Part shown: positions 1 to 64,000 of the stretch, piece by piece
Numbering within the stretch: the first letter of the stretch is position 1
How the letters are laid out: every line of letters begins with the position of its first letter
Source: a virus
Lineage: Duplodnaviria > Caudoviricetes
DNA length: 64,000 nucleotides
Virus record (IMG/VR): IMGVR_UViG_3300005670_000019
Strand: one strand, 5' to 3'
The notes under the pieces: model-generated
What the model saw: only the letters and a program-made list of their open reading frames with translations
What the model was told of the DNA's origin: nothing
The model's database searches: none
Made by a program: the position numbers and the translations under genes

Positions 1-187
1 CAATCCTGTTTTTCAAATACCAACTCTTTGAAGGAGCTGAAAGGAATTCATCTGCTGTTTCGCTCGGGACACCAACGTAATCATACACGGCTCCATTTTT
101 GAAAAACACTGTGAGATTTTCCATAAAGCTATCATATTCGATAGCCTGGATGTTGTTACTTTCAACAAAGGTTTTTCTGAAACTCAT
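1..187 (-). CDS. KTSC domain protein (3' end runs off window; not in ORF track)
   Basis: Manual translation: MSFRKTFVESNNIQAIEYDSFMENLTVFFKNGAVYDYVGVPSETADEFLSAPSKSWYLKNRI, matching the KTSC pattern V.S.NI..I.YD....L.V.F.NG..Y.Y..VP......F..A.SK. Confidence 0.85.
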   Translation of the reverse strand, partial: MSFRKTFVESNNIQAIEYDSFMENLTVFFKNGAVYDYVGVPSETADEFLSAPSKSWYLKNRI

Positions 188-211
188 ACAGTTTATTCTG
201 TGCTGCAATTG

Positions 212-238
212 CAAAGGGCTCCATTGAGGAGCCCTTTG
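212..238. terminator. Hairpin, probable intrinsic terminator
   Basis: caaagggctcc-attga-ggagccctttg, perfect 11-bp stem just downstream of the 258..1226 stop. Confidence 0.6.
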
Positions 239-257
239 AAGTTTGTTCAAATATTGT

Positions 258-1226
258 TCAGTTGACTGACTGAACAATCCCGCTGTGACGATAGGACCAA
301 ATTTCAAACTTGGAACCATCTTCTCGTTCAAGCTCAAGCTTGATCTGTCCAAAACGACCAGCCATCTTCTTTGCTGAAAGCAAAGTGTGCATTCCCGCAA
401 ATGAAGCCTCATTCGAGGTAACATTCACTTGAATGTTGCTCTTTCCAATCAAAGAAAGGAAGGTTTCCTTGAGAGCTTCTGCATTCTGCGCGTCATGCGA
501 AAACTCTGTTGGCACCGAGCTTTCATCCGCATAGCCGAGCATCTTGATTTCGTTGTTTTCCGTCCACTTGACGTTCAAGATTTCATCACTGTTTGGAGTG
601 CCAAAGGACATTGTATGTCCGGAAGAGACGTCTTCAACCCGCGCGATCATTGAAGCTCCCTTTCCCTTTCCTCGCTTTACTTCCAGAAGTCGATACTTTC
701 CAGAAGTACGAGACGAGTTAGATCGGAAACTAACTTCAATCTCCTCTCCGATGTGTGTTTTGCCTAGGTCAGTGATTAGTGTCTTTAGTTCTTTCTTGTC
801 CATATTTTTCCTCTTGTCCTGCGTTGGATCAAGTTTGGGGTTTAGTTTTTGTTGTTTTTGTTTTGGTGGCTTGGTGTCTGCCCTCACTGTAATAAGTGTA
901 GCAGACTGTTGACCGAGATTCAATGCAATCTTTTCATCAAAATTTTTCTGCGCCTCAAGGAATTCCTTTGAATTGATTGAAACGTCACAAAACTCTTTCA
1001 AAGGAATCCAACATGAAGTTTTTAGAACCCGAGCATAACCACCGTCGGCTGATACAGCAACCGAACCAAACTCCACTCTTTGACCTTCTTGAAAAGAATG
1101 TTGCTTCTTGACAAGACTTTTGAAGTCGAAAGACGACAAAAAGCGTCCGGTCCCAACCACGACTTCTTCGCGTGGACCGGACGGACGCTTTACCCAACGA
1201 GCCTTATAGTTTTTTGCCATGCTCAA
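258..1226 (-). CDS. Hypothetical protein; possible internal start at 803 (MDKKELK) giving a two-repeat beta-barrel-like protein
   Basis: 322-aa ORF; A/C-rich linker with GAGG SD-like sequence before the ATG at 803. Confidence 0.7.
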   Translation of the reverse strand: MSMAKNYKARWVKRPSGPREEVVVGTGRFLSSFDFKSLVKKQHSFQEGQRVEFGSVAVSADGGYARVLKTSCWIPLKEFCDVSINSKEFLEAQKNFDEKIALNLGQQSATLITVRADTKPPKQKQQKLNPKLDPTQDKRKNMDKKELKTLITDLGKTHIGEEIEVSFRSNSSRTSGKYRLLEVKRGKGKGASMIARVEDVSSGHTMSFGTPNSDEILNVKWTENNEIKMLGYADESSVPTEFSHDAQNAEALKETFLSLIGKSNIQVNVTSNEASFAGMHTLLSAKKMAGRFGQIKLELEREDGSKFEIWSYRHSGIVQSVN

Positions 1227-1807
1227 CTTTCGACTTCTTCAACCTCTTCAACTACCACAGGCTTTTCAGGCATGTACTTTACTGGCATGATGTTTGGATA
1301 CAACGCGGGTACGAGATTGTCGCGCTGCTCAAAAGTCGTAATCTTTGTGAACTTTCCATTCTCTTCCTGCGCAGAGATAAAGGAAGGAAAGAACATGTAC
1401 TTGTCAAAGTACGTTGAATAGGCGGAGATTCCGAAGACTCCTGCAAATCGCTTCTTTTGAGACTTCATCTTCACCAAGGTGTTTGAAATCACCTTTTGAA
1501 GCTCAGGAGAAAGTTTCAAAATCTGATATCGCATGAACATGAAACTCCCATGCGGAGGAGTCATTGTTGCGAAATGGGTTGACGCATATGTTTGCGGTCG
1601 TGCCACAAAAATATTCGTGTCGTTGTTCTTTGTCCAAGAGAACATCGAAAGCCGCTTGGCGGCGCTCAGGTCCAGCGGCATGTACTCATAAATCGGATGA
1701 GCAATGAATACCTTGTCCGCAAGGTAGAAAATCTCACCGGGAAGAAAAGTGTCTTCCGGGGACAACTCCTTTTCTAGCACCGCAATCTTTGCCGTCTTCT
1801 TATTCAT
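1223..1807 (-). CDS. Hypothetical protein
   Basis: 194-aa ORF with ATGA overlaps on both sides. Confidence 0.75.
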   Translation of the reverse strand: MNKKTAKIAVLEKELSPEDTFLPGEIFYLADKVFIAHPIYEYMPLDLSAAKRLSMFSWTKNNDTNIFVARPQTYASTHFATMTPPHGSFMFMRYQILKLSPELQKVISNTLVKMKSQKKRFAGVFGISAYSTYFDKYMFFPSFISAQEENGKFTKITTFEQRDNLVPALYPNIMPVKYMPEKPVVVEEVEEVES

Positions 1808-2400
1808 TTCTTATACCTATCTTCTGCGTACATGAACAAAAACTGTTCGATTAGAAACTCTCCGAAAGTACAATCTTCCTGTCCCGACTCAACAAGAGTC
1901 TGAAACTTTGCTCTCATTTCCCTGAAAAAGAGTGGATTGCCTGATCCTGCGTAGGTGTTCATTAGTTGGTGAAAGAAAGCTTGACCCTTCGCTTTCCGTC
2001 GTCGATACTCCAAAACCGTTTCACGGTCCCAAGGCAAAAGATCGGGGTCACCATCCTTTTGTGTGTGGCACGCGTGGCAAAGAGGCTGAGTGTTCAAGGA
2101 GATATTCATCCCACCCTTTGACATTGGGTGGATATGATCCAACGTTAGCCTAATTACTCGTCCGTTCTTCACAGAACCATGACGAGCCCCACACGCGACG
2201 CAAGACCAGTTGCTTGAAGAAAGCAGACAAAACCAATCATAAGTTCGAAGGCGTCCATATACTCCGTGCCTCCGGGCACGCTTGTTGTTCGAGTTGATCG
2301 TGTTCTGAACGTTGCGATAACAACACAAGCATACGCCAGGGAAAGGTGATCGCTTTCCACGGACAAGTTGCGTCGTCTCGCATCGCTCACAAGTGGGCAT
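1804..2400 (-). CDS. HNH endonuclease with Zn-binding CxxC pairs
   Basis: CVACG...LTLDHIHPMSKGGMNISLNTQPLCHACH; extra N-terminal CERC/CLCC. Confidence 0.85.
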   Translation of the reverse strand: MPTCERCETTQLVRGKRSPFPGVCLCCYRNVQNTINSNNKRARRHGVYGRLRTYDWFCLLSSSNWSCVACGARHGSVKNGRVIRLTLDHIHPMSKGGMNISLNTQPLCHACHTQKDGDPDLLPWDRETVLEYRRRKAKGQAFFHQLMNTYAGSGNPLFFREMRAKFQTLVESGQEDCTFGEFLIEQFLFMYAEDRYKK

Positions 2401-2406
2401 ATCTTG

Positions 2407-2435
2407 ATATTAGCAGGTTGGATGCCGAATTTCAA
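2407..2435 (-). promoter_or_regulatory. Sigma70-type promoter, leaderless HNH transcript
   Basis: TTGAAA-17 bp (ending tgc)-TAATAT, then 6 nt, then ATG at 2400. Confidence 0.7.
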
Positions 2436-2459
2436 GTAATGCTAAGTGCCCGGAATTGC

Positions 2460-3359
2460 TCACTTTTTTCGCCCCGGATTTCCCGAGGTTTCTTCGACCT
2501 TTTTCTTCCGATAACGCTTAACAATTCCTTCATCAATTCGGCTCTTTGTATCCTCGCGCTCGACACCAAAAAAGGCTCTATTTTTGGTGAGTTCTTGAAT
2601 CGTTGCCAAGCTGGAATTCATAAGGTTTGAAAGTTCAGTGATGTCTTTTTTGTTGGCTTCGCCTGCACTTAGGACTTCAATGCACTTAGGAATTAATGTC
2701 TGAATTTGCTCTAGACTATCACGCAAAATCTCCTGTTCCGTTCCAAACTTTACAAGAGACTTTAGTCTGTTTGCTGTTTCGACACCTTTGCGCTCATTTC
2801 TAGATTTTTCATCCAAAAGACGCATTTCTCGAAAAAGAGATTGAAGTTGTTTTATGAAAATTTGATATTCGTTTGTTGGCATGAAGATATACTCTGTTCC
2901 TAATTTTGTTTGGGTTTCAACAAAACCCTCAAAGCAGATATAGTTGTAGTGAAAAGCATCACGCTTCGTCGTGATGTAAAAATGTCCAATTGCACCGTCT
3001 GGATAAACGTACTGTACTATTTTTTTGTCGTTTTTCTTGATGAACCTTTGCGCGACAGTGGGACGAATCATTCCCCTGCCATTTTGTTCTGCGAACTTAG
3101 CGTGTTCGAGGCTTTCAACCGAAAATTTCTTTGCTGTGCTATGCAAGGCATTGTAACTTTTTGGCGTCCACCACCCAGCAGCCAAAAGACAAAGAAAGTC
3201 ACCAAACCCTTCGGATTGAATTCTTGAAAAGTTTTTAGTCCACCACTTACAATTTTCAAGAGCGCCAGCTTGAGCTAGTGTTGGAAAACCATAAACAAAA
3301 TCAGGGTCTTCCTTGAACTTCTCTGCCATCAGTTTTTTGATTTTGTGAAAATCCATCAT
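2460..3359 (-). CDS. Hypothetical protein, coiled-coil C-terminus
   Basis: 299-aa ORF. Confidence 0.75.
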   Translation of the reverse strand: MMDFHKIKKLMAEKFKEDPDFVYGFPTLAQAGALENCKWWTKNFSRIQSEGFGDFLCLLAAGWWTPKSYNALHSTAKKFSVESLEHAKFAEQNGRGMIRPTVAQRFIKKNDKKIVQYVYPDGAIGHFYITTKRDAFHYNYICFEGFVETQTKLGTEYIFMPTNEYQIFIKQLQSLFREMRLLDEKSRNERKGVETANRLKSLVKFGTEQEILRDSLEQIQTLIPKCIEVLSAGEANKKDITELSNLMNSSLATIQELTKNRAFFGVEREDTKSRIDEGIVKRYRKKKVEETSGNPGRKK

Positions 3360-3673
3360 TCGTCCTCAAGTTTTCGCTGTGTCATGTAACCAGCAAATAG
3401 CCTTTTCATGACGTAAATGATCTCATCATCTTCTGCATAGGTCAGAAATAGCCCAAGTGCCTTCATGAAGTTTCTCTTTTTTTCTGTCATGAACGTGAGA
3501 ACATTTTCATGTGGAGGAACGTCTCTTTCTAGTTCACCAAAACCGTCAAGAAGAAGTTTCCAACCTTCATTCATCTTCTTGAGACGCTTGAGCTCTTTTT
3601 GCTGTTCAAGAACTACTCTCTTGGCTTTCATGAGTTCTTGTTCAGCAAGCCTAATATTTTCGTCAATGTTCAT
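3356..3673 (-). CDS. Hypothetical coiled-coil protein (start revised to MNIDEN at 3673)
   Basis: ORF; promoter -10 lies 6 nt upstream of this ATG. Confidence 0.7.
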   Translation of the reverse strand: MNIDENIRLAEQELMKAKRVVLEQQKELKRLKKMNEGWKLLLDGFGELERDVPPHENVLTFMTEKKRNFMKALGLFLTYAEDDEIIYVMKRLFAGYMTQRKLEDE

Positions 3674-3679
3674 ACCATG

Positions 3680-3708
3680 ATTGTGCAACAATTCCGAATA
3701 TCATTCAA
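3680..3708 (-). promoter_or_regulatory. Sigma70-type promoter, leaderless
   Basis: TTGAAT-17 bp-CACAAT-6 nt-ATG. Confidence 0.6.
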
Positions 3709-3782
3709 TTCATGGATAATCATGAGCCATGAATAGTTCCTGTCCCAAGTCTGCATCACCCGCGTTCGACAGTCAAACGAAG

Positions 3783-3806
3783 AAAGGCGACCCGAAGGTC
3801 GCCTTT
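3783..3806 (-). terminator. Intrinsic terminator after radA-like gene
   Basis: Minus strand aaaggcgacc-TTCG-ggtcgccttt followed by a T-rich tail; cUUCGg tetraloop. Confidence 0.8.
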
Positions 3807-3845
3807 TCACTCAAACTCTATCTTTTCGTCCCTTTGCTTTGAAGG

Positions 3846-4682
3846 TCAGGGCTTGTTCTCCAAGAATCGGACACCTCGGTCACTGATCTCGAAGGGGAAA
3901 CAGACACCAGCAACACCGAAGCGGTTCTTCTCGACCGAGAGAAGACGTTCACCGTACGTATCGGAACGACGGTCCTTGTCAAACTCCAAGTGAAGGTGAA
4001 CGTCGATCACGTGCTTCAACTTTCCCTTGCCAGCGTAGTCGCCGGACTTGTTGACGTGACCGATCATGAAAGCCACATTGAAGGACTGCTTCGCCCAACC
4101 CGAAAGGATTTCCGACGAACGCACGACAGCGTTGTCTTCCGACAACTGACGACCGCGAGTCTTCTTCCAGATGGGGAAACCGTCCTTGCCGAGTCCCTTC
4201 TTCTCCAAGAGAGGTTCGCCGGTCTTCTCGTCCGTGGCGTAGTTTGGAACGTCCAGAGTCGGAAGCGAGTCCTGAATCAGGAAAACGGTCTTGCCCGGAT
4301 TTTCCTTCTCGACCTTGCGCAGGAGGTGAACCAAGCGAAAAACGTCCGTCTCGCAAGCCGGAATGAAACCGTGCTTCAAGCGGAGACGCTTCGTGGTCTT
4401 GCGCATCTGCAAGACACTCTCCTCGTTTCCATTGTAGAGCGCAACGTTGCCCGAACCAGTGATCGCATCAGCAAGCTGAAACATCAGCGTGCTCTTTCCA
4501 CCACCGGGAACACCAGTCACCATCGTGACGGTCGAAGGCGTGATGCCGTCTCCAGCCATCAGAAGGTCAACGTTCTTCAATCCCGTGGGGATGTTGACCT
4601 CCATCGCAGCAGGAACGTCAATGTCCAGAATGTTCGTCTTCGTGGTCAGCTCGATGCCCGAATTCAAACCATTGATCTTCAT
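3846..4682 (-). CDS. radA: RadA/Sms-like recombination ATPase (ATPase core only)
   Basis: Walker A GVPGGGKST, EES, Walker B IQDSL, IGHVNK.G..AG, HVIDVHL, and the RadA signature KNRFG. Confidence 0.85.
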   Translation of the reverse strand: MKINGLNSGIELTTKTNILDIDVPAAMEVNIPTGLKNVDLLMAGDGITPSTVTMVTGVPGGGKSTLMFQLADAITGSGNVALYNGNEESVLQMRKTTKRLRLKHGFIPACETDVFRLVHLLRKVEKENPGKTVFLIQDSLPTLDVPNYATDEKTGEPLLEKKGLGKDGFPIWKKTRGRQLSEDNAVVRSSEILSGWAKQSFNVAFMIGHVNKSGDYAGKGKLKHVIDVHLHLEFDKDRRSDTYGERLLSVEKNRFGVAGVCFPFEISDRGVRFLENKP

Positions 4683-4744
4683 GTATTGTTCTCCCTGAAC
4701 CTGTGTCGTTTTGGGCGGCTCTGTGCCTGTCCCTCGATGCTTCT

Positions 4745-4773
4745 AAGATAACAGGTTACCACCAGACTTTCAA
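4745..4773 (-). promoter_or_regulatory. Sigma70-type promoter for radA
   Basis: TTGAAA-17 bp (ending tgt)-TATCTT. Confidence 0.7.
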
Positions 4774-4792
4774 GGAATGCCCTGAAAATCTT

Positions 4793-4805
4793 CAAGTGCT
4801 TGATT
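4793..4805 (-). promoter_or_regulatory. IHF-like binding site
   Basis: AATCAAGCACTTG matches WATCAANNNNTTR. Confidence 0.45.
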
Positions 4806-4846
4806 TTGTTGGGGTTTTGGGTTGTGATATCGCGAGAAAATTGGCA

Positions 4847-4863
4847 TGCAATTATTGTGCCAA
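4847..4863 (-). promoter_or_regulatory. Sigma54 (-24/-12) consensus
   Basis: TTGGCAC-AATAA-TTGCA equals TGGCAC-N5-TTGCW, oriented toward radA. Confidence 0.5.
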
Positions 4864-4915
4864 TTTCATGTCCCTCATTTGGAGGTGTGTCCAAAAGTAC
4901 ACACTGAACGTTTGT

Positions 4916-5596
4916 TCAGGCGTTTCTTTCAAGCTCCTCCCATTCTTTCTGTAGGTTGTCTTCAGCTTCAGTTGTGTCATTTTTGACACGATCTTTCTTT
5001 ACAAAGTCCAACAAAGATTTACCGTTTCTAAGTTTCAGAAGAGCAACGGGAATTTTCTGTGCTGTTACGACAAAGTCCATGTTGTTTACAATGCTGTAAA
5101 GCGTCATATTGTCAATGAACAATATGTCATCAACTCTAATTGATTCCTTTCCAAGTTTGATTCGGCGCTGCCTTGAATGAATTTTGATCATATCAACGTC
5201 TTCTGAAAACTCGATTGGAAAGATATGATCAACTTCAACACTGCAAAGCTGCACAGAGTTGTCAGGAAGAATAACGAATCCAATCTTTTCATTGCCAGAA
5301 TAATTTACTTGACTTCTCAACATAGAAGACCAAGTGTCAATCAGGAATTGATCATGAAAAGTTGATGGTGGTTCATTGAACCAAATAACAGAATTGAAGT
5401 TGTGGTTTGAAACTGATGGAACTTTTGAGTTGACCCACAATGGACTTTTTGAATGGATCTTTCCATCGATTATTCTAACAATAGAACCATCTGGTATCTC
5501 GAACCCTGTTCTAAGATACCATTTCCATTGTTTATCTTCATGTGTAAGCCAATAGTGCATCTGGTTCACTATATCAGAACTTGAACGGAATTTCAA
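4916..5596 (-). CDS. Hypothetical protein
   Basis: 226-aa ORF. Confidence 0.7.
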   Translation of the reverse strand: MKFRSSSDIVNQMHYWLTHEDKQWKWYLRTGFEIPDGSIVRIIDGKIHSKSPLWVNSKVPSVSNHNFNSVIWFNEPPSTFHDQFLIDTWSSMLRSQVNYSGNEKIGFVILPDNSVQLCSVEVDHIFPIEFSEDVDMIKIHSRQRRIKLGKESIRVDDILFIDNMTLYSIVNNMDFVVTAQKIPVALLKLRNGKSLLDFVKKDRVKNDTTEAEDNLQKEWEELERNA

Positions 5597-5602
5597 GAAA
5601 TG

Positions 5603-6598
5603 TCACTTCCAAGGAAGTGCATCATTTCTATCTTGCCAGCTATGAAAGAAGGATTTCAAAGAGTTCGCTCTTTGAAGAACTTTCTTTAGAGTTTTCTTTG
5701 AATACTTATATTCCTTCATCTCTTCAAAGAGAAGTTCCATCTCTTCACCAAACTTACGGAATTCATCCTTCGCTTTGAAAGTCAACTCTTGAGACTGTAA
5801 GTCCATTTGAATAATGATGGAAGAGCCTTCGGCAGGCAGGTTTTCAACACTAAAATCCAATTCTTTTATCTTCTTTGAAAGAAAGTTTTTCACAACTGAT
5901 CGTGGCCAATCATATGAAGCATATGACATTTTATTTTTTAGACTGTTTTGAACATCCAAATTGAATACCATTTGTTTGCCAGCAAACCTGTAATAGGTAT
6001 CATTCGGTTTGTAGTTCAGGATGACGTATAGCTTATTTTCTGCGATAATGCATCTCGATTCGGGTCCAGGGACTAAACTGAATTTTTTCAGAAGGTCCTC
6101 TGTTGGAGGAGTGTTTTGCCAATCAAAACACTTTTCAATTTTCTTTGCACCTGCATCCATTGTTGTGTTTGCAACTTCTGGTATTTTGAATGAAAGTCTT
6201 TCATGAGAACAACCTACAGCAGAGTTCAGTTTTCTTCCAAAGTTTTTGAAGATTTCGAAATCAGGTTCTTCAATATGATATTTTCTAGATTTGAAATCAC
6301 TTAGCTTGGTTGTTTGATTTGTTGTAAGACTACACGTGGCAGTTATTGCCCACTTTGATTTGAAGTTCAAAAGAAGGTACTGTGGAATTTTCTCCACTTC
6401 CTTATCCAGATTTACATTTGGAATAGTGTCTGGATCTAATTGTAGACGCCACCAAAGTTTTTTATTATTTGGAACCTTTGGACCCGCGCCACTAGAGTCA
6501 TAGTGAAATCGGAAGTATTTTGGTGCTGTCCATGTTTCCCCATTTCTCTCCATGGTTTTCCCAAACTTCAAAGTTTTTTTATTCAATCTTCTTTGCAT
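5603..6598 (-). CDS. Hypothetical protein
   Basis: 331-aa ORF, SD-like AGGA upstream. Confidence 0.75.
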   Translation of the reverse strand: MQRRLNKKTLKFGKTMERNGETWTAPKYFRFHYDSSGAGPKVPNNKKLWWRLQLDPDTIPNVNLDKEVEKIPQYLLLNFKSKWAITATCSLTTNQTTKLSDFKSRKYHIEEPDFEIFKNFGRKLNSAVGCSHERLSFKIPEVANTTMDAGAKKIEKCFDWQNTPPTEDLLKKFSLVPGPESRCIIAENKLYVILNYKPNDTYYRFAGKQMVFNLDVQNSLKNKMSYASYDWPRSVVKNFLSKKIKELDFSVENLPAEGSSIIIQMDLQSQELTFKAKDEFRKFGEEMELLFEEMKEYKYSKKTLKKVLQRANSLKSFFHSWQDRNDALPWK

Positions 6599-6623
6599 AC
6601 TATTCCTGTCGGTTTATTCTCTT

Positions 6624-6652
6624 ATTTTGACACATGCAGGATTTTCTTTCAA
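6624..6652 (-). promoter_or_regulatory. Sigma70-type promoter
   Basis: TTGAAA-17 bp (ending tgt)-CAAAAT. Confidence 0.5.
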
Positions 6653-6687
6653 TATAACAAAGAAAGAAATCAAAAACATAGAAAGCG

Positions 6688-6694
6688 ATACTTA
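6688..6694 (+). promoter_or_regulatory. Late-type promoter motif ATACTTA
   Basis: 8 nt before the ATG of the baseplate operon; motif recurs before other structural genes. Confidence 0.55.
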
Positions 6695-6702
6695 TATTTG
6701 CT

Positions 6703-9700
6703 ATGGCAAATGATAACAACTTTTCTGGAACGAACAAAATTGGTGGAGCAATTAGAACTTCAACATTTGCTATGGCTTTGGATGTTGAAGAAACTGATAA
6801 CTTAGCTGAATTTGAAAGAACTGATTTACAAGATGGTGTGAAAGAAGAACTTGTTAGTCATGCATCTGCTTTGCAAAGTGGCGCAACAGATAATCGTTTC
6901 AAAACAAAGTTTCAAGTTGTAGAAGGCGTTTCGGAAGGTTCCTCATATTCACCCGAAGGTGAAACAGTTCCATTCAATCCAGATGGTTCAGTGACAGGCT
7001 ATGAAACCAAAAGAATGAGTGAAAGTTCTCCTGATGCTGTCAGCTCTTTTGAAAATCTCTCGCGTCCAAAAACGATTGAGATAACTGTAAAGAAGGGCAA
7101 AAGCTCGACTCCAGGGGAGAGTTGGGACAATCTTCTTGCAGATGCGGAACAAGAAAGAGGCAAGTCAAAACTTGGATCTGCCATCGTTCAAAGAATTGCA
7201 GGAAATTCAAACTTCAATCCAAATGATCCGCTCATCAATCCCGATTCCAAACTAAGAGAAAATGAAAGTAACGTTGGTTCTTTCTTTATTCATAGGTCAC
7301 TTGGTGTTCACCTTCCACAGAACTGGCCAGTTCCTCAAGGAGAGGATCCCGGAAAAGTAAACATTGAGACACTCAAATCAATCGGATTGTTGATGATGAT
7401 GAACTCAACGGGTGACTTTTACGTTCCAGATGATCCAAATGATATTCTTCAAGGCATTGCGGCGAAGGCACAATCTTTGGTTCCCGGACAAGCAAGAATT
7501 GGAATGAGAGTTCCAACAAGTAGATTTGGAGGGACGGAAATCCTTGAGCAGATAAGTGATGACTTCAAAAGACCAACAGGCGGAAACATAGACATTGGCA
7601 ATGGCAGAATGTTGTCATATGGTTCCTTCAACAACCCACTCGTTCCTTTCGAAGGTCTTTCACCAACATCAGCACGCGCAGCAGCGACTCTTCTATCTTT
7701 GACAGTTACCGGACTTTTGAAAGCTTATGCTGCTGTCTTCAAAAGAGTTTTCCGACTTCCAATCGTTGCTCTTGGTCAATCTGTTGGACAGGATCGTTCA
7801 AATGGTGGATTGCCAATAAAAGGTGAATGGACCTCATTCTCTCAACACAGAACAACGGATTATGGATCAGGAGAAATCGTTCCATTCATTTTGAAAACAG
7901 AGTTTGATTTTGAAAATGCTCTCAATAGAGGTTTTCAAATCATGTTCAACACGGGAGACAATCCTGCTCAAACTCTCATCAATGCACTTTCAACTGTTGC
8001 AGGAACAGGAGTAATTGCAAGATCAACCGGATACTTTCTTACACTTCTCCGTGAAATTATTAGAAGCACGAATGATATTATCGCATTGGGTCTTCCAGCG
8101 TTTGCTGGAAACGTTAGTGAACTTTTCTCCCGATCGGGTGTTTCAATAGAAAATGTGATTGATCGATTGGCGGGTGACAAACAATCTCCGGATCTTGGAT
8201 TGGCAAACGACATTGCCACATCATTGGTTTCTCTACTTGAAGAAGCTAACAGTACCATTTTTGAAAGTAAGCTAACGAAGATCATCAACATCATTGCAGC
8301 GATCGGAGATATCTCACTTTCAGCGGAACAAGTTGGAGGGAATTCAGTTATTGACGCGATCGATGACCAAGACCCCGCACAACCAGGCTTTCCAAACCTT
8401 GCACAACTTGTTTCAAAAAATAGACTTTCAGACAACGTTTCATTTCGTTCTGGAAGAACTGCTTGGGCAGCTAACAATACACCATCTAAGTTTCTCATTC
8501 CAAATACAATCGTGAACGGTGCAGACCTTTTTGCGAATGGAAGAGAGAACGGTGTTCTTGGTGCCCTAAACTCACTTGGAACAAGTGCTATTTTGACAGA
8601 CAACGGACGTCTTGAAGCGGAAGACATTCAACAGTTTGAAAACGATTTGGATGCTTCATATGTTCCATTCTATTTTCATGACTTACGAACAAATGAAATA
8701 ATCTCATTCCACGCCTTCATTGAAGACATCAGTGATAGTTTCAGGGCAGATATTGTTGAAAATGAAGCTTATGGAAGAATGGGAAAGATCCTTACTCATA
8801 AGAACTTCAATAGAAATCTTTCCCTGTCATTCAAAGTTGTTGCTACCTCAAAAAATGATTTTGATCTTATGTGGTTCAAAATCAACAAACTATTGAGCAT
8901 GATGCAACCTCAATACACAAGAGGACGTTTGTTAGAAAGTGGCAATGAAAAATTCATTCAACCGTTTTCTCAAATCCCTGGAGCTTCGCCGCTTATTCGT
9001 TTGAGAGTCGGAGATTTGATCACAACAAACTTTAGTGATTTTGATTTAGCAAGACAGTTTGGTGTAACTAGTGCAGATTTCAATCCCGGTTCACCACCTA
9101 CTGATCTTCCTGACAATGAAAGATATAACCAAGAATATCAAAGAATTGAAGGAAGAATGAGAAGAGGTGAATGGAATGTTGGAGATAGGGGAATTGTTAC
9201 GCGAGGAACCGTTGTCTCTGATGAAACTTCTTCTTACTCTTTTCCATCATTTGCAGACGCAGAAGTATTGGAGTTGTTGGAAAATCAATTAAAGATTGGT
9301 ATCACTTTACCAGATGGTGCTGTGGCAACCTTTTACATTTCTCCATTTAGTCTTTCAATGAGTCCAGAGTTCATTGCTTCTCAAGCAACTCAAAATGTTT
9401 CACCTTCTGTGGACGGCGAAAGAAATAACCAAAGACAAGAAGCAATGAGCAGGTTCTTTGGAAATGAAAACCCGATTGTTCGATCATTTGCTTCTGTTCG
9501 AGGTCAAGGTCTTCCGGGCATGATTTCAGATTTGAATTTGGATACAAGAAACAGCACATGGGAAATCGATTATGGTTCCAGGGCACCGAAGGTCGTTGGA
9601 ATATCTATAACCTTTGTGCCGGTCTTCGAAATTAATCCGGGTCTAGATGCAGATGGATTTATGCAGGGCGCTGTGTACAATATAGGAAATGTTATGAACG

Positions 9701-9816
9701 GTCTAAAGAAGACTGGGTCGCCTGAACCATGGTCTTCTGAAAGGTATCAATCAATGATTGGTGCTGCGAAGGCAAGTTTGGCACTTTCAAAACGTAGAAG
9801 AGGAACACCTCCATGA
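6703..9816 (+). CDS. Large baseplate / tail-tube-initiator-like structural protein
   Basis: C-terminal PFYFHDLR...FHAFIEDISDSF...YGR.....KNFNRNLSLSF...PLIRLRVGDL...G.I..L....WE...PK resembles myovirus tube-initiator (gp48/gp54-like) domains; precedes a LysM gene. Confidence 0.6.
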   Translation: MANDNNFSGTNKIGGAIRTSTFAMALDVEETDNLAEFERTDLQDGVKEELVSHASALQSGATDNRFKTKFQVVEGVSEGSSYSPEGETVPFNPDGSVTGYETKRMSESSPDAVSSFENLSRPKTIEITVKKGKSSTPGESWDNLLADAEQERGKSKLGSAIVQRIAGNSNFNPNDPLINPDSKLRENESNVGSFFIHRSLGVHLPQNWPVPQGEDPGKVNIETLKSIGLLMMMNSTGDFYVPDDPNDILQGIAAKAQSLVPGQARIGMRVPTSRFGGTEILEQISDDFKRPTGGNIDIGNGRMLSYGSFNNPLVPFEGLSPTSARAAATLLSLTVTGLLKAYAAVFKRVFRLPIVALGQSVGQDRSNGGLPIKGEWTSFSQHRTTDYGSGEIVPFILKTEFDFENALNRGFQIMFNTGDNPAQTLINALSTVAGTGVIARSTGYFLTLLREIIRSTNDIIALGLPAFAGNVSELFSRSGVSIENVIDRLAGDKQSPDLGLANDIATSLVSLLEEANSTIFESKLTKIINIIAAIGDISLSAEQVGGNSVIDAIDDQDPAQPGFPNLAQLVSKNRLSDNVSFRSGRTAWAANNTPSKFLIPNTIVNGADLFANGRENGVLGALNSLGTSAILTDNGRLEAEDIQQFENDLDASYVPFYFHDLRTNEIISFHAFIEDISDSFRADIVENEAYGRMGKILTHKNFNRNLSLSFKVVATSKNDFDLMWFKINKLLSMMQPQYTRGRLLESGNEKFIQPFSQIPGASPLIRLRVGDLITTNFSDFDLARQFGVTSADFNPGSPPTDLPDNERYNQEYQRIEGRMRRGEWNVGDRGIVTRGTVVSDETSSYSFPSFADAEVLELLENQLKIGITLPDGAVATFYISPFSLSMSPEFIASQATQNVSPSVDGERNNQRQEAMSRFFGNENPIVRSFASVRGQGLPGMISDLNLDTRNSTWEIDYGSRAPKVVGISITFVPVFEINPGLDADGFMQGAVYNIGNVMNGLKKTGSPEPWSSERYQSMIGAAKASLALSKRRRGTPP

Positions 9817-10106
9817 CAATTAAGAGATACGCAAGATCACCTGTTCTAAACTTTGGTTACCAATATGGAACATCAAACGCTTGTCGAATTATTAGTGACG
9901 GTGTAAAAAATGGAAGTATTCGTTATGAAAAAACGTTTTTGAAGGCAGGAGAACGTTTGGATATTTTAGCTGGCAAAATCTATGGTGATGGAAAGCTTTG
10001 GTGGATTTTGGCTGGTGCTTCCAAAATCGGTTGGAGTTGTCAAACTCCGCCAGGAACCGAGATAATCATACCAAACCTCGAAGATGTTGGACGATTATTA
10101 TCTTGA
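9813..10106 (+). CDS. LysM / tail protein X-like baseplate wedge (gp53-like)
   Basis: GERLDILAGKIYGDGKLWWILA...PGTEIIIP. Confidence 0.8.
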   Translation: MTIKRYARSPVLNFGYQYGTSNACRIISDGVKNGSIRYEKTFLKAGERLDILAGKIYGDGKLWWILAGASKIGWSCQTPPGTEIIIPNLEDVGRLLS

Positions 10107-10177
10107 GTATCCATTTAGTATCTTTGAGTGGAACATAACCAATTAGAGCACAACCACCACCTCGAAGGGGTTCAAAC

Positions 10178-13100
10178 GTGAGCAGTAGAAAAATAATCGA
10201 AGCATCAAACAAGTTAGCAAAGTATTATGGGTTATACACTGCCCGTGACCTTGCTGGCTACATTGCTTTGGACCAAACAACTGGAGTAAATCAAACTGGT
10301 ACAAGTGAATTCAACTTCGGAAATGTTCCTCAATACCTTCAAGAAGTCATTGATTTGATTGTAAACACTGCTGAAGGTGCGCCAGCAACAATTGACATGC
10401 TCAATAAAATTAACGAAGTGATTCAATCAATTCCGGGAGCGAGTCGTGAAGAAGAGGAAAGAAACCTTCGAAGAGCACTTACTATCTTTTATGGGTCTGC
10501 TGATAGTGAGAAGTTTATTCCGGAAAGAATTCAACAGCTTGCAAATGACGACCCAAATCGATATGCTTCAATTGTTGAAATGATAACGCCAGTTGATGTA
10601 AACTCAGACAACCCGGCAGATTTTATCAACCAAACTCTCTCGGCACCTTCAAAGAACAGTCCGACCCTTTCCGTGGTTTATTCAAACTCCAGAAGGGCAA
10701 CACCAAACGTAAAAAATGTCAATCCTTTGGTGATTTTTTTGAATGGAATTCCAGCAACAGAAATGAGTTTAGCAACGCCATTTCTCAACATTCAATTCTT
10801 TCAACCAAGAGGTCCAACAGCAGCGGAACCTCAAAGAAGATTGCAATCAACATCTCTTCTTAGATTTTTGATTGGAGCAGAAAGAACAGATCAATCAGGG
10901 CTTCTATCTTCGCTTGCAGAAGCAAATAGAGTTACAGGCTCTCTCATATCTCCAGATAGAGAAACCGATGTTTATACTCAAACAGGAATGGAGATTTTTA
11001 CTTCACCACAAACTTTGATAAATGCAAATGAACAGAACTTTTCTCCTGATAATCAGGACACAACAACTCTTAGAGCAGTTCCAGTTTTGAACAAGTTTGC
11101 ACCTGCTGCTTCACTAAAGAATTTTTCTGTTGGAATTAAGGGAACGACTGGACTTATGTCATATAAGTCTGGCGAACTTTCTTTTGTAATTCATGACAGA
11201 TCAAGAATGTCAGAGTTTGCAGATTTCATCAAGCCAGATTTATATGGAGGAAGTGAAATCCTGATTGAGTATGGCTATGCTCATCCTCATGCAAACACAA
11301 ATTCGGGTCCAGACAATCCATATGCAGTTCTTTTGAATGAAATGCGTGTGAAAGAAAAATACGGAATTGTAAACTCTTCATTTACTTTTGATGATAGTGG
11401 ACAGGTTGTTGTAACTTTGAAGATTGCTATGAGAGGTGGTATCGAAAGTAGAAGTGAAAACATTGCCGCAGGGGAAGTGTCCGGACCAATCCGCGACCTT
11501 CAAAATATTGCAGAAACAATCTCAACTCTTAGACAGAGAGTTTTCAGAACAACAGAAAACTTGCCACAAAGAGAAATCCGTGGCTTACAGTTCTTGGATC
11601 TAGCACAAGACCAAGCAGCTCAACTAATTCTCAGTTCAGAACTCAAGAAAGAAGCCCGAGAACTAAGAAGATCACTCAGTCAGTCATCTTCTCCAGATGC
11701 TTCTTCTCTTTTGGATGCTTTGACAAGAGTTTTTGGAAGTCTCGACAGATCAAATCAGGTTGACAACTCTGGACTACGTTCTCAGGTGCGCCGCTCGGTA
11801 ACTGACAGCATCAACTCAAAAATTACCAAAATGGCATTGACTCCAGATCCAATGCTTAGAATTCCTTTTGAACTTTATGAGAAACTTGGCGAAAGTCGTG
11901 CCCGTTCAGGTGCTCGCCTCATTGATGAGAGAAATCAAGGACTTACAGAAGAACAAAGAAGAAACGCAAGAGAGTATTTCAACCTCTTTCAGAAGTTGGG
12001 AAGAACAAATGTTACATCAGTTTCTCTTGCAAAACTTCTTCTTACTTTTGTGGGCGATCCAATGGCTCGAACAGGAAAGTTCGATGATGTTCAACTTATT
12101 TTTTATCCGTTCAATGATAAAGCTGGTTTTGCAAAAACCATCAACATTGGAGAATTCCAAGTGGATTTACAGTTCTTTGCTACAGAATACACAAGATATC
12201 GTCTTGAAAATGTAGCTCGTGCTGGAAATGTAAACGTTCGTGACTTCCTTAGATTTGTGGCTGAAACGCTCATTGATGATCCCGCTGCCATCTCATATGG
12301 ACTTATTCAAGGACGTCAACAAAATCTCACACCGATTTGGCGTGATGTTGTTGCTGCAAACAACAGAAACCAATCACCAATCAATGACGCTCCTGTTCAA
12401 AACCAATTGATTGAGGAGGCGTTGAAAGATGTTACTGGTGGCGAGTTTAGAATGCCTCAAGTTGAGTTTTTCCTTGAAGCCGTTCCAAGAAGAGTACAAC
12501 TTACAGAAGGAACAGATCCAGATGAGGGTTCCTCTCAAACTGTTTTGAGAATTCATGTTTATGATAAAACATGTTCTCCTTATTCAACCATCTCTCAAAT
12601 TCTTGAAGCTCAAAGAAATGACCAAATCAACTCCATTCCAGCTTCACCACTTGTTCAAGGTGATACAGAAGTAAGTCAAGAGAATGCTCAACAAGCTTCC
12701 AGAGTTTTGGAACTTGCTGACAACTTCAACCTTCTTGAGAAACTTCAAGAAAGTGTCATTGGTGCAGATGGACAAACAATCACAATAGATCGCTATGTTG
12801 TAAAGGGTGGTCCAACAGCAATCAAGAATTTTTTGTATCGTTCAACTCCATATATCATTTATGGAGCTGCTGGCACAAATGTCATAAAAGCAAATCTGTC
12901 TTCTCAACAAAATGCTCAATTGAGCACAGTAAACATGTTGCGCTCTCTTAGGGCAGATCCATTACAACCAACTGGTGAACAACCAGGCGGTCTGCCTCTT
13001 TCAGTTATTCCAAGCGAAGGAACTTTGGATTTGAATGGGTGTCCATTATTGGAATACACTCAACAGTTCTTCATTGACTTTCAAACAGGAACAAGCATTG

Positions 13101-13288
13101 ATAACATCTATGCGATTACAGATATCAATCATACTTTTGAAGCGGGAACTTTTAGAACTTCAGCGAAGTTCGTCCCACTTGAGGCATATGGAAAGTACAA
13201 TAGTTTGACAGAGAACATCAGAACCGCAATCGGTATTGTTGATCGTTATCAAACAGAAAGACAGCAAACAGAAGGAAATAGAGGTTGA
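10178..13288 (+). CDS. Baseplate hub / late-control-D-like structural protein
   Basis: 1036 aa, GTG start; C-terminal GCPLLEYTQQFFIDFQTGTSIDNIYAITDINHTFEAGTFRT is a hub-type ending; follows the LysM gene. Confidence 0.6.
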   Translation: MSSRKIIEASNKLAKYYGLYTARDLAGYIALDQTTGVNQTGTSEFNFGNVPQYLQEVIDLIVNTAEGAPATIDMLNKINEVIQSIPGASREEEERNLRRALTIFYGSADSEKFIPERIQQLANDDPNRYASIVEMITPVDVNSDNPADFINQTLSAPSKNSPTLSVVYSNSRRATPNVKNVNPLVIFLNGIPATEMSLATPFLNIQFFQPRGPTAAEPQRRLQSTSLLRFLIGAERTDQSGLLSSLAEANRVTGSLISPDRETDVYTQTGMEIFTSPQTLINANEQNFSPDNQDTTTLRAVPVLNKFAPAASLKNFSVGIKGTTGLMSYKSGELSFVIHDRSRMSEFADFIKPDLYGGSEILIEYGYAHPHANTNSGPDNPYAVLLNEMRVKEKYGIVNSSFTFDDSGQVVVTLKIAMRGGIESRSENIAAGEVSGPIRDLQNIAETISTLRQRVFRTTENLPQREIRGLQFLDLAQDQAAQLILSSELKKEARELRRSLSQSSSPDASSLLDALTRVFGSLDRSNQVDNSGLRSQVRRSVTDSINSKITKMALTPDPMLRIPFELYEKLGESRARSGARLIDERNQGLTEEQRRNAREYFNLFQKLGRTNVTSVSLAKLLLTFVGDPMARTGKFDDVQLIFYPFNDKAGFAKTINIGEFQVDLQFFATEYTRYRLENVARAGNVNVRDFLRFVAETLIDDPAAISYGLIQGRQQNLTPIWRDVVAANNRNQSPINDAPVQNQLIEEALKDVTGGEFRMPQVEFFLEAVPRRVQLTEGTDPDEGSSQTVLRIHVYDKTCSPYSTISQILEAQRNDQINSIPASPLVQGDTEVSQENAQQASRVLELADNFNLLEKLQESVIGADGQTITIDRYVVKGGPTAIKNFLYRSTPYIIYGAAGTNVIKANLSSQQNAQLSTVNMLRSLRADPLQPTGEQPGGLPLSVIPSEGTLDLNGCPLLEYTQQFFIDFQTGTSIDNIYAITDINHTFEAGTFRTSAKFVPLEAYGKYNSLTENIRTAIGIVDRYQTERQQTEGNRG

Positions 13289-13515
13289 ATATGAGTGAGA
13301 AAGTTTCAATGGGGAAAGAGTATCAAAAAAAAGAAGAGTTGATGCAATCAACTCTATCTCACCTTCGTTCCATTGCTCAAGAACTTGAAACACAACAGGA
13401 CTTGATGTTGGCGGCGCGTGAGTTTCTTTATCTTCAAAGTGGAGAAGAGGCTGACAAAGAAATGATTATGATGACTTTGAGAGCAATACCTTTATCTGTA
13501 TTGAAAGCTCAATAA
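13285..13515 (+). CDS. Hypothetical protein
   Basis: 76-aa ORF with GAGG SD. Confidence 0.6.
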   Translation: MNMSEKVSMGKEYQKKEELMQSTLSHLRSIAQELETQQDLMLAAREFLYLQSGEEADKEMIMMTLRAIPLSVLKAQ

Positions 13516-13691
13516 TCAAACTCAAGGCATGAAACCCATATTGCATACAAAAAACTTGCAAGAATAACTGTTATAAAAAGTGAATCATAGAACAAGACAA
13601 CAATCAAAGTCATAAAAGGAACAACAGAAAAGATAATGATTGCTCGAACGATCCATCGCCAAAGAAACTCGAAGATGGCTTCAAAGATCAT
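13509..13691 (-). CDS. Small membrane protein (2 TM)
   Basis: Two hydrophobic stretches; ATGA-coupled. Confidence 0.6.
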   Translation of the reverse strand: MIFEAIFEFLWRWIVRAIIIFSVVPFMTLIVVLFYDSLFITVILASFLYAIWVSCLEFDY

Positions 13692-14029
13692 ACTCTCTCT
13701 TTCAGGGTGCCGTCTTCATATTTTGTCTTGTAGTATTCAAACTCCCAAGCTTGCTTGTAGATTGCGTGCATGATTTCGAGAGGAATTGTTCCTTTTAGCA
13801 ATTCTTCCCTTAGTCTCATCCATGAAGTTTCCGGAAGAACAAACCAACCCTCAGGCAAAGGTCCATAATTCTTTCCTGCTGGAGGGTCAATTTTTACAAC
13901 CTTTGGGGCTGTTCCAACACGCATGCCCGGACCGAACTTTGCTTGCATGATCGTAACAGTAGAACCTTCCCAAATAGGAAAAGTTTCAATGCGGGTTGTC
14001 GGTTCCAAATTCAAATCTTTCAAATCCAT
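13688..14029 (-). CDS. Hypothetical protein
   Basis: 113-aa ORF, AGGA SD. Confidence 0.7.
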   Translation of the reverse strand: MDLKDLNLEPTTRIETFPIWEGSTVTIMQAKFGPGMRVGTAPKVVKIDPPAGKNYGPLPEGWFVLPETSWMRLREELLKGTIPLEIMHAIYKQAWEFEYYKTKYEDGTLKERV

Positions 14030-14035
14030 ATTATC

Positions 14036-14356
14036 CTACTTTCCTATTGAAAAACACAAAAGTCCGTTGATGTAAATGTCGCAAAGTCCAAAGAAGTTTT
14101 CTGACGCATATCCTTGATAATCAAGAATAAATCTTTTCTTGTAGTTTCCAACTTCAATAAGTGCTGCTACAAACGAAGTGTCGAAATGAAACTTTTCCAA
14201 AACAACAAAGCTTCTAGAAGTAAAATATACAACAACCTGAGACTCAAGAAGATCCTTAGCCAAGGTAAATTTGCCATTCTCATGAAGATGAAACTCTAGA
14301 ATGTCTCCCGGATGAAGTTTGTGAATGAGTTTTGTAAAATCGTATGTTGTAAGCAC
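14036..14356 (-). CDS. Small LxxGD...NG paralog family protein 1
   Basis: KLHPGDILEF...DIYINGLL. Confidence 0.7.
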   Translation of the reverse strand: MLTTYDFTKLIHKLHPGDILEFHLHENGKFTLAKDLLESQVVVYFTSRSFVVLEKFHFDTSFVAALIEVGNYKKRFILDYQGYASENFFGLCDIYINGLLCFSIGK

Positions 14357-14709
14357 TAAACAAATCTCTTTCCATTTACAAAGACGTCAAAATCAAAGTA
14401 GTTTATATCGAGCTTTTCAAACTCTCGCCTACAATGACGAAGCATATCAGCTATCCATCCGACAAATAAAGTGATGGAATGGTCACTTGGATCACGAAAG
14501 GTTATATGATGGTCAGGTCCACGTTCAACTTCTTGAACATACAAGAGAACCCTTTCTATCAGACCCACGGCGTTTTCGTTCATTTCTTTTGTAAAGAAGA
14601 GAGCTCGAAGTGCTTGATTTCCGATCTCTGGACTATAATGAATGTTTACAAACTCAACAACATCCCCAACTTCAAGGAAAGTTTCAAGTCTTTCAAATTT
14701 GTTATTCAT
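14356..14709 (-). CDS. Small LxxGD...NG paralog family protein 2
   Basis: FLEVGDVVEF...DVFVNGKR. Confidence 0.7.
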   Translation of the reverse strand: MNNKFERLETFLEVGDVVEFVNIHYSPEIGNQALRALFFTKEMNENAVGLIERVLLYVQEVERGPDHHITFRDPSDHSITLFVGWIADMLRHCRREFEKLDINYFDFDVFVNGKRFV

Positions 14710-15037
14710 GATGTTTTACTTTCATGACCAACATTCCATTGAGGAATACTTTGCAATCTATTGAATATCCGAGAACACGTTGCGAAATGTAATACTGTTC
14801 AAATGTTGAAATTTCTCTTAGATAAATTCTTTTTTCCTCAATATCTTCTACGTAAAAAGTCATTTCATCTGTAATGTCGAGGACGGTCACCACACTAAAA
14901 TCGCGATAAGTGCCTACGTGTTTAGTTTCCAAAACTAAATCACGAAAATTGTTTGGTCTTTCATCATTTTGAGAAAACGAAACAATGTCGCCTGCCTTCA
15001 AGGTTTCAAAGCACCAATTGTAAAGGTCAATGTTCAT
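14702..15037 (-). CDS. Small LxxGD...NG paralog family protein 3
   Basis: TLKAGDIVSF...KVFLNGML. Confidence 0.7.
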   Translation of the reverse strand: MNIDLYNWCFETLKAGDIVSFSQNDERPNNFRDLVLETKHVGTYRDFSVVTVLDITDEMTFYVEDIEEKRIYLREISTFEQYYISQRVLGYSIDCKVFLNGMLVMKVKHHE

Positions 15038-15383
15038 TACTATCCATTATTAGGTCTTTGCCGTTTAGGCTGAAAACGCAAGAATTGGAATTATAATGAT
15101 TGAGCAACCGTTCAGTAATTAAATACTCCTGAAAGGTGTTTGAGTCAAGTATAACAATGGCTTTGTTTACCAATGGATGCTTGCCAATCTCAACAACAAT
15201 AAAACTTCTTGGACCCTTTTCAAGAGAGAGGATCACGTCCGCAAGTCGTGGTTGAAATCCCTCTGTAAATCTTTTACATAGGAAAAGATGACTGACTATT
15301 CCTTCTTGCTTCATTTCTCTGAAAGTAAGAACATCTCCTTCTTTGAGGTTCTCCATCAGCCAATTAAATTCCTGAATGTTCAC
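15027..15383 (-). CDS. Small LxxGD...NG paralog family protein 4
   Basis: NLKEGDVLTF...VFSLNGKD. Confidence 0.7.
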   Translation of the reverse strand: MNIQEFNWLMENLKEGDVLTFREMKQEGIVSHLFLCKRFTEGFQPRLADVILSLEKGPRSFIVVEIGKHPLVNKAIVILDSNTFQEYLITERLLNHYNSNSCVFSLNGKDLIMDSNEH

Positions 15384-15640
15384 TTCTTATTCTCCTTACG
15401 AAGCCTCAAAAGTCCTTTTGCTGCCATGATGAACGCCCAAACGTTCAAAATGTTGAAAAGAATGATTCCGATTTGTTCTGGATTGTTTAGAGCCAATGTA
15501 GTTTCGATGATGAAATACATCGCATAAATGAATAGATTTAGAGTGTATACAAGTTTGTTATTCCCTTTGGAAAGGTTCCAATGAGATAGAACACTTAGAA
15601 TAACAGTGATGATACTTGCGATGAGAAAGAAAATGGTCAT
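15380..15640 (-). CDS. Small 3-TM membrane protein (PnuC/SemiSWEET-like size)
   Basis: Three hydrophobic segments and a basic tail. Confidence 0.6.
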   Translation of the reverse strand: MTIFFLIASIITVILSVLSHWNLSKGNNKLVYTLNLFIYAMYFIIETTLALNNPEQIGIILFNILNVWAFIMAAKGLLRLRKENKK

Positions 15641-16323
15641 ACCTTCAACCTAAGTTTCTTGATTTCTTTTCTATAGATACTTTTTCCATATTTCAAACCT
15701 TGAACTATCGGAAGCAAGCCATCACTTGCAACAAAACATGTTGACCAATGAAATCTAAAATCGGGTCCATGACCAAACATATATTTCCCAATAAAACCTG
15801 CTGGGACATATCTCTCAAATGATGGCTTTTCAAAAATCACATACCCAAACGGAAACTCGATCTCGCGCGGTCTGATGTTGTGCCAATAGAAATCAAATGA
15901 ATGATTGTTTAGCCAACTTTTGAGATCGTTAGGACGATCCCACTCTTTCCAGTTTGGATTTTTGGTTACATAACCTTTGTGGTTCAGGGATGTTGGAATT
16001 GGACTTACAATTCTTTTTTCTTGAAAAAAGGTGTCTCCATGTCCTTCACCAACGAAAACTATTGTGTCTTTTGGGAGGAACCTAAGATGAGAAGGCTTCT
16101 TTACTTTGACAACATTCTCCGGCATGTCACAACCATAAAGTTCCCAATCTTTATCCCAGAATTCATGGTATTCTTGCTTTCCGGTTTCATATACCGGAAT
16201 GATCCAAGAATCTATATGCTGCGATTTTCTTTTGTGTACTTTATGTACATTTCTAATATTCTTTTTCCTCGCAGGCGTTCTTTTGTACGGACGCATTGGC
16301 ATGGTTCGAGGAAAATGTTGCAT
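15637..16323 (-). CDS. Hypothetical protein
   Basis: 228-aa ORF; TTGAAA box at promoter spacing upstream. Confidence 0.7.
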   Translation of the reverse strand: MQHFPRTMPMRPYKRTPARKKNIRNVHKVHKRKSQHIDSWIIPVYETGKQEYHEFWDKDWELYGCDMPENVVKVKKPSHLRFLPKDTIVFVGEGHGDTFFQEKRIVSPIPTSLNHKGYVTKNPNWKEWDRPNDLKSWLNNHSFDFYWHNIRPREIEFPFGYVIFEKPSFERYVPAGFIGKYMFGHGPDFRFHWSTCFVASDGLLPIVQGLKYGKSIYRKEIKKLRLKV

Positions 16324-16420
16324 ACCATACCATTAGCAGAAATTTGTCGATTTTTCAAGGAAAATCAATAATTTCTAAAGGTTTTTGACTAAACTATTTA
16401 TAGATATTCCCTGGTATTGC

Positions 16421-16449
16421 TTGAAATTCGATGCCGTTTGGGGTACCTT
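16421..16449 (+). promoter_or_regulatory. Sigma70-type promoter
   Basis: TTGAAA-17 bp-TACCTT, then AAGGAG SD. Confidence 0.65.
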
Positions 16450-16468
16450 GGAATACAAGGAGAAACTG

Positions 16469-17854
16469 ATGGTAGACAAGCACACCGCCCACGAGGCACC
16501 GAAGAAGAACGAACCGAAGACGAACGACCAAGGTTCCATTCTAAACGAAGCAATCATGAAGCTGCGTCAATACAACGCGCAGCCGAATGACGAGGAGTTT
16601 CAGCGACTTTTCGTGAGCATCCTCATGCAGGAGCCTTTCCTTTCGACGATGGCTCTCAGTATCAACCGAATCGTCGACAACACCATGCCGACCGCATATG
16701 TTGGTGTGCAGCGTGATGGGACGGAGCTTGCCTTCGTTCTCGGATATAACGCAGATTTCATGCGTTCTTTGACGCGTGAAGTCCAGCTTGGCGTGATCAA
16801 GCACGAGCTTTATCACTTGGTTTTCAACCATATCACCTCGCGAGGTGTCGGTGATAAGCGCATGGCAAAGCTTTGGAACATTGCAACCGACCTTGCAATC
16901 AACTCGATTATCGGCAAGGATAGTTTGCCGAAGGTCTGTCTCGTTCCGGGTCAGCGCCCGCTCGACATGACCACGGGTAAGCCCTCAGAAAAAAAGGTGG
17001 CTGACTACATTGCCAAGGCAAAGGGAATGCAGGCTTCCGACCTTTACTTCGAGGAGTTGAAGGAAGTTTTGAAGGACGAACTGTCCAAGGGACAGGAAGC
17101 TCTTGAAATCGCCCTCGGCGGAATCGGAGAAATGGATGACCATTCCGGATGGGGCGATCTACCGGCTGAAATCGAAGAGCAGCTTCGTGAAAGCATTCGT
17201 GAGCTTGTTTCCGAGGCTGTCAAGAAGTGTGACCGTTCCAACAATTGGGGCTCGGTTCCCGCAGAAATGCAGGAATACATTCGAAAGATGCTCTCGAATG
17301 AAGTTGATTGGCGTTCGATTGTCAAGAACTTCCTTGGACGCTGCCGAACCTCGGACCGCTTGGCAACGATCAAGCGAATTAACAAGAAGGTTCCTTATGC
17401 TCACCCTGGCGTGAAGCGTAAGACTGTCGCAACTTTCGCATGTTTCATTGACCAGTCGGGATCGGTTGGTGATAATGACCTTGAGCTTTTCTTTGGAGAG
17501 CTTGGTTCTTTCTCTCGCGAAACTCAGTTGGACGTTTTTCATTTCGACACCGATGTTGACGAAAAGTCTCACACGGTTTGGCGAAAGAACGGACCAGTAC
17601 CTAAGCCGAAGCGTACTCGCTGTGGCGGAACGGATTTCGATGCCGTGGCTCGATTCGTAAACCGCCAGGAAAACCAGGGAAAGTGGTCGGGCATCGTAAT
17701 CCTAACGGATGGTTATGCTCCGAAGCTTGGAATGGTTAAGGGCGCAAAGGTTTTGTGGGTTATCACCGAGAGTGGTGATGCAAAGAGTGCAATTCGATCT
17801 GGTGACCTTGTTTGCCAGATGAAGCGTGCGAAGTCGTTCCAGCGACACGGGTGA
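16469..17854 (+). CDS. Zincin metallopeptidase + VWA domain protein (DUF2201-like)
   Basis: HELYH, WNIATDLAIN, DDHSGW, MIDAS DQSGS...GGTDF...LTDG; start at ATG 16469 after AAGGAG. Confidence 0.85.
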   Translation: MVDKHTAHEAPKKNEPKTNDQGSILNEAIMKLRQYNAQPNDEEFQRLFVSILMQEPFLSTMALSINRIVDNTMPTAYVGVQRDGTELAFVLGYNADFMRSLTREVQLGVIKHELYHLVFNHITSRGVGDKRMAKLWNIATDLAINSIIGKDSLPKVCLVPGQRPLDMTTGKPSEKKVADYIAKAKGMQASDLYFEELKEVLKDELSKGQEALEIALGGIGEMDDHSGWGDLPAEIEEQLRESIRELVSEAVKKCDRSNNWGSVPAEMQEYIRKMLSNEVDWRSIVKNFLGRCRTSDRLATIKRINKKVPYAHPGVKRKTVATFACFIDQSGSVGDNDLELFFGELGSFSRETQLDVFHFDTDVDEKSHTVWRKNGPVPKPKRTRCGGTDFDAVARFVNRQENQGKWSGIVILTDGYAPKLGMVKGAKVLWVITESGDAKSAIRSGDLVCQMKRAKSFQRHG

Positions 17855-17879
17855 ATTTCGGCTCCTTCTCCTTGCCAAG

Positions 17880-17908
17880 ATAAAGGCTCCTGTAATGGGA
17901 GCCTTTAT
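17880..17908 (+). terminator. Intrinsic terminator
   Basis: ataaaggctcc...ggagcctttat followed by a T-rich tail. Confidence 0.7.
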
Positions 17909-17916
17909 TTATTTTC

Positions 17917-17945
17917 TTGAAAATGCCTGCGCCTCGTGTTATTCT
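17917..17945 (+). promoter_or_regulatory. Sigma70-type promoter
   Basis: TTGAAA-17 bp (ending tgt)-TATTCT. Confidence 0.7.
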
Positions 17946-17969
17946 GGTATGGTAGATAAGGAACAAAAC

Positions 17970-18719
17970 ATGAACCCTTTTGCACTGCTAAGTAACTTTC
18001 TTGTCGCAAACATGGATTTGCGTGTCACCAAGTATGATGAACTTGAAAAAGGACTTCATGAAAGCAACCGCATAAAGGACACTTGGGACAGAAGTTTCGA
18101 TATTCCAAAAGGGTCCTTGATTTACATTTCTCGATACACCGCTGATACACTTTCTATTAGTTGCTATACGCCTGATGGAAAGCATGGAAAGGGAAAGATT
18201 CCTTTCTCTTCGGTTGAAGATGGAATGTTTTCATTGACTGACGAAACAATCTTTCAATGTAAGTTTCAAAAAGCACTTACTGGTCTTGGTTCCGATATCC
18301 TTATTCAATATTTTGAAAAGGAAAAGGAACCTTTGTACGAGGTAACGGTCAATCAAGGTTGTGATAACATTCCTCGCATTTCCACTGTGAGCATTCAAAA
18401 TCTCTTTTGGGACAGCAATCACGCCTGGCACCTCGTCCAGCGCGATTTTGCTCCATTCGGTGAATTTCCGGATCATCCTCTAAAGGACATTTTTGTGTCC
18501 TTGGACATTCTTTATCTTTGTGGTTGGATCGCACTGGAAGATTATAGACACATCGGGACGCAAAAATATACTCTGTTTCCGCGATTTCACAAGTTCAAAG
18601 ATGTAAAGATTGTTCCATTCCACAATGGATATCTTGAGGCACACAAAATCGTTTCCATAAATGCAAGTACGATCGCCAAGACCTATTTCAAAGAGCAAGC
18701 AAAGAAAGCAAAAGTATGA
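17970..18719 (+). CDS. Hypothetical protein (start revised to MNPF)
   Basis: AAGGA SD before ATG 17970. Confidence 0.7.
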   Translation: MNPFALLSNFLVANMDLRVTKYDELEKGLHESNRIKDTWDRSFDIPKGSLIYISRYTADTLSISCYTPDGKHGKGKIPFSSVEDGMFSLTDETIFQCKFQKALTGLGSDILIQYFEKEKEPLYEVTVNQGCDNIPRISTVSIQNLFWDSNHAWHLVQRDFAPFGEFPDHPLKDIFVSLDILYLCGWIALEDYRHIGTQKYTLFPRFHKFKDVKIVPFHNGYLEAHKIVSINASTIAKTYFKEQAKKAKV

Positions 18720-19165
18720 CAAAGGCAATTTTCCTTCGTGGACCTTCTGGTTCTGGCAAGAGCACTTGGACAAAAAAGAACTATCCCAATGCCGTTGTTT
18801 GTTCGGCTGACGACTTCTTCATCGATCAAAAGACTGGAGAATACAAGTGGGACGGTGATAAGTTGATGATCGCTCACAACGTTTGTCAAGCAAAGTTCAA
18901 GAAGGCTTTGATGAACAAGGAACCCGTGGTCGTCGTGGACAACACGATGGTCAAAATTCGTGATATGGAATGGTATTATGAAACGGCAACGAAGTTGGGA
19001 TACGACGTCGAAGTTGTTGAGTTTCGAAAGCCCTTGAGCACCATCCTTGGGCGCAACACGCACAACGTGCCAGATTTCGCAGTCGAGCGAATGTACCAGA
19101 CGATGAAGCAAAATCCGATTCCGAAAAACTGGAATGTCAAGGTGACGCAAGTTACCGAGGATTGA
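18716..19165 (+). CDS. AAA_33 / N4BP2-like polynucleotide kinase
   Basis: RGPSGSGKST, SADDFF, AH..CQ, VVVDNT, RNTHNVP. Confidence 0.8.
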   Translation: MTKAIFLRGPSGSGKSTWTKKNYPNAVVCSADDFFIDQKTGEYKWDGDKLMIAHNVCQAKFKKALMNKEPVVVVDNTMVKIRDMEWYYETATKLGYDVEVVEFRKPLSTILGRNTHNVPDFAVERMYQTMKQNPIPKNWNVKVTQVTED

Positions 19166-19827
19166 AGATGTTTCTCGAAAACTATCCTCGAAAATCAACT
19201 ATGAAGTTTTGGGATCTTGTCACCGACTCGAACTATAAAGAAGGAGTTTGGTTGAAATATGAAGACCTTGAAAACCCCAAAGAGAGTTTTCAGCTACTTC
19301 TAAGCATTGACCATTGGTGGACCTTTTCCCGATTTTTTGGACAAATAAGTATTGTTGAAGACCTTTTGAAGGTAGGATCAGTTGCGCCCACTGTCGGTTC
19401 AATCCTTCCAATGAGTACACACAGTTTTCCAGAAGTCAATGAAGGACAAACATGGATTTCTCTTTGTGGAAAAAATGTAGGCTATACAGGCACGAAGCCG
19501 CTTTTTTCTGACGGTCCGCTCGGTGTAGGAACAGACCGAGACAAAAAACTTGCTTGTAAGTGGTCGACAACTTTCAAGGAAATTGAAAAACGATACGGAT
19601 GTGTTCCTGATGGATTTTATCCATTCCTCAACTGCGAAGGGCATAAGTTCAGATATAGTTATATCTCCCTTGCAATTCTGGTTGCTGGTGAATATATCTT
19701 TCCGCTTCCTTATGGATTTAATTTTGCGGCGAAGGCTGCACTATTTCCATTTGAAAACGGATTACTTTCGTTTCATAAAAACCTTTTCAAGAAGAGTGAC
19801 AATGGCAAATCTCTTTTCAAAAGATGA
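19162..19827 (+). CDS. Hypothetical protein
   Basis: 221-aa ORF. Confidence 0.7.
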   Translation: MKMFLENYPRKSTMKFWDLVTDSNYKEGVWLKYEDLENPKESFQLLLSIDHWWTFSRFFGQISIVEDLLKVGSVAPTVGSILPMSTHSFPEVNEGQTWISLCGKNVGYTGTKPLFSDGPLGVGTDRDKKLACKWSTTFKEIEKRYGCVPDGFYPFLNCEGHKFRYSYISLAILVAGEYIFPLPYGFNFAAKAALFPFENGLLSFHKNLFKKSDNGKSLFKR

Positions 19828-20683
19828 AAATGTTCCTCACATTATGCCCGTGCCGGAAGGTACATTTCGCGCTGTAAGAAAACATGACATTCATCTTGGT
19901 GTCGACATTTATATGCCAGAGGGAACCGAAGTAATTTTTCCCTCCACGTTCAAACTTACAGCAACCGATGCAGTCGTAAGAAAGATTGAAACGTTTACTG
20001 GTCCAAATTCAACTCCTCCGACACCATGGTGGAATGAAACAAAATCTGTTATTCTTCAATGCAATAATTCTGGCAGATTTTTTATCTTCGGAGAAATCGA
20101 AACCTCTCTAAAGGTTGGCGACATGCTCAAGCCTGGTGATGTTGTTGGAACTGTTTCGAAAGTGTTGAAGACCTACAAAGGAATTCCACAATCAATGCTT
20201 CATTTTGAAATCTGGAACCATGGGTATGAAACGTTTTTGCAAAGTTGTGATTTTGGACTTTGTTCTGTTTCACTTGAATGGAATAGAAAGGGTTTCATTC
20301 TTTCAGGTGAAAGTTTTGACGGAAATACAAAAGAGTATTACTTTGAAGATAAAGAAGACTTGTTTGAGCGTTCATTAATTGGATTTTATCAAAAATGCGT
20401 TGATGATGCCGAGATTCTTCTCCAAGATGAAAATGCAGACAACCTCGAAGTCGGAGTTCTTTATGAGGTTGAAAAGGATTTGCAGTTTCATCAGTATTCA
20501 TATGGGTTTTCCTATCACCGTTCTCCTCGAAAAGGAGAGGCGTTTGTTTACTTAGGAAGGTCTAAAAGAAAAGTTGGAATCGATCAACGAGAGGAAACGG
20601 TTTTGCATTTTGCCAATCATGAAGCGGCAGAAATCAAGATCCCGTCATTTAGACTTTCTCACTTTTTGAAAAAGGTTGGTTGA
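19802..20683 (+). CDS. M23-family peptidase-like protein with C-terminal extension
   Basis: HLGVDIYMPEGTEV, LKVGDMLKPGDVVG, MLHFE (HxxxD / HFE-type Zn ligands). Confidence 0.7.
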   Translation: MANLFSKDENVPHIMPVPEGTFRAVRKHDIHLGVDIYMPEGTEVIFPSTFKLTATDAVVRKIETFTGPNSTPPTPWWNETKSVILQCNNSGRFFIFGEIETSLKVGDMLKPGDVVGTVSKVLKTYKGIPQSMLHFEIWNHGYETFLQSCDFGLCSVSLEWNRKGFILSGESFDGNTKEYYFEDKEDLFERSLIGFYQKCVDDAEILLQDENADNLEVGVLYEVEKDLQFHQYSYGFSYHRSPRKGEAFVYLGRSKRKVGIDQREETVLHFANHEAAEIKIPSFRLSHFLKKVG

Positions 20684-20708
20684 AAACTGCACAGTTTTCA
20701 GTTATTGT
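20680..20708 (+). promoter_or_regulatory. Sigma70-type promoter overlapped by a palindrome
   Basis: TTGAAA-17 bp-TATTGT; TGAAAACTG-CA-CAGTTTTCA at 20681-20700. Confidence 0.6.
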
Positions 20709-20721
20709 AAGTTGAGGGCAA

Positions 20722-21213
20722 ATGCAAATTAGACACTATTCAATCATTCGACCATGCACAAAAGATGTAAAGAAGTTCGATCAGGCTCTTCTTGATATCA
20801 AGAAGGAAATGCAAGAACTTTGTGAACGAACAAATGGAATCGGACTTTCAGCTTCTCAAGTTGGATTAGAAGAACGTCTTTTCATCTTTCAAAGAGAGAA
20901 CGGCAATTGGATTCTTGTTTGTAATCCAAAAATGATCCCTCAAAAGAATGAAGGTCTTCAACGTCATGTTGAAGGTTGTCTTTCTGTTCCTAACGAAGCC
21001 TTCGAGGTTCGCAGGTGGGCAAAAGTAAATGCATCCTGGCAAGATGAAAACGGAAACTTTGTCGAAGAAGAGCTTTCGGGAAGAAACGCTCAAGTCTTTC
21101 AACATGAGTTTGATCATCTTGTAGCTCGTTCTATTGTTGATAGAGCAAAGAGCCAATATCGTTCAAGTCGCTTTGAAGCCTCTCGTCAAAAGAAAAAGAG
21201 AAGCAAGAAATGA
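20722..21213 (+). CDS. def: Peptide deformylase
   Basis: GIGLSASQVG, EGCLS, QHEFDHL. Confidence 0.95.
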   Translation: MQIRHYSIIRPCTKDVKKFDQALLDIKKEMQELCERTNGIGLSASQVGLEERLFIFQRENGNWILVCNPKMIPQKNEGLQRHVEGCLSVPNEAFEVRRWAKVNASWQDENGNFVEEELSGRNAQVFQHEFDHLVARSIVDRAKSQYRSSRFEASRQKKKRSKK

Positions 21214-21622
21214 AATATTTCTTAATTCAAGATCCCTGTCTTTGAAAGGATTTGCATTGAAAGACCCGACGTGCTGGATTCCATATGGAGAAGCCTTTGA
21301 AGTAAAGTATGACATATCAATTGATGATGTTAAACATTATGGAATTTTTCCGAAAGACAAACATGGTCATTTTTATCGCTTGGAGCAAGGAATGATTTTT
21401 GTGCCGACTTCGTCATTACAACGACATGGATCTTATTTCAACTCAATTGATTATAGACTTGATCAAAACTTTCCTTTGATTATTTCTGGGATTTGTCATC
21501 ACAAAGGAAGCATAACAACCTTGAATGTTTGGGTCGGTAAAAGGGACGAAACAACTACTCTAATCAAAAAACAACTTTTTGATTTTGTTTTTGAAAGATT
21601 ACAAAATGACAGAAGTATCTAA
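21134..21622 (+). CDS. Hypothetical protein (start uncertain)
   Basis: ORF fills the gap; no clean ATG. Confidence 0.55.
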   Translation: MLIEQRANIVQVALKPLVKRKREARNEIFLNSRSLSLKGFALKDPTCWIPYGEAFEVKYDISIDDVKHYGIFPKDKHGHFYRLEQGMIFVPTSSLQRHGSYFNSIDYRLDQNFPLIISGICHHKGSITTLNVWVGKRDETTTLIKKQLFDFVFERLQNDRSI

Positions 21623-21989
21623 GCTCCTTCTATCTCTAAAGCCAGGACAGGTTGTGTACAGAACGGCAGTAAATGAAAATATTGTTCCGGGTCTTTCATT
21701 GAGCTCGATAACAGACCGAACAAATCCATTCGTTATAAATCCTGTGGCTCTACAGAGGGGGATTCACCCTTTCGAAGAACATGACCCAATGATTTACTAT
21801 GGAGAAGGTAAAGCAAAACTTTCAACCCTTTATTATGGTGGTGATGTTATAGAAGAAGATATTGTAGAAAGATATGTAGAAGATATTTTCATTTTCTTAC
21901 ATCATTTCAATAATGCAACTTACCAGTTTAGTTTTAGTAAATCCAGTCTTTACGCCGAAAATTTTCACACTCTATTTTATATTCTTTGA
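21606..21989 (+). CDS. Hypothetical protein
   Basis: Start MTEVSK; LKPGQVVY motif. Confidence 0.65.
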   Translation: MTEVSKLLLSLKPGQVVYRTAVNENIVPGLSLSSITDRTNPFVINPVALQRGIHPFEEHDPMIYYGEGKAKLSTLYYGGDVIEEDIVERYVEDIFIFLHHFNNATYQFSFSKSSLYAENFHTLFYIL

Positions 21990-22014
21990 TATTCCATCAA
22001 CAACGTGTTAGGAT
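21986..22014 (+). promoter_or_regulatory. Sigma70-type promoter, leaderless
   Basis: TTGATA-17 bp (ending tgt)-TAGGAT-5 nt-ATG. Confidence 0.65.
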
Positions 22015-22019
22015 GAAGT

Positions 22020-23273
22020 ATGGAAAAAAGACATGTCTACATTTTGGGTGGAGGAACGGTTCAACATATTCGTCCACACCTTTCTCTTGCAGCACCCGCT
22101 TATGGTTCAACTGCCAAGAAACTTGTTGAAATTGTAAGCATTACAGGACATCCATATGATGTTGGACTTACAAAGATGGCAGGACCTCGGTGGGCAAGTG
22201 AATGCATTGGGGAAACAAATGAAGAAGTTGAAAACTGGATTCAAGAAAATATTCTTGGAAACAAGGAACCTTCAATTGTTTTCTTGAACGTCGCTTTTTG
22301 CGACTTCCGTGCATCTATTGATGACGGAACTTTTCAGTCAGGAAAACATCTTCCACGTCTAAAGACTTCCGAGGGAAAGAAGTCCATCATTCTCGAACCG
22401 ACAGAAAAGGTTCTTTCAAAAATCCGAAAAGAACGAAAGGATATCTTTCTTGTTGCTTGGAAGACAACAGCAGGATCTACAAGAGAAGAAATGTTTGAGG
22501 CTGGTTTGAAGCTTCTAAAGAAAAACTCTTGCAACCTAGTTTTTGTAAATGACATTCATACTCGTTACAACATGATTGTAACTCCTGAACTTGCTGAGTA
22601 TGCTTTTTCTCAAGACCGAGAGGCTTCTCTAAAAGAGCTTGTTTACATGGCTCTAAATCGTTCATCTGCCCACTTTACAAGAACCACTTGGAATAAGGGA
22701 GAGTTGAAAGAGATTGAAGAAAGTCCAAAAACTCTTCAAGAAGTTCTAAAGAGTTGCATTGAACTTGGAGCCTATCAAGCATTCAATGATGTAACAGTGG
22801 GACATTTTGGTTATAGAGATCCAAACTCTTCAAACGTTCTTTGGTCTTCTCGTCGGAAACAAAACTACAATAAAGCAGGTGGGACGGACCTTTGCAAAGT
22901 AGAGTTTGATCTCGCAAATAACATGCAGACAGTTACCACTCCAATAGCTTCTATGAAGGCTTCTGCTGGCGCTAGGAGCCAGTTTCACGTCCTTCAAAAA
23001 TTCAAGGAGCTAGACTGCATCATTCATTTTCACTGCCCTCTAAAGCCCGATTACGATAAAAGAATAGGCATCAGACCCCAACGTCTCTTTGAGTGCGGCT
23101 CAACAGAATGTGGATTGAATACAGTCGTAGGTATGTCAAAAATCGACAATGACTTTGCGGTTGTTATGCTTGACAAGCATGGACCAAACATTTGTTTCTC
23201 TTCAAAAGCAGACCCAAAGAAAATCGTTGAGTTTATCAAAAACAACTTCGATCTTACAAAAAGAGCAAAATGA
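22020..23273 (+). CDS. CoaB (phosphopantothenate-cysteine ligase)-like domain fused to a class II aldolase/adducin-like domain
   Basis: N-terminal ILGGGT.Q.I, VAFCDF, L.PT.K.L..I, FLVAWKTT, CNLVFVND; C-terminal GHFGYR, IIHFHCP, CGS.E, VVMLDKHG. Confidence 0.7.
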   Translation: MEKRHVYILGGGTVQHIRPHLSLAAPAYGSTAKKLVEIVSITGHPYDVGLTKMAGPRWASECIGETNEEVENWIQENILGNKEPSIVFLNVAFCDFRASIDDGTFQSGKHLPRLKTSEGKKSIILEPTEKVLSKIRKERKDIFLVAWKTTAGSTREEMFEAGLKLLKKNSCNLVFVNDIHTRYNMIVTPELAEYAFSQDREASLKELVYMALNRSSAHFTRTTWNKGELKEIEESPKTLQEVLKSCIELGAYQAFNDVTVGHFGYRDPNSSNVLWSSRRKQNYNKAGGTDLCKVEFDLANNMQTVTTPIASMKASAGARSQFHVLQKFKELDCIIHFHCPLKPDYDKRIGIRPQRLFECGSTECGLNTVVGMSKIDNDFAVVMLDKHGPNICFSSKADPKKIVEFIKNNFDLTKRAK

Positions 23274-23699
23274 ATGACAATGTATGTCAAAGAATATCTT
23301 CGATCTCTTCCAAAAATTGGAGATATGATCTTTTGCTATGACACGGATCAGTCGAAGAATTACAAAGCTTTCTTTGTTTCAAAGATTGAAGTCGTGATCG
23401 ACGATGAATACTTTTGGAAAATTGATGGAGCTATTACAAGAAAAGAAGCTGATAAGGTTGAAGAGTTTCTCAACAATCCAAACAAGAAATATCGTAAAAG
23501 AGATTTGAAGAACCTGAAATGTTTCAAAAAACACAAGATTCATTTGTTCGGAGGACAAGAAACTGACGTGTTTGTGTTTGACACACTCATGCACAAGAAA
23601 CATCTATTGGAAATCGACAACAAAAAATTGAAAACCTTTCCAGAGTATGGTTTCGCAAAAGAAGCTGGTGCAAAATGGATTCTTTTCACAGACGTGTAA
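23274..23699 (+). CDS. Hypothetical protein
   Basis: 141 aa; PKIGDMIF. Confidence 0.7.
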   Translation: MTMYVKEYLRSLPKIGDMIFCYDTDQSKNYKAFFVSKIEVVIDDEYFWKIDGAITRKEADKVEEFLNNPNKKYRKRDLKNLKCFKKHKIHLFGGQETDVFVFDTLMHKKHLLEIDNKKLKTFPEYGFAKEAGAKWILFTDV

Positions 23700-24139
23700 A
23701 CCCTGTTCACTTTGATCCTCCGGACAAAGAGCTTTACAAAAGAGCAATCAATTTCTTCTCTCCGGGAGACATTCTAACACTTGAAAGTCATAAGGATAGA
23801 AGTATCATTCTCTATCTTCCAAATATAGAAATCAAGTATTTGGAAGATTTTGACAATGTTGAAAGGTTGAACTTTGAAGGTCACAAAGAAAAGCGGATTG
23901 ATTTAGTCTTTCTTGAAATGAAAGATGATAATGAAAAATTTTCTCATTTCGTAATGGACCCTCCGCAAGGAAATAAAGTTCCCTTGTTTTTCTTCGTGGT
24001 CCTAACAAAGGACCTGAAAACTACAGGGAAAATTTGTGTTTGGATGGATTGGTTTCAATCTGGATTTCTTTGGTCCCGAGCTCTAAAAAATGGGAAACTC
24101 TTTTGGGATCCTTCTGCTAATCCTAAACTTTGTTGGTGA
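23675..24139 (+). CDS. LxxGD...NG family-like protein
   Basis: FSPGDILTL...ALKNGKLF. Confidence 0.65.
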   Translation: MDSFHRRVNPVHFDPPDKELYKRAINFFSPGDILTLESHKDRSIILYLPNIEIKYLEDFDNVERLNFEGHKEKRIDLVFLEMKDDNEKFSHFVMDPPQGNKVPLFFFVVLTKDLKTTGKICVWMDWFQSGFLWSRALKNGKLFWDPSANPKLCW

Positions 24140-24582
24140 ATGAAATGACGGGAATGGACAAAACAGACGGGTTGATGCTGATATCAAATCCGCAACTATA
24201 TGAACCCGGGGATTTGCTTTCATTCAAAACTTCCCTTTATTTCACTTACCAATATTGGCGAGACAATACAGGGAAGAAGATAACAGATGAAGAACAGTTT
24301 CGATACTTGAAAGGCATTTGTGTCTCAACTGGTGTAAAGTATTTGAAAGAACCAATAGAAATAATGACACTTGTTCTTTCTAAGAAAGCCTCACACAGCA
24401 ACAGGGGAAGAAGAGTCATTTTGAAATGCTTGAGTGAAATTGAAGAAAAGAATGTTCTGTTCTGCGTAAAGCATATATGGAATTCACAATCTACAAGCAT
24501 TTCTATAAATCATGAGGAAAAAATAGTTTTTGATCATAATCTTAGCAAATTTTTGTTAATTGAAACAAATACAAACTCTTGA
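24130..24582 (+). CDS. Hypothetical protein (LxxGD-like)
   Basis: YEPGDLLSF. Confidence 0.65.
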   Translation: MLVNEMTGMDKTDGLMLISNPQLYEPGDLLSFKTSLYFTYQYWRDNTGKKITDEEQFRYLKGICVSTGVKYLKEPIEIMTLVLSKKASHSNRGRRVILKCLSEIEEKNVLFCVKHIWNSQSTSISINHEEKIVFDHNLSKFLLIETNTNS

Positions 24583-24607
24583 CATTTTCCTCAAATCATG
24601 GCACAAT
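24579..24607 (+). promoter_or_regulatory. Sigma70-type promoter, leaderless
   Basis: TTGACA-17 bp (ending tgg)-CACAAT-6 nt-ATG. Confidence 0.7.
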
Positions 24608-24613
24608 AGAGGA

Positions 24614-25516
24614 ATGAAAATACTTGTTACAGGCGGTTTGGGTTTTGTTGGATCTCATCTTGTTGATGAACTTTGTAAAGACCCGCGAAATGAAGTTTAT
24701 GTCATTGACAACCTCTGTTCTGCTTCATCTACTTTAGACAACAGAAACAATAAGGCAACTTATTGGATTGATGATATCCGAAAGTTGACTGTTACAAAAA
24801 AGTATGAAGACGAACATTTTGATCTAATTTTTCATCTTGCTGCGCTTGCCAGGATTCAGCCTTCATTCAAAGACCCATTGGAATACATGTCAGTTGATGT
24901 ATTCGGAACTTCATGTGTCTTGGAATACGCAAGGACAAGACCAAAAGGAAAAGCCAAGGTTGTTTACGCAGGAAGCTCAACGGCTTTTAGCGATGTAAAC
25001 CTAAATCCATATGCTTTTGCAAAATACACAGGTGAACAAACCTGCAAGATGTATTCAGAGGTCTTCGATGTTTCAACAGTTGTTGCACGCTTCTTCAATG
25101 TCTACGGAAACAGACAACCTGCAAGTGGAGACTATGCAACCCTCATAGGCATTTTTGAAAACCTCACAAAGCAAAACAAACCCCTGACGGTAACTGGCAA
25201 TGGAGAACAACGAAGAGATTTTACTCACGTTTCTGATATTGTTTCAGGGCTCCTTGCTTTGTCAAAGGGATACCATACTGGAGAAGTTTATCAGCTTGGA
25301 ACAGGAACAAACTATTCAATCAACGAGATTGCAAGAATGTTCAAGGGAATGATTGTTAGAGTTCCAGCAAGACCAGGCGAAGCAAAAGAGACACTTGCAG
25401 ATATTAGTCTCATGAAGAAATGCTTCAGTTGGCAACCAAAAGTAAACCTTGAAGACTACGTTCAGAATTTCATTCAAAACCTTCAAACTGATGAAATCAT
25501 GCATCATCCTGTCTAA
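24614..25516 (+). CDS. NAD-dependent epimerase/dehydratase (extended SDR, GalE-like)
   Basis: MKILVTGGLGFVGSH, HLAA, YAFAK, RFFNVYG, GEQRRDFTHV. Confidence 0.9.
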   Translation: MKILVTGGLGFVGSHLVDELCKDPRNEVYVIDNLCSASSTLDNRNNKATYWIDDIRKLTVTKKYEDEHFDLIFHLAALARIQPSFKDPLEYMSVDVFGTSCVLEYARTRPKGKAKVVYAGSSTAFSDVNLNPYAFAKYTGEQTCKMYSEVFDVSTVVARFFNVYGNRQPASGDYATLIGIFENLTKQNKPLTVTGNGEQRRDFTHVSDIVSGLLALSKGYHTGEVYQLGTGTNYSINEIARMFKGMIVRVPARPGEAKETLADISLMKKCFSWQPKVNLEDYVQNFIQNLQTDEIMHHPV

Positions 25517-26151
25517 TGCAAATTAAAACGAAAGAATATTCTGTTCGAAGTTTCGAACATTTGCGTCACGAGGAACTTGGTCAACTGGATGTTTTTGATC
25601 GTTTTGTTCCCGGATCATTGTGGAACTTTACAGCTTTCAAAGGGGCTTTCATTACCACATCTGGCATGAGTGATGAAGAGTTTTTTGGAACAACATTTAT
25701 TTATTTGAACAGAGGCGTAAGAGATATTGCAAAATTCTTTCAATTCTCATTGAAGAATATTTCTTTTCTTGAAGTAGATCCGGATAGCCCTATTGTTATA
25801 TTGGACAAGTATCTAGTTGTTGACAATACAAAACAAAAGGTTCTTACGGAATGGAATTTTGATGGATCTCATGTTCTTCTAATGAATGCGGTCGTGGCTA
25901 TGAAAGTCCTTCATAAGGAAACCTTCGCTTTCGCAAAGATGAACATCCAAATCCTTTTGGGGAAAAAAGAGGAAAAAGATTGGGAACCCATTACCGAAGA
26001 AGTCGCAAAATTTCGGAAAAAGGGATGGGAAGTTTGCCCTGCGATTGTGCTTGATTTTTGGAAGCCCTTGGTATCCGACATGATACCATCCAAGAATGGA
26101 ACAGAGGATTGTCCCCAAAAGGGGACAAGTGTTTACATGACGAATACTTGA
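25516..26151 (+). CDS. Hypothetical protein
   Basis: 211-aa ORF. Confidence 0.7.
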   Translation: MQIKTKEYSVRSFEHLRHEELGQLDVFDRFVPGSLWNFTAFKGAFITTSGMSDEEFFGTTFIYLNRGVRDIAKFFQFSLKNISFLEVDPDSPIVILDKYLVVDNTKQKVLTEWNFDGSHVLLMNAVVAMKVLHKETFAFAKMNIQILLGKKEEKDWEPITEEVAKFRKKGWEVCPAIVLDFWKPLVSDMIPSKNGTEDCPQKGTSVYMTNT

Positions 26152-26174
26152 TTTTTCCGGCAATTTTATATTAC

Positions 26175-26203
26175 TTGAAAATCAACGCATTCCATGTTAT
26201 TGT
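26175..26203 (+). promoter_or_regulatory. Sigma70-type promoter, leaderless
   Basis: TTGAAA-17 bp (ending tgt)-TATTGT-agaagc-ATG. Confidence 0.75.
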
Positions 26204-26209
26204 AGAAGC

Positions 26210-26641
26210 ATGATCACGCACTACCTCTACAACGTCCAACTGATGACCACGTACGCATTCATGGAGGGCATGAAGGAAGGCGACCCCATGACCGTTGTGA
26301 AGACGGTGGCACGTCCGTCCCCGCAAGACGTCGAGCTTCATTCAGAGGTTTTGCTCTGCGACGACGCTGAGAAGCTTTGGAAAAAGCTTGAGAAAACGGG
26401 ATATTCCACTTTCGAGGACTTTGTGCAGAAGAACCCCGAATTCTACGGGGCACCTTGTCGCCCACAAAAGACGGCATGTTTTCATTCTGGTCTGGCGAAG
26501 TGGGAAAGCGTCGAAAAGATGAAGGAAGCCTTCTTTCGTAGCTTTCACCCCGCGGGATATGGCTCGTATGTCGATGTTTTTTGGACGGGCTTGAACGACG
26601 TGGTCTTTTGGAAGGCTTCGCGCACTTCGAGCTGCGACTGA
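26210..26641 (+). CDS. Hypothetical protein (GC3-rich)
   Basis: 143-aa ORF; C-terminal FHPAGYGS...W..SR..SCD. Confidence 0.75.
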   Translation: MITHYLYNVQLMTTYAFMEGMKEGDPMTVVKTVARPSPQDVELHSEVLLCDDAEKLWKKLEKTGYSTFEDFVQKNPEFYGAPCRPQKTACFHSGLAKWESVEKMKEAFFRSFHPAGYGSYVDVFWTGLNDVVFWKASRTSSCD

Positions 26642-26677
26642 AAAACCCTGAAATTTCACACACAAACAACCGAGGGG

Positions 26678-26706
26678 ATGGGGGCAACAGCCCCCATTTC
26701 TTTTTC
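26678..26706 (+). terminator. Intrinsic terminator
   Basis: atgggggc-aaca-gcccccat followed by ttcttttt. Confidence 0.75.
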
Positions 26707-26716
26707 TGGATATTGG

Positions 26717-26745
26717 TTGAAAATCGCTTCGAACTGTGTTATAGT
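26717..26745 (+). promoter_or_regulatory. Sigma70-type promoter, leaderless
   Basis: TTGAAA-17 bp (ending tgt)-TATAGT-ggaagc-ATG. Confidence 0.8.
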
Positions 26746-26751
26746 GGAAGC

Positions 26752-28059
26752 ATGATGAAGGTTCAAGAATATCTCCTGACGCACTCCTTGAGCGACCTTG
26801 CCCGCGAGCACGGCGTTTACGCACGTGTAGCAGACCACAAGTTTTCGCTCAACTACGACCAGATCGAGGCTCGCGACAGCGACGAGATTGCTCAGGAATG
26901 TCGCGGACTTGTGTTGACTCCATCCGATCACCGCACGGTTTCGCAGGATGAAATCGTTGGAAACACCCTCGTGATGGCACGTACGATGCGTCGTTTCTTC
27001 AACTATGGTCAGGAAGCTGCTGCGAAGGTAGACTTCGACCACAAGGAAACGCGTATCTACGAAAAGTTGGATGGGACGCTTTGCATCCTCTACTTCGATT
27101 TCGTGATGCAAAAGTGGTGTGTGGCAACGCGTTCGGTTCCGAACGCTGACCTTCCGATCGACGGGTTCGGAGATTGGACTTTCTCGTCTCTTTTCTGGCA
27201 TTCGTTGGCAGAAAGCTCGTGTCAGTCGGGGGTGAAGGACTCCGCAAAGCAGAATGAAATTCGTGTTGTGTTGCCCGTTTCAAACGTTCCGGGGCAACGA
27301 GAAGTGAAGTTGCAATCCGTCGCTTCGGACTTGACCTTTTGTTTCGAACTTACGACTCCTGAAAATCAGGTCGTGGTTCGTTACGACGATTACAAGGTGA
27401 CGCTTCTGTCTGTCATCGACAATGTTTATGGGGAAGAGTTTCTGCCGGACGACTATGCATCGATGCTTGGCGTGGAAACTCCTGTTTCGCATCGCTTGTC
27501 TTCCGTCACCGAACTGATGGATTTCGTGTCCAATCGCGACCCGAAGGCATTCGAAGGCGTCGTTGTTTGTGACCACAATTTCAATCGTGTGAAGATCAAG
27601 TCGGCAGGATATCTTGCCTACAATAAGATCCGCGACAACGTTTTGAAGTCGCCTCGTGCTCTTTTGGAAGTAATTCTCCTCGAAAAGCTCGACGACGTTT
27701 CCGTTGTTCTTTCGGACGGGCAGAAGAAGGTCGCGTTCGAAATGGCAGAAAAGTATCGTCAGTTCGTCCACCAACAGAACGAGCTTTTCAACGACCTCTT
27801 GGCATACATTGCCGAAGAGAATGAGAAGCTTGGATGGCGCTGGGATTTCGGGGATGCAGAGCAGCGAAAGTGTTTTGCACTCGAAGTACAGCGTCGTAAG
27901 GCAAACATCGGACCGATGATGCAGCTTTACAAGCTCAAGTGCGCGAACGTTTGGAAAACGCCGTCGTTCTCGGACTACATAAACGCTCAAAAGGACCCGC
28001 AACATGGGTGGTCGAACGCTTTCTTGGATGGGATTCTTTCTCAACTTCCGAAGGATTGA
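26752..28059 (+). CDS. T4 Rnl1-like RNA ligase
   Basis: ECRGLV, RFFN, motif I EKLDGT, FELTTPENQVV, EGVVV, RVKIKS. Confidence 0.88.
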   Translation: MMKVQEYLLTHSLSDLAREHGVYARVADHKFSLNYDQIEARDSDEIAQECRGLVLTPSDHRTVSQDEIVGNTLVMARTMRRFFNYGQEAAAKVDFDHKETRIYEKLDGTLCILYFDFVMQKWCVATRSVPNADLPIDGFGDWTFSSLFWHSLAESSCQSGVKDSAKQNEIRVVLPVSNVPGQREVKLQSVASDLTFCFELTTPENQVVVRYDDYKVTLLSVIDNVYGEEFLPDDYASMLGVETPVSHRLSSVTELMDFVSNRDPKAFEGVVVCDHNFNRVKIKSAGYLAYNKIRDNVLKSPRALLEVILLEKLDDVSVVLSDGQKKVAFEMAEKYRQFVHQQNELFNDLLAYIAEENEKLGWRWDFGDAEQRKCFALEVQRRKANIGPMMQLYKLKCANVWKTPSFSDYINAQKDPQHGWSNAFLDGILSQLPKD

Positions 28060-28067
28060 TTAATTCT

Positions 28068-28859
28068 ATGATTACTCTTTTTGTGTTTTTGCAGCTTGGA
28101 GTCGTTCCTGACATTCAAGCATTGATGGACACCGAGAATGCCATCGTGGCAAGTGCTGATGAAGCACAAACTTTGATTGGTTCAAGAACCACAGAGTTTC
28201 GTCTTTGGGGTCGTTATCGAAACAGAGCACGAAATATCCAAAGGGCTTCACGGGCAATCGATGGAATTACAATTCAGCCTGGAGAGGTTTTCTCCTTCAA
28301 TGAGACTGTTGGACCTCGAACGCTTCGTCGTGGTTATCGCCACGCTCCAGCAATCCTCCGAGGAGAGTTGAGCGAAAGTGTTGGTGGAGGGGTGTGCCAG
28401 GTTGCTTCCACAATCTTTGCTGCTGCGCTTGAAGCAGGCATGGATTTTGTTGAGGTTACGCCTCATTCCAGATACATGTCATACATCGATCCGGGCTATG
28501 ACGCAACAGTCTTCTATGGAAGCAAGGATTTTCGTTTCAGAAACCCGTTTCATTTTCCAGTAACTCTATCAGTTCAGGTTCATGAAAACCAACTGATCGT
28601 GGAGTTTTATGGAAAGGAACGTGTATATGATGTCGAGATTGCAATCAATCAGATGGAGTTTGAAGAACGAGAAGTTGTTCGAATTCCAAACGGAAACTTG
28701 CCCGAAGGTCGTTGTCGTGTCATTGAACGTGGGACGGATGCTTTGAAGATTAGGCGTTCGGTTCGTTTCATTCCTCTTGTTCAAGGATATGAAGAGCGTA
28801 TCTGGTTCGACGAAATCCGTTATGAAAGTTCAGATAGAATTCTGGAATGTAACCGATGA
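28068..28859 (+). CDS. VanW-like domain protein with G5-like tail and hydrophobic N-terminus
   Basis: R..NI......IDG..I.PGE.FSFN..VG.RT...GY..A, GGGVCQVASTIF, HS..Y..PG.DATV, DFRFRN. Confidence 0.85.
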   Translation: MITLFVFLQLGVVPDIQALMDTENAIVASADEAQTLIGSRTTEFRLWGRYRNRARNIQRASRAIDGITIQPGEVFSFNETVGPRTLRRGYRHAPAILRGELSESVGGGVCQVASTIFAAALEAGMDFVEVTPHSRYMSYIDPGYDATVFYGSKDFRFRNPFHFPVTLSVQVHENQLIVEFYGKERVYDVEIAINQMEFEEREVVRIPNGNLPEGRCRVIERGTDALKIRRSVRFIPLVQGYEERIWFDEIRYESSDRILECNR

Positions 28860-29161
28860 ACGCTAAATGGGCACAGAAGTTTTATAATGTTTATGAACGG
28901 AATGAATTCGTAAACAAAAATGCTCAAAAATTTGTTGATATTCTCTCAAAATATAAAGGACAGCTTATCATTCATAACGTTGAACCAATGATCCTAATAG
29001 ACATTGGTAAACTAATTGGACCAATTGAAACTGCGCTGGAAGCGACGGTTATTCAAATTCAGCCACTTGATCAAATTGAACGTTTTGTTTTGTTTTTTGA
29101 TTGGATTTGGCTTCCCACGGAGACGGAAGAAAATATTTGGTTACTCGACATGGTCGAGTAA
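28856..29161 (+). CDS. Hypothetical protein
   Basis: 101-aa ORF, ATGA overlap. Confidence 0.65.
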   Translation: MNAKWAQKFYNVYERNEFVNKNAQKFVDILSKYKGQLIIHNVEPMILIDIGKLIGPIETALEATVIQIQPLDQIERFVLFFDWIWLPTETEENIWLLDMVE

Positions 29162-29163
29162 TT

Positions 29164-29472
29164 TCACATTTGTCGCTTCAAAAGTTCCCAACTTGCACTA
29201 AGTCCGGAAACCAATTTTTTCAAGAAACCAGCTCTTGTCAAAGTAATTCTGTTTCTTTCAGCCAAATCTTTGTCAAAGCTTCTGCCTTCTGGTGGCATAA
29301 CTTCAAGCTCGCCCTCTTCGGCGAGCTTTTTTGCTTCATCAATTGTTTTGGAAATGAAGGTGTCAACTTTCTTGATATAAGAACTTGTTGGGTCTTCTTT
29401 TGCTTCATGAAGCTTTGCGCGTACAGTCTTTCTTACAAGACTTTCTAATTGTTTTGATGTTATTTTTGCCAT
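29164..29472 (-). CDS. Putative internal head protein
   Basis: N-terminal KITSKQLESLVRKTVRAKLHE motif. Confidence 0.6.
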   Translation of the reverse strand: MAKITSKQLESLVRKTVRAKLHEAKEDPTSSYIKKVDTFISKTIDEAKKLAEEGELEVMPPEGRSFDKDLAERNRITLTRAGFLKKLVSGLSASWELLKRQM

Positions 29473-30984
29473 TCAAACCATCTCCAAACGTTCTGCCAAA
29501 ACTTGACAAAGTTTCTTGCATTGCTCCCAGTCGCCTTTACGCAAGCATTCTTTCATGTCTTCAAGGACAGAAAAACAATATTTTTGTGTTGCTCTTGTTG
29601 ATGAACGTTCTTCAAGTTGCTCTTGAAGAACATCTCGAATGATCTTTTCCAATCCTTCGTTTGTGAGTTTCTTTTTCATACTTTTTAGCTCCATGAGTGC
29701 ATGTTGAGGATTAGTTGCCAGAATGCCTCTGCCACCCGCTTTTTGAAAAGCAACAACATTCTCTTTTTTATCATCAATAAGTATTGAGTTCGCTGAAGCA
29801 AATGCAGCTTTTTCTTTTCCGGAACGTGTTATATGAACGGGAATGCCTGCTCCAAGATTATTTGCAACCCATCGTTTCTTTCCTTCATGGGCTTCATCAG
29901 ATTTAGGAGACGCTGTGAGGACTTCAACTTTATAGTGCTTGGAAGCATACTCAAATAGTTCTTTGGCTCCTGGGAGCATTTCTGCTGTTTCCCAAAACTC
30001 AATAGAACCAATTGTGTCTGTCGGTTTCAATCCAGTTTTCTTCAACTGACCTCTATAGTCACTCAGAGTTTCATCAAGATCAAAATACACTTTCCATCGT
30101 TGTGGTCTTGCAGAAAATACAGACATTTGCTCAAGAAGATTTGGAACTCCTTGAGGCAATTTGGAAACTTCTTTTGAAAACATCTCAGCTATTTCTTTTC
30201 GAAACTGTGGATATTTGAACTTTGGTGAATTGAACAATGCTTTCAGTTTTTCGAAAGATTGCATATCTTCCCATTTGACAGAAGAACCAAAAAGAAAGTT
30301 AGCTAACTTGTCAGGGTTTGCCGAGATTGGTTTGGAAGAAATTTTCTCGAACTTTTCCTTACCTGTCTTTGTTACTTGTTTTATGACTGTGTCTTTTCTG
30401 AACCCATCACGAAAGTTCATTACATATCGTTCAAACTCATTCTCTTTTCCTGTTGGGAAAACAAGACTGTTGAATATGCAATATAACAAAACGTTTCGAT
30501 ATGAAGCTTTGAACTTGCTATCTGCTGGAGCTCCAGAATTAATTCCTGTCATCCATTCGAGATTTCCAATAAAAACATCAATTTGAATTAAGCCAGGCTT
30601 ACCTTTGATTTGTTTACCTTCTGCATCAAAGGCAGAAATTTGCTTACCAGATTTATCAATCAAAGGAACAAGAAGATGGATTTGAGACAAACCTTTTACT
30701 ATTCTTGTTGGAGTTGAGACTGTATCCAAATACTTTTTCAACTCTTCAAAAAAGGTGTCCTTGTCTGTTGATTTGATTTTCAAAAATTTTGCCAAATCTT
30801 TTACATCAACAGCAATGTCAATATCTCCAAAAAAGTCTTTCAACTTGTTTCCAACAACCTCATAACGCAAACCACCGAAACCCGCAAGTTTCAGTGCATT
30901 TGAGATATTCACGTCAAGTAATGGTTTTGGAACAGTGCTGTTGACTTCCGGAAATGCATGTCCACCTTCTTTCAAGATGTTCAT
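29473..30984 (-). CDS. Nucleotidyltransferase-like + HAD 5'(3')-deoxyribonucleotidase fusion, putative internal head polyprotein
   Basis: GDIDIAV...IQIDV (pol-beta-like triad); VYFDLDETL...VLTA...GKKRWV...ILIDD...AGGRGI (NT5C-like); LKE, LLE and LTNEGLEKIIRDVLQEQLEE motifs. Confidence 0.75.
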   Translation of the reverse strand: MNILKEGGHAFPEVNSTVPKPLLDVNISNALKLAGFGGLRYEVVGNKLKDFFGDIDIAVDVKDLAKFLKIKSTDKDTFFEELKKYLDTVSTPTRIVKGLSQIHLLVPLIDKSGKQISAFDAEGKQIKGKPGLIQIDVFIGNLEWMTGINSGAPADSKFKASYRNVLLYCIFNSLVFPTGKENEFERYVMNFRDGFRKDTVIKQVTKTGKEKFEKISSKPISANPDKLANFLFGSSVKWEDMQSFEKLKALFNSPKFKYPQFRKEIAEMFSKEVSKLPQGVPNLLEQMSVFSARPQRWKVYFDLDETLSDYRGQLKKTGLKPTDTIGSIEFWETAEMLPGAKELFEYASKHYKVEVLTASPKSDEAHEGKKRWVANNLGAGIPVHITRSGKEKAAFASANSILIDDKKENVVAFQKAGGRGILATNPQHALMELKSMKKKLTNEGLEKIIRDVLQEQLEERSSTRATQKYCFSVLEDMKECLRKGDWEQCKKLCQVLAERLEMV

Positions 30985-30987
30985 GGT

Positions 30988-31377
30988 TCATGCCTTTGGA
31001 ATATTTCCGCCTGGTCTTGGAATCGTTGATTGAGCTGGTGTTGCTTTGATTACTTTAGCCGTTTCCTTAGAACCATCATCTTCACGAGGAAATGTAGCCA
31101 ATTTAGCAACAGCCTCTTGAACTGCTGAAACGACTCTTGATTGCATCTCTTCAACGACGCTTACATACTGCTTTTGAAGAGCCTCATCAAGTGTATCAGG
31201 ATCAACCAAGTTCAAGGTATCAACAATCTTCTTCTCGAAGTCCATCGTATGCTCTTTTGCAAGCAACGTAAGTTTACGCTTTGCTGAAAGAGTTGCACTT
31301 TCGTTCAGCAATCGTTTCTTGAGGCTTTCACGAACCAAGCCTCTCAATTGATTTTCATTCATTTTTATCTTGCTCAT
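30988..31377 (-). CDS. Putative internal head protein
   Basis: MSKIKMNENQLRGLVRESLKKRLLNE. Confidence 0.65.
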   Translation of the reverse strand: MSKIKMNENQLRGLVRESLKKRLLNESATLSAKRKLTLLAKEHTMDFEKKIVDTLNLVDPDTLDEALQKQYVSVVEEMQSRVVSAVQEAVAKLATFPREDDGSKETAKVIKATPAQSTIPRPGGNIPKA

Positions 31378-31385
31378 TTTTTACC

Positions 31386-33056
31386 TCAAAAACCTTTTGC
31401 GAACATTAGAAGTCTATTTGATACAGCACTTAGAACAATATCATTTTCACTTTGAAGCTGTTGAACAATTGAATTCAACTGTTCAGGTGTTATTGACCTA
31501 TCTGTGATGATTGACTTCACTACTGTAAGTATTTGCTGAATGTTTTGATTTTCTTCAGCCATTTTCTTTGCTTCTTCAACAGCAAACTCTACTGGATCGG
31601 TTGGTTCTTCTGGTTCTTCCGGTGCTTCTTCTCCTGCACCATCTTCACCTTCACCCCCAAAATCTCCTCCGTCATCGCTGCCACCAAAATCGAAGCCTCC
31701 GCCTCCGCCACCAAATCCTCCGGACATTCCTCCACCGAAGTCCATATCATCTCCGCCTTCGGTATCTAACTCACCGTCTTCTCCGACGCCAGGTTCACCA
31801 CCTAAATCTCCAGTAGAAGTATCTCCTCCACCAGCATCAAGGTCAAGACCACCTTCTGCATCAATATCAGCATCTCCGGAAGTATCTGCTCTGGCATCAT
31901 CAGCGGGAGGTTCGGGAATGTTCAACTCCGGTTCAGGAGCATCTTGCTCTTTCAAAAGAGCCTCTTTCAAAACTCTTTTCAGACGACTGGAAATACTTTC
32001 CATTGGCATTCCATTTTGTCTCATTTCACTTTTCCATTCATCCCAAGTATAAAGCAAAACTTCTGGTTCCCACGGGTTCCATTCATCTTCAACAAAATCT
32101 TGTGGTTTCTGTTCTGTGGCAACAACTGTTTCGACCTTCAAGTCTGAAGATGGTATCACTCCTTTATAACCTATTGACTCAATTTTGTCAAGGAAAGACG
32201 TCATAAAGTCAGGAAGGTCCGAAATCAAATAGCCTCCAGAAACAGAACCATCGATTTCATTTCTCAAACTATCTTCATCAACAACGATCCTTGAATAGTC
32301 TTTTAGGGCTGAACCTCTAATTCTTAGAACGACGCCGGGAACATCAAATCTTGCAAGAAGAGTTTCAGCAATATCCTCAGCATATTCTTTGTCTGCTGTG
32401 AGATATACGGCATTTTGTAAATCAAAATTGAGTTGTGTCCAACCTTCACCTTGAGCTGCGCTCTTTGATGGTTTCAATCCTGTTGATAAAATTGATTTCA
32501 AATGCTTCATTGAAGTAGCATGAAACCAATCAACATCACTAATCTCTTCAAGAACTTCGAACTTGAATGATTGAAACTCTTGTTCCTTTTCTCTGTCTCT
32601 TGTCCATGAAGGAGATTTTCCTTGAATGGTCTTTGCTTTTGCAACCACATCTTTCAAAGTTCCAAGAAATTCAACTTGACCATCTCTTTTGAAATATTCA
32701 ATTTTTGCGTTGTTTAGTTCCGGAAGATACTTTGATGTTGTGATTAGTGCTCTTGATGCTCTTGGATCACGAAAAACGTTTGAATAAACAGTGATTGTTT
32801 TTCTGTCCGCTGACAATTCAAGCAGAGAACTTGCTTCTCTTTGAGTCGGTCTACTAGGCATCCAAATGCCTTTGTCTTTTGTCTGAGGGTATTCGGCATA
32901 AGCTTCTTTTGTTAGTCCCTCTGGGTGAAAGAAGAGTGTCTTGGCTTTCTTGAAGTAATAACGAAAGAATTCAGGACCAAGTTCAGGGTGAAGACCCCAG
33001 TTTGAACTGCCTTCAATTTGTTCTTTCAACTTTACTTTATTCTTTGTAGGTGACAT
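31386..33056 (-). CDS. ADP-ribosyltransferase-fold domain + acidic Gly-rich domain, putative internal head polyprotein
   Basis: WFHATS...SILSTGLKP...AVYLT...VVLRI...YKGVIP; RLKRVLKEALLKEQ followed by D/G/E low-complexity sequence. Confidence 0.65.
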   Translation of the reverse strand: MSPTKNKVKLKEQIEGSSNWGLHPELGPEFFRYYFKKAKTLFFHPEGLTKEAYAEYPQTKDKGIWMPSRPTQREASSLLELSADRKTITVYSNVFRDPRASRALITTSKYLPELNNAKIEYFKRDGQVEFLGTLKDVVAKAKTIQGKSPSWTRDREKEQEFQSFKFEVLEEISDVDWFHATSMKHLKSILSTGLKPSKSAAQGEGWTQLNFDLQNAVYLTADKEYAEDIAETLLARFDVPGVVLRIRGSALKDYSRIVVDEDSLRNEIDGSVSGGYLISDLPDFMTSFLDKIESIGYKGVIPSSDLKVETVVATEQKPQDFVEDEWNPWEPEVLLYTWDEWKSEMRQNGMPMESISSRLKRVLKEALLKEQDAPEPELNIPEPPADDARADTSGDADIDAEGGLDLDAGGGDTSTGDLGGEPGVGEDGELDTEGGDDMDFGGGMSGGFGGGGGGFDFGGSDDGGDFGGEGEDGAGEEAPEEPEEPTDPVEFAVEEAKKMAEENQNIQQILTVVKSIITDRSITPEQLNSIVQQLQSENDIVLSAVSNRLLMFAKGF

Positions 33057-33063
33057 GCTATAG

Positions 33064-33070
33064 TAAATAG
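33064..33070 (-). promoter_or_regulatory. Late-type motif CTATTTA
   Basis: 7 nt before ATG 33056; overlaps a plus-strand TGcTATAGT extended -10 (33056-33064). Confidence 0.55.
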
Positions 33071-33085
33071 TATAAGGAGTTTCTT

Positions 33086-33589
33086 ATGAGTGATATTGAC
33101 AAACTATATGAAGAAATAAAGAAAGAAAAAGAAGAAGAACTGCAAGAGAAATTGAATGTTTCACCTGAAGAATCGGAGCCATCTGTGCAACTTAGAAAGA
33201 AAACTTGCTTTCTTTTAGAAGCTGCATATCTTGCATCATTAGATACAAAAGATATTCTTTTGAAGTCTGTCCTTGAAGAAACTATTACAATTCTTTGGAA
33301 CTGGTTACCAGAAGATGTAAAGGCGGCGACAATGAAAGAAAGAACTCTCGGTGGTGTTCCAGCATCGTCTATAAATCCGTTAGACTGTTGGAAATCTTCG
33401 TTTCCAAATCAATCTGTCGCCAATAACATTTGGGATTATTTGAACAAAGACGAAGAACTCGAAGATATACAAAAATCTATTGATGAAGCAACTCAAAATC
33501 TAGAGTCAAGGATCGAAGCTCTTGAACTTGCAATGCTTAATTTGGCAGAAAAGCTCAAACCTCTAATTCTTCCTGAAGGAACGAAATGA
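33086..33589 (+). CDS. Hypothetical acidic coiled-coil protein
   Basis: AAGGAG SD, 167 aa. Confidence 0.75.
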   Translation: MSDIDKLYEEIKKEKEEELQEKLNVSPEESEPSVQLRKKTCFLLEAAYLASLDTKDILLKSVLEETITILWNWLPEDVKAATMKERTLGGVPASSINPLDCWKSSFPNQSVANNIWDYLNKDEELEDIQKSIDEATQNLESRIEALELAMLNLAEKLKPLILPEGTK

Positions 33590-34256
33590 TCTCCTTGTAA
33601 GGTGAAACCTGTTTCCATTTGTGCTTTTCAATTTTTCTTTCAAACCATTTTCCTGTTACCTTTTTGAAAGGTAACGCAAAGTAATAAGTTCCAGTTGACA
33701 TTCTTTCCTGGAACTTTTCTTTTGCCCATTCCTCATTCTCTTTCATTTGATGTTGATCCCAAACATATTGTGCCCAAATCAAATCAACAAGGTAGGCGCG
33801 AAATTCTAAACGAGCTCTCCAATAAGCAGGAAGTGGGAATAAAAAGATTACAGTTGGAATCAAAAACCAAGCATTCCAAAGAACTAGAGATAGCAATAAG
33901 AAAAGAATTGAGAGTATTTGTGGAAATAGGTACGCAAGGGAAAAACGAACGCCCATGGTTGCTCTATCATACAGATGAACCGTTTCATGAGCCACCGATT
34001 TCAAGCCATGAAGCATATCTACATTTTCATAAAAACTATCTGGAACATAAATGGTTTTCCCAATAGCCTGATACATACGATCAAACTCTTTAATTCTCAG
34101 AATCTTTACTGCTACAAAGCGAGCCACATGAAATCTAAAATCAGTGGCTTCTTTTTTTGTTTTGATTTCAGCATCAGGAACAAACTTTCTTGTAACCTTG
34201 TTTAGAAAGCGTCTGCTAAATTCGTAAATGACCGTATCGTTTATCCTGTTATTCAT
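33555..34256 (-). CDS. Membrane-anchored HExxH zinc metallopeptidase-like protein
   Basis: AHETVHL, TM hairpin, RARLEFRAY; AGGAG SD before ATG 34256. Confidence 0.7.
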   Translation of the reverse strand: MNNRINDTVIYEFSRRFLNKVTRKFVPDAEIKTKKEATDFRFHVARFVAVKILRIKEFDRMYQAIGKTIYVPDSFYENVDMLHGLKSVAHETVHLYDRATMGVRFSLAYLFPQILSILFLLLSLVLWNAWFLIPTVIFLFPLPAYWRARLEFRAYLVDLIWAQYVWDQHQMKENEEWAKEKFQERMSTGTYYFALPFKKVTGKWFERKIEKHKWKQVSPYKEIISFLQEELEV

Positions 34257-34269
34257 CACAGAACTCCTA

Positions 34270-34298
34270 TTGAAACATATTCGTAAATATTGCACAAT
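34270..34298 (+). promoter_or_regulatory. Sigma70-type promoter, very short leader
   Basis: TTGAAA-17 bp-CACAAT-8 nt-ATG. Confidence 0.6.
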
Positions 34299-34306
34299 GA
34301 GGAGGT

Positions 34307-35587
34307 ATGGCTACTCTTTTGCTATCAAATAAAACTACTGGTCTTAATTCACATTTACGTTCCTACAAAGATGGAAGTTCCATGTTTTGTAATGATATTC
34401 TGAGTTCTGATATCATTGTGAATAGTAAAGACTGGTTTCAATATCTGAAAACAACGTGCAAGGAAGCCCCATCTCTTCTTCCTGAAACTCAAAGAAAAGC
34501 TCTTGAGACTGTTTTGAGAGAAGAAGAGATTATGGTTGAGAACCTTCCAGCTTTTCTTCTCTTATCAAAAGAAGAGTATCAAACAAACCTTCATCGTTAC
34601 ATGAAAGAACTCATTTCTTTCTTTGCACTCAATCCTGCAACTTACTTTTTTGACTTCTTCAAAAAAGAAGTAGACCTTCTTGAAAAAATGCAGGGTGCTT
34701 ACATCTCCGAGGACTTGTATCACAAATATAGAATACAGGATACTCAGGGACTAGTTTCCACATTCTCTCCAAATAGAGATGGCTTTGCAAAACCTGTGAA
34801 GTATGACAGTTTCAAAAGCCCAACAGGAAGATTGGTTGTTACAGAAGGTCCTCATATCCTAACAATCAACAAGACCTATCGGAACATGGTTCAGACTTCC
34901 TTTGAAAAGGGAGCAATCGTATCGATCGATTACGTTGCTCTTGAACCAAGTGTGCTCCTTGGAAGAACATCTAGTGCTCTCTCTAATTGGTTATCTTCCA
35001 CTCAAGGATCCACAAACTCAAAACCACATGATATCTACCAGCAAGTGGCTGATATTCTGTTTCAACGAAATCTACTCCGTACACCTATCGATCGCTCAGA
35101 AGCAAAATCTATAACCCTCAGAACGCTCTATGGAGCTCAGGAAGATTTAATTGGGCAGATACTCCAAGGTAAAAGTTCTGTGCCTCTACACGATTTCCTA
35201 TTTGAACTGAGAGAGCTTTTTGGCATCAACCAACTGATGAACCAACTTCAATCAGAACGTCGGATGAGAAATAATGGTGGAAAATACATTACAAATCATT
35301 TTGAAAGAAGAATACCTACAGAAGGTGTCGAAGATTATAAGTTAGTAAACTATTGGACACAATCAACTGCTGTCGATGTTGCTCTTCTTGGATTCGCTTC
35401 ATTGATAGAAGATTTGAATCCAGAAGAAGTAAGACCTTTGTTTGTATTGCATGATGCAATATTTTTGGATGTAAGTCTATCTGCTGTTTCGAAACTAAAG
35501 TCAGCTATCAACAAAGCCAAAACCGTCCCACTTTTTCCAAATTCACACTTCCACTTGAAACTCTCGGTAGAAAGTCAATCACAATAA
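34307..35587 (+). CDS. Minimal family A DNA polymerase-like protein
   Basis: TGRL, motif A SIDYVALEP, motif B RSEAKSITLRTLYG, NY..QSTA.D, motif C LHDA. Confidence 0.8.
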   Translation: MATLLLSNKTTGLNSHLRSYKDGSSMFCNDILSSDIIVNSKDWFQYLKTTCKEAPSLLPETQRKALETVLREEEIMVENLPAFLLLSKEEYQTNLHRYMKELISFFALNPATYFFDFFKKEVDLLEKMQGAYISEDLYHKYRIQDTQGLVSTFSPNRDGFAKPVKYDSFKSPTGRLVVTEGPHILTINKTYRNMVQTSFEKGAIVSIDYVALEPSVLLGRTSSALSNWLSSTQGSTNSKPHDIYQQVADILFQRNLLRTPIDRSEAKSITLRTLYGAQEDLIGQILQGKSSVPLHDFLFELRELFGINQLMNQLQSERRMRNNGGKYITNHFERRIPTEGVEDYKLVNYWTQSTAVDVALLGFASLIEDLNPEEVRPLFVLHDAIFLDVSLSAVSKLKSAINKAKTVPLFPNSHFHLKLSVESQSQ

Positions 35588-35604
35588 AAAGTTATTGACA
35601 AAAT

Positions 35605-35633
35605 TTGAAAGGAAAAGTGTAGTGAGGCACAAT
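35605..35633 (+). promoter_or_regulatory. Sigma70-type promoter
   Basis: TTGAAA-17 bp-CACAAT. Confidence 0.55.
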
Positions 35634-35730
35634 GAAATTGTTCATAGGGAAAGACATTCAAGCCGAAATAACCTATAATAGAAGAACGTTGGATTGTTCC
35701 AACCCCTTACAAATAGAAAGATAAAATATA

Positions 35731-36573
35731 ATGACTGGATATAACCTTGATGCAATTCGTGACAAACTGAAACAAATGACAAAGACTGGTTCAAGTGAGA
35801 AATCTGAACTTCCAAAGTTCAAATATTTCAAGCCTGAACTTGGAAACGTTGATATCCGTTTCCTTCCTTACAAGGATGAGAAAGGACAACCTTTCCAAGA
35901 GGTAGTTTACTACCAAAACAAGAAGCTTACTGAGCAAAGAGTTGTTGCTCCTGCACAATATGGATTGGAAGATCCAATTGCTTCATTAGAACAGGAGATG
36001 CGTTCTGATCGTTCTAATGAGTCGTGGGAAATCCGTAAGTGTCTCAATCCTACATCACGCTTTTACGCTCCTGTGATTGTTCGTGGTCGTGAGGACGAAG
36101 GCATTATGCTTTGGGAGATTTCTTCGAAGCTTGTGCAAGACATTTACGCAACCCTTTGTCATGAGGATTACGCAACTGAAAACTTGATGGATCCATATTC
36201 GGGATATGATTGGACTGTGTCTGCTGTTGACAGTGGAAAGAAGTTCAACGGATTCGCTGTGAAAGAAATCAAACTTCAACCGCGTCGAAAGGCATCACCA
36301 CTCTTCGTGAATGGCAAGAATGCTGATAAGGCAAGGATTGAAAAGACCTTGGAAGAAATTCCAAATCTTGGCGAACATTTCCGTAAGCTTGTTCCGGGAA
36401 CTGAAAAGTTGAAGACAATCATCGAAAACTTCCTCAATGGTCCAAAGGACAGTGAGGTTGATTCTGAGGTTTCTGCTGGTGGTGTGGAGCATGGTACTTC
36501 TGGAGACGGAAAGACCGCTGCAACCAAGAGCAAAATTGATAGCGCCTTTGATGATCTAGAAAACGTGTTCTGA
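35731..36573 (+). CDS. gp32-like single-stranded DNA-binding protein
   Basis: IRFLP, DPI, V.VRG.E..G...W, acidic tail SAFDDLENVF; located upstream of recA. Confidence 0.8.
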   Translation: MTGYNLDAIRDKLKQMTKTGSSEKSELPKFKYFKPELGNVDIRFLPYKDEKGQPFQEVVYYQNKKLTEQRVVAPAQYGLEDPIASLEQEMRSDRSNESWEIRKCLNPTSRFYAPVIVRGREDEGIMLWEISSKLVQDIYATLCHEDYATENLMDPYSGYDWTVSAVDSGKKFNGFAVKEIKLQPRRKASPLFVNGKNADKARIEKTLEEIPNLGEHFRKLVPGTEKLKTIIENFLNGPKDSEVDSEVSAGGVEHGTSGDGKTAATKSKIDSAFDDLENVF

Positions 36574-36594
36574 TCTTCTTGTTGTTCTTTGATG

Positions 36595-36624
36595 GAAAAG
36601 CCTCCGCTGAGTCGGGGGCTTTTT
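36595..36624 (+). terminator. Intrinsic terminator
   Basis: gaaaagcctccg...cgggggcttttt. Confidence 0.7.
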
Positions 36625-36673
36625 CTTTGTCAATCTTTCTTTTTCAACAAATCAAGAAAGTTCAAGCTTTCAG

Positions 36674-36702
36674 TTGAAAGCAACAAAGCCTATTGTTATG
36701 AT
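36674..36702 (+). promoter_or_regulatory. Sigma70-type promoter for recA
   Basis: TTGAAA-17 bp (ending tgt)-TATGAT. Confidence 0.75.
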
Positions 36703-36728
36703 GATTGTACCCAAAAGGAATAACATAC

Positions 36729-37949
36729 ATGGTAAAAAAGAAAGAAGAAACAACCTCTACATCTATCGCATCAAACAACATTGACGACTTCACAAACGAG
36801 CTTATCAAAGAGATCAACAAGAAGCATCAAGATAAAATTGCCTTCAATCTTGGTTCGGATGCAGCTCCAACAAACATCAATCGTTGGATCTCAACAGGAT
36901 CAAGAATGCTTGACGCTGTTGTTTCAAACACTTCAAAAGGTGGATTGCCAGAAGGAAGAATTGTTGAAATCCAAGGACCACCGTCGATTGGAAAATCGCA
37001 CATTGGATTTGAGCTTGCAAAGAGTACACAACGCCATGGCGGCATTGTTGTCTACATTGACACAGAGAATGCAACGTCGCTTGATAACCTTCGAGGTCTA
37101 GGCATCAAGGTTAATTCACAATTCGTTTTCGTCCAAACAGCTTGCACAGAAGAAATCTTCGAGGTTGCTGAACAGGCAATCATGAAAGCTCGTCAGCTAA
37201 AGAAAGACGTTCCTGTTACAATCATTTGGGATAGCGTTGCTGCTTCTTCACCAAAGGCTGAACTTGAAGGAGATTATGATCAAAACTCAATCGGTCTTCA
37301 AGCTCGTGTTCTTGGAAAAGGTCTTCGTAAGATCACGCAGTTGATTGCGAACCAAAAAGTTCTCTTCGTGCTCTTCAACCAGCAACGTCAGAAGATCGGT
37401 GTTATGTATGGAGATCCAACAACAACGCCAGGCGGAGCCGCAATTCCATATGCATGTTCAACGCGTATTCGTCTCTATGGTGGTTCTCATATTCAAGATG
37501 ATAAGACCAAAGAGGTTATTGGAATTGCTGTAAAGGCAAAGACAATCAAAAACAAAGTTGCTCGCCCTTTCCGCGAAGCAGAGTTCGAAATTCACTTTGG
37601 TGTTGGCGTTCGTGAAGACCAACAAGCTTTCGATGCACTTCGCCGTTGGTGTGATGCAAACGGTCCAGTTGAAATGCCGAATGGAGAAAAAGTCTCTGTT
37701 GCAGGAACGGGAGCGTGGAAGACCTTTATTGTCACAGATGCCAAAGGCAATACTGTTGTTGAAGAAAAGTGGCAAGGTAAAGCCGATTTCGGAAGCCGCG
37801 TTTACTACAATCCTCAATATGAGAAGTATGTCACGGCTCTTCTGGATGCATCCTTTATTGTATCTGCTGAAAATGACAGAGAGCACCCAACATATGTTGA
37901 TGTTGACACTGAAAGTTATGAAGACTTTCGTTCACTTGCCTCAAGTTGA
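36729..37949 (+). CDS. recA: RecA/UvsX recombinase
   Basis: ISTGS..LD, GGLPEGRIVEI, GPPSIGKS, YIDTE, DSVAA, GLQAR, PTTTPGG, KNKVA.PF. Confidence 0.95.
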   Translation: MVKKKEETTSTSIASNNIDDFTNELIKEINKKHQDKIAFNLGSDAAPTNINRWISTGSRMLDAVVSNTSKGGLPEGRIVEIQGPPSIGKSHIGFELAKSTQRHGGIVVYIDTENATSLDNLRGLGIKVNSQFVFVQTACTEEIFEVAEQAIMKARQLKKDVPVTIIWDSVAASSPKAELEGDYDQNSIGLQARVLGKGLRKITQLIANQKVLFVLFNQQRQKIGVMYGDPTTTPGGAAIPYACSTRIRLYGGSHIQDDKTKEVIGIAVKAKTIKNKVARPFREAEFEIHFGVGVREDQQAFDALRRWCDANGPVEMPNGEKVSVAGTGAWKTFIVTDAKGNTVVEEKWQGKADFGSRVYYNPQYEKYVTALLDASFIVSAENDREHPTYVDVDTESYEDFRSLASS

Positions 37950-38473
37950 AGTTGATTATGATGACCGGATCGGTGCGGAGTATTCTGGCAGTTCAAAGTT
38001 TCTCTGTCGAAGAACTTGAACCTTACATAACTGACGTTGAAGGCGAAGTTTCACTAAGTAACCTAAATCAAAAAATCTTTGATACTGGTATAGACATTCA
38101 CCGAAAATATGGTCGAAGATCCGGAGACATCTGTTTGATTTCTCCAGATTTGGAGCTTTTTTTCTTAGAGGAAAATTCTCTTTTCAATGAAGCTCTTGGT
38201 GAGGCAAAACTTTTGGAGTTGAAAAAAATTGGAGTCAATCCTGAAAACTCTAAAGTCCTTGGCATTCTTAATTCAAGATTTGTTGTGCATGTTTGTTTTG
38301 ACTTGCAGCCTAACACTGTAATTGTTGGAAATAAAGGTGAAGGTTTAGAAACAAAATACATCATATATGATGGCAGTCAAGACCTTCCAATTTTAGATAT
38401 CAAAATATCTAATGAAAAACAATTTGCAAAAGGATTCTGTAGTAATCCACATCGCATAAAGGTAAAACGATGA
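37946..38473 (+). CDS. Degenerate fragment resembling the C-terminal part of a gp23-type major capsid protein
   Basis: IHRKYGRRSGDICLISP...LGILNSRFVVHV...NTVIVGNKG. Confidence 0.55.
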   Translation: MKLIMMTGSVRSILAVQSFSVEELEPYITDVEGEVSLSNLNQKIFDTGIDIHRKYGRRSGDICLISPDLELFFLEENSLFNEALGEAKLLELKKIGVNPENSKVLGILNSRFVVHVCFDLQPNTVIVGNKGEGLETKYIIYDGSQDLPILDIKISNEKQFAKGFCSNPHRIKVKR

Positions 38474-39012
38474 AGTATCGAGAAGACTATAAAACAAATG
38501 ACAAAGCATGGTATGAACCCGTTCCAAATCTAACATCAAACGTTGAACTTGAAGTGAAGTTTTTCAAGTGTCATCCAGAAGCAAAGCTTCCTGAGAGAGC
38601 AAATGAGGATGATGCAGGGTGGGATCTTTTTTCAACCGAAGAAGTTGTTTGGCGTCACGACGCCCGACCACAAACTGCTCCAACCGGCTTGAAAATGGTG
38701 ATCCCGTCAGGATGGGAAGCTCAAGTAAGACCTAGATCAGGAATGTCTTTGAAAGGTTTGACTGTTTGCAACAGCCCTGGAACTATTGATGCTGGATACC
38801 GTGGCGAAATCAAGGTTATTGTTGCCCCAACAAATGTCAACACCAATGCATCAAACAGTTTTCCAATCATCATTCCAAAGGGCACCAAAATTGCCCAGCT
38901 TGTTTTCAAGAGAGTTCCACAAACTTCTATCAAAGAAATAAGTGAAGAAGAGTTTGAAAAACTCTCAAACACCACTCGTGGTGAAGGCGGATTTGGAAGT
39001 ACAGGACAATGA
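38470..39012 (+). CDS. dut: Trimeric dUTPase
   Basis: AGWDL, RPRSG, GTIDAGYRGEI, IAQLV, RGEGGFGSTG. Confidence 0.95.
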   Translation: MKYREDYKTNDKAWYEPVPNLTSNVELEVKFFKCHPEAKLPERANEDDAGWDLFSTEEVVWRHDARPQTAPTGLKMVIPSGWEAQVRPRSGMSLKGLTVCNSPGTIDAGYRGEIKVIVAPTNVNTNASNSFPIIIPKGTKIAQLVFKRVPQTSIKEISEEEFEKLSNTTRGEGGFGSTGQ

Positions 39013-39443
39013 GCAAAAACCTTGCAGAAAAGGTTCTTGAAGAACTAACCCCAGGAACCATGTTTCGGGGGTTTTTTCTTGTCGGATTTGATCCAAATGA
39101 TGGGCGGAAATGGTATTTCAATCTCGATGACAAAGAGCAAAACACGAGGGAAGAGAATTCGTCTGTTTACTATCCAACCTCAATAAGATACTTCAAATCA
39201 ACAATTGAAAAGGTAAATGTCTATTCGTTATCATTTGTTGATGGAACTGAACTTGGGTTGATACTTGATGTTCAGAACATAGCAAACCTAGAAGAAGGAC
39301 CAGTGACTACTTGGTATGGCTCCAAAATTCAAACAAAATCACAAAAGATTTTTGCTGTCGAATGTTTCCTAATTGAAAATTCGCATATTGGAACTTTCTT
39401 GATTTTGGTTGATGAAACAAAGAAAAGTGTGTATGTGATATGA
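39009..39443 (+). CDS. Hypothetical protein
   Basis: 144 aa; LTPGTMF. Confidence 0.7.
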   Translation: MSKNLAEKVLEELTPGTMFRGFFLVGFDPNDGRKWYFNLDDKEQNTREENSSVYYPTSIRYFKSTIEKVNVYSLSFVDGTELGLILDVQNIANLEEGPVTTWYGSKIQTKSQKIFAVECFLIENSHIGTFLILVDETKKSVYVI

Positions 39444-40435
39444 ACAATAACGACCAAAGACCAATTGTTGTAATTGATGGAATGAATCTTTTCATTCGAT
39501 ACTTTGCTGTAAATGAAACAATGAGCGCCGAAGGCAACTGCGTTGGTGGCACAATTGGTTTCATCAAAGCTGTGAATGGGATAATTGAAACGTGGAACCC
39601 TTCAAAAGTTTTCATTGCCTGGGAAAAGGGCGGAGGCTCTGAAAGACGGAAGAGAATATTCCCCGAATACAAAGCAAATCGTGCCAAGTCAAAGGTTTTT
39701 GACGAACTCTCACCAGCCCGCTCAGGTCGTCTTCATATGGATGACACCGAGAACAGACAATATCAGCAACTTCTTTTGATCAATCTCTTGAAGAAAACAC
39801 CAATACGACAACTGTACCTCCGCGAGATCGAGGCGGATGACATTATCTCTTTTGTCGTTTCTTCCAAATTCAAAAACTCAAAGGCAAAAAAAGTCATCGT
39901 ATCAAGTGACAAAGATTACTACCAGTTGTTGGATGATGAAAATGTTGTTGTTTATGATCCAGCAACAAGGAGCATCGTGACAAAAAAAGAAGTCAAAGAA
40001 AAGTTTGGAATAGAGGCTCGAAACTTTTGTGTTGCTCGCGCTTTTGTGGGAGATAGTTCCGACAACATTCCCGGTGTTGATGGTGTTGGTATGAAAACTA
40101 TTTCAAAAAGATTTCCTTGTTTGGCTGAAGATAGAGATGTCTATATCCAAGAAGTTCTTGACCTTGCAAAAAAAGAAATGGACAGTGGTTCAAAGATAAA
40201 GGTGCATGGGCTAATCTTAGAGGCTAAGGAAGACGTCTTGAGGAACTGGGAGTTGATGTACCTTCGGGACCTGAATATCTCAGCAACTCAATGTCAAAAA
40301 CTTGAATGGCAAATCGATAATGAAGAAAGAGTATCAGATAAATTTTCCTTCATAAAGGAGCTGATTGCATCAAAAATACCCGTAAATTTTGATGTAGACC
40401 GATTGTTCAGAAATCTGAACAATGTAAATTTGTGA
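39440..40435 (+). CDS. 5'-3' exonuclease / RNase H (FEN family)
   Basis: IDGMN, YKANR, EADD, SSDKD, GDSSDNIPGVDGVG.KT. Confidence 0.92.
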   Translation: MNNNDQRPIVVIDGMNLFIRYFAVNETMSAEGNCVGGTIGFIKAVNGIIETWNPSKVFIAWEKGGGSERRKRIFPEYKANRAKSKVFDELSPARSGRLHMDDTENRQYQQLLLINLLKKTPIRQLYLREIEADDIISFVVSSKFKNSKAKKVIVSSDKDYYQLLDDENVVVYDPATRSIVTKKEVKEKFGIEARNFCVARAFVGDSSDNIPGVDGVGMKTISKRFPCLAEDRDVYIQEVLDLAKKEMDSGSKIKVHGLILEAKEDVLRNWELMYLRDLNISATQCQKLEWQIDNEERVSDKFSFIKELIASKIPVNFDVDRLFRNLNNVNL

Positions 40436-40547
40436 CAGGAATTTTTTCACTGAGCCCTCTCTTTATTCCTACCGATGGCTGAAATCAAATCCCGTTTCGC
40501 TTGCCAGCGAGCGGCTTTCTATTCCCTTTTTGAAGGTGGAGAACCAA

Positions 40548-42017
40548 ATGAACTTAGTAGATGAACAGATGATTGAAGAAATAAACGAAGAAACCATACA
40601 GCCAGACGACGACGAAAAACAGCAGAAAAAGCATTTCTCATTTGATAGGAACTTCCAAGAGAAGATTGTTCAAGTTCTATTTCATGATAAGGCATGGGCA
40701 TCTCAAATCCAAGAAATCTTGGATCCATCCTTCTTTGAATATGCGTACCTGCAAGTCATAACACAGATTTATTTCAACTACAACAACAAATACAGAGAAT
40801 ATCCTTCAATTGAACTTCTTAGCACATTGATTGCAGAAAGTTTCAAGTTGAAGAAGATCAAGACAGATCAGTTGTTGATTGCTCAAGTTAGAGCATTTCT
40901 TCCTAAGTTAGTTGAACCAACTAATGTTGGTGACTTTGCTTTTGTAAAAGAGAAAACAACCGACTTCTGTAAAAGAGTCGTTCTTCAACAAGCTCTCGAA
41001 GTATCTGTTTCCAACATTCAAAGAGGAGACTATGACGGCGTTGCTGAAACAATTAGAAAAGCCCTTGCAAAAGGAATGACTAATACAAAGGGTTTGGATT
41101 TGTTCAACCCAGCAGACATTGATGCAAGATACAATGGAGTATTTCGTAGAACAATTCCAACTGGTCTTGATGAACTTGATGGCAGAACCATTTTGAATGG
41201 TGGTCTTGGTCAAGGTGAGATTGGATTTGTTGTTGCTATGTCAGGTGTTGGTAAGAGCCATCTTCTTACTCACTTTGGAGCTGAAGCAATGCGTCGTGGT
41301 TTCAATGTTCTTCACTACACATTTGAGTTGAATGAAGGTGCTATTGCTATTCGATATGACTCAAACTTGATTGGTGTTGATTCATCTTATTGCTTTGAAC
41401 ACAAAGAAGCAATCAAGAAGATGTATGAAGACAACAAGGACGTGTTTGGACGTTTGATTATCAAGCATTATCCAACAAACCAAGCGAATGTAAACGTTCT
41501 TCGAGGACACATTGAAAAGTTGAAGACCGACGGATTCTCGCCGGATCTCATTCTTGTGGACTATGCTGGCATCATGCGTTCAACTGAAAAGAGCGATCTT
41601 CTTCGTATTGAGTTGAAGAAGATTACGGAAGAGCTTCGAGCTTTGGCAGACGAAGTGCGTGTTCCTCTTTGGACAGCTCTTCAAGCTAACAAGGAAGCCG
41701 CAGGAAATGATATTGTTGACATGACAAACATGGCAGAGAGCTTTGCTCAAGCTGCGGCAGCAGATTTTATTCTTGGTCTTGCAAGAAAGTCAGAGCAAAA
41801 ATCGACAGGTATTGGAACGTTGTTCATTGCCAAGAACAGAGCAGGAAAAGATGGATTGAAGTTCAATATTCATCTTGACACAGCTCAATCAAGATTGCGA
41901 TTTCTGAATAGTTCAGAAACACCTACATCTGGATATACTTCAAAAGCTGGAAAAGAAGCTTGGAAGCGAATTCAAGATGGACTCGATGGTACTTCTATGA
42001 AGTTAGAAAATTTGTGA
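40548..42017 (+). CDS. Replicative DnaB-like helicase
   Basis: TG...LD, GGL..GE, SGVGKS, TFEL, VDYA, TALQAN, KNRAG; GGAG SD before ATG 40548. Confidence 0.9.
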   Translation: MNLVDEQMIEEINEETIQPDDDEKQQKKHFSFDRNFQEKIVQVLFHDKAWASQIQEILDPSFFEYAYLQVITQIYFNYNNKYREYPSIELLSTLIAESFKLKKIKTDQLLIAQVRAFLPKLVEPTNVGDFAFVKEKTTDFCKRVVLQQALEVSVSNIQRGDYDGVAETIRKALAKGMTNTKGLDLFNPADIDARYNGVFRRTIPTGLDELDGRTILNGGLGQGEIGFVVAMSGVGKSHLLTHFGAEAMRRGFNVLHYTFELNEGAIAIRYDSNLIGVDSSYCFEHKEAIKKMYEDNKDVFGRLIIKHYPTNQANVNVLRGHIEKLKTDGFSPDLILVDYAGIMRSTEKSDLLRIELKKITEELRALADEVRVPLWTALQANKEAAGNDIVDMTNMAESFAQAAAADFILGLARKSEQKSTGIGTLFIAKNRAGKDGLKFNIHLDTAQSRLRFLNSSETPTSGYTSKAGKEAWKRIQDGLDGTSMKLENL

Positions 42018-42028
42018 GTTGAGAAGAG

Positions 42029-44524
42029 ATGGAATACAAAGAAGCGTTTGATTTAGCAAAACAATATTTCAAGGGAGATGACCTTGCGGCAACTGTTTTC
42101 CTTGGAAAGTATGCCTTGAAATCACCAAAAGGTGATATTGAAGAGCCAACACCAGAATACATGCATCGACGTCTTGCAAAAGAATTTGCAAGAATTGAAG
42201 CAAAATATCCGAATCCAATGAGTGAAGAGGAAATCTTTGGTTTGTTCAAAGACTTCAAGTATGTTGTTCCGCAAGGCTCACCGATGGCAGGTATTGGAAA
42301 TCCATATCAGGTAATGAGCCTTTCAAACTGCTTCGTTATTGAAAGTCCATATGATAGCTACGGAGGCATCCTCAAAACCGACCAAGAAGAAGCTCAGTTG
42401 ATGAAACGACGTGGTGGTGTGGGATTTGATATTTCCACCATTCGCCCAAAGGGAATTCACACAAACAATGCTGCTAAGACAACAGATGGTATTGGCGTTT
42501 TCATGGAACGCTTCTCAAACACTTGTCGTGAAGTTGCTCAAGGAGGAAGACGTGGTGCTTTGATGCTTTCAATTTCAGTACATCATCCTGAGATTGAAAC
42601 TTTCATCAACATCAAAAGAAGTTTAGATAAAGTCACCGGAGCAAATATCTCTGTTCGTGTTTCTGATGAGTTTATGAATGCTATAAAGGCAAACGAAGAA
42701 TATGAAGTTCGTTTCCCTGTTGATGCAGGGCTTGATGATTCCAAATATTTGGTTCGACAGAAAATCAAAGCGGCTGACATTTGGAATCAACTTATCGAAG
42801 GTGCTCATGCATCAGCAGAACCAGGCGTTCTTTTTTGGGACACAATCAAAAAGCGTTCACCGGCAGACGCCTATACAGAGTTTCAGACAACATCAACAAA
42901 CCCATGCGGCGAGATCGTTTTGTCGCCATATGATAGCTGCCGTCTTTTGCTTTTGAACGTTCTTTCCTTTATTGAAAATCCATTTGAAGACAATGCGCAC
43001 TTCAACCGTGAACTCTTTCTTGAGGTCGCCAAAAAAGCACAAAGACTAATGGATGACATGGTTGATTTGGAGATTGAAGCAATCGATCAAATTCTTGAGA
43101 AGATCAAGAATGATCCTGAGCCAGAGGATGTAAAGAAGATTGAAATTGACCTTTGGAGCAAAATTCGTCAAGCTTGTGTTCGAGGACGCCGAACAGGACT
43201 TGGAGTGACAGCAATTGGTGATGCGCTAGCTGCACTCAATGTCAGATACGGTTCTGAGGAGTCAGTTGATTGGGTCGAAGTGTTCTACAAAACACTTGCT
43301 CTTGGTGCTTATACTTCAACGGTTGAAATGGCAGAAGAGCGCGGAGCCTTCGAAGCATTTGACTATGAACTTGAAAAAAACCATGAATTCTTGAAACAAG
43401 TTTTCTATGATGAAATGATGCCAAAAGACATACTGGTAAAGTGGGCTAAATTTGGCAGAAGAAATATTGCTCTTACGACAACAGCACCAGCAGGTTCCGT
43501 TTCTGTTTTGACACAAACAACTTCTGGTATCGAACCAGCTTTCGAAGTTGTCTATACACGTCGAAGAAAGATCAATCCGGAAGATGCCGTTTCAAGAGTT
43601 GATTTTGTTGATGCTCTTGGAGATAAATGGCAAGAATACAAGGTTTACCATCACCAATTCAAAAAGTGGATGGAAGTAACGGGATGGGAAAACGTTGAAG
43701 ATAGCCCATATTGGAAGGCTAGAGCAAATGACGTCGATTGGGAAGCCTCAGTTGACCTCCAGGCAGCCGCACAAAAATGGGTCTGTCACGCCATCAGCAA
43801 AACATGCAACCTGCCCTCAGACGTCTCTGTGGATTTGGTAAAACAGGTCTACGAGCGTGCATGGGCGACTGGATGTAAGGGTTTCACGATTTATCGTGAT
43901 GGTTCTAGGTCTGGTGTTCTTGTCACAGAAACAAAATCAGATGAAAAGAAAACTTCATCATTTGATGAGCATCATGCACCAAAACGTCCAGCAGAGCTTT
44001 CTTGTAAGGTTATGCACACTACAGTAAAGGGTGAAAAATGGACATTCTTTGTTGGAGTTTTGGATGATAAGCCATATGAGATTATGGGTGGTCTTTCAAA
44101 ACTAATTTCTATTCCAAAAAGAGTAAAAGAAGGAAAGATTGTAAAACACAACGGACCTTCAAATCCTGTTGCAAGATATGATTTTCATTATGACTTTGAA
44201 AAAGGTCCAGAAGAAGAAACCATAATTCGTGATATCAACAAAGTTTTTGAAAATGCAACGGAAGCTGCATTTACAAGAACCCTATCACTTGCAATGCGCC
44301 ACGGAACTCCTGTACAATATGTTGTGGAGCAGCTTCTCAAGGGTTCTGAGAAAGACGATGATCTTTTCTCGTTCTCAAGAGCTGTTTCAAGAGTATTGAA
44401 GTCTTTCATTGCAGATGGAACAAAAGCTTCCGAAAAGAAGTGTTCCGTTTGTTCATCAACTGATTTGATTTATCAAGAAGGTTGTGTGACCTGTAAGGCT
44501 TGTGGAAACAGTAAGTGTGGATGA
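42029..44524 (+). CDS. nrdJ: Class II (B12-dependent) ribonucleotide reductase
   Basis: SNCF, RRGA, EPG, TNPCGE, RRTGLG, APAGS, ISKTCN, YRDGSR, C-terminal CxxC/EGC..C..CG..KC; no beta subunit nearby. Confidence 0.9.
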   Translation: MEYKEAFDLAKQYFKGDDLAATVFLGKYALKSPKGDIEEPTPEYMHRRLAKEFARIEAKYPNPMSEEEIFGLFKDFKYVVPQGSPMAGIGNPYQVMSLSNCFVIESPYDSYGGILKTDQEEAQLMKRRGGVGFDISTIRPKGIHTNNAAKTTDGIGVFMERFSNTCREVAQGGRRGALMLSISVHHPEIETFINIKRSLDKVTGANISVRVSDEFMNAIKANEEYEVRFPVDAGLDDSKYLVRQKIKAADIWNQLIEGAHASAEPGVLFWDTIKKRSPADAYTEFQTTSTNPCGEIVLSPYDSCRLLLLNVLSFIENPFEDNAHFNRELFLEVAKKAQRLMDDMVDLEIEAIDQILEKIKNDPEPEDVKKIEIDLWSKIRQACVRGRRTGLGVTAIGDALAALNVRYGSEESVDWVEVFYKTLALGAYTSTVEMAEERGAFEAFDYELEKNHEFLKQVFYDEMMPKDILVKWAKFGRRNIALTTTAPAGSVSVLTQTTSGIEPAFEVVYTRRRKINPEDAVSRVDFVDALGDKWQEYKVYHHQFKKWMEVTGWENVEDSPYWKARANDVDWEASVDLQAAAQKWVCHAISKTCNLPSDVSVDLVKQVYERAWATGCKGFTIYRDGSRSGVLVTETKSDEKKTSSFDEHHAPKRPAELSCKVMHTTVKGEKWTFFVGVLDDKPYEIMGGLSKLISIPKRVKEGKIVKHNGPSNPVARYDFHYDFEKGPEEETIIRDINKVFENATEAAFTRTLSLAMRHGTPVQYVVEQLLKGSEKDDDLFSFSRAVSRVLKSFIADGTKASEKKCSVCSSTDLIYQEGCVTCKACGNSKCG

Positions 44525-44547
44525 TGAAACAGGAAAGTAAACAATAA

Positions 44548-44766
44548 ATGTCAAAAGAAAAAGTGTATCCGCCTCCGGGCTACAAGGTTCTAACATTTCG
44601 AATAGAATTTAGGGACCCTAATCGCACTCCCACAAATGAAGAAGTTGATATAGCGATGAAAGCCATTTTGGAAGAAATGGAAAAAAATCATGATTGTAAA
44701 GTTGTTACTCCTGAAATAAAAAAAGAATGGAAAGAAAGGCAAGAGGAGTGGTATGGGAAAAAATAA
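44548..44766 (+). CDS. Stand-alone ferredoxin-fold anticodon-binding (FDX-ACB, PheT C-terminal) domain protein
   Basis: GYKVLTFRIEFRDPNRTPTNEEVDIAMKAILEEMEK resembles the PheT pattern GKKSLAFRLxFRxxDRTLTDEEV. Confidence 0.7.
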   Translation: MSKEKVYPPPGYKVLTFRIEFRDPNRTPTNEEVDIAMKAILEEMEKNHDCKVVTPEIKKEWKERQEEWYGKK

Positions 44767-45016
44767 ATGGATCATTGGAGAAACGGAAGATAAACAAAAG
44801 CTCGTTTGTAATAAAGATGAGCAAGGAAATCTTCAATTCACTTTCAATGGTGGTTGGACACTTCCCAAAGTCAAAATCGACAAAGAAGAATTCACTTCAC
44901 TTTTCCATGACCTTTTTTCACCTGGGGAAAGTCTCCCAGATACAAGCGAGGAAGAAGACCCTAATGTCTGGGATGGTTCGTTAGATTGGCATGAGTGGAA
45001 TGAAAGAAAAAGATGA
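44753..45016 (+). CDS. Hypothetical protein
   Basis: GAGGAG SD. Confidence 0.65.
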   Translation: MGKNKWIIGETEDKQKLVCNKDEQGNLQFTFNGGWTLPKVKIDKEEFTSLFHDLFSPGESLPDTSEEEDPNVWDGSLDWHEWNERKR

Positions 45017-45477
45017 GTACATACGTTCTAAAAACCCATCTTTATACTGGTGCCTGGAAAAACCAGTATGGAGCCGTCATTCTCTTCAAAGAAGAATCTT
45101 TTTTTGACGCATATCAATATGGGGTTGAGAAAAACAAGGGTAGTATAGAACGGTGGGAACTTAAGAGTTGGGAGTTTGATGGAGAGAACTGGAAACTCTT
45201 GAGAACAACCACAATCGACCCTTTACTTCAACCACATGAAATCAATCCTACTCGTGATAATGTTCTCGATTATTACAATATCGAGTTTTCTTTTGGAAAA
45301 CCAATTATTGGAAAAACTAGTGAAAAAGATTTCAATGAAGGATTCATTGTCTCTGTTCCTGGGTTGAGTCCGTGTCCTTGGTGTGCTGCAAATATGGATA
45401 CAGGTACATCAAGCTACAAAGCAGTTTGCGTGAAAAATCCTCTACATAAAGCTATTTGGCTTCCATGGGGAGGATGA
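45013..45477 (+). CDS. Hypothetical protein with C-terminal CxxC/C...H
   Basis: CPWC...C..NPLH. Confidence 0.7.
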   Translation: MSTYVLKTHLYTGAWKNQYGAVILFKEESFFDAYQYGVEKNKGSIERWELKSWEFDGENWKLLRTTTIDPLLQPHEINPTRDNVLDYYNIEFSFGKPIIGKTSEKDFNEGFIVSVPGLSPCPWCAANMDTGTSSYKAVCVKNPLHKAIWLPWGG

Positions 45478-45480
45478 AGT

Positions 45481-45927
45481 ATGTCTAAAATAAAAATGTT
45501 TCTAATTGCTTATGACCAACGTGAGTGGGTTGGTTCTCAAGATCAACCATTCAATGATGGTCCTTACAGTGGATTCCGTCATAGAGAAATCGAAGTCTCG
45601 AACTTTAGGCTCTATCGAACGGACAGTTTCTATCCGGACATATCTCACATTTCATACTCAGATTATGAAACTATCGAAAATGATGCAGCATATGATACTG
45701 AGGGTCCGTTTGTTGCTGTTATAAACTTGTTTACAGACGGGGGAACATTTGGACGAACGAGTGGATATGTTGAAATTCATGGTGTTTTTCATGCGTCTGA
45801 TCAAATAGCGATCGATGAGTGTGCCAAAAAGGCTCGTGAAAGAGATTACGGATACTTTGGAAATCTTGATCAAACCATCGTTGAACATTTTGACACAGCT
45901 CCATTTTTGACAGGGAGGTCAAAATGA
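45481..45927 (+). CDS. Hypothetical protein
   Basis: 148 aa; TDGGTFGRTSG. Confidence 0.7.
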   Translation: MSKIKMFLIAYDQREWVGSQDQPFNDGPYSGFRHREIEVSNFRLYRTDSFYPDISHISYSDYETIENDAAYDTEGPFVAVINLFTDGGTFGRTSGYVEIHGVFHASDQIAIDECAKKARERDYGYFGNLDQTIVEHFDTAPFLTGRSK

Positions 45928-46313
45928 CATTTGATGAATGGTGGGTTGAATACACAACTCCAGAGATGAGAGCAGACCTAAAAGCATATTATGGTTTGAC
46001 GTTTGAAACACTTCGTTCAATTGTCGAAAAGGAAGGAATTTGCCCTTCTTCTAAATTGGATATAAAAATTCATTCTTATCCAATTGCTGGTCGTACCCTC
46101 GGTTTCAAATTCGCTTTCATAAGCGACGGCGAAATTCTTCATGAAAGAGAACTTACACCTAAAACTATGTTAGGACCAGGGGATCTTTTTGAAGAAGATG
46201 CTGCAATTCCTCGCTATTTTTCAAATGATGGAAAGTTGTATAGAAAGTATGGCGGAAAATTAGAAGCAGGGCAACTTGTTGATGGCGAGTTTCAACCAGA
46301 TGAGGTCAAATGA
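45924..46313 (+). CDS. Hypothetical protein
   Basis: GGAGG SD. Confidence 0.7.
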   Translation: MTFDEWWVEYTTPEMRADLKAYYGLTFETLRSIVEKEGICPSSKLDIKIHSYPIAGRTLGFKFAFISDGEILHERELTPKTMLGPGDLFEEDAAIPRYFSNDGKLYRKYGGKLEAGQLVDGEFQPDEVK

Positions 46314-46459
46314 AAACAGAAATGAAGGCACGTATTCGTTGGTTGATGCACAACACCTTGGTTCATCCAATATGTGGAATTCTTTGGTTTTTTGAATTCA
46401 ATGAATTGGCTGATCGGATCCATAATCTAGATGATTATGGTGAAATTTTCTTTGAATAA
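46310..46459 (+). CDS. 49-aa His-rich small protein (not in ORF track)
   Basis: MKTEMKARIRWLMHNTLVHPICGILWFFEFNELADRIHNLDDYGEIFFE; ATGA overlap, GAGG SD. Confidence 0.65.
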   Translation: MKTEMKARIRWLMHNTLVHPICGILWFFEFNELADRIHNLDDYGEIFFE

Positions 46460-46468
46460 GGTAAAGAA

Positions 46469-46942
46469 ATGACTGATAAAAAGTTAGTGTTCAAAGTTTC
46501 GGACTTTTTGGAAGAACAAGGATTTCTTGATGTAAATGAGGGAGAAGTCCCTGATGAAGCCACGAGACTTTCTTGGCAAGAAAGAAGAAAAAAAGATGAT
46601 GAATATGATATGCGTCGGTCGAATGAAGTTCATACATTTTCCGCCACAAATGTTAGACCAGTTTTTCCTTACAATGAAGTTGATAGAAGTAAAATCCTTG
46701 CAAAGGTTTTATCGTATTTAGAACAAACTCCAACAACATATACAAATTTAGAAAGAACTTTTCTTTCTGGTTGGAATTCTCCAGTTCGTGGACATAGAGT
46801 TGATTTTCGAAACCTGATCAAGTATGCAATTGATAAAGGTTTTATCGAAATGGATGGATCATTGAAACTCCAATGTAAACTTTCTAGAGGAGAGTTTGAA
46901 GAAAGAAGTAGTGAGATATTGGAAGATTTGATTGAGGTCTAA
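46469..46942 (+). CDS. Hypothetical protein, possible winged-helix C-terminus
   Basis: 157 aa. Confidence 0.7.
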   Translation: MTDKKLVFKVSDFLEEQGFLDVNEGEVPDEATRLSWQERRKKDDEYDMRRSNEVHTFSATNVRPVFPYNEVDRSKILAKVLSYLEQTPTTYTNLERTFLSGWNSPVRGHRVDFRNLIKYAIDKGFIEMDGSLKLQCKLSRGEFEERSSEILEDLIEV

Positions 46943-47163
46943 TGAATTTTTTGCCGAAAAGTGCAGCGTGGATTTTCTTTGCTCTTAGAGAAGACGGTGT
47001 CAAAACAAAGTTGATTTATATCAAAAACAAAGACATGAGAAACATTCTTGCAGCCAATCAAATATATTTCAAACATCTTGTTGGAGAGGTTTTCTTTCTA
47101 AATGAAGAACAGTTTGAGTTCTTGAACCAGAAGAATATCCTTGGAACGTTCCTTTTTATTTGA
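46942..47163 (+). CDS. Hypothetical protein
   Basis: GAGG SD. Confidence 0.6.
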   Translation: MNFLPKSAAWIFFALREDGVKTKLIYIKNKDMRNILAANQIYFKHLVGEVFFLNEEQFEFLNQKNILGTFLFI

Positions 47164-47428
47164 AAAGTCGAGAAACTCTATGATTGATATTCTTGGTAAA
47201 AACATTGTTTTTCGGATCAATAGATCCTGGTATGTGTTCCCAGTTGTCCATAACGATAAAGTTCGTCACTGTCAATACGAACAAACAAATCCAAAGACAA
47301 CAATGCAAGGCAAGGTTGTAGGATTCACAGAAGGACGTTTTTTTCAAATTGAAATTGATGGCTTTCCAATAGGATCAACAGCCGAAATAATAGAAGAATG
47401 CATAGAAATAGTCAAGATACTTGATTGA
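47141..47428 (+). CDS. Hypothetical protein
   Basis: Short ORF ending before a terminator. Confidence 0.55.
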   Translation: MERSFLFEKSRNSMIDILGKNIVFRINRSWYVFPVVHNDKVRHCQYEQTNPKTTMQGKVVGFTEGRFFQIEIDGFPIGSTAEIIEECIEIVKILD

Positions 47429-47431
47429 TTT

Positions 47432-47452
47432 GGGAGCAACCGCTCCCTTTTT
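47432..47452 (+). terminator. Intrinsic terminator
   Basis: gggagc-aacc-gctccc-ttttt. Confidence 0.7.
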
Positions 47453-47453
47453 C

Positions 47454-47460
47454 ATACTTA
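47454..47460 (+). promoter_or_regulatory. Late-type motif ATACTTA, leaderless
   Basis: 5 nt before ATG 47466, immediately after the terminator. Confidence 0.6.
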
Positions 47461-47465
47461 TTCTC

Positions 47466-48320
47466 ATGACAAAACTAAAGAAAATTCTCTTTGAACAAGA
47501 AGATATGGTTCCAAAAGAACGTGGCTCAATGCATGTCTCAAAAGGTGATGACGAACGCTTTTGGGGAAACCGTGGAGCAGGCATTCTTCTAATTGCAAAA
47601 GATACAGGGAGACTTCTGTTGGTTTTGCGTTCAAATGAAGTAAACGAACCAGGCACTTGGGGAATACCTGGCGGAGCCATTGATGACGAAGATGAAAGCG
47701 AAGTTAGTGCCGCAAAAAGAGAAGCACATGAAGAAGTTGGATATCGTGGTCCAATCGAAATTCATGCTTCATATGTTTTCAAAGCTGCTAAGTTTAGATA
47801 CTTCAACTTCATTGGGATCGTTCCAAAAGAGTTTGAGCCTCGACTTGATTGGGAAAATGATGAAGCTGGATGGTTTTCCATGGATGAACTTCCGTCACCT
47901 CTTCACTTTGGTTTGAAAGCCCTTCTTCAAAACTCCGCAAAGCAGATTGCTTCATTTACTGTTTCGGCTCAAGACCTTCAGGAGGCTTTCATTTCCGACC
48001 TTGATGAAAGAGAACTTCCTTCAAACGAAAGTCTGTGGGATAAAGCAAAACAGCTCGCGATGGTAAAGTTTGGTGGAGTTCCGACAAGTAAAGGTTATAA
48101 GTGGGCAAAGAAATGGTACCACTTCAAGGGCGGCAATTGGAATGAAGTAAAGCCAAAAGTCAGAGAGGCTCTCATTCATGAAATGAATGCAATTTCTGCT
48201 GGTGGCGCATCTCTTGTTTCATCGGGACAAATTGCTGGTTCTGCCAATGCTCCAATTGGTTCAAAGGCAAGAAAAAAAGCTAAGCAGAAAATGTGGGCAG
48301 AATACAAAATAAACAAATGA
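47466..48320 (+). CDS. Nudix hydrolase, putative virion-packaged polyprotein
   Basis: WGIPGG....ESEVSAAKREAHEEVG; N-terminal KLKKILFEQ; LQE and IHE junctions. Confidence 0.85.
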   Translation: MTKLKKILFEQEDMVPKERGSMHVSKGDDERFWGNRGAGILLIAKDTGRLLLVLRSNEVNEPGTWGIPGGAIDDEDESEVSAAKREAHEEVGYRGPIEIHASYVFKAAKFRYFNFIGIVPKEFEPRLDWENDEAGWFSMDELPSPLHFGLKALLQNSAKQIASFTVSAQDLQEAFISDLDERELPSNESLWDKAKQLAMVKFGGVPTSKGYKWAKKWYHFKGGNWNEVKPKVREALIHEMNAISAGGASLVSSGQIAGSANAPIGSKARKKAKQKMWAEYKINK

Positions 48321-48640
48321 CATTACCTCTTTTCATTGATGAAGAAAAAAAGAAAAAGTGGTCTTATGAGAAAGAGCCACTGACATACTATGTCATTTCA
48401 AAAAAGACACCAGATGAAGTGTTGATAACTGGCATTCCAAAAGGAACACAGGTTCTAAATCAGTTTGCCATGAAGAAAAGGATTCCAAACCCAAAACTTG
48501 GATTATTCATCTACTACTTGGACAATGCTCAAGTGACCGAAAAAAGAGGAAGAGCCTTTCTTTCTCAAGATGTAAAACCGGAAGATATTTTTTTCTTTGA
48601 CTTTGGAGAATGGACTTCAATCATATCACTCTATCCATAA
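48317..48640 (+). CDS. Hypothetical protein
   Basis: ATGA-coupled start MTLP. Confidence 0.65.
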   Translation: MTLPLFIDEEKKKKWSYEKEPLTYYVISKKTPDEVLITGIPKGTQVLNQFAMKKRIPNPKLGLFIYYLDNAQVTEKRGRAFLSQDVKPEDIFFFDFGEWTSIISLYP

Positions 48641-48652
48641 CAGGACGTTGAT

Positions 48653-48985
48653 ATGTTGGAGTGGTTCAAGTCAAAAATATCAAAAAAACCATCAAAATCA
48701 AAAAAAGAAATACTCTCTCAACTTGAAAGAGGTGACCTTGTAAAGGTATCATTGAGAGACAAAGACTATTTCAAAAGATGTTATCCCGGAGGAACTTCAA
48801 GATTTGATCAAGAACTTATCAATGAAAGAGTTTTCATTGGTAATATTACCAATTGTCATTGGAGACAACAAGAAAAGATTTGGGTTGTTTCAGTCTCAGT
48901 TGGAAGAAGATATGGAATGAGAGAGTTCCTTATTCTGGAAGATGAAATAGAACAGATTAGAAAGATAAATCAAAATGACGTGTGA
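48653..48985 (+). CDS. Hypothetical SH3/KOW-like protein
   Basis: LERGDLVKV...LEDEIE.I. Confidence 0.65.
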   Translation: MLEWFKSKISKKPSKSKKEILSQLERGDLVKVSLRDKDYFKRCYPGGTSRFDQELINERVFIGNITNCHWRQQEKIWVVSVSVGRRYGMREFLILEDEIEQIRKINQNDV

Positions 48986-49838
48986 AGTAAAGATAATCGA
49001 AGATACCGTTGGATATGGAAGAAGACTCACGACTTTTCAGTTGAGGTATCCACGTTTTATTCACTCTGAATTGATGACCCACAGAGTTTTCAGTCGGAAT
49101 GCATCATCTTCCCGTGCCATTCCAACAGCAAAGCTTCTTGAAATGGTAAAAATAGATCCAGCCATGCCTGTGTATTGGGGAAAGAATCAATCAGGTATGC
49201 AAGCAAATGAAGAACTTGATGAAGAGACAAAGCAGAAGGCAATCCAAGTTTGGCTTGAGACACGTGACCTTGTTGTTGAACAAACAAAGAAAATGATCGA
49301 TCTTGGTGTTCATAAACAAATTGCAAATCGAATGCTTGAACCTTGGCATTACATTCATGTTGTTCTGACAGCAACAGAGTTTGAAAACTTCTTTGAGCTT
49401 CGGTGTCACAAAGATGCTCAGCCAGAAATCAAAGAACTGGCTGACATGATGAGAAACGAATACAACAAGATGAAAGTCACAAAATCTTGTGATGAGCATT
49501 GGTGGCACCTTCCTTATGTAACTCAGGAAGAAAGAGATCAGCATTCTTTGACCGATCTTTTGAAGATTTCAACTGCAAGGTGTGCAAGAGTTTCTTATAT
49601 GAATCATGATGGAACCGCAACAGACATTGAAAAAGATAGAAAACTTCATGACATGCTTGTTGTTGCTCAACCTCCCCACATGTCTCCAGCAGAACATCAA
49701 GCTGTATTTTTGAATCCAGAAAAAGCTTATGGAAACTTCATGGGATGGAAACAATACAGAAAGTATCTTGAAACAAATTTCACAGCAGAAAATATTGGAA
49801 ATGATCCAATCTACTCATTTAGAAATGAGGACCGATGA
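48975..49838 (+). CDS. thyX: Flavin-dependent thymidylate synthase (Thy1/ThyX)
   Basis: PRFIHSELMTHRVFSRNASSSRAIP, HKQIANR, FF.LR, AQPEI, ARCARVSY, SPAEHQA. Confidence 0.9.
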   Translation: MTCEVKIIEDTVGYGRRLTTFQLRYPRFIHSELMTHRVFSRNASSSRAIPTAKLLEMVKIDPAMPVYWGKNQSGMQANEELDEETKQKAIQVWLETRDLVVEQTKKMIDLGVHKQIANRMLEPWHYIHVVLTATEFENFFELRCHKDAQPEIKELADMMRNEYNKMKVTKSCDEHWWHLPYVTQEERDQHSLTDLLKISTARCARVSYMNHDGTATDIEKDRKLHDMLVVAQPPHMSPAEHQAVFLNPEKAYGNFMGWKQYRKYLETNFTAENIGNDPIYSFRNEDR

Positions 49839-50017
49839 AAAAGAAAAAGGAAGCTGATGAAACATTTACGGAACAGTTTTCAAATAACATTCCAAATGAA
49901 CTTGAATGCGTAAACTCAGCAATCAAATACATGAAATGTGAACCAACTTTTCATTTTTCCTTGAAAGTAAAATGCGTTCTCGCTATAGTAGGGATGTATG
50001 ACAAATCCAACAGATGA
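49835..50017 (+). CDS. Hypothetical protein
   Basis: GAGG SD, ATGA overlap. Confidence 0.45.
   Translation: MKKKKEADETFTEQFSNNIPNELECVNSAIKYMKCEPTFHFSLKVKCVLAIVGMYDKSNR
49961..49989 (+). promoter_or_regulatory. Sigma70-type promoter, very short leader
   Basis: TTGAAA-17 bp-TATAGT-8 nt-ATG. Confidence 0.7.
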
Positions 50018-50273
50018 AGACCTCCGCAAAAAGCTTTTTGCTCTACGAAATAAGAGTGTTGAGAAAACGAATCTACCTCTTGCCATAGAAAAGATCACGA
50101 ACATTATTCGTACATGTGGACCTGTAAGAGCAAAGGAGGTCCGTCTACTAATGGAGGAGATAGGATTTTCACCATTTCTTTCTCGTACAGCAATTGCAAA
50201 AATGTGGGATACCGGACTCATAAATGTCTCCAATGAACAATATCTTCTATTGGTAGAGGATAAAAAAGAATGA
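49998..50273 (+). CDS. Hypothetical protein, possible winged helix
   Basis: 91 aa. Confidence 0.65.
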   Translation: MTNPTDEDLRKKLFALRNKSVEKTNLPLAIEKITNIIRTCGPVRAKEVRLLMEEIGFSPFLSRTAIAKMWDTGLINVSNEQYLLLVEDKKE

Positions 50274-51073
50274 AAAGTCCACTTCGCTATCCTGGCGGAA
50301 AGTCAAGACTGATAAAAGAAATCCTCAAGTTCAAACCAAAAGATATCACAGAATACAGAGAACCTTTTCTTGGAGGAGGTTCTCTTTTCTTTCATTTACT
50401 TGATGACAAAGAGATTGAAATCTTCAAGGCAAGCGATACCTTTCCGGAGTTGATCAACTTCTATCAGACAATGCTTCAAAGCCCGCAGGAGCTCGTGCAG
50501 GTCATTGAAAAAATGAAGATGACCAACGAGCCATCCAAACTCTTTTCATTTTCCAAAAGCCTCCTAACGAACAAGAACTCTCATTCAAACATTGAGCAAG
50601 CTGCCGCTTTCTTCATTTTGAACAGAACATCATTTTCCGGTTTGACAATGTCTGGAGGTTTTTCAAAAGCCTCTTATGATGGACGCTTCAAGAAGCCTCA
50701 CATAGAAAAATGTGGAAGTCTAAAAAATGTGAAGAAACAAATCCAAATTAAAGAAGCTTCTTATGAAGAACTTCTATTTCAACCGACAGAGAACAAAACA
50801 TGGATCTTTCTTGATCCTCCATATGATATCAAATCATCCAATCTGTATGGGAAGAATGGTGATGGGCACAAAGGATTTGATCACGAAAAATTAGCCATTG
50901 ACTGCAAGAATAGTCAACACCAATGGTTAATTACATACAACAACAATGAACACATCAGAAACCTTTATGAGGGTTGGGCATTCATTCAAGAAGTTGATGT
51001 TGTTTACAATATGAACAGTTCAGGTAAAAAACGAAAAGAATTGTTCATCACAAACTACAAGGTTGATCAATGA
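50270..51073 (+). CDS. dam: DNA adenine methyltransferase (Dam/D12 class)
   Basis: LRYPGGKS, EPFLGGGS, LNRTSFSG, FLDPPY, ELFITNY. Confidence 0.9.
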   Translation: MKSPLRYPGGKSRLIKEILKFKPKDITEYREPFLGGGSLFFHLLDDKEIEIFKASDTFPELINFYQTMLQSPQELVQVIEKMKMTNEPSKLFSFSKSLLTNKNSHSNIEQAAAFFILNRTSFSGLTMSGGFSKASYDGRFKKPHIEKCGSLKNVKKQIQIKEASYEELLFQPTENKTWIFLDPPYDIKSSNLYGKNGDGHKGFDHEKLAIDCKNSQHQWLITYNNNEHIRNLYEGWAFIQEVDVVYNMNSSGKKRKELFITNYKVDQ

Positions 51074-52203
51074 AAATAAAAAAACTACTTTTTGAAACTG
51101 CAACAAAAGCAAACGCCGGTGATGTTAGTGAAGGTATTCTTGGTGCTGCTTGTACGGCTAGATTTCTTTATGGTTCTGAGAAACCAATAACACAAAAAGA
51201 AATCTGGACAGTCATTGAACAGTTGAACAAAACAACAAACAAATCTACTGGATCAACCGTTTTGAAATCAAAAACCTTTTCAAAACCACCATCAGTGAAG
51301 CCAGGTCAACCAAACTCCATTACACTCACTGTAGGACTATCCGAAAACAATTATGCAGGTTTCATTGACCCCATTTTCTTTCAAAGCATTGATGGAATTG
51401 TGAGAGCGGCGGCAGCATTTGCTTCTTCACCTTCCTTCATCCGTCTTGTAAAGAATGTTGAAATGAGTGCAAAGGCAAACAAAATTGAGATTTCCTCAGT
51501 TGGACTAGAAGACCAAAAGGGAACAAAGGTTGACCTCAAAATTGCTATTGATGGAAAGGTCGTTCCTCTTGGTGCTCTTTCTCTAAAAGCTGGAGGAACA
51601 AAACAAGTTGGACAGATTGGAAAAGGTTGGGCAGCTTCAAAACCTGGCGCCTCGCGTGGTATTGTTGACCTTTTTCGTGCTCTCTTTGGAGTAGAAATCA
51701 ACAAGAACCTTCAAAAGCAATATGAACAGGCTCTAAGCTCTGCAAACTATGTTGCAATCAGTCAAGCAATTGATGAAGTTTACTACGACTGCTTCAAACA
51801 AGTAAGCAAAAAGTTTGATAGTGGAGTAAACGAAATTTCGGATTTCATCATTGGTCTTGCAAAAGCAATCAAATACGAAGCCATGCTTGAAGAAGAAGGA
51901 GTTATTCTTGTTCATCTTGATGCAGGTAATTTCAAGGCACTTGACTTTGGAAAATTTGTTTCATTGGCAAATGATGAACAAGTTGAAATGGATGTTGAAA
52001 TCCAATATCAACCACCTGCATCCTATGAAAACTCTGTTCCTTATCTTTTCGTCAATTTGAAAGTAGATGGACAAGACTTTGGAAAGTTGATTTCAATTCG
52101 TCCAAAGATTAGAGTCGAAGAAGGTGTGAAAGTGAAAGAGTTTAGACACTATGTTCAAAAGGAAAGTGGTCTTGCCAAACTTCTTTCTATTGATCTTGAC
52201 TGA
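51070..52203 (+). CDS. Putative PD-(D/E)XK-like nuclease, possibly virion-packaged
   Basis: GDVSEG...KGTKVDL...LSLK; N-terminal MKIKKLLFE. Confidence 0.45.
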   Translation: MKIKKLLFETATKANAGDVSEGILGAACTARFLYGSEKPITQKEIWTVIEQLNKTTNKSTGSTVLKSKTFSKPPSVKPGQPNSITLTVGLSENNYAGFIDPIFFQSIDGIVRAAAAFASSPSFIRLVKNVEMSAKANKIEISSVGLEDQKGTKVDLKIAIDGKVVPLGALSLKAGGTKQVGQIGKGWAASKPGASRGIVDLFRALFGVEINKNLQKQYEQALSSANYVAISQAIDEVYYDCFKQVSKKFDSGVNEISDFIIGLAKAIKYEAMLEEEGVILVHLDAGNFKALDFGKFVSLANDEQVEMDVEIQYQPPASYENSVPYLFVNLKVDGQDFGKLISIRPKIRVEEGVKVKEFRHYVQKESGLAKLLSIDLD

Positions 52204-52501
52204 AAAACTCATCTTCCATTGGTTTAGGATTGAGGAGCTTCGTAAGCTCCTCTTTTGTTTTTTTGGCTCCATTACCTAGTTGGATTTGTCCTGAAGCATC
52301 TGTTGCCCAAAACACAATCTTTTCTTTTCTTTTTGGAGAGGTAAGAAAGAAGATGCAACTCTTTCCATGTTGAACACCACGAAAAACAACGTCATTTTTC
52401 CATTTATCAACAATGTACTTTAGAGTTTCAAACTCTTCTGGATATTTCTGTTTGAAATCTTTTATCAAGACCACGAGTTTTTCTTTTGAAATATTGAGCA
52501 T
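52187..52501 (-). CDS. Hypothetical protein (late, leaderless)
   Basis: ATACTTA 5 nt upstream of the ATG. Confidence 0.65.
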   Translation of the reverse strand: MLNISKEKLVVLIKDFKQKYPEEFETLKYIVDKWKNDVVFRGVQHGKSCIFFLTSPKRKEKIVFWATDASGQIQLGNGAKKTKEELTKLLNPKPMEDEFFSQDQ

Positions 52502-52504
52502 GAC

Positions 52505-52532
52505 TTTAAGTATATTCAGAATGTGCTATGAT
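52505..52532 (+). promoter_or_regulatory. Extended -10 promoter, leaderless
   Basis: TTTAAG-16 bp (ending tgc)-TATGAT-5 nt-ATG 52538. Confidence 0.6.
52507..52513 (-). promoter_or_regulatory. Late-type motif ATACTTA
   Basis: ATACTTA-aagtc-ATG. Confidence 0.55.
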
Positions 52533-52537
52533 GAGAC

Positions 52538-52867
52538 ATGAGCGAAAACAGATTTGATTATCAGGCACTTGCAAATGAAATTGGGGCTCTTGTAAATGAA
52601 AAAAACAAGGCTTATGGAAACTCTTTTGAGCAAGCAGAAGAGTTTCTAAAACTTCTATTTCCAAATGGAATACCAATAGAAAGTTATTCTGACATGCTTT
52701 GCATTGTCAGAATATTTGACAAACTCAAAAGGATTGCGACAAAGAAGGATGCCTTTGGAGAAAGTCCTTATCGAGATTTGGTTGGTTATGGACTTTTGGG
52801 AGCTGCTAAAGACATGAAGAAAAAAGAATCAGACGAAATCGACTACGATAACGAACCATTCAAATGA
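52538..52867 (+). CDS. DUF1599 / nucleotide-modification-associated domain 1 (Nmad1)-like protein
   Basis: KNKAYGNSF...RIFDKLKRI...ESPYRDLVGY. Confidence 0.75.
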   Translation: MSENRFDYQALANEIGALVNEKNKAYGNSFEQAEEFLKLLFPNGIPIESYSDMLCIVRIFDKLKRIATKKDAFGESPYRDLVGYGLLGAAKDMKKKESDEIDYDNEPFK

Positions 52868-52891
52868 AAAAAGCCCCGAAAGGGGCTTTTT
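52868..52891. terminator. Bidirectional terminator
   Basis: aaaaagcccc-gaaa-ggggcttttt between convergent genes. Confidence 0.85.
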
Positions 52892-53163
52892 CAATTCACT
52901 TCGCCTTGTTCGGCTGTTGAAGCGAGTTCTGCTTCTTGGGCAGCGGCAAGAGCCTTCTCAGCCTCAGCGTTCAATCTTTCGACCATCTCGTTCCATTGAG
53001 ATACGTATTCTGCGGAAATGGTAAGATTTCCATTTTCCGTCTCTTCAAAAGCCATTCCTCGAACAATATCAACAAAGTTTGTTCCTGTAAGAAGACACAG
53101 TTGAAGACCTTCTCTAATCATAAAGATTGCGTCATCCGTTAGTTTGTATAGTTTTTTACTCAT
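52891..53163 (-). CDS. Conserved-looking small phage protein
   Basis: GGAG SD; LQL.LLTGT..VD..R. Confidence 0.7.
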   Translation of the reverse strand: MSKKLYKLTDDAIFMIREGLQLCLLTGTNFVDIVRGMAFEETENGNLTISAEYVSQWNEMVERLNAEAEKALAAAQEAELASTAEQGEVN

Positions 53164-53185
53164 TCATTCTCCATTTGACTTTAGA

Positions 53186-53584
53186 TTAGTGTAGTGTGGT
53201 TTCTGTGTATGGAAATTGTTTTGGAAAGAAGGTGGCTGCAAACAAAGAAGGTCCGAGAAGTTTTTCAAGAGTTACTTTTTGAAATCTTAGCTCTGTATGG
53301 TCTTTCGAAAATAAATGACAGGCTTCTGGAGCGCATGTTTGAAATGAGTTATCGTATGTTATTGCATCTAATTTTGAGGCTGCGATCTCCAACAGAATAA
53401 TTGAAATAATGTGGTCACGTGTTGGTTTTTCAATCTTAATTGGTAAAGAAACTTCGGTCTGATAACTCAAGTTATCTTTTTGAAATGTTACGAGCCAGTG
53501 AAAAAATAAGTTTGGAGGAAGTTCAACTCCAGTTCTATTTTCGATTTGACGCCAAGATAACTCAAAACCAAAATGATTTTCCAT
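53186..53584 (-). CDS. Hypothetical protein
   Basis: 132 aa. Confidence 0.65.
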   Translation of the reverse strand: MENHFGFELSWRQIENRTGVELPPNLFFHWLVTFQKDNLSYQTEVSLPIKIEKPTRDHIISIILLEIAASKLDAITYDNSFQTCAPEACHLFSKDHTELRFQKVTLEKLLGPSLFAATFFPKQFPYTETTLH

Positions 53585-53617
53585 GAGAACAGTCTATGTT
53601 GAATAAACGGCTTGTGT

Positions 53618-54262
53618 TCAGTCTGTTTCTTCAATAAACATTTTCTTTATACGTTCTTTGAGCTTATCTTCTGGAGATTTTTGAGCTTGTTGAATTTGTT
53701 TCTTCAAAGAGGCAATTCGTTTCTTCTCTTGGAGGAGTTTTGTAAGACGTTCTTCTTCGGCAAGAAGTTCTGTTAACTCTTCGAGAACATCCACTTTCTT
53801 TTCAACAATTGGTTTAGGTTGCGGCTTTGAAACTTGAGGCTTTGGAGAAGGTTTTGTAACAGGTTTAGTTGGGGTTCTCTTTACCACTATCTCTGTTGGT
53901 GAAACACTCTTTACTTCAGCAGCTTCATTTACCAAGTTTGCTTTTACATCAAGTGGTTTATGAAACTCAATTTCGATTTCTGCTGGTTTGAAGTATCTGT
54001 TTCCAAGAAGAACTTCAAGAGTGCCTGAGTATCTCTTTCCCTCTTTATACATGTTTGACGAAGGAATTTTAATTGAGACTTGACCTTGTTCATACTTTGC
54101 TGGAAGTAAGAAGCCAAGCTTCTCATCACCTTCCAGAAGAGAGAAACGAACTTTTGGACTTGAAGCGAGAGATGGATCAGTTGAATAGCCTTCAATAGAC
54201 AAACCGAAACTAATCTCGTTGTCTTCGCTCATGTTTAGAACAATTTTCTTTTCGTCGCTCAT
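53618..54262 (-). CDS. Putative structural protein (beta domain + Pro/Lys linker + coiled coil)
   Basis: Located in the late minus-strand operon. Confidence 0.65.
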   Translation of the reverse strand: MSDEKKIVLNMSEDNEISFGLSIEGYSTDPSLASSPKVRFSLLEGDEKLGFLLPAKYEQGQVSIKIPSSNMYKEGKRYSGTLEVLLGNRYFKPAEIEIEFHKPLDVKANLVNEAAEVKSVSPTEIVVKRTPTKPVTKPSPKPQVSKPQPKPIVEKKVDVLEELTELLAEEERLTKLLQEKKRIASLKKQIQQAQKSPEDKLKERIKKMFIEETD

Positions 54263-54843
54263 TCAAAGCTCCCAGTGGTTTCTCTTTTAATTAGAGCAGC
54301 TTTCACAGAAAATGTACTCTCATTCAATTTCTCAAACGTCATACTTTGCGAAAGAAATTGAGCTTCCTCTACCGTGGATTGCTTTGGTTGACTTTTGATA
54401 AACATCTGAGAACCAATCACAACATTTGGAATCGTTTCATTTTGCTCTGGAACTGAACCCATTGTGATTGGTGTTGCCTTTACAACAATCATCTCTTCTT
54501 TTCTAGGTTCTTTGGTTTCAGTCTTTATAGAGAAGATTTGAATTCTTGGATCCTTATCCAAAACATCTTTGTATCGAAGATATTTTTCTCTTCCATCAAC
54601 TGTGAGTTGATTCACTCCAGAAAGATGTGTTTTGAAAAGCACATCGAGTTCATCATATCGTGATGGATAAGTATATCTCTTGGCATATGCGGTACTCTTT
54701 CCTCCACGTCTTACAACAGATTGTGTTGGAGGATTTAGACAAAGTTCACTGTATCCTGTGTCATCTCCATCATACAAAAAACAATGCTCGTCATAGATCA
54801 AACGAGGATCATCGTAAATGAATGGTGGTGTTGGTAAAGGCAT
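54259..54843 (-). CDS. Putative structural protein
   Basis: N-terminal YDD...YD...YDG. Confidence 0.6.
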   Translation of the reverse strand: MPLPTPPFIYDDPRLIYDEHCFLYDGDDTGYSELCLNPPTQSVVRRGGKSTAYAKRYTYPSRYDELDVLFKTHLSGVNQLTVDGREKYLRYKDVLDKDPRIQIFSIKTETKEPRKEEMIVVKATPITMGSVPEQNETIPNVVIGSQMFIKSQPKQSTVEEAQFLSQSMTFEKLNESTFSVKAALIKRETTGSFE

Positions 54844-54849
54844 TCATGA

Positions 54850-56730
54850 TCACCATTTTAGCGGCAAGGATTGTGTTGCGTGAGCCTTACTTCCAGTTTT
54901 TACAAGATTGTCTACTCCAATGAAAGGTATCCATGTCGAAGTCGATGGGTTGATACCAGTTGTAACTCTCCATGCTCCGTTTAGTCCATTCCCTGGGGCA
55001 TTTGGAACATCAACGAGTGTTCCACTGACATAAACATGCCTCCACCAATGCATTATTTCTTCTTGTGACACGGAACGCGTCACATATCCGACAGCATGGA
55101 CTCCCCAATCTTCAGCACCAGTAGTGTTTGTAGGTTGACCCGATCCTCCAACTGTAAATGGAAATCCAGATTCCGTATAAGGTATTCCAGTATCGTTGCC
55201 AGCCACACCATTTGCAAAGAAACCGTTTTGATAAACGGATACAGATCCGCCATCATAAGTTGTCACAATAAATATACAATATGAGCGATTAGAATTGGAG
55301 CCTGCCGCATTGGCAGAGAAAATTGTTGATGATGTCACAACAGTAACAACTGGCAGTGTATCCTGCATTGCAAATGTTGCTCCGCCACCTGCAAGAAATT
55401 GGTTTGACGTACTCCAAATTCTTTGCGTGTCTTCTCCATTATTCCAAGATGTTCTACAGTAAATTATTCCAACCGCCCAATTCGCAGAACCAGACAGTGG
55501 ATCATAAGACATTTGCCAAACATTTATATCCGCGTCGGAGGCTCCTTCGCCAAAACCAGTCAAAAAGTCTGCATAAGGTGTATGATTAACATTTACAGTA
55601 GTGCCGGATCCACTTATTGAAACTGACGATATAGCTGACCCATCAAAATTAATAAAATAAGCAGAAGAAGTTACTTGTGTGCCAGTTGAGCCAGAAAGAA
55701 TTTCAAGAGGTCCGGAAGAATATCTGATTTCTTCTAAAGCGGATTGGACGTTAGTGCTTGAAACATCACCAAAAGCCGTTGAAGCAAGCTCAGAAGCAAC
55801 AGTTGGCCAACCAACAAAAGAAGGAACAGTAAAATGTCCATCACGAACAACTTCAATCGTTCCTGACAAAGTCAAGTTATTGGAACCAATTTTATCTGGC
55901 AGGACTGATGGAGCACTTCCAGTTGGAAGGTCTGATGCCGACCATCTTGAAGTGAAAGAAGAATTTGGTAAATCTCCTGTTTCGGCAAAAGCACGAAGAA
56001 TTTCGTTCCATTCCGCATCTTGCAAAATTCCATTTGCTTTGAAAGCAACAGAAACAATTGTGCAATCAGTAGCTCCCCTGTCCGCACTTTGAGCATTTTT
56101 ACCAATGACAAATGGAAGAACTGTATTGAAGCCAAAAGTGGCTTGAGCTGCTGATTGAATAGTCCTGCCACCAATTTTCAAATATCTAGTAGAGCCATCC
56201 CACGCAAAAGAAAGAAGAAGTAAGGGTTTGGCAATTGGGTTTGAAAAATGCCAGCTTGGTGTAAAATTTTGTCCTCTGGTTAAACTAGCGTCGTTTGAAA
56301 TATAATTTGGTCGAGTATCAGTAAAGCCAAGCTCATAACCTTCACCAAAATTCAAATACGTATTTGAAACTAAGGCTCTTGCAAATGTTGTTTCACCCAA
56401 AATGCGATTTGGAATTGCGGCAACAACAACCTCAAACCCAGCATTTGAACCGCTAAGATTTGTTCCGGCAATAGGAATTGACCAATATGAAGAAGTTGAA
56501 AATCCTCTAAAGCCCTTCACCGGGTTTTTTGAAAGAGTGAGCGATACTCCTGATCCAGAAACCTCAACCAGTTCCGTCGCCGTTCCTTCAAAATTGATAA
56601 ATGTAGCATCTGTATCAATCAAAACGCCATTTGAACCGGAAGCAATTGCAATTGCACCACCTCCACTTCCTGTTGAAGTGGAATTTGCATTTACAATCTT
56701 CAATCTTCCTTGTGAATCGTATGAAGGCAT
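54850..56730 (-). CDS. Fibre/decoration protein with two LamG (ConA-like) domains
   Basis: AWDGSTRYLKI...FVIG and TYDGGSVSVYQNG...FTVGG, separated by SGS repeat linkers. Confidence 0.7.
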   Translation of the reverse strand: MPSYDSQGRLKIVNANSTSTGSGGGAIAIASGSNGVLIDTDATFINFEGTATELVEVSGSGVSLTLSKNPVKGFRGFSTSSYWSIPIAGTNLSGSNAGFEVVVAAIPNRILGETTFARALVSNTYLNFGEGYELGFTDTRPNYISNDASLTRGQNFTPSWHFSNPIAKPLLLLSFAWDGSTRYLKIGGRTIQSAAQATFGFNTVLPFVIGKNAQSADRGATDCTIVSVAFKANGILQDAEWNEILRAFAETGDLPNSSFTSRWSASDLPTGSAPSVLPDKIGSNNLTLSGTIEVVRDGHFTVPSFVGWPTVASELASTAFGDVSSTNVQSALEEIRYSSGPLEILSGSTGTQVTSSAYFINFDGSAISSVSISGSGTTVNVNHTPYADFLTGFGEGASDADINVWQMSYDPLSGSANWAVGIIYCRTSWNNGEDTQRIWSTSNQFLAGGGATFAMQDTLPVVTVVTSSTIFSANAAGSNSNRSYCIFIVTTYDGGSVSVYQNGFFANGVAGNDTGIPYTESGFPFTVGGSGQPTNTTGAEDWGVHAVGYVTRSVSQEEIMHWWRHVYVSGTLVDVPNAPGNGLNGAWRVTTGINPSTSTWIPFIGVDNLVKTGSKAHATQSLPLKW

Positions 56731-56834
56731 CTAAAATCACCCAATGATCATGATTATCGGTCTAACCAAAACAATATCAGCCGAATTTATTCCATTTGAA
56801 ATTGTTGGATTGTATAAATAGATATCTGCTGTGT

Positions 56835-59480
56835 TCATGGCACGGTCACCCCATATTCAGCGTTTAAGTATGCGTAAAAATCAGTCACATCTTGAGATGA
56901 AAGGTTTCCATCAAAAACCCAAATATGACAAGCTCCGTTGATATAGTTAATGCCATCAAAATTTGTTCCTGTTCTAAATTCAGCGGTTGTAAAGGTTCTA
57001 AATCCTACAAACGTTGAACCTGCGTCAACAATGGCTCTATCATCAACTCTCAAATTAACTAGATTTGAACCATCAATCCAAGCTCTTACAACGTGAGGTC
57101 CGGTTCCAAGTGTTGAAACTGTATCTGTTGCAACATAATCTATAGCGCCGTTATTGTACCCAAACTGCACAGCTGTTGAGCTCAACCCCAATGCTACCCA
57201 ACCATCAGCACCATCAGTTACAAGAGCTGCTTTTTCATAATATACAGGTGCGTCTGACGTTACGCTATCAACATTGTAGACTGCCCAAATTTCAAATTGA
57301 GTTGTTCCAACAACGTCCCCGAAGCTCGCCGTGTCTGTTTCAAGATAATCGGTTGTTCCATTGAAATCTGGTGCAGTTTTACCTGCCAAAGTTCCAACAT
57401 CTGGAACTTGTGCGCCAACTGATTGTGTCAAATTATAGCTGTTTGAAGTATCATCAGTCCAAAGAGAAGATACGTAGTTGTCCGTAAGAGATAGACTAAT
57501 CTGCGGTATTGAGAGAGGATCAAAAGGTGAAGGTTGGAATGAGCTGCTCACTCTAAACAAACCTGATCTTCCCATTTGTGTATCAGAAACCTTTACTTCA
57601 GAATAAAGATCGACGAAATCCATTGGGTATTGAACTACATATTGCCCATTTGCATTTGTTGATGCGGTTGTTACAAGTTCACCAGTATCGTTTCTAAAAA
57701 CTCTAACTGTTTGCCCTGAACCTGGATTTGGATAAATGCTTCCTGTTTTTTCAAACATGCGTGAATGATATGTAATAGCCGAATAAAGTTGTGGACGCAT
57801 AGCAGTTTGAGGAGCAAACGAAAGTCTCCAGTTTCGGTCTTCTTTCAAATTAAGAAGTTTTTGTGTCGGGTCGTTTGGATATTTTTTCCAAACAGCCAAA
57901 CCATTTCCAAATCCAACCAAATCTCCAGCTTCATTGTCAGTAATAAATGGATTGATATAAACAGGTTGCCAACCAGAAGAATAAAAATCATTATTATTTA
58001 ATTGAGCATCCAAAACTAACCAGGCATAACCCGTTGCTGAATAGAACCCCACGTTGTGCTTGAAGCCCGCGCCAATCAAATGATAATAATCTTCTGGAAT
58101 ATATGGTGTTGATGGATATGATGAAGTATAAAGATTTAGAACGCCGACAGTATCACTTGAAAATCCTTTCAACCTTGAAATTATCGTTTTGGTGTTGCTT
58201 CCTTCTCCTTCAGGATTTATGGAAGAGGTGTAGTTCAAATAAAGGAGTCCTGTTGTTCCCCCGCCAACTGTTCCAATTGTTGTTCCGGTTCTAAACAAAT
58301 CAAATGTTATTTCATTTAGACCTCGACTAAATGAACCAGAAAATTGTTGATCTATAGTTCTTTGGAATACGACAGGACCACCACGAAGAGTGGCAGCCCA
58401 ATCATATGTTACATTTGATTGACTATTGAAAGCAAAATTGATGGACAAGGCATTCGCATCATATGTCCAAACCTTTACGCCAGATTTCCTTAATTGGACT
58501 GGACCTTCGTCAACAATAGGAATAAATTTTCTGTCACGTGATCTGAGAAATGCATTTTCACCACCAAGAGCACCCGGCTCATTCAAAACAGGTAACATTA
58601 AAGAATTAAAAATACTTGTTGTTGCTTCTCTATCATATTCATATGTTGCATACAAAACAGCCGTCAAACACGGAAACGGTGTACCGACATTAGTAGTTGA
58701 AGCGGAAAGGGTAATTGAAGAAGATACGTTTATGTCTGGACGTTTCAACAACCTGTAATAATAGTTTGCGGAGACAAGTGTGTCGTCCGGGGCACCATCA
58801 CCCCAAGCAGCTTCAGCATTTATACTAAGATTTAATTGAGGGTTCGGAGCTGCCGCGGCAGTTGTGTTTCCCTGTACTTCGATTTCAAAGAAAATATCTC
58901 TAAAAGTTTTGTTGGCTTCTGGCAAATATGTTGCTAAAGCAGGAATGGTATCAATGGCAGTAAGGGTCGTTGTAAGGTTGCCCGTTCTGCCTTCAAGTGG
59001 AATTCTAACCGTTTTCAAAACTTGAGACGAGCTAAGTTCTTCATAAGAATATGTGATCATAATCTTTGAAGCAATGTTCGTATATGGCTGGACAGACTGT
59101 GAGAGTAAAGAAGTCAAAGAACATGTTACGTGATTATATGAAGAAGACATATAGGCTTGAAAAAAACCTGTTACATCTCTTAGGCACATAACTGTCATTG
59201 CTTCACCTGTGTTTGTTAAGGTTGAAGCTGTTACTTGAGTGGCAATTGGACTCGTCGTCGGTCCAGTAAATTGAATTGTGCCGCCCAAATGTGTTGGTGT
59301 GACCGCGGCTGCGGGTGATTGTTGAAAAAAGGTTTGAACAATTGCGCTTTGAATTGTTCTGTGAGGTCCAGTTTCCGGAAGATGAATAACTAACGGCTCA
59401 TGGGAAGCGGATGCAAATGCGGTAATTGAGGCAGTTACAAAATTAAAGGAATATTCAACAGTTTTATTTCTAATTGGCAT
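56835..59480 (-). CDS. Large tail/fibre structural protein with C-terminal LamG-like domain
   Basis: S/T-rich beta protein; DFNGTTDYL...VFDGNLS...YLNAEYG. Confidence 0.7.
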   Translation of the reverse strand: MPIRNKTVEYSFNFVTASITAFASASHEPLVIHLPETGPHRTIQSAIVQTFFQQSPAAAVTPTHLGGTIQFTGPTTSPIATQVTASTLTNTGEAMTVMCLRDVTGFFQAYMSSSYNHVTCSLTSLLSQSVQPYTNIASKIMITYSYEELSSSQVLKTVRIPLEGRTGNLTTTLTAIDTIPALATYLPEANKTFRDIFFEIEVQGNTTAAAAPNPQLNLSINAEAAWGDGAPDDTLVSANYYYRLLKRPDINVSSSITLSASTTNVGTPFPCLTAVLYATYEYDREATTSIFNSLMLPVLNEPGALGGENAFLRSRDRKFIPIVDEGPVQLRKSGVKVWTYDANALSINFAFNSQSNVTYDWAATLRGGPVVFQRTIDQQFSGSFSRGLNEITFDLFRTGTTIGTVGGGTTGLLYLNYTSSINPEGEGSNTKTIISRLKGFSSDTVGVLNLYTSSYPSTPYIPEDYYHLIGAGFKHNVGFYSATGYAWLVLDAQLNNNDFYSSGWQPVYINPFITDNEAGDLVGFGNGLAVWKKYPNDPTQKLLNLKEDRNWRLSFAPQTAMRPQLYSAITYHSRMFEKTGSIYPNPGSGQTVRVFRNDTGELVTTASTNANGQYVVQYPMDFVDLYSEVKVSDTQMGRSGLFRVSSSFQPSPFDPLSIPQISLSLTDNYVSSLWTDDTSNSYNLTQSVGAQVPDVGTLAGKTAPDFNGTTDYLETDTASFGDVVGTTQFEIWAVYNVDSVTSDAPVYYEKAALVTDGADGWVALGLSSTAVQFGYNNGAIDYVATDTVSTLGTGPHVVRAWIDGSNLVNLRVDDRAIVDAGSTFVGFRTFTTAEFRTGTNFDGINYINGACHIWVFDGNLSSQDVTDFYAYLNAEYGVTVP

Positions 59481-59486
59481 AAGTTA

Positions 59487-60326
59487 TCAACTTGAAGATA
59501 AGTCTACTTGAATGTTTACATATTTGACAGAGCCAGAAAGACTCAAAAGTCTAATTTCTAAACTATCTCCTGCTACAACTGATGTGTTTATTGGTGTGTC
59601 CCCCACCCACCAGTTTCCAGATGTTGTAATAAACAAGTTTGATGAAAGATTGGCAGAAGAGTTTACTCTGGTGTTAATTGAAGCAGAACAAGGTGTAGCG
59701 CCACTGAGATATCCTCTGACATTTGTCAAAGTGTAGGAACCATCCGATCTCCAAATAACTGTGTCTGTTGGGAAGATTGGATCAAGGAAAACGCCACCTT
59801 TTGAAAAAGTTGATGAACCTCCGGGTCCTCCAGAACCAGACGTTATTGTGATTGAAACGCCAGAGCCAGAAACTACAGCACTTTGAATTGCTGAGCCCTG
59901 AAAATTGATGTAATTAACGGATGCGGTGACAATTGCACCAGCAGAACCAGAAGAAATTACAAGATTGAAAGGTGATCCGCCAGACCCGGTCGTAGTTGTA
60001 ACCGTGACGCCAGAACCGGAAATATTTACACTTTCAATTCCTGGACCAGTAAAGTTGATAAAGTTAGCAGATGAGGTTACGATTTGCCCACTACTTCCAG
60101 AAGCTACGACAAGATTGTAACTTGAACCTTGAGCCGACAATGAACTAGAAACAGTAACCGTGACTCCACTTCCCGATGTTACAACAGAAACATCAGTTCC
60201 ACCTTCACCAACAAAATTGACAAAAGTAGCATTGGGAGAAACAATGCTTCCACTTTCTCGAACATCTATGTTAGAAGCAAGGTCGCCAACAACTTTCAAA
60301 TTACCATTCGCATCATAAACTGGCAT
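59487..60326 (-). CDS. Ser/Gly-rich fibre protein with ~40-aa repeats
   Basis: Three SGS...(F/Y)(I/V)NF.G...SGSGV.(V/I)T repeats. Confidence 0.7.
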   Translation of the reverse strand: MPVYDANGNLKVVGDLASNIDVRESGSIVSPNATFVNFVGEGGTDVSVVTSGSGVTVTVSSSLSAQGSSYNLVVASGSSGQIVTSSANFINFTGPGIESVNISGSGVTVTTTTGSGGSPFNLVISSGSAGAIVTASVNYINFQGSAIQSAVVSGSGVSITITSGSGGPGGSSTFSKGGVFLDPIFPTDTVIWRSDGSYTLTNVRGYLSGATPCSASINTRVNSSANLSSNLFITTSGNWWVGDTPINTSVVAGDSLEIRLLSLSGSVKYVNIQVDLSSS

Positions 60327-60679
60327 TAGTCAACAATCCTGTAGTGAGATACGACCCATGATGGTTCTGTTGTTGTAACTGCACCAGCCAAAACAATTGT
60401 AAGAGTTTGTCCATTTCCAACAACTATTTTTGAAGGATTTGTGTATCTGTCCCCGGAAGAAAGAGTAACAGTATCGTAAACTGCGGTTGGAGATCCAGCA
60501 ACAGTTATCGTAATTGTAACAGAAGCAGTATCTCTGTTCAAAACTGATAAGTTTTCTTTGTCAATGACAAAACTTGGATCTGTTCCGGGATCTGAAATCA
60601 TTGTGACAGGTGACGTACCAGTTGTAACTCCTACGCTTCCAGAAACAGCAACCATTGAATATGTGTCAGTAAGAGACAT
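60326..60679 (-). CDS. Small beta-rich structural protein
   Basis: T/V/S-rich; GAGG SD; ATATTTA upstream. Confidence 0.7.
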   Translation of the reverse strand: MSLTDTYSMVAVSGSVGVTTGTSPVTMISDPGTDPSFVIDKENLSVLNRDTASVTITITVAGSPTAVYDTVTLSSGDRYTNPSKIVVGNGQTLTIVLAGAVTTTEPSWVVSHYRIVD

Positions 60680-60698
60680 TGAACCTCATGAATTAAAT

Positions 60699-60720
60699 AT
60701 GGGGGCAAACAGCCCCCCAT
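60699..60720. terminator. Hairpin flanked by two late-type ATATTTA motifs
   Basis: atgggggc-aaaca-gccccccat; near-identical to the 26678 hairpin. Confidence 0.5.
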
Positions 60721-60745
60721 TGTAAATATCAATCTAACTCAAATA

Positions 60746-61444
60746 TCAGATTGATCCAGTGATTTCTGTAACAAGAATGCTGTTACCAGCCGAGTCATTA
60801 CTGAAAATAACTGAAACAGGTCCAATATAGTCAAACGGAACTTCATAATATCCGTTGTTTGAAAGACGAACTGTGTATTGTGACGTAGAAGCAACATCAG
60901 CAAGAGAAAGATAGCAGATGTTCGTTCCTTCTTTCCAGAATGTTGCACCTCTTCGGGTCGGTCGAAGTGGAAGCATTGTGTAAGAAGTTAGGCTCGCTGC
61001 CGCCGAAGAAACGTTTGTGTTAATTGCGCCAGGATTTAGAACTGATGCTGTTCCAACAACTGTGATTTGAGAAGAGCCCAAAAGTGTTGCATAAACAGAA
61101 CCAGTAACTCCTTCTGCCCAACCACCAACATAAATGGATTGTGTTGTCGGAAGGTTTGTAACAGAAACCGAAGGAGTTCCAAGGATAGTTGAATAAACAG
61201 ATCCAGTTACTCCCGAATCCCAACCTGCAATTTGAACTGATTGAGTAGCTACTGAAGTTGCACTGAAATTTCCTGAAACAACAAGAGCACCATCACTATC
61301 AATTTTTAGAAACTGTGCTCCAGTTGAACCTGAAGCCATGGCGAGAAAACCCACAGTTGACGAAGCAATAGCTGTAGATGATGAAACTGCAACTTCAACA
61401 CCTGTTGAAGCAAACAAGACACTAACTGGTGATTCAAGAGGCAT
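60746..61444 (-). CDS. Structural protein with internal tandem repeat
   Basis: TQSVQIAGWDSGVTGSVYSTILG / TQSIYVGGWAEGVTGSVYATLLG. Confidence 0.7.
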   Translation of the reverse strand: MPLESPVSVLFASTGVEVAVSSSTAIASSTVGFLAMASGSTGAQFLKIDSDGALVVSGNFSATSVATQSVQIAGWDSGVTGSVYSTILGTPSVSVTNLPTTQSIYVGGWAEGVTGSVYATLLGSSQITVVGTASVLNPGAINTNVSSAAASLTSYTMLPLRPTRRGATFWKEGTNICYLSLADVASTSQYTVRLSNNGYYEVPFDYIGPVSVIFSNDSAGNSILVTEITGSI

Positions 61445-61484
61445 ACATTACCGGACCTTTTCCTGAATGATAAATATGATGATA

Positions 61485-61949
61485 TTATCCAACTACTGAA
61501 CGTTCTCTAGAGATTTCAAATACTCCATCATAAGAAATCGTATCTGTTATGGTTCTTAGAACTGTATTTGCACCCGTGCCGTTGTAAAGTCGCAAAATAA
61601 TCTGATCAGGAACAATCGAAGAGGAAGAATAAACAAACTCTTTTTCAACAAGTTTTATCACTTTTGTGTTGTCAGTATACCATGTGACTGTTTCTGGAAA
61701 TGGAAAACCTTCGATTTCACGATAACCTGCTGTTTGATGCTGTGTTGAAACAAGTAAAAATAATCTAACAATGTAATCAATCGTATTTTGGGTACTTGAA
61801 AAGTTTACACCAACTTTTGTCTCAATGGCATTGATTGCATCATTCGCATTGATATGCTGATCACTATGTCTTAGTCCAGGTGTGTTTAGAACATCACCAC
61901 CAGAAGGGCTAATCAAGTTATCTAATGATGTAGGAAAATTAGACGGCAT
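61485..61949 (-). CDS. Putative structural protein
   Basis: MPSNFPTSLD...H...H.NANDAI.AIE.K.G, a fibre N-terminus-like sequence; CTACTTA upstream. Confidence 0.65.
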   Translation of the reverse strand: MPSNFPTSLDNLISPSGGDVLNTPGLRHSDQHINANDAINAIETKVGVNFSSTQNTIDYIVRLFLLVSTQHQTAGYREIEGFPFPETVTWYTDNTKVIKLVEKEFVYSSSSIVPDQIILRLYNGTGANTVLRTITDTISYDGVFEISRERSVVG

Positions 61950-62054
61950 TCTTCAATCTTCAACAAGCTAAGTAGAGGATGGTGTTGTCTCCTCTAATTG
62001 GTTATGTTCCATTACTTGATAATAATCAATGATAATGAACAGAATTTAGTTGGA

Positions 62055-62618
62055 TCAACCTCTCAAAAGAGTTTTTCCGTTATGATTTTGCCCTTGTTCG
62101 ATAACCGCTGAACGAGGAACAAGGATCACTCCCTCAAAGAGAGTTTCAACAGCAACCAAAGTTTTCAGATCATGTGGGTTAATCTTTCCAAGATCGAGAA
62201 CTTCATTTCCACGTAGTTCATAACATTTTTCTGAACCTTTCAAAACAAATTGCTTATTTGAAAGGTTTTTCAGTTGTCCGACTTTTCTTACAACATTTAT
62301 CGTGTATTCACCATCGGCTTTATACACCATTTTATAGAAATCATGACCTTCAACCAATCTGACTGTTTGGTGAGATTGGTTTGGTTGGTGGTGTATTTGT
62401 CCGTTTGCTATTCTTTGTTGAAGAATAGCCATTGGATCAATATCTCCTGTTCCTCTATTCGGAACAGGATTTCCAGGGACTCCTTGAAGTAGTTTTTCAA
62501 TGTCCACATTACTGTGGGCTGGTTCATAATGAGGCAAGTCAGCAATGTTTTTACTTTGATTGAAACGCTGCTTATCTCTCATATACCTATCAAACCAATC
62601 GTCATCATTATCGCTCAT
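62055..62618 (-). CDS. Hypothetical protein
   Basis: 187 aa, GAGG SD. Confidence 0.7.
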   Translation of the reverse strand: MSDNDDDWFDRYMRDKQRFNQSKNIADLPHYEPAHSNVDIEKLLQGVPGNPVPNRGTGDIDPMAILQQRIANGQIHHQPNQSHQTVRLVEGHDFYKMVYKADGEYTINVVRKVGQLKNLSNKQFVLKGSEKCYELRGNEVLDLGKINPHDLKTLVAVETLFEGVILVPRSAVIEQGQNHNGKTLLRG

Positions 62619-62621
62619 TTT

Positions 62622-63728
62622 TCAATCCTCAATACAGTTTAGCAACTTTAGAACTCTTTTTCTTCTTGCGCCATCAGTAGCAACACTCATTCCATGTTGA
62701 GAAATTAGATTGACAATCTCTGGCGTTGCTCCTTCTTCTTTGGCTACTTGAAACACCTTCATTATTGTTTGAAATGATGACCTATTTCCTGTTGCAACCC
62801 AAGACTGAATTGGGGCAATGATGGACTTCAAAGAAATCTCATTGAGCTCTCTTTTGATTTGCTCATAAGTGATTTTCTTTCGACTATCATCAAGCGTTCT
62901 AATATCAGTATCTTTTTCTTTCTTTACCCATCGTCTTGGTTTTACAAGATAAGCAGAACTAAATGGAGACATATCCACAACGTCATCATCAAGTTCTGGA
63001 TCACCCAAAAGAAGCGGTTCAGTTTCTTGTCTGATCGTGTCCACTGTCTGGTCGGTTATAGCCTTTGCAGAAGCCGATCGTAAATACCAGCGAGTTGGGT
63101 CCGCTTGTTCTTCTAGCTCGCCTTGGAGGGCTGGTTTTGGATTGCTCAAAACCAATCTGTTGGCATCAACCGGAACAGTGTAAAGGTGACCCTGTTGATA
63201 CATACTTGTTGACTCATAGTCATTAGGTGTATTCAATGGCTCACTGTCAGCAAGAATATCATCCAATTCACTATCAACATGTTCTACTTCATATGGTTCT
63301 TTTCGGTCTTGAGGAACAAAGTTTTGTGGTTTTGCAAACCACATTCTTTTTGGAGTTCCTGGCAAATCAAAGTAATTTTGATCTGCTGGTGTTCTTTGAG
63401 TTCCATATGCATATGGAGCAAGCTGCTCAAAGAGTTCATCATCTTCTTTTGAAGCTCTTTCTAAATCTGTCAAGTTGTCTGGTCCTGCACCCGGACCATT
63501 TACAGTTGCAGGAAAAGAATAGTCATACCCACCATCCCATTTTCCAAGAACTTCTTCTTCGTGTTCAATGTTTTGATTGACTTCAGAATCTTCCTGATTT
63601 GTCATTTTTTGAACAGAAGGATCAAGTGGAGCTGCCATTTGGTTTTGATTTCCAAATCCCCAAGGCTTTCCATTTCCAAGAAATGTTTGTGCCCCAGCCA
63701 ACACTCCTGTACTAACTTGTTTCTTCAT
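62622..63728 (-). CDS. Acidic hypothetical protein, probably late/virion
   Basis: CTACTTA 5 nt upstream; LFE, LEE, LNE motifs. Confidence 0.7.
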   Translation of the reverse strand: MKKQVSTGVLAGAQTFLGNGKPWGFGNQNQMAAPLDPSVQKMTNQEDSEVNQNIEHEEEVLGKWDGGYDYSFPATVNGPGAGPDNLTDLERASKEDDELFEQLAPYAYGTQRTPADQNYFDLPGTPKRMWFAKPQNFVPQDRKEPYEVEHVDSELDDILADSEPLNTPNDYESTSMYQQGHLYTVPVDANRLVLSNPKPALQGELEEQADPTRWYLRSASAKAITDQTVDTIRQETEPLLLGDPELDDDVVDMSPFSSAYLVKPRRWVKKEKDTDIRTLDDSRKKITYEQIKRELNEISLKSIIAPIQSWVATGNRSSFQTIMKVFQVAKEEGATPEIVNLISQHGMSVATDGARRKRVLKLLNCIED

Positions 63729-63733
63729 AAAGA

Positions 63734-63740
63734 TAAGTAG
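63734..63740 (-). promoter_or_regulatory. Late-type motif CTACTTA, leaderless
   Basis: CTACTTA-tcttt-ATG. Confidence 0.6.
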
Positions 63741-63781
63741 TTGGGTTTATTTCATGTTAGATTTTTTCTTTTTGCTCTCAT

Positions 63782-63809
63782 TTGAAATGATAATCCGGTA
63801 TGTTATGAT
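63782..63809 (+). promoter_or_regulatory. Sigma70-type promoter
   Basis: TTGAAA-16 bp (ending tgt)-TATGAT. Confidence 0.6.
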
Positions 63810-63827
63810 ATAGTGATTGGAGTACAA

Positions 63828-64000
63828 ATGAAATACGAATATAACATTGACAAGAGACTTTTCATTCAAGACGAAAACTGGCAGTTTGGAATGCCTGGGG
63901 TGATCTATGTTAGAGATGAATTCAACATGGAAATGGCTGCCCAATTTATCAATGAATTGAATGTTCTTTGTCATACAGGTCAAGACGTCATCCCAATTGT
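63828..64000 (+). CDS. ClpP-like protease, 5' part (truncated; not in ORF track)
   Basis: MKYEYNID...VIYVRDEFNMEMAAQFINELNVLCHTGQDVIPIV resembles the ClpP N-terminal fold preceding the S.GG motif; GGAG SD. Confidence 0.55.
   Translation, partial: MKYEYNIDKRLFIQDENWQFGMPGVIYVRDEFNMEMAAQFINELNVLCHTGQDVIPI

Follow-up and report, generated by a model that had tools for sequence, protein, structure and literature searches.

The closest described relatives of the protein reported here belong to two superfamilies. For its N-terminal half these are the CoaB/PPCS ligases (EC 6.3.2.5; PF04127), among which the closest solved structure is that of the monofunctional S. pneumoniae enzyme (2gk4), followed by the M. 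smegmatis and E. coli domains. To hand the activated acyl group to cysteine, CoaB reportedly requires the asparagine in its (S/T)N motif (N210 in E. coli). For its C-terminal half they are the proteins of the PF00596 superfamily, which include FucA, AraD, RhaD, MtnB/APIP, HMPDdc, YgbL/OtnC, POD, NovR and TqaM. Our literature searches found no link of CoaB or PF04127 to phages or to class II aldolases, and two surveys based on comparative genomics, one covering jumbo phages and the other viral NAD/ADPr systems, make no mention of the fusion described below.

Here we describe a gene that joins these two folds in one polypeptide, found in a 64,000-nucleotide stretch of viral DNA (hereafter the window). 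The gene, its two domains and its start region are as follows:

22020–23273, plus strand: fusion gene, 417 amino acids (P0001), ATG start (open reading frame list and translation)
22020–22664, plus strand: N-terminal CoaB/PPCS-fold domain, residues 1–215 (Pfam DFP, PHROG 35624, 2gk4 profile, Foldseek, invariant columns)
22665–23270, plus strand: C-terminal class II aldolase-fold domain, residues 216–417 (Foldseek match to FucA, VIA, AraD profile alignment, invariant columns)
21986–22014, plus strand: promoter-like TTGATA-17-TAGGAT, overlapping a Shine–Dalgarno-like AGGA (consensus scan, 9/12 match)

The motifs first picked out in the sequence were all found in the P0001 translation: AAPAYG at residues 24–29, ASAGARSQFH at 314–323, HFH at 336–338 and KHG at 386–388. 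Promoter-like matches in the region around 21986–22014 numbered 21, against 14.9 ± 3.1 in shuffles, which is not clearly an excess. The AGGA at 22010–22013 reads as an ordinary Shine–Dalgarno site, 6 nt 5′ of the fusion ATG and 30 nt past the upstream gene. A leaderless promoter, which had been claimed for this gene, is supported no better than that site, with which it shares its bases. The region gave no megablast match to cultured phages, and the small open reading frames flanking the fusion gene displayed no paralogy at the BLAST level.

The N-terminal half has the CoaB fold, as the sequence-only reading had proposed. Pfam DFP (PF04127) matches residues 2–182 of P0001 above its cut-off (E 5e-6; 26.8 bits against 22), the PHROG 35624 profile matches residues 5–213 (E 4.3e-32), and a profile of the fusion family finds the streptococcal CoaB structure 2gk4 (E 3.5e-12). 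With the AF2 model of the fusion (pLDDT 95.9, pTM 0.91), only CoaB/PPCS structures are present among the best Foldseek matches listed (E 3e-12 to 3e-7); 2gk4 is the best of them (E 3e-12), and the M. smegmatis and E. coli CoaB proteins are also matched. The domain retains the GGGT loop, A92 and D95 (within AFCDF), R113, K148-T-T and N177-D178; when mapped onto 2gk4, GGT, the Asp of (S/A)DY and ANDL are kept. By contrast, TN is changed to SA and S(T/S)G to AYG, with ITNHSTG of 2gk4 opposite LSAPAYG of the family. The altered (S/T)N.SSG loop that had been noted is thus borne out by this alignment: the Asn position is occupied by Ala25, which is at least 90% conserved in the family, and SSG reads AYG. 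The Lys of AKISS in 2gk4, which promotes acyl-CMP formation, aligns with the invariant Arg113, a different residue of the same charge. The invariant polar residues of this half are R18, D95, R113, K130, R136, K140, D141, K148, N177 and D178. No CoaC/Flavoprotein domain was detected in the fusion protein with Pfam, in line with the original description.

The C-terminal half was correctly assigned to the class II aldolase fold. Pfam Aldolase_II (PF00596) falls just below its cut-off on residues 241–340 of P0001 (E 6.5e-4; 20.1 bits against 22.2); it is passed by the relatives P0226 (34.8) and P0281 (31.5), and many other relatives carry a precomputed PF00596 match. The model of this domain (pLDDT 97.3) matches FucA (Foldseek E 3.5e-6) and other class II aldolase-fold proteins. 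VIA-align gave a Z score of 13.1 with an rmsd of 3.3 over 158 residues for the best chain (4c25), then Z scores of 12.8 and 12.5; 15 chains have a Z score of at least 8, and among the matches listed they are class II aldolase-fold proteins throughout. The models of both halves therefore match the folds named for them. H336, H338 and H387 are invariant, and the AraD profile alignment places HfH opposite HTH, kHGP opposite sHGP and kPSaG opposite KPSSD. The three-His metal site (HxH...H) is thus retained, as is Ser315, and the usual aldolase acid is missing, both as first described: Gly317 stands at the position of the FucA-type Glu general acid (Glu73 in FucA, Asp in AraD). The domain retains only part of the sugar-phosphate pocket and has gained conserved Arg and Lys residues; it also has conserved cysteines at 333, 339, 359 and 364. 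Other chemistries are also housed in this fold, and decarboxylase and non-haem iron oxygenase members (2z7b, YgbL, POD, NovR and TqaM) are present among the structural matches.

The fusion family comprises 1563 homologues, nearly all of those listed being full length, and 300 clusters at E ≤ 1e-30. The family is shared by giant phages, the ultra-small symbiotic bacteria of the CPR and bacterial predators; its tree shows 12 switches between viral and cellular carriers. Among 64 relatives at 45–55% identity, about 50 columns are invariant, and conservation is therefore far beyond chance; since these residues are grouped in motifs of both domains, both appear to be under selection as enzymes. The median pI of 8.6 and the many conserved Arg and Lys residues fit an anionic substrate. 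Stand-alone N domains and stand-alone C domains both occur. No new Pfam domain was found in the longer family members, and a BFVD fold search with the full fusion model returned nothing at E ≤ 0.001.

We consider the fusion to be an autonomous enzyme, in which an NTP-dependent ligase is coupled to a metal-dependent step on a phosphorylated small molecule; we put this reading at close to an even chance, slightly short of it. The N domain would spend CTP or ATP in converting the carboxylate of a strongly anionic small molecule that bears phosphate into an acyl-NMP, from which the activated group would pass to an internal nucleophile or a non-cysteine acceptor. This molecule would also undergo a coupled step, other than an aldol reaction, in the metal domain, for which decarboxylation, epimerisation, dehydration and oxygenation, all known for the fold, are candidates, and the end product would be something other than a CoA intermediate. 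The chemistry (substrate, nucleotide and metal) is one that we infer from the folds alone, and acyl-NMP formation is uncertain because the catalytic Lys has become Arg and the Ser-Ser of the phosphate loop is lost. Because the carriers live off the metabolites of another cell, and because HTH regulators accompany the cellular copies, we regard it as most likely that the enzyme would salvage or remodel a metabolite taken from the host, of nucleotide, ribose-phosphate or cofactor type.

The neighbourhoods of 149 fusion loci were compared across this large family. No neighbouring gene was found in more than about 20% of them, which speaks for an enzyme that acts autonomously; that they indicate no single pathway counts against the preferred reading. 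The NAD-dependent epimerase, four genes downstream in the window, had been suggested to cooperate with the fusion; outside the window it was seen only in L004, the nearest relative with shared synteny, while the surroundings of the fusion in the other approximately 150 loci examined are without it, and it was rejected as a partner. Of the sequence-only reading, the folds, the lack of CoaC, the altered catalytic residues and the probable product other than CoA are supported, whereas the epimerase link is not. In cells, 24–29 of the roughly 70 loci have a divergent TrmB-like HTH gene near the fusion, and these are for the most part CPR MAGs. At the N terminus of a single alphaproteobacterial member an XRE-type HTH was matched weakly (E ~0.01), an assignment that we regard as tentative. 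A dedicated methyltransferase partner is absent from this clade: only one of the 66 distinct genes found immediately 3′ of the fusion encodes a class I SAM methyltransferase.

Two other genes recur beside the fusion, one of which is present in the window:

19802–20683, plus strand: M23-like gene, 293 amino acids, counted from the ATG at 19802 (the mechanical open reading frame begins at 19550)

The protein encoded by this gene scores below the Pfam M23 cut-off (E 8e-5; 23.2 against 28.7), and is related to those at two other fusion loci (BLAST E 4e-24 to L120 and 5e-20 to L007; HMM E 4.5e-26); PDB profile matches are to zoocin A and lysostaphin. The Zn ligands H/D/H are invariant in its family, and both catalytic His residues, at positions assigned by the LytM residues, are replaced (YGE and SMLHLE, giving Glu and Met). 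It is homologous to a small M23-like protein whose gene comes directly 3′ of the fusion in contigs of Alphaproteobacteria and Bdellovibrionales and lies close by in related huge phages. Overall, an M23-like gene directly follows the fusion in 10 cellular loci and is nearby in 6 viral ones, the window among them, and is a candidate for a recurrent, facultative partner. When the M23-like domain was co-folded with the fusion, the score was 0.00 against a mark of 0.32, which speaks neither for nor against a complex. The second gene encodes an orphan protein of about 110 residues with a His motif; it lies 3′ of the fusion in 25 of the 149 loci (17 independent changes along the tree), and in three of four reciprocal look-ups a fusion gene was found within 3 kb. 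The orphan protein had no PDB sequence or NCBIfam match, a representative had none in Pfam, and 120 relatives are without precomputed Pfam domains. One member of the orphan family is encoded beside Acb1 and RlaP.

Given the CoaB fold and the Pfam DFP match, the fusion might be a true but divergent phosphopantothenate–cysteine ligase of CoA synthesis or salvage, and two contigs from proteobacteria have a canonical CoaBC gene divergently next to the fusion. The scores against the NCBIfam CoaB equivalogs NF005231, TIGR02114 and TIGR00521 (31.5, 24.3 and 19.5) are, however, about tenfold under the respective cut-offs (265, 217.2 and 219.7), and the Asn for the cysteine step is Ala. Two fusion-bearing genomes (G001, a Saccharimonadia chromosome of 1.2 Mb, and G004) gave no match to DFP, Flavoprotein, CoaD or CoaE; of these models only CoaD and CoaE were matched in two others (G003 and G005), and a complete CoaBC is present as a separate gene in a fifth (G002). 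The fusion therefore fills no gap in the pathway, and occurs without the downstream enzymes. Since the fusion is also found in complete CPR genomes that have no CoaB, CoaC, CoaD or CoaE, a CoA role is very unlikely, as had been argued; we regard this alternative as highly improbable, and the fusion enzyme almost certainly stands outside CoA synthesis. The loss of the (S/T)N Asn, the phosphate-loop Ser-Ser and the catalytic Lys, all replaced, could also mean that the CoaB-like half ligates nothing and is only a nucleotide-binding module, regulatory or substrate-anchoring, for the metal enzyme of the C-terminal half; that each domain is also found alone would agree with this. But the N-terminal half is conserved as strongly as the C-terminal half, its invariant polar residues exceed what binding needs, and cultured phages keep a stand-alone N domain without any aldolase-like partner, and we find such a module improbable.

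A role in phage–host conflict is unlikely in our view. Here the fusion would be a counter-defence enzyme that alters, destroys or remakes an immunity nucleotide (NAD+/ADP-ribose derivatives or cyclic-nucleotide signals), with the cellular copies being phage-derived, as the 12 viral/cellular switches would allow. Within 7 kb of the fusion in the 149 loci are found ADP-ribosylglycohydrolase (ARG; 19 loci, gained or lost independently 9 times along the tree), CYTH (13), NADAR (8), HD_4 (9), Thg1 (8) and RNA ligases (14); NUDIX, AcrVA2-like and ARG genes flank it in two huge-phage contigs (L005 and L006), a His-phosphatase and ARG adjoin it in some Saccharibacteria, and one orphan-family member has Acb1 and RlaP as neighbours, as noted above. 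Phage copies sit amid ADP-ribose, RNA-repair and counter-defence genes, where anti-defence fits as well as salvage does. Such neighbours are, however, kilobases off, each in at most 13% of loci, as is typical of huge-phage accessory regions; the CPR and predator copies lie on the chromosome with an HTH regulator of their own, pointing to housekeeping metabolism; and the gene could be assigned to no PADLOC or anti-defence family. Quite unlikely, in turn, is a ligase directed at peptides or macromolecules, whose CoaB-like domain would activate a carboxylate on a protein, a modified RNA nucleoside, a peptide or a stem peptide of the peptidoglycan type, working with the M23-like Zn protein, the orphan protein or both. 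The recurrence of these two genes (the M23-like gene also lies 3′ of the stand-alone gene of phage Milchi) hints at a peptide or macromolecular substrate and weighs against the small-molecule reading, and there is a precedent in the CoaC relatives EpiD and MrsD, which act on peptides. Both partners are nevertheless facultative (of seven huge-phage genomes that are complete, two have the M23-like gene, and the orphan family, with only 157 clusters, is far smaller than the set of 1563 fusions), the orphan protein is without the conserved C-terminal residue that a carboxylate-activating tagger needs, and the M23-like protein is without both catalytic His.

Extending the preferred reading of an autonomous small-molecule enzyme, we tentatively suggest, as a possibility that is doubtful in its full extent, that the fusion is the core of an undescribed ligase-plus-metal-lyase step. 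This step would make or recycle a nucleotide- or ribose-phosphate-derived metabolite (for example, ADP-ribose/NAD-related or another cofactor type) that is needed by giant phages, CPR episymbionts and Bdellovibrio- or Micavibrio-like predators; the metabolite would be sensed by HTH regulators in cells, and would sustain or protect infection in phages. With more than 1500 sequences and about 50 invariant residues, the family is among the larger wholly uncharacterised enzyme families of huge phages. The finding corrects a likely database mislabel, because such genes tend to be named CoaB or ‘aldolase’. Once the substrate is identified, the superfamilies of CoaB and of the class II aldolases would gain a new reaction, and a metabolite important in parasitic lifestyles or phage–host conflict could come to light.

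Compared with CoaB/PPCS, the fusion shares the fold (Foldseek E 3e-12 to 1e-8; TM 0.7 on the target), the Gly-rich GGT loop and the A..D and ANDx motifs, and where CoaB has its catalytic Lys the residue is again basic. It differs in its low identity (13–17%), the lack of a CoaC partner, the Asn-to-Ala, SSG-to-AYG and Lys-to-Arg changes, the new invariant residues H16, R18 and H20, the fused aldolase-fold domain and its occurrence without the rest of the CoA pathway. With the PF00596 superfamily it has in common the fold (VIA Z 10–13; Foldseek E 1e-6 to 1e-3), the HxH...H triad and the ‘PS’ of the phosphate-binding PSS(E/D). By contrast, identity is 12–18%, the general acid Glu/Asp is Gly, the Asn of GN.S is His262, and the fusion has an extra basic cluster (R279, K280 and K313), four conserved cysteines (C333, C339, C359 and C364; ECGSxECG motif) and an attached ligase domain. 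As an analogy only, BirA/NadR-type enzyme-repressors resemble the alphaproteobacterial member with an apparent N-terminal HTH and the CPR members paired with a divergent HTH regulator; their catalytic folds are unrelated, the HTH is weak (E ~0.01) and the phage fusion protein has none. Relative to peptidase M23, the partner family of 19802–20683 retains the H, the D and the last H, with Glu and Met at the catalytic His positions. The stand-alone CoaB-like proteins of PHROG 35624, from the Otagovirus phiPsa374 group, Caulobacter Bertelyvirus and the Pseudomonas phages Milchi and Astolliot, are without the aldolase-like domain. A split C domain was sought in these cultured phages and rejected, the genes that follow the stand-alone genes of Milchi and CcrSC being unlike the aldolase-like half. 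The stand-alone proteins are nonetheless 30–37% identical to the N-terminal half of the fusion (E 1e-18 to 1e-26), and in Milchi the CoaB-like gene is followed by a gene of the same M23-like family.

P0001, the 417-residue product of the fusion gene, is composed of a CoaB-like N half (residues 1-215) and a class II aldolase-like C half (residues 216-417). The sequence-only reading had described this fusion, which is confirmed, and all the motifs it quoted were found in the translation. Residues 2-182 match Pfam DFP with a score over the gathering threshold, PHROG 35624 (function not assigned) spans residues 5-213 (E = 4e-32), and a family profile of 64 sequences matches the monofunctional streptococcal CoaB structure 2gk4 (E = 3.5e-12). 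The AF2 model (pLDDT 95.9, pTM 0.91) also has the CoaB fold, with only CoaB/PPCS structures among the top matches listed. For the C half, Pfam Aldolase_II is just below cut-off on P0001 and above it in relatives. The C domain, modelled by itself with a pLDDT of 97.3, has the class II aldolase fold (Foldseek up to 3.5e-6; VIA Z 10-13); it matches FucA, RhaD, AraD and MtnB/APIP, the decarboxylases HMPDdc and YgbL, and the iron oxygenases POD, NovR and TqaM. Among the matches listed, chains with a VIA Z of at least 8 are class II aldolase-fold proteins throughout. The fusion of a CoaB-fold domain with a class II aldolase-fold metal domain is shown to be real and strongly constrained. The literature search found no paper describing this architecture.

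The gene sits inside a co-directional block, in a phage-like region of approximately 40% GC:

16385-19165 (span of the first genes), +, DUF2201 metallopeptidase/VWA-like gene, then an uncharacterised 297-aa ORF, then an AAA_33 (PNK-type) kinase (Pfam)
19802-20683, +, M23-like gene (ORF 19550-20683; most likely start, the ATG at 19802)
20722-21213, +, peptide deformylase (Pfam, E = 2.6e-33)
following, +, two small ORFs
22020-23273, +, fusion gene, ATG start, 417 aa (ORF list and translation)
following, +, three small ORFs, then an NAD-dependent epimerase/dehydratase
26581-28859, +, T4 Rnl1-type RNA ligase (Pfam, E = 7e-12), then a strong VanW-like gene (E = 1.4e-47)

The order of the first three genes is identical in L004, a syntenic 300-kb contig carrying a relative of P0001 at 54% identity, and L004 also has a peptide deformylase. 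The VanW-like protein is unusual for a phage. No DNA match to cultured phages was found; a protein identical to P0001 is encoded on metagenome contigs, which reach 69 kb in length. A promoter-like element, TTGATA-17-TAGGAT (21986-22014; 9/12 match), would place the predicted start on the ATG. It includes AGGA, 6 nt 5' of the ATG, and it begins 30 nt past the previous gene; the region holds 21 such matches against 14.9 ± 3.1 in shuffles. Leaderless expression, proposed earlier, is not established.

A word-indexed search returned 1563 matches. Nearly all of the best 120 are 400-450 aa long, with identities of 44-55%, and many come from contigs 100-530 kb in length. When 50% clusters were searched exhaustively, 300 of them matched at E ≤ 1e-30; lone N domains, lone C domains and a form with a shortened N part turned up as well. 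In INPHARED, the full fusion occurs in only one uncultured 595-kb phage, and the N domain alone in cultured Otagovirus, Bertelyvirus and Milchi/Astolliot phages. Among GTDB genomes, 105 loci were confirmed, some on contigs of 0.7-1.4 Mb; the carriers are CPR bacteria (Saccharibacteria among them), Bdellovibrionales, Alphaproteobacteria including Micavibrio, Polyangiaceae and a small number of archaeal MAGs. On a 149-protein tree, 12 viral/cellular switches are required. The family is common to huge phages and host-dependent bacteria.

Relative to 2gk4, the N half retains the GGT loop, Asp95 (of the A..D motif) and Asn177-Asp178 (ANDx), and the family has added conserved H16, R18 and H20. The Lys of 'AKISS' is an invariant Arg113. 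Since 'ITNHSTG' aligns with 'LSAPAYG', the Ser/Thr pair is gone and the (S/T)N Asn is replaced by Ala25 (at least 90% conserved). In E. coli CoaB, acyl-CMP formation depends on the Lys, and the cysteine-transfer half-reaction on this Asn. There is a slim chance that the N half serves as a nucleotide-binding module only. NCBIfam CoaB equivalogs scored P0001 at 31.5, 24.3 and 19.5 bits (cut-offs 265, 217 and 220). Five fusion-bearing genomes were profile-searched for DFP, Flavoprotein (CoaC), CoaD and CoaE. Neither a Paceibacterota genome nor a Saccharimonadia chromosome (complete, 1.2 Mb) had any of the four; one Saccharibacteria and one Bdellovibrionales genome had CoaD and CoaE only, and an Armatimonadota genome had a complete CoaBC apart from the fusion gene. 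On two proteobacterial contigs, an ordinary CoaBC immediately adjoins it. In these genomes and contigs, there is no CoaB gap for the fusion to close, and no downstream CoA enzymes are at its disposal. The predicted enzyme is almost certainly not a CoA enzyme, and a true CoaB is very improbable. The Bdellovibrionales genome (G003) also encodes an apparent CoaD-CoaE fusion (C6:2933-4084, 414-aa frame) besides separate CoaD and CoaE; with no CoaB or CoaC found there, this set is consistent with phosphopantetheine salvage from prey.

ORFs called in 84 viral and ~70 cellular loci were clustered and the clusters named by Pfam; no general neighbour emerged. Within 7 kb of viral fusions lie ADP-ribosylglycohydrolase (16-19 loci), HNH (18), RNA ligases (14), CYTH (10-13), and NADAR, Thg1 and HD_4 (8-9 each); an association with NAD/ADPr genes is loosely borne out. 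The epimerase, suggested to cooperate with the fusion, recurred only at L004. Of 66 distinct genes immediately 3', only one is a SAM methyltransferase; a constant methyltransferase partner therefore does not apply to this clade. Counter-defence, with NAD/ADPr or signal nucleotides as targets, seems unlikely. A peptide, macromolecule or RNA substrate, handled with the M23-like and orphan partners, is quite unlikely. The M23-like gene is directly 3' of the fusion in 10 cellular loci; the window's protein is 33-40% identical to small M23-like proteins encoded after the fusion at other loci (E down to 4e-24; HMM 4.5e-26). Phage Milchi has a stand-alone CoaB-like gene followed by a family member, and the window's nearest tree relatives (L004, L007, L021, L008/9) all carry one. 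The M23-like gene is facultative: of seven complete fusion-bearing huge-phage genomes, only two have it. In its product, the Zn ligands (H..D, H) are invariant; Glu and Met stand where lysostaphin-type enzymes, going by the LytM residues, have their two catalytic His. The orphan, a ~110-aa protein with invariant W, HN, H(P) and H, has no match in Pfam, NCBIfam or PDB and forms only 157 clusters. It directly follows the fusion in 16 cellular loci. Alphaproteobacterial and Bdellovibrionales loci are ordered fusion, M23-like, orphan. Its adjacency, seen at 25 tips, is dispersed on the tree and takes 17 changes; reciprocal look-ups placed a fusion within 3 kb in three of four. On a 132-kb contig (L173:1616-3369), an Acb1-like (anti-CBASS) gene and one for an RlaP nucleotidyltransferase directly precede it, and no fusion lies within 3 kb. 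Its sole trace in the window is an ORF of 48 codons, flanked by larger genes on both sides (46310-46456, +), with the W-x2-H-N-x3-H-P...H motif of the C-terminal half and no N-terminal half (HMM E = 2e-6, within the window). In most genomes, the fusion enzyme is autonomous.

A 420-aa GTP_CH_N/GTP cyclohydrolase II protein (L095:8964-10226 and L156, alphaproteobacterial) is encoded just 3' of the fusion/M23-like/orphan genes in four loci. In Nomurabacteria and Kaiserbacteria (L159:2790-3959; L165), the gene directly after the fusion encodes 389 aa and includes a nucleoside 2-deoxyribosyltransferase-like domain. A divergent TrmB-like regulator accompanies 24-29 cellular loci, mostly CPR MAGs. 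The alphaproteobacterial member at L175:1542-3008 (488 aa, 42% identity) has ~75 additional N-terminal residues with weak XRE/HipB-type HTH signals and is possibly an enzyme-repressor form; ORF calls at other Alphaproteobacteria and Bdellovibrionales loci are 480-507 aa. These HTH signals and the TrmB-like genes suggest metabolite-responsive control in cells.

We tentatively favour, at a little under an even chance, a reading in which the N half would activate, NTP-dependently, the carboxylate of a phosphate-bearing small molecule and pass it to an acceptor other than cysteine; the C half would run a coupled metal-dependent step, not aldol chemistry, and the enzyme would serve to salvage or remodel a metabolite derived from the host. 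The C half has gained conserved R279, K280 and K313 and four conserved Cys (C333, C339, C359, C364), which might form a second metal site; an ECGSxECG motif goes with these Cys. Its three-His metal site is whole (H336, H338 and H387, invariant). Compared with AraD, 'KPSSD...HTH' corresponds to 'KPSAG...HFH' and 'sHGP' to 'KHGP', and the AraD acid is Gly317 in the fusion family.
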